Below are positions 1 to 64,000 of a stretch of 64,000 bases of DNA, in pieces. The stretch's first letter is position 1. Each line of letters starts with the position of its first letter. The stretch comes from Octopus vulgaris (taxonomy: Eukaryota): contig OX597841.1 in NCBI GenBank assembly GCA_951406725.2, positions 18,476,001 through 18,540,000 of the forward strand, written 5' to 3'. A program made the translations under genes and the position numbers. Under the pieces are notes generated by a model. That model did no database searches. It saw nothing but the letters and a program-made list of their open reading frames with translations, and was not told where the DNA came from.

Positions 1-69
1 AAAAAAAAAAGGTTTTTTTTTTTTTTTTTTTTTTTAAACCGAAAATTATGTTTGTTTTAAACCTTGAGA

Positions 70-2850
70 TTACATAGAGAGTATTTTGCGTAGGATATGA
101 GCAGTTCCCATGAGCACTATCTTTTGAACTTCTGCCATTTTTGGGTTTCCTGGTATCTGAGTTAGGTAGCTATCAGCCCCTTTTGCTATCATTCCCAGGG
201 CACCTATGACAACAGGTATTGTTTTAGTCTTCAGCTTCCACATTTTGCTGATTTCTATTTCAAGATCTTTATATTTGCTCAGTTTTTGGTAGGTCTTGAC
301 AGATACGTTTATATCGATTGGGACAGTCATATCAATGAGGAGGCATGTTCTTTGTTTGAAGTTTTTCAATATGATGTCTGGCCTATTTGCATCTATCTTC
401 CTGTCAGTTTGAATGGTGAAGTTCCAGAGGAGTGAGATGTGGTCATTTTCAAGCACTGGGGGTGGTTTGTGTTCCCACCAGTTTTTTTCATGGGGCAAAT
501 CCAGGTTTTTACAGATTACCCAGTGAATATATTGTGCAGCTCTATCGTGCCTGTTGAGATACTCTGTAGGCGCTAGAAGACTGCACTTGGAGACCACATG
601 GTCAATGGTTTCATTTTGTTGCTTGCATACACGACACGTTGGACTGCTTCTGATCTTTAATATGTTGGCCTGGTAGTTTCTTGTTGGTAGGCATTGATCT
701 TGAGCTGCTATGATAAACCCCTCTGTTTCAGATTTTAAGCCAGAGGCCATTAGCCATTGATGGGTCAGGGCTTTGTCGATATCTGCATTATTCGCTCTCT
801 TTGGGTATTTGCCATAGAGAGGTTTTTCTTGCCATTTATTATTCAGAATATCTAAGGCCGCAGTTTTGGCACGGGTTTTCATGCGCCTAGCTTTTTCTGT
901 GCTTGTTTCTTGTATATCTATCTCTAATTCCGAAATTGGTTGTATTCGGAATTCACTTAGATATTCCTTTGCCTGTTTTGTGACTGAGTATGATGCTTTC
1001 TTGTTTTCATGTTTTGAGACAAGTTTTAGCATCCAGTCCTCAGAGTTTTTCAGGTAGGTGTCTAGGCCAATTGTAGCAATCTTCATTGTTATTGCCAGTT
1101 GCAAAAGACCACGGCCTCCCTCTTTTCTTGGCAGATAGAGTCGTTCTGTATCTGCCTTAGGGTGGTGCATTCTATGCATTGTCAACAGTTTCCTTATTTT
1201 TCTGTCGAGCTGACATATTTCAGTAATTGACCAGTTAACAATATTGAAACTGTAAGTCACGACTGGTATAGCTAATGCATTGATTGCTTCGATCCTGTTT
1301 CTTGCATTCAGCTCTGTCTTGAGTATTGCTCTCACTCTTCGATAGCATTCTCTCCTGATCCTTTCCTTCATCTCTGAATGCCTTATTCCGTTCCCTTCAA
1401 TTATCCCTAGGTACTTGTAGCTCTCCGCTGGGTCTAGTTCTTTTATGACATTCTGTTGGTCAAGGTTAACGTTAGATGTTTCTGTCATTTTTCCTTTGAT
1501 AAAGGTAGCCTTTGCACATTTATCGAGGCCGAATTGCATTCTGATGTCGTCACTGAATTGTTTGACTATCGCTAGTAAGCCCTTGAGTTGTTGATCATTT
1601 TTTGCAAAAAGCTTTAAATCATCCATGTAAACGAGATGATTTATATTTTTATCAAACATTTTATACCCGTACTGCGCATCATTGAGCAGCTTTGAGAGAG
1701 GTATTAAGGATAAACAAAAGAGGAGTGGTGACAGTGAGTCACCCTGGAAAATGCCACACGAAATTTTTACATCACCAGCATTTAGGGATTCACTGTCACT
1801 GTTCAGAGTTAGTGTGGTTCTCCATGATCTCATACTTACAGTCAAGAAGTTTCGCAGAGTTGGTGCTATCTTATACATTTCAAGGCATTTCCTAATCCAG
1901 CTATGTGGTAGGCTATCAAAAGCCTTTTTATAGTCTATCCAGGCTATTGACAAGTTTTTGTGTCGTTTGTGACAATCTTCTAAGATCATCTTATTGATGA
2001 GTAGTTGGTCTTTACAGCCGTAGGATCCACGTTTACATCCTTTCTGTTCATTAGGGAATATGCTGCTGTCTGTTAAAAAACTATAGGTATATTCCGTCAG
2101 GACAGATGTTAGTGTTTTGTACATAGTTGTTAAGCAGGTTATGGGTCTATAGTTTTTTGGTTCATTTGTTTCTTCACTTTTTGGAAGCAGGTATGTTAAC
2201 CCATTAACTAGCCAAGGAGGCATCCTACTAGGGTGTTGCAAAACATCATTGTACAATTCTGTTAGCAGTTCATGGCTCTCTGGGAAGGCATTCAGCCAGA
2301 AGTTAGGAATTTTATCCTTTCCTGGAGACTTCCATTTGCTTGACCTCCTGAGAGCAGATCTTATATCTTCTACCTTGACACCCTCCCACTTTTGCTCTTC
2401 TAAGGGGTCCAGTTCTGTAGATATTCTGTCAATCCAGGGGGCCTTTTCGTTGTGTGTTTTTTCTTCTGCCCAGATTTTATTCCAAAATCTCTGCACTTCT
2501 TCTTTTGATGGTACAGACCCTGCAGTAAACGCTGTTTTTCCTATCTTCCTGTAAAAATTCTTGGTGTTATTTTTGAACATGTTGTTGTCCTTGAAAAATC
2601 TAACACGCTTTTCATACCTCGCTATGCGGGCAGCTTTGGCAGATACCTTTTGTTTGATGGTTTCTATGGTGGCATCAATATCAAGTATAGTTTTCATATT
2701 GTATTTTTTCAGTAATTTTTGGGTTTTTGTAGGTTTGGTAATCTTGTGAGCCTTAAGGTTTTTCAAATATTCAATGTCAGATCTAAATATTTTAATTTGT
2801 TGTTGCAGACGCTCTTGCCAAGAAGGCTTTTGTGGGACTGTTGCCGTTTT
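70..2850 (-). CDS. Non-LTR reverse transcriptase-RLE polyprotein, main frame (898 aa called; frame open upstream to ~2850, KPSWQERLQQQI...)
   Basis: Motifs: KSPGKD, NYRPITCL, EQKG, IDYKKAFDS, GIFQGDSLSP, YMDD, CRVC-x8-H-x4-C zinc knuckle, RHD, RPDI...D...KLSKY (PD-(D/E)xK nuclease). Confidence 0.93.
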   Translation of the reverse strand, partial: KTATVPQKPSWQERLQQQIKIFRSDIEYLKNLKAHKITKPTKTQKLLKKYNMKTILDIDATIETIKQKVSAKAARIARYEKRVRFFKDNNMFKNNTKNFYRKIGKTAFTAGSVPSKEEVQRFWNKIWAEEKTHNEKAPWIDRISTELDPLEEQKWEGVKVEDIRSALRRSSKWKSPGKDKIPNFWLNAFPESHELLTELYNDVLQHPSRMPPWLVNGLTYLLPKSEETNEPKNYRPITCLTTMYKTLTSVLTEYTYSFLTDSSIFPNEQKGCKRGSYGCKDQLLINKMILEDCHKRHKNLSIAWIDYKKAFDSLPHSWIRKCLEMYKIAPTLRNFLTVSMRSWRTTLTLNSDSESLNAGDVKISCGIFQGDSLSPLLFCLSLIPLSKLLNDAQYGYKMFDKNINHLVYMDDLKLFAKNDQQLKGLLAIVKQFSDDIRMQFGLDKCAKATFIKGKMTETSNVNLDQQNVIKELDPAESYKYLGIIEGNGIRHSEMKERIRRECYRRVRAILKTELNARNRIEAINALAIPVVTYSFNIVNWSITEICQLDRKIRKLLTMHRMHHPKADTERLYLPRKEGGRGLLQLAITMKIATIGLDTYLKNSEDWMLKLVSKHENKKASYSVTKQAKEYLSEFRIQPISELEIDIQETSTEKARRMKTRAKTAALDILNNKWQEKPLYGKYPKRANNADIDKALTHQWLMASGLKSETEGFIIAAQDQCLPTRNYQANILKIRSSPTCRVCKQQNETIDHVVSKCSLLAPTEYLNRHDRAAQYIHWVICKNLDLPHEKNWWEHKPPPVLENDHISLLWNFTIQTDRKIDANRPDIILKNFKQRTCLLIDMTVPIDINVSVKTYQKLSKYKDLEIEISKMWKLKTKTIPVVIGALGMIAKGADSYLTQIPGNPKMAEVQKIVLMGTAHILRKILSM

Positions 2851-3402
2851 CTAATCTTTACACCACATAGGATCGTTGAGATTTTCGCGGATGCATAGTA
2901 TAGGTGGTTGAGGTTTGTGATATCAACATCATTAACTGAAATTATATCCTTAAGTGCAAGCCGGATTTTACCAATTATTTTCATGTTTTGGTTAGAGTTG
3001 CGGATTTTAGGAAGTGTATCACGCTCATCCATGCTGGTTTCTTTAATTTTCAGCCATTCAATCATGATTTGATTTTTTAGCTCATGTAGTTCTGTTGGGT
3101 CAATATTTGTGTGACTTTCTTTATCTATTTGATGCTCATCTGTCTTAGTGTTTATGATTGGTTCAGGGCGTATTTCACTTTGCCTATCACTTATACTAAC
3201 TCTTTCAATCCTCTCTTCGTTTTTATCCGCCCTGGGCTGGTCTATAATCATTTCCTCTGTATTATCTTCTCTAGCTGCAGCTTCGTTCATTTTATCCGAT
3301 ATTGCTTGTCTAACCTGATCAATCTCTACTTCAGTCAGTAATTTCTTTTTTATAATGTTTCTTCTAACATTGGCAAGCTTGTTACTGTCTATGTAGGGTC
3401 TT
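2847..3402 (-). pseudogene. N-terminal part of the same R4/Dong ORF, separated from the main frame by a 1-nt frameshift
   Basis: NKLANVRRNIIKKKLLTEVEI and LPKIR...NHLYYASA segments resemble Dong N-termini. Adding one A to the A4 run at 2847-2850 fuses the two frames (KIRKTATVPQKPSW). Confidence 0.8.
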
Positions 3403-3485
3403 AATTATTGTTGTTATTATTATTATTATTATTGTTATTATTATTGTTATTGTTGTTGTTGTTGTTGTTATTATTATTGTTATTA

Positions 3486-3553
<68 letters not shown>

Positions 3554-3571
3554 GTTATTATTGTTATTATT
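3403..3571. repeat. (TTA/TTG)n microsatellite, probable Dong target
   Basis: Direct reading. Confidence 0.95.
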
Positions 3572-3627
3572 TCATACATCGTATCATATAAATATCGAAT
3601 GCCTCATTTGTTTATTAAGATGTTAGT

Positions 3628-3890
3628 ATATGATTTGAGGGAGGTTTGCTTGCTATTTCTACTCCGTTTACCCTGCATGAAGATGGCCCCTTCGTTGGCT
3701 CATGCATGCATAAGACAATGGAATGTGATTTGAGGGAGATTTAGCTACCATTTCTACCCCGTTTACCGTCTATCAAGAGGACCCACTCGTTGGCTCATGC
3801 ATTCATAAGATTGCAGAATATGGTTTGTGCCAGATTTGGCTGCTATGTCTAGCATGTTCGAAGAGCCGTGCAAAGGGACCGTTAGCTTCT
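3628..3890 (+). repeat. Three diverged ~100-bp tandem units carrying GATTTGGCTGCTATTTCTA-like motif
   Basis: Units begin near 3632, 3727 and 3833. The first two share gatttgaggg and tcgttggctcatgcat. Confidence 0.6.
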
Positions 3891-3944
3891 TTCTCTTTTT
3901 ATGTCTGCTTTCAATGAAATTTTTCCAAGGATTCCCCACCACTT

Positions 3945-4049
3945 CTACACAACACACACACACACACACACAACACAAACAGTCGCGTATACACAAACAC
4001 ACTAACACAGATATACACAAGAACACAACATGCACACTCTCACATATAC

Positions 4050-4087
<38 letters not shown>

Positions 4088-4294
4088 GAGAAATACGTAC
4101 AGAAAATAGCTGGCTGGCTGGATGGGTGGATGGACAGAGAAAGACAGACAGACAAAGCGAGAAAGAGGGAGAGGGAGAGAGTGAAAAGAGGTAGTGAGAG
4201 AGAGAGAGTGATCGATAGAGAGTGAACGATAGAGAGGGAGAGATAGAGAGGGAGAGAGAGTGAAATTGAGACAGAGTGAAAAAGACAGAGAGAG

Positions 4295-4326
<32 letters not shown>

Positions 4327-4894
4327 TGAGTGATCGATAGAGAGTGAGAGATAGAGAGGGAGAGACAGTGAAATTGAGACAGAGAGAAAAAGAGAGAGAG
4401 AGTGAGAATGAGACAGAGAAAAAGAGAGAGAGTGAGAGATAGAGAGTGAGCGATAGAGAGTGAACGATAGAGAGTGAGCGATAGAGAGTGAGAGAGAGAA
4501 ATAGAGGTTATTTACTGCATGATGCCCCCCCCCCCCTGTTGTGTCGTCTGCTCCTTCCTGGGACGTCGTCCTCCCAATTTGTTTGATAAATAAGTTATCT
4601 AAAATATATTTTTGAATCATAAAATTGGTAGGAAAACATGGAAACGGAAAGAAACAAATGGAAACTTTATATTTTGTGAACGAAGAGCTTTTATGTATTT
4701 ATGAATTTATTTTAGAAAGAAAACGGAGCTACTCAGGCGAGGGGGCCACATATGGCCGGATACAAATGCATACGTGATTATTATCTATGTCCGTACCTAC
4801 GTTCAGGCTGACATTTATACTTACAGACGTACGTACATAGGTATAGACATTTATACATATCTTCGTACGTGATACGGACATATATATTGTAGTA

Positions 4895-4935
<41 letters not shown>

Positions 4936-4971
4936 GTGTGTGTGTGTGTGTGTGAAATGTGTGTGTGTGAA

Positions 4972-5007
<36 letters not shown>

Positions 5008-5900
5008 TGTGTGTGTGTGTGTGTGTGTGTGAATGTGTTTGTTTGTGTGGGAAATGTGTGTGTGTGAAATGTGTGTGTGTGTGTGTGTGAAATGTGTGTG
5101 TGTGTGTGTGTGAAATGTGTGTGTGTGTGTGTGTGAAATGTGTGTGGGGGGGGAATGTGTGTGTGTGTGAAATGTGTGTGTGTGTGTGTGTGAAATGTGT
5201 GTCTGTGTGTGTGAAATGTGTGTGTGTGTGTGGGAAATGTGTGTGTGTGGGGTGTGTGTGTGTGTGTGAAATGTGTGTGTGTGTGTGTGTGTGTGTGAAA
5301 TGTGTGTGTGTGTGTGTGTGCAGCATGAGACAAACGGAACAACGATTCGAGAGGAAAGAGACAAAGGAAAAGTTAAAGGAAGAAAAAGAAAAGGAGACGA
5401 AACAAGAAGAGAGAGAGAGAGAAAAAGAAAGAATAAGAAAGAAAGAGGGGGAGAAGAAAGACAGGACGAGAGGAAAGGGATTTAACAGTGAGGGAAAGAG
5501 AGAGAGAGTAAATGTGAGAGAGAGAGGAAGAAGAAGAAAAAAGAAAGAAAGAGGCGAGGGAGGAGAAAGACAGGACGAGAGAGAAGGGATTTAACAGCGA
5601 GGGTAGGAGAGAGAGTAAAAGTGAGAGAGAGAGAGAGGAATAAGAAGAAAAAAGAAAGAGGCGGGGGAGTAGAAAGACAGGACGAGGGAGAAAGATTTAA
5701 CAGCGAGGGAAAGACAGAGAGAGTAAAAGTGAGAGAGAGAGGAAGAAGAAGAAAGAAAAAAGACAGGACGAGGGAGAAGGACTTAACAGCGAGGGAAAGA
5801 GAGAGAGAGTAAAAGTGAGAGAGAGAGAGAGAGATTGAAAGAAAGAAAGAAAGAAGCGAAGAGAAGAAATTAAGCAGAGAGAGAGGAGGAAAGAGAGATA
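3945..5900. repeat. Compound (CA)n, (GA)n, (TG)n-GAAA and purine-rich tandem repeats
   Basis: Direct reading. The 5460-5830 segment has ~120-bp units containing gacaggacgag...ttaacagcgagg. Confidence 0.9.
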
Positions 5901-6236
5901 GCTGCAAGTTATTTACTCCGTAACTACTTCCTGTTGTGTCGTCTGCTTCTGCGGTGGACATCGTCTTTCCAATGCGTTGGATAAGTAAGTTTTGTTTAAA
6001 ATATATTTTTGTGTAGAATATTTGTTGGAAAAACTCGGAAATAGAAACAAACTGATTGTAACTTTGTATTTTGTGAACGAGGAAGTCAATGTTTGTGTGA
6101 GAAAGAGGAGGTCGGAACCATAGCATAGCAGAAGATGAAGAATGCTTTGGCTGCCAGCATGGATAGGCATGGCAACACAAACGTTAAATGACGATGATGA
6201 AGGTGTGTAAGTGTATACACACACTCACACACATAA

Positions 6237-6269
<33 letters not shown>

Positions 6270-6398
6270 TGTATGTATGTATGTTTTTATGTATGTATGT
6301 ATGTGTGTATGTATGTAATTATATGTATGCATTGTATGCATGTATGTATGTCTGTATGTATGTATGTATGTCTCTATCTATCTATCTATCTATATATG

Positions 6399-6457
<59 letters not shown>

Positions 6458-6466
6458 GTATATATA

Positions 6467-7092
<626 letters not shown>

Positions 7093-7109
7093 TTATATAT
7101 ATATAAAAA

Positions 7110-7450
7110 AAGGGTAAAGACCCCCTTCGGTCATGAATGACCATGGGATTGCACCTAGAAAGTTACCCTCCTAGACACAAGTCCGGGCAAGGTTGTTTAT
7201 GGAAGGCCAGCAGCCGCCCATGCATACCAGCCTCCCCTCTCCATGCCACCAGGGTTATCCAAGGGAAAGACAAAGGTCGATACAGTTTGGCACCAGTGAC
7301 GTCGCAACTCATTTCTACAACTGAGTGAACTGAAGCAATGTGAAATAAAAGCATCTTGCTCAAGAACACAACACGCAGCCCGGTCCGGGATTCGAGCTCA
7401 CAACCTCACGATCGTAAGCTCGATGCTCTAACCACTGAGCCATGCGCCTT

Positions 7451-7452
<2 letters not shown>
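7110..7452 (-). mobile_element. tRNA-derived SINE (family E)
   Basis: Minus strand begins GGCGCATGGCTCAGTGGTTAGAGC...GCTCGAATCC (A/B boxes). A homolog lies at 52720-52970 (+) and a related head at 42960-43105 (-). Confidence 0.8.
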
Positions 7453-7515
<63 letters not shown>

Positions 7516-7524
7516 CTATGTATG

Positions 7525-7569
<45 letters not shown>

Positions 7570-7574
7570 CTATG

Positions 7575-7617
<43 letters not shown>

Positions 7618-7673
7618 CTATGCATGTATGTGTGTATGTCTCTATCTATCTATCTATATATGTATATATATAT

Positions 7674-7723
7674 ACCGGAGTAAACACATAAATGTGAAGC
7701 AAGGTGGAAAAAAGAGTACTCAA

Positions 7724-7755
<32 letters not shown>

Positions 7756-7974
7756 GCATGTATATATATATACTTTATTTAAAAGCAGCAGAAATTCAAC
7801 AAAACCTGTTACTCAGAGTTTCACGTTCCCGTGTCCGTCGAACGGGAACATGAAACTCCAAGTAACAGGTTTTGTTGAGTTTCTGCTGCTTTAAATAAAG
7901 CATATTACTCTGCCCCTGGTATTTGAGTACTCTTTTTTTCCACCTTGTTTCACATTTATGTGTTTACTCCGGTG
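7674..7974. mobile_element. Foldback element family 1, second copy (left arm interrupted by TA repeat); hammerhead relic at 7831-7869 (+)
   Basis: accggagtaaacacataaatgtg...cacatttatgtgtttactccggt. GT-CCGTCGA-ACG GGAA CAT-GAAAC TCCAA GTA-ACAGG. Confidence 0.75.
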
Positions 7975-7992
7975 TATCTATCTATATATATA

Positions 7993-9385
7993 CTAGCATT
8001 ATGACCCATCGTTGCCGGGTCATAGTGCTAGTGCATGTATATATATCATCATCATCATCATCATCATTTAGCGTCTGTTTTCCATGCTAGCATGGGTTGG
8101 ACGGTTCAACTGGGGTCTGTGAAGCCGGAAGGCCGCATCAGGCCCAGTCAGATCTGGCAGTGTTTCTACGGCTGGATACCCTTCCTCACGCCAACCACTC
8201 CGAGAGTGTAGTGGGTGCTTTTTACGTGCCACCCGCACAGGTGCCAGACGGAGCTGGCAAATGGCCACAAACGGATGGTGTTTTTTACGTGCCATGGGCA
8301 CGGGGGCCAGGCGAGGCTGGCAACGAACACGAATGGATGGTGCTTTTACAGGGGCCAGGCGAGGGGAGGCGAGGCCAGGGAGGCCAGTACAATATATATG
8401 TACAATATATGTGTACATATTACAAGTACATCTATATATATACATCTACACATAAAATACAAAATACAAAGTTATATCTTGATATCACTAGTAATAACAA
8501 TACTCAAAATATATAACAGATTGGAATTGTAGGCCCGTCTCTTGCAATTTCGATCAATTGTATCTTGTCCTACCTCTTGTATAGAAGTGTGGCTACAATC
8601 CAGCCTACCTCTACTTCTGGTGGGGGGGGGGACATTTTAAATTTTTTTCCGGGAAGTCCTACATCCCAGATATAAGGGTAAAAATAAAATATTTCCACTT
8701 TACAAGGTTCGAGTCGATTACTTCCTTGCACGCTCCGTTGACTCGAACCTTGCTTCAATTGTGGCAAATTTACCGCCTCTGGTTAGATACTTGATATCTT
8801 TCATAGTCGCACCAAGACAGTTTTCAATGGTGCTTTACTCCAGGTGTTCAAATCTTTTTTCTCTACATTGTATACTTTATAGACAATAGGCTTTTCTTTA
8901 ATTTAATTTTTTATTATCCATCTGGACTATTCCATTTCTGCATGCTAATTTTATTTTTAATTTATTCCCATTCATGTGAAACCACTTATTCAAGTTCAAG
9001 TCATTGATGCAATTTTATACCAATTGCTATTTTTACTTTTGTTATGTTACGATTATATTATACTTTAGTTTGATTTTAATTATTACTTACTACATATAAT
9101 TCAATTGTTATTATTTTTATTGTTAAAGTGAAAGTATCTGACATAAAATAGAGAAATATTTTTGTTTCACTTTTAATACGTAATACTGAAATAGTGGAGA
9201 AGATATGATATTGCTATGGGCTCGCTCTAGGCAAGAAGTTCAACATTTTTTTTGCCCATGAAATTACATGGACCCTAAGTAAGGCATGTGTAAAATTTGA
9301 ATGAAATTGGTTGAGTAGTTCTCAAGTTTTAGGGGACCACACAGACAGACAGACACACATTCTCAGTTTCATATATATATATATA
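7993..9385 (-). mobile_element. Putative non-autonomous Helitron-like element with nested RTE-tail insertion
   Basis: Minus-strand 3' end CCCGGCAACGATGGGT...CTAG|T at 7993-8020. The minus-strand 5' end at 9290-9385 resembles the start of the element at 53794. Confidence 0.45.
8045..8390 (-). mobile_element. RTE-LINE 3' tail / RTE-dependent SINE with (GAT)n end (family C). Further copies at 9385-9700, 10265-10490, 31700-32100, 36405-36720, 41150-41290 (-) and 27610-28195, 46030-46360, 46545-46730, 49180-49310 (+)
   Basis: Shared ttccatgctagcatgggttggac...ggatgcccttcctaacgccaaccact block next to (CAT)n. At 12565-13960 the same block is contiguous with RTE coding sequence. Confidence 0.85.
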
Positions 9386-9767
9386 TCATCATCATTTAGC
9401 GTCCGCTTTCCATGCTAGCATGGGTTGGATGGTTCAACTGGGGTCTGGGAAGCCAGAAGGCTGCACCAGGCCCAGTCTGATCTGGCAATGTTTCTACGGC
9501 TGGATGCCCTTCCTAACACCAACCACTCCATGAGTGTAGTGGGTGCTTTTTACGTGCCACCGGCACAGGTGCCAGACGGGGCTGGTAAACGGCCACGGTC
9601 GGATGGTGCTTTTTACGTGCCATGGGCACGGGGGCCAGGCGAGGCTGGCAATGGCCATGATCGGATGGTGCTTTTTACGTGCCACCGGCATGGAGGCCCA
9701 CAAAAATGCTTCAAACTGGTATTGTTTCAGATTTCTTTTTATCTTGCATTTTATTCTAATTTCTTTA

Positions 9768-9990
9768 TTGCCCACAAGGGGCTAGACATAGAGGGGACAA
9801 ACAAGGACAGACAAAGGTATTAAGTCGATTGCATCGACCCCAGTGCGTAACTGGTACTTAATTTATCGACCCCGAAAGGATGAAAGACAAAGTCGACCTC
9901 CACGGAATTTGAACTCAGAACGTAACGACAGACGAATTACAGCTACGCATTTCGCCTGGTGTGCAAATGTTTCTACCAGCTTGCTGCCTT
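9768..9990 (-). mobile_element. SINE family B. Further copies at 14460-14680, 15445-15630, 56780-56920, 60235-60690 (+, internally duplicated) and 32405-32605 (-)
   Basis: Shared gagttcaaattcc (B box) + gtcgactttgcctttcatcctttcggggtcgataaattaagtaccag domain. Confidence 0.85.
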
Positions 9991-10059
9991 TTATTCTATT
10001 TTGTTAAAGAGTTCACCCAAAATATCCTTTTACTTTTCTCCAGCGCACAATTCACTGTT

Positions 10060-10680
10060 TTTCTTTTATTTGTTTCAGTCATTTGACTGTGACCATGCTG
10101 GAGCACCGCCTTTAGTCAAGCAAATCGACCCCAGGACTTATTCTTTGTAAGCCTAGTGCTTATCCTATTGGTTTCTCTTGCCGAACCGCTAAGTGACGGG
10201 GACGTAAACACATCAGCATCGGTTGTCAAGCGATGTTGTGGGGACAAATACAGACACACAAACATATCATCATCATCATTTAATGTCCGTTTTCTATGCT
10301 AGCATGGGTTGGACGATTTGACTGAGGTCTGGCAAACCAGATGGCTGCACCAGACTCCAATCTGATCTGGCAGCATTTCTACAGCTGGATGTCCTTCCTA
10401 ACGCCAACCACTCCAAGAGTGTAGTGGGTGCTTTTATGTGCCACCAGCATGAGGGCCAGTCAAGCGGTACTGGCAATGGCCACACTCAAATATACATACT
10501 TAGATATATATATATATATATATGATGCGCTACTTTCACTTTCCATCTACCAAATCCACTCACAAGGCTTTGGTCAGCTCGAGGCTATAGTAGAAGATAC
10601 TTGCCCAAGGTACCACGAGTGGGACTGAACCCAGAACCATGTGGTTGGTAAGCAAGCTACTTACCACACAGCCACTTCTA
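10060..10680 (-). mobile_element. tRNA-derived SINE family A, interrupted by a family C insertion
   Basis: Matches the full copies at 20805-21220 and 49817-50235. Confidence 0.85.
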
Positions 10681-11367
10681 TTTTTTATTGTTATTGTTGG
10701 CATGTTTTTACAGTTTATCCAACACTTTTTCAATTTTTGTCTACCTGTTCTAACCTTTCACATTATACACCTGTCCATTTCTTATTCCCTTTGTTCCATT
10801 TGTGCTATTTCACCTCTAATTATAGATATATCATTATTCTCATCATTTTTTGGTGGGTTCCACTCTCTCCCCACTTCATGTTTACATAGGTTGGTCTCCA
10901 GAACTTCTGCAGAACTGCACTTTTGCTATTTGTTATAGTCATCCCTTGTCATCTCCTACATTAGATTCAGAATGTTGATTATACTATTCAGAACTCTCAA
11001 GACAGTCTGACGTATTCTGGCCTGAAACAATAAAAAAAAAGCTCCCGTTCATCCGGACTACTGTGGATAATACTTCTATAAATATTAATTTAGAGGAGGT
11101 GGTGGTAGTGGTGGTGGTGGTAGTGGTGGTGGTGGTGGTGGTGGTGGTTGTGATGGTTTTGGCTGTGGTCTCTTAGAAATTTGAGTATTTTTGCTGTGTT
11201 GGGAAGATTTGTTCAAGAAATTGAGTTTTACCTTGTTTATGACTTCCAGAATTGCCAGGAATAAATAAAACTGGGATACCGTGCAAATTGAAGCTTCTTA
11301 ATGATTCTGCATAAAAGCCTTCTCCATAGACATATATATATATGTATATATATATATGTCTATGTAT

Positions 11368-11533
11368 ATCACATGATCACATGAGTGACCAGGCTATCAG
11401 ATGTTGCTACACATCGCTGGTCACAATGCGCTTTGCATTGTTTTAGCCCCGCTGGCTAAGCGGGCAGGCCTACAGAAGAAAGAGTGAGAGAAAGTTGTGA
11501 CGAAAGAGTACAGCAGGGATTGCCACCACCCCC
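11368..11533 (-). mobile_element. SINE family D, 3' part only
   Basis: Matches 18722-18967 and 23222-23535. Confidence 0.75.
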
Positions 11534-12026
11534 TGATGAGTAGCTAGTGAAGTACCCTCATTGAGTAGTTATTACTTTCAAGGTTCTGCTAGCTAGGAAA
11601 CATATGTAGCCTGGATATTATCTACTCCATTCCTTAAATTTGGATTCTTATTTGCATACATAGCAACCCAGGTTGCTAACCATGGACAATAAAGTAACTT
11701 TTTCAGCTTACTGAACTTTGATATGGGAAAAATTTAATACCTTCTACACCAATAAACTACTATTGTTCCTGAAAGTTGCTTTTTATTGTCCAAGGTTAGC
11801 AACCTGGGTTGCTATGTATGCAAATAAGAATCCAAATTTAAGGAATGGAGTAGATAATATCCAGGCTACATATGTTTCCTAGCTAGCAGAACCTTGAAAG
11901 TAATAACTACTCAATGAGGGTACTTCACTAGCTACTCATCAGGCTGAAGATATCTTAGTTAAATGAAGGTTACATTGTTGTCAAGGGATCCCAAGTTAAC
12001 TCATGGGAGATTTGACTGAAAGTGGG

Positions 12027-12028
<2 letters not shown>
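11532..12028. mobile_element. Foldback element family 3 (about 170-bp arms) with a hammerhead-like motif in each arm
   Basis: Arms 11532-11705 and 11769-11943. CTGATGA-G-TAGCTAG...CTAGCTA-G-GAAAC ATAT GTA at 11533-11608 (+), mirrored at 11867-11942 (-). Confidence 0.8.
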
Positions 12029-12114
<86 letters not shown>

Positions 12115-12129
12115 TACACACGCACACAT

Positions 12130-12164
<35 letters not shown>

Positions 12165-12167
<3 letters not shown>

Positions 12168-12390
12168 GCACATAAATGGAAAACAGGGTGGAAAAGAATT
12201 GTACTTGAATAGCTAAGGTAGAGTAATATGCTTTTATGCTTTTATTAAAGCTGCAAACCCTCCACAAAACTGTTTCTCAGAATTTCACATTCTCATTTGC
12301 TGGACTGTTTTTATGAATTTTCATCACAGCTAACTGACAAACAAGAATGTAAAACTCAGAATAACAGTTTTGTGAAGATTTTTGCGGCAT
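12165..12390. mobile_element. Old, diverged foldback family 1 copy
   Basis: cacaaaactgtt...aacagttttgtg arms. Decayed core CTGACAA...AAAACTCAGAATAACAG at 12334-12367. Confidence 0.55.
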
Positions 12391-12564
12391 TGCATTAGAA
12401 TGCAAAACCTAACACCAGCCCTTCTTCCCCTCAGTTCAAAGATATGAATTCAAAGTTGATGCCAGCATGAAAGCATGCTGGCAAAATACTGCATTTGTAC
12501 TTTATTTTACTGAACCATCATTTCTTGTTCTTGATGAGAGAATCCATCATATATATATATATAT

Positions 12565-13960
12565 CATCATCATCATCATCATCGTTTAACGTCCGCTTTC
12601 CATGCTAGTATGGGTTGGACGATTTTGACTGAGGACTGGCGAACCAGATGGCTGCATCAGGCTCCAATCTTGATTTGGCAGAGTTTCTACAGCAGGATAC
12701 CCTTCCTAACGCCAACCACTCTGAGAGTGTAGTGGGTGCTTTTTACGTGCCACTGGCACAGGGGCCAGTCAGGCGGTACTGGCAACGACCTCGCTCGAAT
12801 CCTTTTACACATGCCATCAGCACAGGTGCCAGTAAGGTGATGTTGGTAACAATCACGCTCGAATGGTGCCCTTTTATGTGCCACAGGCACAGAAGCCAGT
12901 TGGCTTCTCTGGCAACGATCATGCTCGGATGATGCTCTTGTCACTCTACTAGCACGGGCACAAGTGCCAGTAAGGCGACGCTGGTAATGATCACGCTCGT
13001 ATGATGCTCTTTGCACCCTGCTAGCATGGACGCCAGTCATTGAGTTTGATTTTGATTGATTTCATTTGCCTCAACAGGTCTTCACAAGCAGAGTTTTAGT
13101 GTCCAAAGAAGAAAAAGGTATGCATAAGTGGGCTGGTTACGCCCCTGGCGTAGGCCATGAGATTATAGTTTCATTTGGCTTGCTGTGTCTTCTCACGCAT
13201 GGGATATTTCCAAAGGTCTCGGTCACTAGTCATTTCATTGGTGAGGCCTAAAGTTCGAAGGTCGTGCTTCACCACTTCATCCCAGGTCTTCCTGGGTCTA
13301 CCTTTTCCTCAGGTTCCCTCAACCGCTAGGGTGTGGCACTTTTTCACACAGCTGTCCTCATCCATTCTCGCCACATGACCATACCAGCGCAGTCGTCTCT
13401 TTTGCACACCACATCTGATGCTTCTTAGGTCCAACTTTTCTCTCAAGGTACTTACACTCTGTCGAGTATGAACACTGACATTACACATCCATCAGATCAT
13501 ACTGGTTTCATTCCTTGTGAGCTTACTCATGTCTTCAGTAGTCACAGCCCATGTTTCACTGCCATGTAGCATGGCTGTTCGTACACATGCGTCATACAGT
13601 CTACCTTTTACTCTGAGCGAGAGGCCCTTTGTTGCCAGCAGAGGTAAGAGCTCTCTGAACTTTGCCCAAGCTATTCTTATTCTAGCAGCTACACTTTCAG
13701 TGCACCCTCCCCTGCAACTGACTTGGTCCCCTAAGTAACGGAAGCTATCAACTACTTCTAGTTTTTCTCCCTGGAATGTGGGAGAAGTTGGTTGCTGCGC
13801 ATTTTCAGTGTTTATTGCTCCCGAGCCTCTGCCACATGCAAAAACTATCTTCCCCGTAAGCCCCCCCTTGATATTACTGCACCTCTTATGTGTCCATAGC
13901 TTACACTGGGTACTTCTTATAGAGTTTCTACCTACACCCCTACTACAGATTGAGCAGGGC
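12565..13960 (-). mobile_element. RTE-clade LINE, 3' fragment (RT C-terminus + 3' UTR + (GAT)n tail)
   Basis: Minus strand translates to EVVDSFRYLGDQ...ARIRIAWAKFRELLPLL...KGRLYDACVRTAMLHGSETW...GKGRPRKTW. Confidence 0.88.
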
Positions 13961-13972
13961 CATATATATATA

Positions 13973-14177
13973 TTGGTAAAAAATGGTAAGACAACAAGAG
14001 AATGAAAGAGACCTCAATATTATGTAAATAGAGGAATGTATCTATAAAATAATATGTGACAATTATTCGGTAGCCAGGCCGGATAACTGAAGAAATGGTG
14101 GCATGGATTTCCACCTCGGCATCCGAAACTCGGTGTTTTATCATGGCTACCGAATAATTGTCACATATTACATTTAC

Positions 14178-14180
<3 letters not shown>
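13973..14180. mobile_element. Foldback family 4 with hammerhead motif at 14082-14142 (+)
   Basis: Arms 14049-14075 and 14145-14171. GATAA-CTGAAGA-AATG...CATC-C-GAAAC TCGGT GTT-TTATC. The left flank is the reverse complement of 23660-23760. Confidence 0.8.
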
Positions 14181-14217
<37 letters not shown>

Positions 14218-14221
14218 ATAT

Positions 14222-14253
<32 letters not shown>

Positions 14254-14296
14254 GTATGTATATATATATATATATGTATGTATGTATGTATATATA

Positions 14297-14461
<165 letters not shown>

Positions 14462-14688
14462 CCGGCGAGCTGGCAGAAACGTTAGCGTGCCGGACGAAAT
14501 GCTTAGCAGTATTTCGTCTGCCGTTACGTTCTGAGTTCAAATTCCGTCGAGGTCGACTTTGCCTTTCATCCTTTCGGGGTCGATAAATAAAGTACCAGTT
14601 TCGCACTGGGGTCGATGTAATCAACTTAATCCCTTTGTCTGTCCTTGTTTGTCCCCTGTATGTTTAGCCCCCTGTGGGCAAATATATG

Positions 14689-14720
<32 letters not shown>

Positions 14721-14762
14721 CATATATACATATATATGTATGTGTGTGTGTGTCTGTGTGTA

Positions 14763-15104
14763 TAAGGAAAATACGACAAGGTAAAAAATGCTAAAATAAT
14801 TTTATCATGAAGAATATTTTAGTACCGGTTTCATCCTTTGCAACTTTTTCAACTTACAGTAAAGCATAAAAAACCAATTAAATTGTGGAAAAATTAAATG
14901 AAATGTTTTTTAAAAATATTTCCATAGTTTTCAAATGCAAGGGACATTTTCCTTTTTTCAGTCTGTCTCTCTCTTTTTATGCTTCAAGAGTAAAAAAGGA
15001 AAATCTCCCTTGCATTTGAAAACTATGGAAATATTTTTAAAAAAACATTTCATTTACTTTTTCCACAATTTAATTGTTTTCCAGGCTTTACTCTAAGTTG
15101 AAAA
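14763..15104. mobile_element. Foldback family 5 (about 112-bp arms, left-side tail)
   Basis: Arms 14846-14958 and 14992-15104. Minus strand has GAAACCGGTA (palindromic helix-III-like) at 14822-14831, but its core is decayed. Confidence 0.75.
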
Positions 15105-15217
15105 TGTCTGTCTATCTATTTATCTTTCTCTCTCTTTCTCCCTCCTCTCTTTCTTTCTCTCTCTCTCTTTCTCTATCTATCTGTCTATTTATTTCTCTAT
15201 TTCTCTCTTTATCTATT

Positions 15218-15249
<32 letters not shown>

Positions 15250-16039
15250 CCCATCTATCTATCTATCAGTGTATCTATCTTTCTCGCTCTGTCCGTCTGT
15301 CTCTCATCCTCTTTCTCTCTGTCTCTATATATATATATCATGTGCACATGTGTGTGTGTGTGTGTGTGTAAGCAAATATCCAGTTGTCTGGCAAGTTTAT
15401 GTGAGTCAGAAAAAACCCAGTACTCTTATAATTAAACCACAGAGTGAGTGGGCAAAATGCTTTGAGGCATTTCATCCAGCCTTACATTCTGAGTTCAAAT
15501 TTCATTGAGGTCAACATTGCCATTCGACCTGCTGGGGTTGATAGATTAAGTACCAGTGAAACACTGCAGTCGATGTAATCGACTTTCCCCTCCACACAAA
15601 TTTCAGGTCTTGTGCCTACAGTCGAAAGGATAATTAGTATTTGTACTATTAGTATTATCATAGTCACATAGGAACCATTTAATGTTACTAAATATTTTCA
15701 TGCTAGACCTCTTTCAGAAATGGAGAGGAACACTTAGCAATCATCAGACATGCTTGAATGAATAAGCATGGCTTTGGTTCTTTGTTACTGATGTCCTGAA
15801 AATGCATAGGATACATAATGAAACATATACATGAGTGCTAACAAACAGTATTATGCAAACTTACAGGAAGTCTACCTCTCAGGCGTATAATAACATGTCA
15901 TGAAACCCAAGAGATAACTTTTAGGTCAGGCATTGTGTGTGTGTGTGTGTGTGACTTTCTTTCTCTAACATCCTGGTGTTAGATTTTTGCTCATTTCATA
16001 CACATTTTCCATGCTAGTATGAGCTGGACAAATATATAC

Positions 16040-16520
16040 GTAATACTAGCATCGGCCATGACTGTGCTCTCACTTGGCTTGACAGCTCTTCTCAAGCACA
16101 GTATATTGCCAAAGGTCTCAGTGACTTGTTTCTGCCTTTGTAAAGCCCAAAGTTTGAAGGGTATTTTTTACGTACCACTGGCACAGGTGCCAGTAATGCA
16201 ATGCTAGCATCAGTGATTTCACTAGGCTTAACAGGTCTTCTCAAGCACGGCATACCACCAAAGATCTCGGTCATCAGTCATTGCCTCCGTGAGGCCCAAC
16301 ATTTGAAGATCATGCTTCACCATCTCATCTCATGTCTTCTTGAGTCTACCTCTTCTCCAGGTTTCCTCTACTGTTAGAGACTGGCAGTTCTTCACACAGC
16401 TGTCCTCATCCATACGCATCACATGACCATACCAGTGTTGTCATCTCTCTTGCACACCACATCTGATGCCTTTTATATCTAACTTTTCTCTCAACACACT
16501 TACACTCTGTCAAGCACGTT
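16040..16520 (-). mobile_element. RTE LINE 3' fragment, decayed
   Basis: Homologous to 13170-13470. Confidence 0.75.
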
Positions 16521-16669
16521 CATTGTCCACAATGACATATACACAAGATGGTAGCAAAAGATTCCCAGACTAGTTAGGTTTAATAAAAAATAACTTATTT
16601 ATGTAAATTTTAACATCATCTCACTGGAAAAGACATCTGATGTCTGTTTCGTTCTTTGGCACAAAAGTA

Positions 16670-17680
16670 TAGAGAGACTTAAAGAATTCCAAGCACTTCT
16701 GAATGGACTTGACATAAACATTCAATTTATGATGGAATAGAGCCACCAACAACTTCCATTCCTCAACATCCTCATTAAGAAATCCAGCAACAAAATAGAA
16801 ACAGACATATATTATAAGCTCATGCACTCCAAGAAATATCAGCTGTTCAACTGATGCCACCCCAGACATACTAGGGTGAATATCCATTACAACCTGACAT
16901 ATTATCTGATAGAAGCACCAGGGACAGATGCCTACATGAACTAAAGGATACACATATCAGCGGGAACTACCCACCATCACCAATTGATATAGGCTTTCAA
17001 CATTCCCTACAACTCAACATCCACGAACTCAGACACACCAACTAAAGAAGGATTTACAACCAACAGCCCTACCATACATACCCATACACAACCCCCTAAA
17101 CAAGAGGCCTTCAACACCATCCTCCAGAACATCCCTTTATTAAAAGGGGACCATAGAATGGATCAAATCCTCTAAATGCACACCATCATAAAGAACAAAA
17201 GACAGTCCAAATCAATGAAAAGTCTTCTAACACAGGCCCAAGTACACTCGTCAACAACATCAAAACCGACTGTAAAAAAAAATGCAGAAGACCTAACTAT
17301 GGTGTATGTGTCAACCTAATTGAGGGGTTGGGATTCTCCTTCAAACAGGGTCAACGTTTTACAGTGAAAAACAACTTCACATGTGCTTTGGAAAAACAAA
17401 TATATGTATTAACTTGTTCAGGGTGTCGAGAACAAAATATTGGTCAAACTAAAAGCAGTCTATGCTAGAGGATGATGGTACATAGATCCCAGATTAAAAT
17501 ACAAGAATACAGAAAAATAAGCTTAAGCGAGCACATTGATATTTGAGCCACTAATGAACAACCCAACTTTAGAATTTTTCAGGGACAATGCAACCTATAA
17601 TCAGTGCATTAGCGAAAAAGCATATTTTACCACAAAATATAAACCTAGTTTGAATGCTTCCACCTCAGATGAAACTACAA
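16670..17680 (+). pseudogene. Penelope-like element remnant (RT thumb + GIY-YIG endonuclease)
   Basis: Frameshifted pieces read LPFLNILIKK...IETDIYYK, THNP, FTVKNNFTCA..NxIYVLTCSGCREQNIGQT...RM.VHRSQI, KPSLN. Confidence 0.8.
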
Positions 17681-17781
17681 GAATTTTGAAAAATTGCAAC
17701 CACTACTGCTACGACCACAACAGGTCACTTTTAGCTCATTTGACCATTAAAGAAGATTCCATGAACAATCTACTGTGTCAC

Positions 17782-18285
17782 ACCACTCCTGTATTCTTCT
17801 TCTTCTTCTTCTTCTTCTTCTTCTTCTTCTTCTTCTTCTTCTTCTTCTTCTTCTTCTTCTTCTTCCTCTCCTTCCTAGGCTGCTACTTGACAACCGGTGT
17901 TATTCTATCAGTCTCTTTTGCCAAACTGCTAAGTTATGAAGATATAAACACACCAACACTGGTTGTCAAGTAGCAGCCTAGGAAGGAGAGGAAGAAGAAG
18001 AAGAAGAAGAAGAAGAAGAAGAAGAATACAGGAGTGGTATTCTTCTTCTTCTTCTTCTTCTTCTTCTTCTTCTTCTTCTTCTTCTTCTTCTTCTTCTTCT
18101 TCTTCTTCCCTCTCCTTCCTAGGCTGCTACTTGACAACCGGTGTTGGTGTGTTTATATCTTCATAACTTAGCAGTTTGGCAAAAGAGACTGATAGAATAA
18201 GTACGAGGTTTAAGAAATAAGTCCTGTGGTCAAGGCGGTGCTCCAGCATGGCCACAATCAAATGACTGGAACAAGTAAAAGAATA
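17782..18285. repeat. Direct-inverted-direct triplication containing (CTT)n and part of SINE family A
   Basis: 17782-17900 forward, 17901-18038 inverted, 18038-18199 forward. Confidence 0.85.
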
Positions 18286-18480
18286 TATGTATGAGGAGTG
18301 CTGAAGAGTTCCTCGCTTTGGGTGAAAGAAAATGGAGGAGGATCAGTTAATTATGATTTTATTCAACATATTCCTCCCTCAGAGTCACACACTTATTGCA
18401 TTGGTCCTTCAGTTTTTCTAAACCCTCTAAGAAAACTTATGATATGCTTAAAGCCAGGAACTTTTCAACACCTCTCCTAT

Positions 18481-18519
<39 letters not shown>

Positions 18520-18693
18520 CTGGCTTTCACTGTATTTTCTATTTTATCAAACCCCAAGGTGTTCACAATGGCACTGAGCCTGCAGCCAGGTAACCGTGAG
18601 GCAAGCTTCATAACTAAAAATCCATGTCTGTACCTTACCTAGATGTGTGTGTGTGTGTGCATGCGGATATGTGTATATATATATGTATGTGTG

Positions 18694-19146
<453 letters not shown>

Positions 19147-19561
19147 CATACATACATACATATGTACACACACACAAACACACAAACAGCTATTTGCAGA
19201 TATATGCATATATAATTTTAAAATCAATTAACCCATAAAAGTATTTCAGTAATTCCTTGTTACTCACATCATGCTCAAAAAAAAAAACAAACACAAAAAA
19301 AAATACAGTCAAGGAAGTGATGAGGGAAGGAAGGAAGTAATGCCCTGACCTTTCCATATCTGAATCAGTATCTCCCGCGACTATTTTCACCCTCATCACT
19401 GCCCTATATATTCCAGTCAATGTAACCTCTGTGACATCACTTCATCTATTTAGTTGTTTCTAATTATGGCCTTTGTTCATTAACAGACGCCATCTGAAGT
19501 CTCCTACTGTTAGTCTTATATTTCAGTGCAGCTGTACATGTAAACTGATATAGATTTACAC

Positions 19562-19652
<91 letters not shown>

Positions 19653-20047
19653 AACACACACACACACAAACACACCCACACACCCACACACACACACAAA
19701 CACACACACAAACACACACACACACAAACACACACACACAAACACACACGCACACAAACACAAACACACACACACACAAACACACCCACACACACACACA
19801 CGCACACACACACAAACACACACACACACACACATAAATGTATATGTATGTTTATATATATATGTATGTATATACATGCGTGTGTGTATATATATATATA
19901 TATGCATAAATTCTTTAGTAGAATATATATTTACTCTAGTTCTAAAGTAGTTATATTTGTGTGTGTGTGTGTGTGTACGTGCATGTGTGTGTGTTTTTGT
20001 GGGTATATTACGTGTATATGTGTGTATATATACATACACACACACAA

Positions 20048-20080
<33 letters not shown>

Positions 20081-20362
20081 CGCATGCATATTTTCTTTAT
20101 TAGAATATATATTTACTCTAGTTTTAAACTAATTTTGTGTTTATAACCCTCAGAGACAACAATGTGTGTCTGACATCTGATGAATTCCGGTTTTGACCCA
20201 GTTGGATGCAGTCACGAGTACTCATGCTCTCCCAACAAACTTATTTACTTATAAACAGATATGTATGTTTGTAATGTTGAGTTAATCATTTGGTGGTGTA
20301 CGTTTGGTAACAAGTGTATGAGAAATGTATATACACAATTTACAAACACACACATACACACT

Positions 20363-20401
<39 letters not shown>

Positions 20402-20411
20402 TACCGTTTTA

Positions 20412-20455
<44 letters not shown>

Positions 20456-20463
<8 letters not shown>

Positions 20464-20792
20464 GGGTTCAGTAAAATAATTTACTTTACCACACACTGAA
20501 CTTTTAGAAATAGCAGCCAAAAATCTTAGCTATTTCTTCTACTATAAGAAAAATCTCCCAGACAATGTATACTCAAAAATATTTTTGAGTATACATTGTC
20601 TGGGAGATTTTTCTTATAGTAGAAGATATAGCTAAGATTTTTTGGCTGCTATTTCTAAAAGTTCAGTGTGTGGTACTGAACCCTAATTATATAACGTAAT
20701 GTTTTAAATATACCTTAAATGGTCTTCTTACATACTGAACACTACTTGGTAAAATTAATTAATAATTAATTGATTTTACCCTTTTATTATTG
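20456..20792. mobile_element. Foldback family 2, second copy (loop-less palindrome centred on 20580/20581)
   Basis: Arms 20456-20580 and 20581-20691 (small deletion in the right arm). The tail matches 6995-7092. Confidence 0.85.
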
Positions 20793-20804
20793 ATGATATA
20801 TATA

Positions 20805-21220
20805 TGGAGTGGCTGTGTGGTAAGTAGCTTGCTAACCAGCCACATGGTTCTGGGTTCAGTCCCACTGCGTGGCATCTTGGGCAAGTGTCTTCTGCTATAG
20901 CCCCAGGCCGACCAATGCCTTGTGAGTGGATTTGGTAGACGGAAACTGAAAGAAGCCCGTCGTATATATGTATATATATATATTTATGTGTGTGTGTGCT
21001 TGTGTGTCTGTGTTTGTCCCCCTAGCATTGCTTGACAACCGATGCTTGTGTGTTTACGTCCCCGTCACTTAGCGGTTCGGCAAAAGAGACCGACAGAATA
21101 AGTACTGGGCTTACAAAGAATAAGTCCCGGGGTTGATTTGCTCGACTAAAGGTGGTGCTCCAGCATGGCCGCAGTCAAATGACTGAAACAAGTAAAAGAG
21201 TAAAAGAGTAAAAGAGTAAA
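20805..21220 (+). mobile_element. tRNA-derived SINE family A, full length. Further copies at 21465-21585, 30590-30800, 32615-32930, 43150-43585, 48590-48800, 49817-50235, 52305-52700 (+) and 30860-31262, 53060-53240 (-)
   Basis: GGAGTGGCTGTGTGGTAAG (A box)...GGGTTCAGTCCC (B box), an internal TA/TG microsatellite and a GTAAAAGA tail. Confidence 0.9.
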
Positions 21221-21370
21221 GAGTATATATATATAGAGAGAGAGATAGATAAATAGATAGATAGATAGATAGTTACAGATATAATCATATATGTAATCTT
21301 TGATAGCATGAATGAAAGGAACTAGAATTATTTGTATCACACACACACTCTCTCTTTTTCTCTCACACTC

Positions 21371-21431
<61 letters not shown>

Positions 21432-21589
21432 GACTCATCTCTCTCTGTCACTCCATATATATAGGCAGAGTCATGGCAGTGTGGTAGGAAGTTTGCTTCC
21501 CAACTACATGGTTCTGGGTTCAGTCCCACTGCGTGGCAACTTGGGCAAGTGTCTTCTACTATAGCCTTAGGTCAACCAAAGCCTTTTAC

Positions 21590-22385
21590 TGGGCTTAGTA
21601 AATTAATTTGGTCTCTAATAGAGCATAAATAATTTGGTTTGGAATGGAATATTCTATCTAGATCTTTTCTATATGATAAAGGTAAATCCTTTGGTCTGCT
21701 CTGTACCGAAGAACAGTATCTCATTCTGTTCTTGGAGAAATCTTTTGTAAACACTTTTGAAGAATACATTTATCGTTGCAAACATGGGCAAAAACATACC
21801 TTTAGTTCCTATAAGTAGTTTCTACAAATCTATAAAATTTGACTTTTGACTGTCTTCTTCCATTTCATTTCCACTACATATATCTATTTACATTCCTTTA
21901 AGCTTTATTTCCACTCATCTATTGCACTATATTTCTCCACTCTTAATTTTCTGTATATTTCTTTCTCCTCCTTCTCATTCTCTAAATTGCCTTTGACATT
22001 ACATCTCTTACCGATTTTTTAAAAATTAACTTGCCAGTGTTCCCTTCATCATATACGTGGTCATCACATTCGGTTAAAATTTATGTGTTTTGTTTCTCTG
22101 TTTTTCCCTGATGAAATGATTACATTCTTTGACATCATTTTATTCTCTCGGGAATAATACGAATGTTTTCTTCGAAACATATGTTGGAAGTATAAAGATT
22201 TGAATAACACCTGTGTTTAACTTCATTTCTAAATTTATCTAAGCTACACAAAAAACATTTCACAAAATCCTGGGATTTCTACCTTTTTAAGTAGGTTATA
22301 GCATCCTTGGCACTTTTGTGAATTTTTGCTACCCTGGTAACTTTTTACTTATTTTTTCCGTGTTATTCGTACACATTGAGAAAAT
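21590..22385 (+). mobile_element. Penelope-like element 3' end: GIY-YIG C-terminus, 3' UTR, hammerhead motif (22101-22190) and tail
   Basis: Translation LSKLIWSL...WNILSRSFLYDKGKSFGLLCTEEQYLIL...N..EEYIYRCKHGQK fits the PLE W-I..Y..C.LC..EK..I..LN...C.H pattern. TTTCC-CTGATGA...GAAAC ATAT GTT-GGAAG. Confidence 0.75.
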
Positions 22386-22420
22386 ACACGTACATTTATA
22401 TATATATATGTGTGTGTGTA

Positions 22421-22470
<50 letters not shown>

Positions 22471-22619
22471 TGTATATAAATGTATGTATATATATGTATG
22501 TATGTATGTATATATGTATATATGTATGTATATATGTATATATATGTATGTATGTATATATGTATATATGTATATATGTATGTATATATATATGTATGTA
22601 AGTATTTATATATATATAT

Positions 22620-23047
22620 AAATGGATAAATGATTTATCTTTTGTTCACCGTTAACATGGAAAACTCAATAAACAGTTACCAGGGTAGCAAAATTCATGC
22701 CAGTAACATGGTTGAAGCGACCTATTCAAAGGCAGAAACTCCGGGTTAATGTGCAGTAATTTGTATATAATAAATAAATAAATAAATAAATGGAGTTGAA
22801 CGAAGATGTTATTAAAATTCTTTTACTTTTGACATATGTTTCGAAGACAACATGGTATTATTCCAAAGGAATAAACGGTGTAAAATGCAATCTTCTCATC
22901 AGGAGAAGAGAGAGGCTCTCTCTTTCTTTCCTGATGAGAAGATTGCATTTTACACCGTTTATTCCTTTGGAATAATACCATGTTGTCTTCGAAACATATG
23001 TCAAAAGTAAAAGAATTTTAATAACATCTTCGTTCAACTCCATTTAT
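22620..23047. mobile_element. Foldback family 6 (118-bp apparently identical arms) with a hammerhead motif in each arm; homologous to the PLE 3' end at 22100-22370
   Basis: Arms 22786-22903 and 22930-23047. CTGATGA-GAAGA...TCTTC-GAAAC ATAT GTC at 22931-23002. The left tail agttaccagggtagcaaaatt matches 22321-22343 inverted. Confidence 0.85.
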
Positions 23048-23148
23048 ATATATATATATATATATAGATATATATATGTGTGTGTATATATGTATGTAGA
23101 TATATATATGTATGTATGCATGTATGTATATATGTATGTATGTATTTA

Positions 23149-23195
<47 letters not shown>

Positions 23196-23561
23196 GTATA
23201 TATATATGTATGTATATATATATCACTTCACTTGATCACTTGACCGACCAGACAATCAGATGTTGCTACACATCGCTGGTCACAATGCGTTCGCATTGTT
23301 TTAGCCTTCGAATGACGCCACCCCGCTGGCTAAGAGAGCAGGCCAACAGAAAAAAGAGTGAGAGAAAGAGTGGTGAAAGAGTACATTAGGGATCATCACC
23401 CCCTGCTGGAGCCTCGTGGAGCTTTTTAGGTGTTTTCACTCAATAAACACACACAACACCCGGTCTGGGAATCGAAACCGCGATCCTATGACCGCGAGTC
23501 CGCTGCCCTAACCACTGGGCCATTGCGCCTCCACATGTATATCTATATGTATATATATCTA

Positions 23562-23762
23562 TAACTGTAAATATAATGAGAGTTTTTCCGATGGTCGGAT
23601 AACTGAAGAGATGGTGGTGTGGATTTCCACCTCGGCATCCGAAACTTAGAATTTTACCTTGGCTACCGAATAATTGTCATATATTTACACAGATAAATTC
23701 CTCTATTTACATAATATCGAGGTCTCTTTCTTTCTTTTGTTATCTTACCGTTTTTACCAATA
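23562..23762 (+). mobile_element. Family 4 monomer with hammerhead motif at 23598-23658
   Basis: GATAA-CTGAAGA-GATG...CATC-C-GAAAC TTAGA ATT-TTACC. Ends in tcttaccgtttttaccaa followed by TA. Confidence 0.75.
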
Positions 23763-23779
23763 TATGTATGTATATATAT

Positions 23780-24508
23780 GTTTAAATATTTGTTGTGCAA
23801 GATTTTTTATGTGAAGTCGTGTGTTGAAACAGATATTGTTATATTTCGGAATGGTCATTCTGCCAGTTTAGCCAATAAAAACACACACACTATATATTTG
23901 GTGTTACTTTGCTTCAGTGTTATTTATTTTTTACATTAATCTTAATCTTATTTTGGCCAGAGTTCTTTCGTCACACTCCTGTGACTGCATCAGTGGTCCT
24001 TTGTTTTCTTCTTTCGTATTTGTGTCTCTCCTTACTAACCGTCAGCCATTTTGTATTTCTATTGTATGTCTTCATTTGCGCATGCTTATATCTCTATGTG
24101 CGTTTATGTTTATTTAGTGTGTGTGTGTGGGGATGCCTGTAATATTTGTATCTTCTGTTTATATACGTTCATGTAATTTGTATATATATAAACAGAAGAT
24201 ACAAATATTACAGGCATCCCCCCCACACACACTAAATAAACATAAACGCACATAGAGATATAAGCATGCGCAAATGAAGACATACAATAGAAATACAAAA
24301 TGGCTGATGGTTAGTAAGGAGAGACACAAATAAGAAAGAAGAAAACAAAGGACCACTGATGCGGTCATAGGAGTGTGACGAAAGAACTCTGGCCAAAATA
24401 AGATTAAGATTAATGTAAAAAATAAATAACACTGAAGCAAAGTAACACCAAATATATAGTGTGTGTGTTTTTATTGGCTAAACTGGCAAAATGACCATTC
24501 CGAAATAT

Positions 24509-24516
<8 letters not shown>
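23780..24516. mobile_element. Foldback family 7 (about 333-bp arms, 19-nt loop) with a variant hammerhead-like motif in each arm
   Basis: Arms 23833-24165 and 24185-24516 with scattered mismatches. Motifs at 23955-23999 (-) and 24351-24394 (+). Confidence 0.85.
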
Positions 24517-24574
<58 letters not shown>

Positions 24575-24578
24575 GTAT

Positions 24579-24618
<40 letters not shown>

Positions 24619-24712
24619 GTATGTATGTGTGTATGTGTGTATGTATGTATGTATGTATATATATATATATCTTTTATCTTTATCTTTTACTGGCTTCAGC
24701 CCAGAGCTGAGG

Positions 24713-27290
24713 TCACACTAGTGCACCACCTGTAGTTACTCGGTGTTGTTTCCAATATTGTTTATGATGAAGTAGCAAATTGGATGGAGCTGCTCTTCTT
24801 TGTGTCTCCCGCTGCAATTTGAGTTCATCTGGTATCTCAGATAGAAATCTGTCCAGGCATTTCTTGAAAACATCCACATCAAAACCATGTAGATCTCTAA
24901 GGTTGCCTGGAAGGATGTTGAACAATTGTAGGCCCTTGAAACCCAGACTGTTGCAGTACAGTGTCCTTATTTTAGGTGGGGAAGATGGGATCTTTGGTAT
25001 GACGCAATGCCGTCCAGTTCAAGGATTGGTATAGCTGTCAATTCCAAAACTGGGAGCTAAACCCTCCTAGATGTTCCAAATATTTAACACTGCATCTCTC
25101 TCTCTCTCGTCTTCTCTCCAGAGACTCAGCTCCTTTAGCTTCTCCCAGTTGCCCATCTTTTGCATTGAGTCAGTCTTCTTTGTGTAATGGTGCTGGATTG
25201 CTTCGAGTTCAACAGTTTGTTTCACACTCTTTGGAGTCCATAGTTGGGAGCAGTAGTCCAAGCAGCTGAGAACAAAAATCTTCCATAGGAGTAGCATGGC
25301 CTGCCTTTTCCTGGTTCTGAATGTCCTCAGAATCCATCCAGCCACTCGCCTGCACAGTGTTGCCATCTTGGAAATGTGCACATGTAATGTTGCATCTTGT
25401 GAACCTCCAGGTCACGCACTGACTCTGACTCTGGGATCATATTACCTTCTGGTCCAGTGTATTCTGATTTTAACCTGGTATTGGACAGCTAGTGGAGTGC
25501 CCAAAATTTCACAGCATTGAACTGCATATTATTTTTGTTAGCCCATTTGTAGATTTTGTTTACGTCTTTCTGCAGTTTTATGATGTCCTCTGGGTTCCTA
25601 ACTACCTGCAATACTTTTGTGTCGTCAGCATAACTGGTCAGTTTGGTTGATTGTACAGTGGAGGGTATGTCTGAGAGGGCCACCACAAATAGTAGTGGCC
25701 CCAGTACAGTTCCATGTGGGACTCCACTGGAAATTGGTGTCTCTTCAGAGTGAGCATCATTGACTACAACTGTTTGACTCCTGCCCTTAAGAAAATCACG
25801 AAGCCACTCTCCCAGTTTCCCGGTAATACCAAGGTTTTGCAGCTTGTGACATTTGCTATGATCAGCCTTGTCAAAGGTCTTGGCAAAGTCAAGGTATATC
25901 GTGTCTACAGCTGACTGGCTTAGCTGTTGCTTCAGTACCCAGTCAAAGTACTGCGGCAACTGTGTGAGGCAATTCCTCCCTGGATGGAAGCCGTGTTGCG
26001 TGTTTGTGGGAAGGTTGTTTTCTTCTAGGAACATGACCAGCCCTTTTCTGACAATGTGTTCCATTGTGTTGCTAACATGTGAGGTCAGAGAGCCGGGCCT
26101 ATAGATTTTAGCATCTGCACTGATCCCTCCTTTATGGACAGGACATATGATACCCTCTTTTAGCATGTTGGGAAGTTTACCACATGCAAGGAAACTCTGA
26201 AAGAGTATCTGCAGTGGCTTTGCAAGGGCCTTTTTACATGTCTTTAAGAGAACAGCTGGGAGTTCATCTGGGCGTGTTGCTGAGTTTGATCTCATCTCAT
26301 CAATGGCTGATATTACATCCTCTTCTGCTATGTTGATGTAATTGATGAGGGCCTGCTTTCCAAATAGATTCGCTACATTGAAAAACTCCCTCAGCTTGTT
26401 CATTTGCATATTTTCCAGTGGAGAAGTGAAAACACTTCAGAATTGTTTATTTAGTGCTTTACTTATCTTCCCTGGGTCCCCAGGTTAGTGAGCCATTTTT
26501 ACCAAATAGTGGCCCTATCTTATAGCATACTGAGGCAGACCCCCTTTGCCAATATGTAGAAGGCTTTCGGATTTCTTCAAATATTTTCAACTACCCAGGT
26601 TTCTATTTCTTCTCTATCTTTCTCATGGGAGATTTTGAGTTTATTTCTATCTTGAAGAGTTCCTCTGTCAGGTGGGATTTCATACTGTCAATAAGGTGTT
26701 TGTTTAAATGATTCGAGATCTTTATTCTCTACCACATGAGTATTCTCCTGTCTCGGCGAATGATATTTTTGTGTGTATTGGCTCCCTTCTCTGGGACATA
26801 TTTAATGCATATGGCTTGCATTATTGACATGAATTTACTGAGTTTCATATAAATGTTTTGCATAGAGAGGCTTTTAGGCCAGTCTGGCTGGAGTATGTCT
26901 TTCAATTGAATTATAGAAATTTAAGCTGGATAGGGTTTCAGCCCCATCCTTGGGGTGCTTATCTTTAGTTAATTCCAGGCCATACATTGTCAGTTCTATC
27001 ATGTTATGATCTGAGAATATTGTCGGTGATATATTTATGTTGTGGATAATTTCCACATTGTTTGTAAAACAGAGGTCCAGGATATTTTTGTGCTTGATTG
27101 GAGAGATTATGGTCTGTTCCATGAATAGCATTTTCGTAAAATCAAGTAGAGATTCTGCTTGATTTCACTCTTTGTGTATCATTCCTGGGGTTTTGTTACC
27201 CTCAGGCCACCTGATTTTGGGGAAGATGAAGTCACCCATCAGGAATATGATCCAATTGTGTTAGTACTTCCTTTATCGCACTGAGGCTTT
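24713..27290 (-). mobile_element. CR1/L2-group LINE ORF2 (APE + RT), decayed
   Basis: MGDF, LDLCFTN...SDHNMI (APE). QHGF, YLDFAKTFDK, SGVPHGTVLGP, YADD, LDYCSQLW (RT and C-terminus). Multiple frameshifts. Confidence 0.88.
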
Positions 27291-27292
27291 CC

Positions 27293-27590
27293 TCAAATTT
27301 GCTCTATGTTTGATGAATTTGAATAGGATAGTTTTAAAGTGTGACGGTTAAATATTTTGCTGTACACTCCAGTTTTAGGGAAGCAGCAATCCAGTACAGT
27401 GAAAAACTGCTTCGTGATATTAGATGAGATGCTGGAGTCCCAAATCGGGTTATACCAAAAGATGTCATGGTTTTTATATTTTTGGTTAGGTCTGTTTGTC
27501 TGGGTGCTTGGAGTGGCAATTGGATTTTGTGGCAGTAGTTGTTTAATTTGTTGTCTATTATAAGTTTTCTTTAACTTATGGTTGATTCTA
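27293..27590 (-). pseudogene. Penelope-like element fragment (RT-endonuclease linker)
   Basis: IFWYNPIW...SNITKQFF...FPK...SKIFNRHTLKLSYS...NIEQI matches the PLE WFNPP...KIFNxxTxKxSYS motif. Confidence 0.78.
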
Positions 27591-28369
27591 TATATATATA
27601 TGTATGCAGCGCTGCCCCGACTGGCCGGTGGCACGTAAAAAGCACCATCCGATCATGGCTGTTGCCAGCCTCGCCTGTCCGCCTTGCCAGTGGCACGTAA
27701 AAAGCACCACCTGACCGTGTCTGTTGCCAGCGCCGCCCCGACTGGCCTCCGTGTCGGTGGCACGTAAAGAGCACCATACGACCGTGGCCGTTACCAGCCT
27801 CGCCTGGCCCCCTTGCCAGTGGCACTTAAAAAGCACCACCCGACCGTGTCCGTTGCCAGCGCCACTCTGACTGGCCTCCGTGCCGGTGGCACGTAAAGAG
27901 CACCATCCGATCGTGGTCGTTGCCAGCCTCGCCTGGCTCCCTTGCCAGTGGCACGTAAAAAGCACCATCCGTCCGTGGCCATTTGCCAGTCCCGTCTGGC
28001 ATCTGTGCGGGTGGCACGTAAAAAGCACCCACTACACTCATGGAGTGGTTGGCGTTAGGAAGGGCATCCAGCCGTAGAAACACTGCCAGATCAAACTGGG
28101 CCTGGTGCAGCCTTCTGGCTTCCCAGACCCCAGTTGAAGCGTCCAACCCATGCTAGCATGGAAAGCGGATGCTAAATGATGATGATGGTGATGATAAAAG
28201 ATACGAGGGGTTTTTATCAGGGTGACTCAAACTAATAGGTATGCTCTGTGAGTGCTCAAATTGGTACACTACTAAAATTCCGGTATGAACAGCAGTTGAA
28301 CATGTGATTTTGTGAGTGTCTTTCTAAAGCAACCAGAAATGGCTTCCTTTTGAGTTGATAGCTATAACT

Positions 28370-28670
28370 TAAAGCAAAAGAAAGAGCAAACAGTTTAGCA
28401 AGACTTGACAAGGACATTTAATTTAGCTATATATAATAAAAAGATTTATATGGTCTCTAACAGCTGTTTCTAGAATATTCCAGCTATTGAAACATTATCT
28501 CCGGCAAGGATCTCATAGGCCAAGTGTACAGTCATTAGAGAGAGATCGGTTAGACATGTGTAACAATATGGAATAATAACATTGATATTATTGTGGTTCA
28601 TTTGTCTAAAAAGAAGGGGAATGTTCTTGTCAAGTCTTGCCAAACCATTTGCCTTTCCATTTCTGCTTTA
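28370..28670. mobile_element. Old foldback element with decayed hammerhead motif at 28452-28543 (-)
   Basis: Arms 28372-28418 and 28620-28668. Minus strand TCTCT-CTAATGA...GAAAC AGCT GTT-AGAGA. Confidence 0.55.
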
Positions 28671-28764
28671 ATCTATACATACACATATCTATCTATCTGT
28701 CTGTCTGCCTGTGTATATATATATATATATATATATGACTATGACTTAATTGTCCTCTCACACT

Positions 28765-28816
28765 GTCTCTGATAAAGGGATATAATTGATAAAGATCCTA
28801 GAAACAGCTGTAAGAC
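28765..28816 (+). ncRNA. Minimal type-I hammerhead-like motif (G8 mutated)
   Basis: GTCT-CTGATAA-A-GGGAT...ATCCT-A-GAAAC AGCT GTA-AGAC. Confidence 0.55.
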
Positions 28817-28829
28817 CTTCTGTCTATAA

Positions 28830-29275
28830 ACACTCTAATATCTACACAGACTTGGTTTTTTTATCATATTGTGCAAAAAATTCTTTTAACTCGTCCTGTC
28901 GAAAGACCCTTGTCCTACGTCCTGGTTTTTTTTTTTTTTTTTTTTTATCTTTACCGTTATTGTTTTTACGTTTTTGTATTCTTATTGGTGTCACGTATTC
29001 TGTATTTTTGTTCGTGTACTTCGTTCGTTTTCCGTCCTCGTGTTGTATACATTCGAAGCTTTCTTCCAAGGGATCTAATGTGCTTGGCTTAGATTTTCCT
29101 TTGGGGGCTGCCCAGATCGGAGCAATCTCAAGATTAATCAGCCGAAATTGCGAAGATGATCTGGTTCTTGACTGAAGACTGAGGGCTTCGAATGTCCCGT
29201 CCTGTGGTTCTTGTGTCGTCTCTTTGGTGTTTCATGTTCTTGTCCATGTGTGTATTTATTTTTACTGTTTACATT

Positions 29276-29352
<77 letters not shown>

Positions 29353-29386
29353 GTATGTATATATATATATATATATATGTATGTAT

Positions 29387-29417
<31 letters not shown>

Positions 29418-29663
29418 ATAATAAATATTAGGGAATAAATCCAAATTTACAGGGAAAAATCAGATTTAGGATTAAATCCAATTTTATAGTAAAATATTAT
29501 AAAATATTATTAGAGACAAAACCACTATTTTGCAAAACAAACAAGGAAAGACTTAATCAATACATAAAATTTTAATAAATAGTCTTGACTATTTATTAAA
29601 ATTTTATGTATTGATTAAGTCTTTCCTTGTTTGTTTTGCAAAATAGTGGTTTTGTCTCTAATA

Positions 29664-29673
<10 letters not shown>
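28830..29673. mobile_element. Unclassified TA-embedded repeat family ending in a perfect 87-bp hairpin; related copy at 40625-41130
   Basis: Arms 29498-29584 and 29587-29673. 29060-29270 matches 40925-41125, and 29425-29470 matches 40825-40875 inverted. Confidence 0.65.
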
Positions 29674-29704
<31 letters not shown>

Positions 29705-29757
29705 ATGTTTATATATCTAAGTGTGTGTATATATATATGCCTATGTGTGTGTGTGTG

Positions 29758-29799
<42 letters not shown>

Positions 29800-30543
29800 T
29801 ATATACAAGGTATGTTTAAAAAATATCCAACATCTGGCCAAAAAATGACAATTTTGTGCTTTTCACAAATTTATTTAACCACCTGTAAAAATACTCCTCT
29901 TGTAAGTCCACACACATCACTCAGTGGGTCTGCTACAACTGGTAACTCATAGAATGTCACTTTTTTCATAGTTTTCTCTTGTGACTCAAATCACTTCCCT
30001 TTTAGCATAATGTTCAGTTTGGGCAGGAGCAAGATGTCCCACAGAGCCATTTCAGGAGAGTAGGGAGTCTGTCAAACAAGTGGTGTGTTGCTCTAGACCA
30101 AGAAATCCTGAATTGCAGGACGCATTCAAAAATATCTGACTGATGGTAAAACGTTTAAAAGCACCACAGCTGCCCCAGCCTGAAAGCTCACTTATATCTA
30201 AACACTGCTTGGTGCTGATACTGATGAATTTTTTATGACCTGGCTGTTGAACTGCACTATTCAATGAATGAGAGTTTTAGTTAAAGCTAAAGCTTTAAAT
30301 CTACCCAAATTTACCTATCTTTGGTCTTTTCCATTGATAACAGCCACAGAGCTAGAAATGCTGCATCAGGGAATGAAAGAATGTTTTTCCTTTGTGGTAA
30401 CTGCAGTGAATTTGTTTTCATAATCTGAAATAAGTGACAGACATATTTTAACTAACCTAAAGTTTGCTTATGCTTAAACATTACTTGACACTGATACTGC
30501 AGAATATATATATGTATGTGTGTGTGTGTGTGTTTGTGTGCAC

Positions 30544-30575
<32 letters not shown>

Positions 30576-31327
30576 TTGTATGTATGTTTGTGTGTCTGTG
30601 TTTGTCTCTCAACCATCGCTGGACAACCGATGCTGGTGTGTTTATGTCCCAGTCACTTAGTGGTTTGGCAAAAGAGACGAATAGAATAAGTACTAAGCTT
30701 ACAAAGAATAAGTCCCGGGGTCGATTTGCTCAATTAAAGGCTGTGCTCCAGCATGGCCGCTGTCAAATGACTGAAACGAGTTAAAGAGAGTAAAAAGAGT
30801 ATACATACATATATATATGTATATATGTGTGTGTGTGTGTGTATATATATCTTTTTATTCTTTTTGCTCTTTTACTTGTTTCAGTCATTTGACTGCGGAC
30901 ATGCTGGAGCATCGCCTTTAGTCGAGCAAATCGACCCCGGGACTTATTCTTTGTAAGTACTTATTCCATCGGCCTCTTTTGCCGAACCGCTAAGTGATGG
31001 GGCCGTAAACACACCAGCATCGGTTGTCAAGCAATGCTAGGGGGACAAACACAGACACACAAACATACACACAAATACATATATATATACATATATACGA
31101 CAGGCTTCTTTTCAGTTTCCGTCTACCAAATCCACTCACAAGGCATTGGTCGGCCAGGGGCTATAGCAGAAGACACTTGCCCAAGGTGCCACGCAGTGGG
31201 ACTGAACCCGGAACCATGTGGTTGGTTAGCAAGCTACTTACCACACAGCCACTCCTGCGCCTATATATATATACTGCGCAAAAGATTTTTTATAGTGTGC
31301 CTTTTTTTGATTTATGAACAACTGATC

Positions 31328-31363
<36 letters not shown>

Positions 31364-31700
31364 AGTATACATTAGATTATGATGATGTATGATTCACTGC
31401 TACAGCTTTATATATAGGACATGTCATAATGATATTCATATCATGTGTAAGGATTGCATTTTTTATTGATTATTAACAAAAAATACAGCTTTTGGTAAAT
31501 GAACTTTGATCAGAACCTAGCTTGGTTATATTGTAAGATACGTTGTAACAAATTTATATCAAATATTTATTTAATACAATCTGTTTGAGAAGCGTTTCTG
31601 GCACAAAATATCACAGACAGCAAGCACTGTTCTACATTGGTAGATAGACTATAAATGTTAGACGCACCATTTACATCATTTCATATATATATATATATAT

Positions 31701-31792
<92 letters not shown>

Positions 31793-32107
31793 TTAGCGTC
31801 CGTTTTCCATGCTAGCATGGGTTGGACGGTTCAACTGGGGTCTGGGAAGCCAGGATGCTGCACCAGGCTCTAGTCTGATCTGGCAGTGTTTCTACAGCTG
31901 GATGCCCTTCCTAACACCAACCACTCCGTGAGTGTAGTGGGTGCTTCTTATGTGCCACCGGCACAGGGGCCAGATGAGGCTGGCAAACAGCCACGATCGG
32001 TTGGTGCTTTTATGCTACACCAACACGGACGCCAGTCAGCAGCGCTGGCAACTGTCACATTCGGATGGTGCTTTTAACATGTCACCGGCACAGGTATCTT
32101 AACTACA

Positions 32108-32205
<98 letters not shown>

Positions 32206-32329
32206 GGATAGATAGATAGGCAGACAGACAGATAGATAGAGGGAGATAGATAGCTAGATAGATAGATATACCTACACATACATATTTACATACATATGTG
32301 TGTTTATATATATATATGTGTGTGTGTGT

Positions 32330-32399
<70 letters not shown>

Positions 32400-32949
32400 C
32401 TTTACTACCCACAAGGGGCTAAACACAGAGGGGACAAACGGATTAAGTCGATAACATCGACCCCAGAGCGTAACTGGTACTTAATTTATCGACCCCGAAA
32501 GGATGAAAGGCAAAGTCGACCTCGGCGGAATTTGAACTCAGAACGTAACAGCAGACGAAATACGGCTACGCATTTCGCCCGGCGTGCTAACGTTTCTGCC
32601 AGCTCGATATATATAAACTACTTGCATCATGTGGTCTTAAGTTCAGTCCTGCTGTGAAGCAACTTGGGCAAGTGTCTCTTACTATAAACCCTAGACCTTG
32701 TGACTGGATTTGGTAAATAGAAACTGAAAGAAGCTTGTCATGTGTGTGTGTGTTTGTGTTTGAAAACCAGTGTTGGGTTGTTTACATCCCTGTAACTCAG
32801 TACTCCTACAAAAAGTGACCTACAGAATAAGTGCCTGGCTTAAAAAAATAAGTAGTGGGACTGAGTTGTTTGACTCAAAGTGGTGCTCCAGCTTGGTCAC
32901 ATTCTATAAACTGAAACAATTAAAAAAGAAAAAAATCATTTTGCAATAA

Positions 32950-33510
32950 CAAGCAATTTCATTAGTGAACAGGTATATTTTCATCATCATTTCAATCCAT
33001 ATTCATTAATTGATGTTTGGCAGACTCTGTTTGTTATTTTCTTTAATTCAACAGGATATTTAACTGCAGCATCTTCATCTGCACTTGCAGCTTCTTTGAT
33101 AATGTTTATATTTTTCATTCTTATTTAAGTTTTGAAATTTTCTAACCAACCTTTTCAGGCATAAAATGTTACAACCACTCCTTGATATTTGTTTTCTTTC
33201 AGTCAAGAAAAAAGGTTAAGAGCTTCGATCATTAATTATTGGTGTCAACTGGAATTTGCTTCTGATTACAACCTTCCAATTAAAGTATTAATAGATCCTC
33301 CAGTTCAGCTGTTATTGAATTTTCATTCCTAATACATTATATACTTAATGATGTAGATGCTACTTTACCTTGGGTTGCAGTGCTCATTCATTTTGCCCAG
33401 AATAGTTTCTATCATCGACTCACTAAAACCAAGCCGTCTTTCAATATTAGCTTTGATTTAGCTGCAATCAAGCCTCTCGATAATTCAAAGCCTCATGTCT
33501 TACATAACAT
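32950..33510 (-). pseudogene. Tigger/pogo-like transposase relic (CENP-B-type HTH region)
   Basis: Minus strand reads KGWLENFK...KNINIIKEAASADEDAAVKYPVELKKI. Confidence 0.6.
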
Positions 33511-33746
33511 TTTTTCTCTATTATTTTGTACAGTGAAATCAGTTTTCCTGTTAAACTTCATTAAGTTAGGATAAATTTATAAGATATGTAACATGCCCCT
33601 CTGTCCAGGTAACTAAAAAGAAAGGGAGGTTCTGTAGTGAAGGCAGGAGGTGTTTTTAGTTTAGCAGATCATATTTTAATCTAGGTAAATTAAAGGTTTG
33701 TTACAATAAATTTAATACTGGTAACGAAATTGTAATCATCTAAGCT

Positions 33747-33787
<41 letters not shown>

Positions 33788-33831
33788 CAATATATATATA
33801 GCAATTCGTTGCTAAACCCTTAATTGCTTAG

Positions 33832-33863
<32 letters not shown>

Positions 33864-33867
33864 ACCC

Positions 33868-33913
<46 letters not shown>

Positions 33914-34010
33914 TACTGATAAGAAAGTAATATTTTGAATACAGCAGGGCTGTGAAAACAACAGAAAGATCGGGCATGTTACCCTTATAAGAGGGAAAAG
34001 GTTGTCAGTA

Positions 34011-34080
34011 GACAGCCACGGGACTTAAACCTGCGCACCGCAGGTACCAGCTGAGAACTCTACCATTAGGCTAAATGGCC
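34011..34080 (-). other. tRNA-like sequence (pseudogene or SINE head) enclosed in nested inverted repeats
   Basis: TAGCCTAATGG A box, CTCAG-CTGGTAC-CTGCG anticodon-like arm, GGTTTAAGTCC B-box-like. Bracketed by gttgtcagt/actgacaac. Confidence 0.5.
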
Positions 34081-34269
34081 CACTGACAACAATCTCCATC
34101 AAAATTAAATGCCGAATATTATAGCTTTTGGAATGCAACAAAACTTTATAAACAAATTTTCTGCTGTTTTCACGGCTATTCTGTGTTTGAAATATTTTAT
34201 TATCTGTAAAATATGAAACATTTGATGCTTCCAAATTTGTTTACATAATATTGTTGCATATAAATATAT

Positions 34270-35500
34270 GTATATATATACATACACCCATACGCACACA
34301 CACATATGCGCGTACACACACACACACAGGAATACACAGAAACCTATCCCACCCAACCCCACGCACACACAGACACACATACCTTTAGACACACACACAC
34401 ATAAACGTACACACAACCACATACACGCACATACTCAAGCACACGCGCGTACACACAATAAAATGAACACAACCTGACACACGTCTCCACGTTCACACAC
34501 ACATATACACACGCACGCACATACACACATGCACACACGCACATACACACTCATACATACGCACATAATACACGCACACACACATATACACACGTACATA
34601 CACACACACACCAGCACAGATTCCAACATATACCTCCAACAAACAATACTCATATAGATACTCACACAATTATACACACATGGGCACACACACACACACG
34701 CACACACTCGCACATACATGCACGTAAGCACACACACGCACACAAGCACACACACGCACATTATGCCTACACAACTCCAAAAACCCACACACACACATTC
34801 ACGCATACACAAATTCACATACACACCTATACACACAATATATGCCTACATGCGCACACACACATACACATACGTATGCACATATAGACACAGACACATA
34901 CACACATGCACACAAAAACATGCGCACACATACACACGGACACGAATGCACACACCTAACACTCACAACGCCACGGACACACGTATATACACCCACATAC
35001 GCTTACACACACACATACACATGCACACACACACACACACACACAACTACACGCACATACGACATGCACGCACATACATACACACACACAAATGAACCCA
35101 CACATACATCCCATACACACAGCACACAATTATACATACATGTGTACACACATACGCACGTACAAGCACACATGCACACATACACAAAGTAAAGCACAGT
35201 TATTCGCCACACACACAAACTCTACACATACACACACGAACACACACACTACAAACAAAACACACACACAATGCATATACAAACACGCACACACACACAT
35301 ACTTCAAACTAGCAGTACCTCCCACTGACCATGGGTCGACACAAGAGCCACTCCTAATTCCTTCTTCCTTGACCTTAAACAATACTAAGCCCCACCACAC
35401 ACATAGATTAACAGCCACAACCACACACACACACACACACGCACACGCACACATGTTATCATTGCACACATACACACATACGCGCATGGCGGTGCCCCAG
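34270..35500. repeat. Cryptic (CA/TA/CG)-rich degenerate microsatellite block
   Basis: Direct reading. Confidence 0.9.
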
Positions 35501-35768
35501 CATGGCCACAGCTCATAAGCTGAAACTGGAAAAATCAAAATCAATCAAATCATGCACATATCTACACTTACTCACACATACCTCCTCTTGCACTCTCCTG
35601 TCTTTGAAAGAACTTTTTCTTCACCCATTCCCTTCCGGTCATTCAAAATGTGACCGCGTGTGTACCGTTGGCGATTTCGTTTCCCCATCTTCCCTTCCTT
35701 GGATCTTTCCTTTTCCTATGTTTCACACCCACAGACAAAATTTCCCACAACATATGTACTAGATATAT

Positions 35769-35847
<79 letters not shown>

Positions 35848-35892
35848 ATAATATATATTAATATATATATATATTAAAATATATATATATTA

Positions 35893-35969
<77 letters not shown>

Positions 35970-35973
<4 letters not shown>

Positions 35974-36319
35974 AAGGAATGACCCTGAGAAGGTCGTTCG
36001 ACTCACTTGGAAAGAGCAGCTAAAACTCAAAACCGCCAAAATAGTAGTAATTCTGAAACTAGAGGAAAATAAAAAACATTTATCACCTTTTTTTTTGGTT
36101 TTTTATGTTTTTTATTTTCCTCTAGTTTCAGAATTACTACTATTTTGGCGGTTTTGAGTTTTAGCAGCTCTTTCCAAGTGAGTCGAACGACCTTCTCAGG
36201 GTCATTCCTTAATATTTTGTTGAACGTATTATATAGTCTGTGACTATTTCTATTTTCTCACTTGACCGCTGGTGGCAGAAGAATTCTTCTTGAATTTTTT
36301 GTTACCCTTATATTGATTG

Positions 36320-36320
<1 letters not shown>
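35970..36320. mobile_element. Foldback element (110-bp arms, 26-nt loop, 105-bp tail) in (TA)n, distantly like family 2
   Basis: Arms 35970-36079 and 36106-36214. Confidence 0.85.
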
Positions 36321-36350
<30 letters not shown>

Positions 36351-36724
36351 CATACATATGTATATGAATATTTATATATATATAAATATATACACATGTA
36401 TATATCATCATCATCATCGTTTAACGTCCGTTTTCCATGCTAGCATGGGTTGGACGGTTCAACTGGGGTCTGGGAAGCCAGAAGGCTGCACCAGGCTCCA
36501 GTCTGATCTGGCAGTGTTTCTACAGCTGGATGCCTTTCCTAATGCCAACCACTCCGTGAGTGTAGTGGGTGCTTTTTACATGCCACCAGCACAGGGGCCA
36601 GAGGGGGCTGGCAAACGCCCACGATTTGTTGGTGCTTTTATATGTCACCGACACAGATGCCAGTCAGATGGCGCTGGTATCTGCCATGTTTGAACAGTGC
36701 ATTTTATGTGTCACCGGCAAGGGT

Positions 36725-37210
36725 ACCTTCCTGGGTCTACCTCTACCCAGGATTCCTTCAACAGTTTGGGAGTGGCACTTCTTCACACATCTCTCCTCAT
36801 CCATCCCTAGTACATGACCAGACCAATGCAAACGTCTCTCCTGCACGCTGCATCCAATGCTTCTTATGCCCAACATTTCTCTCAGGGCACTTACACTCTG
36901 TCATGCATGGATACTGACATTACACACCCAGTGGATCATGCTAGCTTCATTTCTTTTCTACAGATCGAGCAGGGCCACCTACCTGAAGGGGTGTGTGGTG
37001 AGTTTGCCTTCCTACTTACTAGAACTTTGGCCTTTGGTACGTTGACTCTAAGGCCTTTTGATTCTAATCCTAGCTTCCATACCCGAAATTTCTTTTCTAG
37101 TTCTGGTAGTGATTCTGCTACAAGGGCTAGATCATCAGCATAGGAGTGCACCCAAGGGGCAACCTGTCTTGAATTCCTCTGTTATTGCCTGGAGGACTCT
37201 GATGAAATAC
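36725..37210 (-). mobile_element. RTE LINE fragments (internally deleted)
   Basis: YADDLALVAES...GLRVNVPKAKVL and RRLHWSGHV...GRGRPRK. Confidence 0.82.
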
Positions 37211-37366
37211 CTCAGTCCTTTGGTACTCACGTCTCTGGACATTGGCAAACTTCTTTTCCGCTTCGCTCCTGGCTATGTATACCTGCTGCCCAGCCTCCCT
37301 TCTGGCTACATATATATATACTTACATATGTATATATATATATATATATATACGTATGTATATGTA

Positions 37367-37407
<41 letters not shown>

Positions 37408-37497
37408 AATCCAAACGGGAAAACAAAAAAACAACAACTCGTGGATCAATTACAGTATTATTATTAATAGGCGCTCAGGAAATATGGAAGCAGGAAG

Positions 37498-37536
37498 GTA
37501 TGACGTTTCGAGCGGAGCTCTTCGTCGGAAACATAA
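37498..37536 (-). ncRNA. Minimal hammerhead-like motif (CCGACGA core); decayed relative at 40310-40346 (+)
   Basis: Minus strand TGTTT-CCGACGA-A-GAGC TCC GCTC-GAAAC GTC-ATAC. Confidence 0.6.
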
Positions 37537-37699
37537 AGAAGGAAGAGAGAGGAAAGAAAGATCCCAAAGTGGGCAACAAGAGATGGAGAAAAAAACGACT
37601 GGTGTTTACGAAGTACACATGGTGAAAGGCGGAAGTTTACGATAACAAGAGCAAAGTAGGTTTTTAAAGCCAAAAGAGTGGAGACAGGGTTGGTAACGC

Positions 37700-53019: not shown

Positions 53020-53633
53020 ACACACACATACATACATGCATATATGAATACATACACAGGTATGATAGGCTTCTTATCCAGTTTCTGTCTATCAAATCCA
53101 CTCACATAGTCTCCATCTATGCAATTGCACTCAGTTCACTGGCCAAACCTAAGGTTTCTGCTGAAAGCACTTGCCTAAGGTACTGTGCAGTGAGATTGAA
53201 CTCAAAACTACATGGCAGTGAAAGGAAATTCTTAAATCATGGCTCTTTTTTTTGTTCTTATCAGTATGGCTTAGCTACAAGGGAGCAGGCAGCATTGAAG
53301 GTCTCCGAAACTAGAGATAGGAAGCTATCCACAGACTAGAGAGATTCAACTTGAACACTTCAGCTGATTAAATTCCACTAAAGCCAGGTGCTTGTGTTAA
53401 TCCAAACAGCAGATTAAGTCAATCTACCACCTTACCATTCCACCTCTCTCTATGTATATTTGTGTATGCACGTGCATATGTATATTTATACATACGTACA
53501 TACATACATACAATTATACATACAATCAGACATACATACATACACACACACACACATACATACATACGTACATACATATACATACATGCTCACATACATT
53601 TTGTGGTGCACCTGAGCACTGTATACAATAATT

Positions 53634-53772
<139 letters not shown>

Positions 53773-53793
53773 CATTATACATACATACACACA

Positions 53794-54885
53794 TCTATAT
53801 CTATAAAACTCAAAATGTCTCTGTGTGTGTATGTGTATGCTTTTTATGCATTTCCACATTTTTCATCCGATTTTAATGAAATTTGTCTTATCAAATGGCA
53901 AATTTACCCAGCAGGTCACTGCTGCATTACCGATGCTTCTAGGAGAAAAAATGATAAAACTGAAGGGACCCCTTATTTTTTGCAAAAAAATAGGCAAAAG
54001 TTGCACACAAGAAAAGTTTTTACAAGCACGTTCAAGTTTTATAATTTTGGTGTCAAAAGGACGGTCAGGTTGTGACATTTCAGACAAATATTTTGGTACT
54101 GCTTCAGGGCCTCTGATTCCCAAGAAAATTGCAAAAAACTTTGAAAAAAAAAAATCGATTTTCCACAAGTTTGTGAAGTTACACAGTAAAAACCTTTTTG
54201 CTGGAAAGTTCGATTTCCTTGGTTTTTACATCAAAGGCATCCCCGTGTGACAAAACAATGCAAAAAACTGTGAAACATCACCTTTTCACGTTTTTGCAGA
54301 GTTATACCCAAGAAGGCTGTTTCAAGGAACGCCCAATTTTTTTTTCTTTTGCTTTTTGTTGCAAAAGAACTGTTATTTTGTGTCATTTCTGGAAATTATT
54401 TCTTCTTTGTCCCTTTGCATCTGGGTTCCAGAGAAAGCTGCAAAACACGGACACTCCTCCCCCCCTCCAACTGCTTCACCTTTTTGCAGAGGGCTAGGTC
54501 TAGGTCAACCTTCCACTCACACTTACTCCTTCGTGAGCAAAAATTACTAATGGCACTTAGTTTGCGCCGTTTACACCAATCCCCCGATAATTAGACAATA
54601 TCCTCTCAACACGAATCTAATAGGATAATGCCTGTGATGGAAAGCACTGTGCAATTTGTAAATATTTCCCTCCACCACCATTACCCGAACTTCAAGCACC
54701 TCCTCCAGTGTTTGGTTGTTCAACAAATAAATGCCACTTGGGAAAAATCACTTCTTTCTCAATGTCAATGTTTGCAACTTAACGCAAAAAATATTCAAAG
54801 AGATGTACAACAATAAAGATGGTAGAACCTATTAAGACCATTGCCAAGGATTTAATATCCGAGCAACGCCAGGTACCCCCGCTAG
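53794..54885 (+). mobile_element. Non-autonomous Helitron-like element
   Basis: A|TC start (tctatatctataaaa), subterminal GC-rich ccgagcaacgccagg, CTAG|T end, no TSD. Confidence 0.7.
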
Positions 54886-55597
54886 TACATACATACATAC
54901 ATACATACACACACATACATGCATACATAAACAAGCAAACATATTTGTGTGTGCATGTGTTCTATAAGTATATATATGCGTGTGTGTGTGTATATACATG
55001 CATATTTACATATATACATATTCAACAAATGTATGTTTGTATGTATGTGTGTATGTGTGTATGTAACAGTGGTGTGCAGTTGGGACATGCTAGTCATGCG
55101 CTGCATGTCCGCTGATTTTTGTATAACTCAAAAATCAATTTAAGAATGTAATGTATTTATAACCACATTGAAAATTGTCCAAATCATTGGGAACTGAGCT
55201 AAAACAGTTACTTTGTTTTAAAGGAAACCCATCCAGATTGATACTTCGCTGTGTTTCCATTCTGCTTCCACTATGCTTAAAGAAACCCCCCCTCCTATCT
55301 TTCAATAACTATCATTTCAATGCTTGTAAGATTCTGTTTTGGCTTCACCTCCCTCTCTATTCTTCTTTGTCAACAATTCTTTGTAATTGATGTTGCTAAT
55401 GTGATTGGCTAAATGGTTGAATGGGTTTGACCTTTTGACCTGTGAAAATTCTGACCAAAACATATCAACAAACCCATAATTCTTAATTAATCCGCTCAAA
55501 TGTTGCCATGACTTTGGAATATCTAAGTTTTGAAATTCTTATCATTAACCATCCTCTGTATTGAACAAAAAAAATTCTGAAATCAGAAATATAATGG

Positions 55598-56745
55598 GAT
55601 GGACAGAATTTCTAGTTAACTAAACAATTTAAAACTTTGTATACTGGTAGAATGTGTCAAAAGAAAACATTATTTTCACTTGGCTTTTTTGAGAAAATTG
55701 TAATTTGTAAGTTTAACATAGTTTAATTCTTCGAATTTTAACCAATGAAATACCAGCATTTGAGCTCAAATCATTTGCTGCGTTATCGATATTGATAAAG
55801 AAACGAGACGCACGCCGCATACACACACACACACATATATTCAGATACATACACACGTACACTTGCACACACACACACACACACACTCTGTAATTAATAT
55901 ATAAACGTACACACACATACAAACGGAGATATACATACACACACATACACATCCAAGCATACATACACGTTCATGAGTTCGCACTGGTGTCGATAGAATC
56001 GACTTAATACTTTTGTATCTCATGCTTTGTCCCCTCTGTGTTTTGCCCCTTGCTGCAACAAATTTACACAAAAGGTAAATAAACCAGAAGGCGGGGAGTC
56101 AATGTTTCATCGTTTCGGGGTCAATAAATTAAGTACCAATTACGCACTGGTGTCGAGGATTTTTTTCCCAATTTATATCACAGCCTCCGACAAGCTGGGG
56201 CATCCTTTTATGAAAAAATATTTCGCAGATTTTTACAATACAACCCACACTCCACGCAGACCCTCTAAACTGATTTAGGCATATTATTGTTTTGTTTTTG
56301 TTGTTTTTGGCCCTTCAAAACCATGGGAGAAGCCCTTTCGGTAAAAAAAATAAAGAAAATATTAAAAAAATATCGTTAATATTTTTATTGGGTGATGAAA
56401 TTCATCGATTTAAGAGATATGGCTGTTATTTCTAGAACATGCTTTTTTTATCAATATCGATGAGTGAGACAGACAGAAGAGAAAAGGATGAATAACACGT
56501 GTGTGTGTGTGTGTGTGTATGCTGTTTACGTTGCAACAGGATGTTGTCTGAGTTTTTAGACACAGCAAATGATTTGAGCTCAAATGCTGGCATTTCATTG
56601 GTTAAAATTCGAAGAATTAAACTACGTTAAACTTACAAATTACAATTTTCTCAAAAAAGCCAAGTGAAAATAATGTTTTCTTTTGACACATTCTACCAGT
56701 ATACGAAGTTTTAAATTGTTTAGTTAACTAGAAATTCTGTCCATC
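55598..56745. repeat. 183-bp near-identical inverted repeats around a 780-bp spacer (MITE/DNA-transposon-like)
   Basis: Arms 55598-55780 and 56563-56745. Confidence 0.85.
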
Positions 56746-56989
56746 AAAAGGAAAAGATCCTTTTATCCATCTTTATACTTTGAGTTCAAATTCCATTGAG
56801 GTTGACTTTGCCTTTCATCCTTTTGGGGTCGATAAATTAAGAACCAGTGAAGCACTGGGGTCAAAGTAACCGACTAGTCTCCTCCTCACAGATTTCGGGC
56901 CTTGTCCCTTTGGGAGAAAGGATTATTAATGATGATGATGATAAGAACAACTACAACTACCACAACACTAATAATTATGATAATGATAA

Positions 56990-57022
<33 letters not shown>

Positions 57023-57644
57023 GGTTTATAATTTGTGTTGTTGTTGGTGATATTGTTTTTTAGTTGCAGTTATATCATTGGAATGTCATCTTGAACAGTT
57101 TAGTGAGAAAGTCATCTGATGTGTCTTGTATGAATATGTCATTTAGTATTGTGATGAAGTGAAGGGTTACACAAAGGGGATGTTTAGGAGGATGTAGGGG
57201 TGTGTGGTGCATGAGAGAGAGAGAGAAAAGAATAAATGAAAGCGATAAAAAAGAAAGAGATTTAGAGAAAAAGAGAAATGAAGACTCATTAAAAGAGAGA
57301 AATAAAGAGGGAGAAATATATATATGAAGAGGATGATTGTGAAGTGAGAGGGGTGGGGGTGCAACAAAAAGAGGGGAAGCTCCTACTCATTACTACAGAT
57401 GGTGGTGGGGGTGGATGACAGAAAGCAGGTTGAGGTGACAGGGTGACAGCTGAAAAAAAGAAGATGTTAGGCTGTGATGTGAGCGGGGGGGGGGGGGTTA
57501 TTACTATGACAGCAAGATAATAACCTCAACCTTTGTCAATTGATGTGAATAATAACCATGAAAAAGTACAACAGCATCAACAGCAAAAACATTAAGGAAG
57601 CTGATGAGGAAGATTATTATGACGATATGAAGAGGAATCAGTTT

Positions 57645-57688
57645 TATTACTATTAATTATTACTGAAATTATTATTATTATTATTATT

Positions 57689-57739
<51 letters not shown>

Positions 57740-57763
57740 ATTATTATTATTATTATTATTGTA

Positions 57764-57817
<54 letters not shown>

Positions 57818-57955
57818 GCTTTGTTTTATTCAAGCTGTTCCAAGTCTCACCCAGAGACCTGAAGTAACTGCAAGCTATGGGGGTGGGGATGTTATTTATA
57901 ATTAGCAATATTATTGTAGGGAAATTATTATTATTATTATTATTATTATTATTGC
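57645..57955 (-). mobile_element. Short insert between (TAA/CAA)n arrays, probable 3' tip of a TAA-targeting non-LTR element
   Basis: A unique ~110 bp (57817-57925; minus ggtctctgggtgagacttggaac) is flanked on both sides by TAA repeats. Confidence 0.4.
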
Positions 57956-58926
57956 AATTTTGATGTAAAATACTGCTTTTTTTTTGTCTTTTCCTCATGC
58001 TGTCAAGCCTCAACAAAAGACCCTACACAGAATGTCCCTATGAATATGAGCTGTTTTAAGAAGAAACAGTTTTTTTTGAGCATTTGTATGTCTGTCTTAA
58101 TTCCAGATGGTATTAGAGTTTTTTCAGGAATTGAACCTAATGCTCTAATATGATATTTCACTTTGTTGTTGAGCAACGTTATATTTCTATTATATTGCCT
58201 TATAACATAACACACTCACCGGTAAAATTTCCCCTTTTTTTCCTTATTTTTATTTTCCTAAAATTTTCGTTGCGTCTTAAGGCGCAAAAAGAAAATGACT
58301 CTCCCCAGACACAACATTATATTTCTAATTTTACTTTTAATTAAGCATATTTTGAAACTATTTCCACTTCTTTATCATCGTTATTTTTACCTGAGGAAAT
58401 TATAATGTTTATTATGATGTGTTCTCTCTTTTTTGTGTGGGACATATTTGGTATATGGTGTTCAGTTATTCTCTTTAGATGTCAGGATTCTATAGAATTT
58501 TTTATTTATTAGATTCATTTAAAGCCTTTTCTGGTCCAAGATAGTTCTAATTGTCTGAAGTAAAGCAGCCAGTTTCAATTGAGACAAATCTTATGATATC
58601 ACTTGTATTCATTGTGAGTTGATGTTTTGCAGCTTACAACAATATGGTCCATATTTTCCAATCACTGATTTGTTCATTGTTGACATTTGTTCATTGAAGC
58701 AGGGGCACAAAATACCTTTACTCACTGGACTAATGGTTAGAGCTTCTTTCTTTCAAACTCCAATCTAGAGTCACTTTGCCAATGAGTCATCAGTTTTCAC
58801 ATTTTTGGTGTTTTTGTAGAACTGTTAATGTAACCGTATCACCATCATCATCATCATCATCATCACTATCACCACCACCACCACCACCACCAGCATCATC
58901 ATCGTCGTCATCATCGTCATCATCAT

Positions 58927-60207
58927 GAGTGAGAGAGCAGCGCATGTTCTGAAAGTAACACTGGGACACAAATGCACTCATCATGACTACCCATCTGATA
59001 AGGGTACACCAGGCACATGTATCACAACCATATGTGTGTGACTTGGTGATTTCATATCAAGATAAACAGCACATAACCTTGTGGGTGGGGCCCAGTTAGA
59101 ATTTTCTTCAGGTTGAGTAGCTCATTCTACTCAAAAGGTCCCTGAATAAGGGTTGTTTAAGGATGATGAATTTCTCAAACCCCAAATAATTCCTCTCAAC
59201 ACATGATTACAATGCTCCCCTATTACTTCTGCCTGTAGTCAGAGATTCATATATTGTCAACTTCTAAGGGACATACTCAACTGGTTATGGTCAAACAACT
59301 GACAAGCAAATCTGTGGTATCAAGCAGAATATTTGCTGTAGGCCATCTTTTATATCAAAACAAAACATGTACGTGATAACATTTCCAATCAGATAAGATA
59401 AGCCATGAGAGCCCGTGCTTGGTACTGCATCAGAGCATTTATTACTATTATTGTTATTATTAAGAGAGCAGTGCATGCCATTAAAGTGACACTTGGGTAG
59501 AAATATATGAAGCCCAATATACTTATCATGACTACCTGTCTGATAAGGGTACACCAGGCACATGCATCACAGCCACATGTGCACAAAATGGTGATCTGAT
59601 CAAGATAAACAGCACATGACCTTGCAGGTGGGGCCCAGTTAGAATTTTCATGGTCATTATTATTATTATTATTATTGAGTGAGAGAACAGAGCACGCCAT
59701 CAAAGTGACACTGGGACACAAATATACGAAGACTAGTATACCCATCTGATAAGGGTACACTAGGCACATGCATTACAACCATAGGTGCATGACATGGTGA
59801 TCTCATATTAAGATAAACAGCGCATGACCTTGCAGGTGGGGCCCAGTTAGAATTTTCTTCGGGTTGAGTAGCTCATCCCACTCAAATGGTCTTTGAATAA
59901 AGGTTAAATGAAACACCCAGAGGTTTCCAGAAATGAATTATACAAACCCCAAAGAATTCCTCTCAACGCATGGCTATGGTTCCCCTCCACTACTTCTGCT
60001 TCTGATCAGAGATGCACATATCATCAGCCACTAAGGGACATGCTCAACTGGTTAAGGTCAAACAACTGACAAGCAAATCTGTGATATTGAGCAGAGTATT
60101 TGCTGTAGGCCATCTTTTATACCAAGACAAAACAATGTACATGATAACACTTCCAATCAGTTAAGATCAGAAGCCATGAGGGCCACTGCCTGGTACTACA
60201 TCAGGGC
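58927..60207 (-). mobile_element. Three tandem copies (two ~520 bp, one ~190 bp) of an unclassified non-coding element separated by (TAA)n
   Basis: 58927-59440, 59462-59650 and 59676-60207 share gagagagcag...ctgataagggtacac...ggggcccagttagaattttc. Confidence 0.8.
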
Positions 60208-60696
60208 TATTATTATTATTATTATTATTATTAAGGTGGTGAGCTGGCAGAATCATTAGCACGCTGGATGAAATGCTTAGTGGTATTTCGTCTGTTGTTC
60301 GCAGGTACGTTCTGAGTTCAAATTCTGTCTTGCCGTGTTTAGGTGGGTAAAAGAAAGATTCGACTTTGCCTTTCATCCTTTCAATTCGATAAATTAAGTA
60401 CAAGTTACGCACTGGGGTCGATGTAATCGACTTAATACTATGTCTGTCCTTGTTTGTCCCTCTGTGTTTAGCCCCTGTGGGTAATAAAAAATAGTTTGTC
60501 TGCTGCTACGTTCTGAGTTCAAATTCCTCGAGGTCGACTTTGCCTTTTATCCTTTCAAGTCGATAAATTAAGTACAAGTTATGCACTGGGGTCGATGTAA
60601 TCGACTTAATCCATTTGTCTGTCCTTGTTTGTCCCCTCAGTGTTTAACCCCTTGTGGGTAATAAAGAAATAGAAATAGGTATTTCGTCTGGTTGAC

Positions 60697-60826
60697 ATTA
60701 TTATTATTATTATCATTATTATTATTATTATCATTATTATTATTATTATCATCATTATTATTATTATTATCATTATTATTATTATTATCATTATTATTAT
60801 TATTATCATCATTATTATTATTATTA

Positions 60827-60917
<91 letters not shown>

Positions 60918-60997
60918 CATCATTATTATTATTATTATCATTATTATTATTATTATTATCATTATTATTATTATTATCATCATTATTATTATTATTA

Positions 60998-61047
<50 letters not shown>

Positions 61048-61088
61048 TATTATTATTATTATTATTATTATCATTATTATCATTATTA

Positions 61089-61135
<47 letters not shown>
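60697..61135. repeat. (ATT/ATC)n microsatellite
   Basis: Direct reading. Confidence 0.95.
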
Positions 61136-61136
<1 letters not shown>

Positions 61137-61433
61137 CAAAGTTATTACTTGTTAATTTAATTAGCGGCCATGTTATCTTGAGGTTTGATGACAAGTCTCC
61201 TCAAATCTGAAGTAACTTTTTTAGGATTCTTTCAGAATACGGAATGGCACTTTTCTGCAGGTCAGCAAAGAGAGTTTCAAATGCAAACATCTTTCAATCT
61301 TTTTGGTAGCATTTTGGGGGTTGTGCCAAGTTACACCAATTACCAAAGAAATAATTATTGGCTTCCTCTTCCACAATCTCTTCACTCTATGGCTAAGACT
61401 ATTTTTTTTTTCCTTTTTTGCTATTATTGTCTA

Positions 61434-61484
<51 letters not shown>

Positions 61485-61760
61485 AACTGCTGCTGCTGCT
61501 GCTGCCGCCGCCACCACCACCACCACCACCACCACCACCACCACCACCACCACCACCACCACCACCACCACCACCACCACCACCACCACCACCACCACCA
61601 CCACCACCACCACCACCACCACCACCACCACCACCACCACCACCACCACCACCACCACCACCACCACCACCACCACCACCACCACCACCACCACCACCAC
61701 CACCACCACCACCACCACCACCACCACCACCACCACCACCACCACCACCACCACCACTGC
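61434..61760. repeat. Graded compound trinucleotide array (TAC)n-(TGC)n-(CGC)n-(CAC)n
   Basis: Direct reading. Confidence 0.95.
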
Positions 61761-61999
61761 TACTGCTTTGATACCCACCACTTTACTGACAGCAGAAAAG
61801 CAAAATTGAAATCGTCGGTCGATTTAAATGCCGCCTTTAATATAAAATATATTCAGTTTAAATAGAAAGAGTCTTTGAAAGAATTCCTAAGTAATTAGTT
61901 AAACTTCTATTTTGATTTTCAGACAAATAGATATTACATTAGGTGCATTTTAATTTGGCTAATTATAGAAATTTACAATTCTTTGTGATAATAGATAAT

Positions 62000-64000
62000 C
62001 AGTCATGAAACTGGTGCATCGGATAATACTCAGAGGAAACCGAGGGTTTTGTGGCCTGCTGCTAATGAGAAAGTGAAATATAAAGAGTTTGAAAACAAGG
62101 TTTCTCGGACTCTTTATAAAATGACAGGCTCTACAGTGGAGAAACTGGGAAAATTATCAAGCTCAATATACGATATAGGAAAAGATTTATTTGGAATAAA
62201 AGAGAATATCCGACTAGAGAAAGGAAAGTGTGGACCAAGCAGGAGGATCAGAAAAATGCAGCAGTTGAGGAAGGAAAAGTCCGACTTAAGAAAGCGATGG
62301 AGATGTGCTGCACTAGATGAGAAGCCTGGCCTAGCGTTGCTGTATAACGATTTGAAGAGGAAATGTCGTTATGTGCAACGACATATCCGCCGATATGAGC
62401 GTCGAAAAGAAAGTAAAAGGACTCGGGGGCAGTTTCTGAAGGACCCGTACGGGTTTACTAAGAAGCTGTTCACTGGACCGAAGAGTGGTACTTTATCGTG
62501 CACTAAAGAAGAATTGGATGCTCATATCAAGGAAACCTACAGCGATCTGCACCGTAATCAGCCGCTGCCACCTCTACATGGGCTAAATCATCTCTCAGGA
62601 CCTGATATCGAATTCCAGATTGGGGATATCAGGGAGAGAGAGGTGAATGACTTCGTAAGAAAAGCTAGAGCAAAGAGTGCCCCAGGAGGTGATGGCGTCT
62701 CATATAAAGTCTACAAATACTGCAATCATCTGCGAAAGAAGCTCTTCGTCCTAATCCGACAACTGTGGCGCAAGGAGACTATAGTAGAGGATTGGTGTAA
62801 GGCAGAAGGTATATACCTGCCGAAAGAGGCCAATGCAAAGACCATAAAACAGTTTAGGCCAATATCCTTATTGAATGTGGAAGGCAAGATCTTTATGGGA
62901 ATTCTGTCGAGGAGAACAGTGGCATATTTACAGAGTAACGGATATGTTGATGAATCTGTTCAAAAAGCCAGAATCCCTGGGATCCCTGGATGCGTTGAAC
63001 ACTGTTTTTCGATTTGGAAAGCGATCCAGGATGCCAAACAGAACAAGAAAGTCTGAACGTGGTATGGCTCGACCTAGCTAACGCGTATGGTTCAGTGCCA
63101 CACAAATTACTAATAACAGCCATGGACCACTTCCACATTCCTGACAAAGTGATCAAAATAATGAGGATGTACTATGAAAGTTTCGAAATGAGGTTTACAA
63201 CTGGAAATTTTACAACAAATTGGCACCGATTGGAGGTTGGCATTGCTGCTGGCTGTACAATATCTGTCACATGGTTTATCTTAGTCATGGAGTTGATTTT
63301 GAAAGGTGTAGATTTTTCGGAACAAATCGCCCATGTACAATCGCCTAAGAAAGCCTTCATGGATGACGTGACACTTCTAGCTACAGATAAACAAATCATG
63401 CAGAATGCCCTTTTGAGATTAGACGAACTTGTAAGGTGGTCAAGGATGCGATTTAGAGCGAAAAAGTCGCGTAGTCTGACATTTGTTAAGGGAGTGCAGA
63501 AAGAATTTAAATTTCGGATATCTGAAGAAAGCATTCCAACAGTCAAGGAAGAGCCTGTCAAGAGCTTGGGACAAGTATACGCTGGAACATTGTCAGACAG
63601 AAGTCGTGGGATTGAAATTATGAAACAGGCCGAGGCTGGGTTATCAGCGATTGATAATTCGAAGTTACCAGGTAAATATAAAATTTGTTGCTTGCAGTTC
63701 AGCTTGTACCCGCGTCTTGCGTGGCCACTTTTAATATACGAAGTAGCATTGTCACGAGTTGAAAAGATTGAACAAAAATGTAATGTGTTCATTAGAAAGT
63801 GGCTAGGTCTACCTCGTATGTTGAACAGCTCAGCTCTTTATCGTAAAAGAGGTTCGTTGCAGTTACCAATAGCATCAATAGTCGAAATATATAAGTTGGG
63901 GAAGATACGGACGGTCATGATGCTGAGAGAATCGAAGGATATGGAAATCAGGCGTAACCCACCAGAGGTGAAAACAGCCAGGAAGTGGAAAGCAGAAGCA
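62000..64000 (+). mobile_element. HERO-like RLE non-LTR retrotransposon, 5'-truncated, continuing beyond the window; one frameshift near 63050
   Basis: WPAAN, FLKDPYGF, SAPGGDG, FRPISLLNVEGKIF, GCVEH. The shifted frame then reads VWLDLANAYGSVPH, GIAAGCTIS, AFMDD, KKSRSL, PVKSLG and stays open to the window end. Confidence 0.85.

Follow-up and report, generated by a model that had tools for sequence, protein, structure and literature searches.

Penelope-like elements (PLEs) of the Hydra clade, as set out in the parts of Craig et al. 2021 available to us (PMC8557442), are diagnosed by RWK and DKT motifs, a CxCx5C linker and no CCHH motif, and target (TA)n. Their C-terminal GIY-YIG endonuclease, which lies downstream of the reverse transcriptase within a single ORF, ends with CxxC, E, N and CxH, and the ORF is followed by a UTR and a type I hammerhead ribozyme (HHR); the Hydra rows of File S2 usually have a short helix III, and their cleavage position is usually U, A or C. 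The same source lists a cephalopod member, Hydra-1_Obim, an inverted 5'-truncated copy of the Hydra-clade family Penelope-13_HM, and long helix II loops in two plant PLE-X families.

Three further systems bear on the present locus, each cited from the portions of the source at hand. Penelope elements of Adineta vaga occur as inverted pLTRs joined head to head at a palindrome, with a one-sided tail and AT-rich targets, and self-priming was proposed for them (PMC3846280). Metazoan PLE hammerheads are of type I, with a short helix I, a palindromic helix III suited to dimer folding and a G-C pair where helix II begins (Cervera and de la Pena 2014, PMC4209133). In vitro, the PAc Poseidon element cleaves and extends both strands of an AT-rich target, its tail spans two start sites of reverse transcription (RT), and HHR cleavage is dispensable for insertion (Frangieh et al. 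2024, PMC11167929).

The window, that is, the whole stretch of 64,000 nucleotides of Octopus vulgaris DNA that was analysed, is AT-rich, with 118 tandem-repeat rows, many dispersed repeats and 29 merged (TA)10+ tracts. We identified in it two elements, A and B, whose 3' ends face the same TA tract (Table 1). The best account of them, to which we give a probability of roughly 0.87, is that two independent Hydra-type PLE insertions entered one (TA)n tract, A being a decayed 5'-truncated copy and B a shorter head-to-head pair. An earlier note on this DNA had already placed two relatives in one TA tract, and the placement holds. It needs no special cause, since Hydra elements target (TA)n, the window offers 29 such tracts, and other tracts are also flanked by element ends.

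Table 1. Features of elements A and B and their flanks (window positions).
Feature	Position	Strand	Basis or remark
5' part of dispersed SINE-like repeat, cut where element A begins	21474-21585	+	blastn; flank, outside A
Element A overall	21588-22396	+	3' end of PLE: endonuclease C-terminal part, type I hammerhead motif, tail
Element A, decayed C-terminal end of Hydra-type PLE ORF	21588-21818	+	peptide search, alignment, tblastn
Element A, pyrimidine-rich 3' UTR, 283 nt, stop codon to hammerhead	21819-22101	+	sequence; putative role, from ORF-UTR-HHR order in Hydra consensi
Element A, type I hammerhead motif	22102-22190	+	core pattern match
Element A, tail, CATT at 22396 running into (TA)n	22191-22396	+	alignment, end motif
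TA/TATG microsatellite between facing 3' ends of A and B	22397-22620	.	tandem-repeat scan, period 4, 56 copies
Element B, two head-to-head end pieces	22621-23047		foldback proper 22786-23047
Element B, tail, left copy only, homologous to A's tail, CATT into (TA)n	22621-22785	-	alignment; 165 bp
Element B, left arm with hammerhead, core 22902 down to 22832	22786-22904	-	rare alleles at 22830, 22857
Element B, head-to-head junction, imperfect 24-nt centre	22905-22928	.	centred on 9-nt quasi-palindrome 22911-22919
Element B, right arm with hammerhead, core 22931-23001	22929-23047	+	stops at internal CCATT/TAT site
TA/TATG microsatellite, right end of element B	23048-23223	.	tandem-repeat scan

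Judged by its sequence, element A represents the terminal part of the endonuclease region of a Hydra-type PLE. Its peptide of 76 codons (frame +3, 21588-21815, stop TAG at 21816-21818) is interrupted by a single in-frame stop, the internal TAA at 21630-21632; the GIY and YIG words are both missing and the C-terminal part of the endonuclease alone remains. An unindexed protein search with this region (21590-21815 in the earlier note) returned 45 matches with a best E of 1.8e-10, and the 10 that were looked up are unnamed proteins. W, CxLC, E, N and CxH are nearly invariant in the alignment of the matches, and A keeps the near-invariant C41, E44, N57, C66 and H68. The Hydra-clade arrangement of CxxC and CxH flanking a conserved E and N is thus present in A, except that the first Cys of CxxC (position 38) is Gly. 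A profile of the matches, leaving out the window's own row, recovers 21579-21821 at E 7.8e-28, a partly circular value in that the matches had been found with the same peptide. Pfam assigns 0 families to the A peptide, and a word-indexed search with it among longer proteins gave 13 candidates, none significant; two shorter relatives have weak Pfam GIY-YIG matches below the cut-off.

The 5' end of element A abuts a cut repeat, so that the RT and GIY-YIG words are missing from A, and the clade motifs were therefore scored on relatives about 26-40% identical to its peptide. A search with the peptide alignment yielded 310 long proteins; the 120 listed among them are, with few exceptions, about 660-750 aa in length. 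Among these 120, the A peptide matches 105 at a median of 6 residues from their C-terminus, and the motifs RW[KR], DK[TS], [YF]xDD and CxCx5C occur in 109, 118, 119 and 113, respectively; [AS]DKG occurs in 0, and in 0 of the 112 that could be parsed are the GIY- and YIG-like words separated by a stretch with two Cys. These motifs of the relatives agree with the published Hydra diagnosis (PMC8557442), and we regard element A as most probably of the Hydra clade. The earlier note had proposed a PLE GIY-YIG C-terminus at 21590-21815; the peptide matches and the motifs of the long relatives bear this out and refine it to the Hydra clade. The abutting repeat is 86.6% identical to positions 11-122 of a copy at 20800-20970, and blastn locates it 11 times in the window, the query counted; the label SINE-like is our interpretation.

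Other protein-coding remnants occur in the window. A second Hydra-type ORF fragment, which lies between the RT thumb and the linker, is found at 27290-27511 (-), with 119 tblastn rows from the 120 listed long relatives and a best E of 7e-14. At 25489-26436 (-), a frame of 315 aa carries a reverse transcriptase domain (RVT_1, E 4e-20) and apparently belongs to a non-LTR element. Broken frames at 17157-17700 (+), with no Pfam support, resemble by eye what we take to be the Cys-bearing GIY-YIG endonuclease of another PLE clade.

A hammerhead motif and a tail follow the ORF end of element A, as had been claimed for 22101-22190, with the core at 22108-22184 and the tail reaching 22396. Both the hammerhead after the ORF and the 3' end at a TA tract are Hydra-clade features; the 5' end adjoins the SINE-like repeat and not TA. 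The motif runs from CTGATGA at 22108 to GAAACATATGT ending at 22184, followed by T and the helix I strand to 22190. Helix I is paired, helix III is the palindrome ACATATGT, the cleavage site is GUU, and helix II is 59 nt long with a mismatch at its base; the motif escaped a relaxed helix filter. Judged by its decay, element A looks older.

The A-B homology, as read from the two sequences, is certain. Element A aligns with the reverse complement of 22617-22914 at 69.6% identity over 309 nt (E 3e-37), with a local score of 217, whereas none of 1000 shuffles scored above 54, and the alignment begins slightly upstream of the core and extends to the CATT/TATA end common to both. The foldback had been described as a diverged homolog of the hammerhead and tail region of A, and this alignment confirms it. 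Because A and B are only 70% alike, they represent separate families. That both are pieces of Hydra-type PLEs is highly probable. For B, the link to a PLE ORF would run through its homology to A, given that the two are different families; no ORF of B's own family was seen, the loose ends of its contigs reaching at most 30 letters upstream, and this counts against the PLE reading of B.

Element B is a head-to-head pair of 5'-truncated copies of a high-copy family related to A. Its arms, 22786-22904 and 22929-23047, match over 119 bp with 0 mismatches (118 bp had been reported by eye), and their extent defines both the foldback proper and the one-sided tail. In the right arm, the hammerhead has a helix II of 53 nt with 6 paired bases at its foot, a GUC site, and a first helix I pair of C-A at 23003. 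The right copy halts at an internal CCATT/TAT that resembles the true end. Taken with the left tail, this means that both outer ends of B are 3' ends in TA and that its centre is a 5'-to-5' joint. Contigs of B's family (loose ends at 22904 and 22918) also carry the 9-nt quasi-palindrome of the centre, 22911-22919, upstream of the core.

These features, namely head-to-head 5'-truncated copies, a junction palindrome and a one-sided tail, are those of PLE inverted insertions, and element B shares them, together with AT-rich targets, with the Adineta vaga Penelope copies as described in the available part of PMC3846280. Unlike those copies, B has no ORF between its repeats and consists of a pair of stubs, each beginning immediately 5' of the hammerhead core, and no target-site duplication is readable in the TA tracts around A and B. 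In B the tail extends 165 bp past the short end as against the 30-40 bp published, a difference that counts against the PLE reading. Animal non-LTR retrozymes likewise are non-coding, PLE-derived units with type I hammerheads, but in the accessible part of the preprint (bioRxiv 10.64898/2026.07.22.740005) they form head-to-tail tandem repeats whereas B is an inverted pair. A retrozyme identity for B was rejected, as B is inverted and a tandem-repeat scan of 21500-23100 gave no head-to-tail hammerhead array.

The hammerheads of both elements depart from the known ones within their own architecture. The core pattern CUGANGA ... GAAA ... UH, which was derived from these very copies, has 5 matches in the window and 0 in 100 shuffles. 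In neither element are helices I, II and III all paired up to the core: the base of helix II is mismatched in A and the first helix I pair is C-A in B, and owing to these mismatches neither is likely to self-cleave well. A strict helix filter recovered no hammerhead copy, Rfam at gathering scores gave 0 matches in the window, and free folding of three hammerhead regions was no better than that of shuffles (z -1.04, -0.71 and -1.37); the last two results weigh against the preferred account. When Rfam was run at E up to 10 over 22000-23100, the 39 matches included no hammerhead and consisted mainly of miRNA models, to which any long hairpin or TA repeat will conform; these were rejected. A metagenome scan with a B-specific pattern found 0 loci, and one with a loose pattern found 78, which were taken as chance: 0 had a Hydra-type protein match, 0 had both helices, and one had a weak blastn match. 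Compared with the metazoan PLE hammerheads covered by the consulted part of PMC4209133, A and B share type I, the short helix I and the palindromic helix III, and B also the G-C at the base of helix II; they differ in a much longer helix II and in a mismatch next to the core in both. In the accessible File S2 of PMC8557442, helix II is roughly 25 nt at most in 26 Hydra rows, against 53-59 nt here, and the hammerhead and 3' end of Hydra-1_Obim differ, judged by eye, from those of the families described here.

To place B within its family, contigs of 4 sequencing runs (X1, X3, X11 and X2, of 24 listed) were aligned to 22621-22965 at 80% likeness, which covers 345 of the 1481 searched bases. Run X2 may be RNA, but that is a guess, and we draw no evidence of transcription from it. 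All 4 runs show the family in abundance, with 161, 99, 59 and 166 contig records aligned, respectively. In X1, summed depth is about 2200-3400 over most of the B arm and 60-980 over the tail, and single long contigs mostly have depths of 2-7; we read these depths as many copies, more over the arm than over the tail, and not as a copy number. Element B differs from the family majority at about 6 of some 250 covered bases, and this closeness argues that B is not ancient.

The same contigs show that several letters of B are rare in its family (shares of depth in X1, X3, X11 and X2, obtained by subtraction on the assumption that the remainder is the window's letter). In the arms, the B allele accounts for 0.8%, 0, 0 and 1.0% at 22830 and for 0.7%, 1.3%, 6.0% and 4.0% at 22857, and the two are mirrored at 23003 and 22976; in the tail, it accounts for 1.1%, 0, 0 and 0 at 22698 and for 1.4%, 0, 0 and 2.3% at 22701. 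The letter at 22830 directly follows the GUC site and leaves the first helix I pair unpaired, and the family majority letter (99-100% of depth) pairs. The three motifs that the earlier note had seen as common to A and B are all present in both; the T of its helix II insert (ggaataatac), however, is not diagnostic, as 94-99% of the depth of B's family has another letter at 22857.

It is very improbable that B is an assembly or library artefact in the form of a fold-back chimera. Such a chimera would explain the perfect arms, and it would agree with the lack of a listed contig that spans the whole stretch and of depth at 22916 in X3 and X11; however, the arms differ in centre and length, both ends stop at CCATT/TA sites, the junction sits on the family's own palindrome, and a contig of run X1 with a depth of 4.33 covers the junction position 22916, although X1 may be the source sample.

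Beyond A and B, the window holds further foldbacks. Outside simple repeats there are 15 near-perfect inverted pairs, one row being the A-B pair itself; a hammerhead core is present in 4 of them (6476, 11532, 22786 and 23833), and the 7765 hairpin joins this group by its homology to 6467. The general claim that the hairpins are PLE pLTR derivatives is supported for these five, and the rest have no core; near-perfect foldbacks or inverted pairs at 20460-20690, 29498-29673, 35970-36214 and 55598-56745 are among those with no recognisable hammerhead core. The hairpins at 6467-6669 and 7765-7972 belong to one family; both contain hammerheads, are joined head to head and have a one-sided tail and an architecture as in B, and their centres differ. 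In each of them, AAATAAAG is preceded by four T in the short arm and by three T in the long arm. On the other side of a TA tract from the 7765 hairpin, and facing it, lies an isolated tail-end piece of this family (7675-7723), which makes this another shared tract. At 11532-11943 there is a tail-to-tail foldback with exact arms of 150 bp, the same GAAACATATGT, a helix II of 57 nt, no TA flanks, and a short palindromic motif resembling gctaccctggtaac of A and B; its alignments to A or B are not significant (scores 23-30, within the shuffle range). The head-to-head foldback at 23833-24516 has arms of about 330 bp with 6 mismatches and a decayed core, CTGATGC, about 180 nt from its centre, and a TA-bounded piece at 23540-23760 has a hammerhead-like core, CTGAAGA ... 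GAAAC; the last 16 bases of the piece recur at about 20400 between TA runs.

The identity of the arms had been taken to mean that B is young. This does not follow, since the two arms have in common alleles seldom found in the family, and a young copy of a mutated source and homogenisation of one arm by the other would both fit. We give about an even chance to a recent insertion from a slightly mutated source locus, in which case the arms have had no time to diverge and the rare alleles came from the source. The 0 differences in 119 bp of arms and the small distance from the family majority are consistent with this, a dead ribozyme would be no bar to insertion, and the tail alleles of B are unseen in X3 and X11, though contigs drop rare variants. 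Against it, the 24-nt centre differs between the arms, and the alleles at 22698 and 22701 have in X1 roughly the depth of a single contig (by subtraction, 5.6 and 7.2), with no sibling copies visible.

It is rather doubtful, by comparison, that B is moderately old and that hairpin-templated repair or gene conversion homogenised its arms after insertion by copying private mutations. The rare alleles 22830/23003 and 22857/22976 do sit in both arms, the change at 22830 is of the CpG-decay type, and the arms of each of the hairpins at 6467 and 7765 share variants that are missing from the other hairpin; yet copying from one template would also yield shared variants, and the 22857 allele, which makes up 1-6% of depth in the runs other than X1, may mark a subfamily. 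Moreover, two near-private alleles in 144 covered tail bases stand against 0 arm-to-arm differences, a contrast that we treat as a hint only, as P = 0.14 conditional on 2 tail mutations and 0.037 if the rate is taken as known. Other foldbacks have retained differences between their arms, with 5 mismatches in 64 at 7765 and 6 in 332 at 23833.

It is improbable that B is a non-autonomous palindromic element with a fixed centre that is copied whole. An X2 contig with a depth of 77.5 crosses 22916, and a loose end of 8 letters matching B's centre occurs in X3 and X11, but these letters may be a plain upstream variant; the other loose ends run upstream as linear family sequence, and no strand-changing joints are found among those listed. 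Similarly, the hairpins at 6467 and 7765 share their arm-specific difference in T-run length, as copying of a whole unit would predict, while their centres differ.

Returning to two independent PLE insertions as the preferred account, the sequences show the anatomy and order of parts, the A-B homology, the clade motifs in the relatives of A and the junction on the family's own palindrome, and published work on PLEs suggests a course of events. We hypothesize that the element's endonuclease would nick an AT-rich target and that target-primed reverse transcription at (TA)n would then use uncleaved RNA as its template, as both copies hold sequence on either side of the cleavage site. Two 3' start sites for reverse transcription could give one long end with a tail and one short end; synthesis might halt just 5' of the hammerhead core, where a short palindrome would let the ends fold back or anneal into an inverted pair. 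Two-strand cleavage at AT-rich sites, two RT starts and an uncleaved template, as reported for PAc Poseidon in the part of PMC11167929 available, would account for the ends of B, though that element belongs to another clade and its mechanism is borrowed here by analogy. We hold the priming steps to be somewhat more plausible than not. Two primed cDNAs, or one fold-back followed by trimming, could each yield B, and we cannot tell between them; a single fold-back, on its own, would not explain a second copy that exceeds the first in length.

Earlier publications on PLEs already cover this clade, its hammerhead and the inverted arrangement, and A and B leave existing knowledge of these elements unchanged; the helix II of 53-59 nt is a mild oddity in an otherwise ordinary case. 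In the literature consulted, mostly outside subscription journals, nothing specific to these cephalopod hairpins was found beyond PMC8557442, and neither B's family nor so long a helix II in Hydra elements is described, though the supplement of the retrozyme preprint or Repbase may hold such families. Standard hammerhead descriptors might miss a helix II of this length. It is tentatively conceivable, though unlikely, that a high-copy Hydra-type PLE lineage carries this helix II in three families with little or no further sequence in common, and that its foldback stubs stay perfect through homogenisation between the arms or are copied anew as whole palindromic units. If so, the foldback stubs would be long-lived sources of perfect 119-bp hairpin RNA and not young debris, and arm identity would be no dating tool. 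More generally, Hydra-type PLEs supply the end pieces that make up some of this genome's TA-embedded hairpins, which is useful for repeat annotation, and B's family is abundant enough for a genome-wide study of how PLE inverted junctions form and whether palindrome arms are homogenised.
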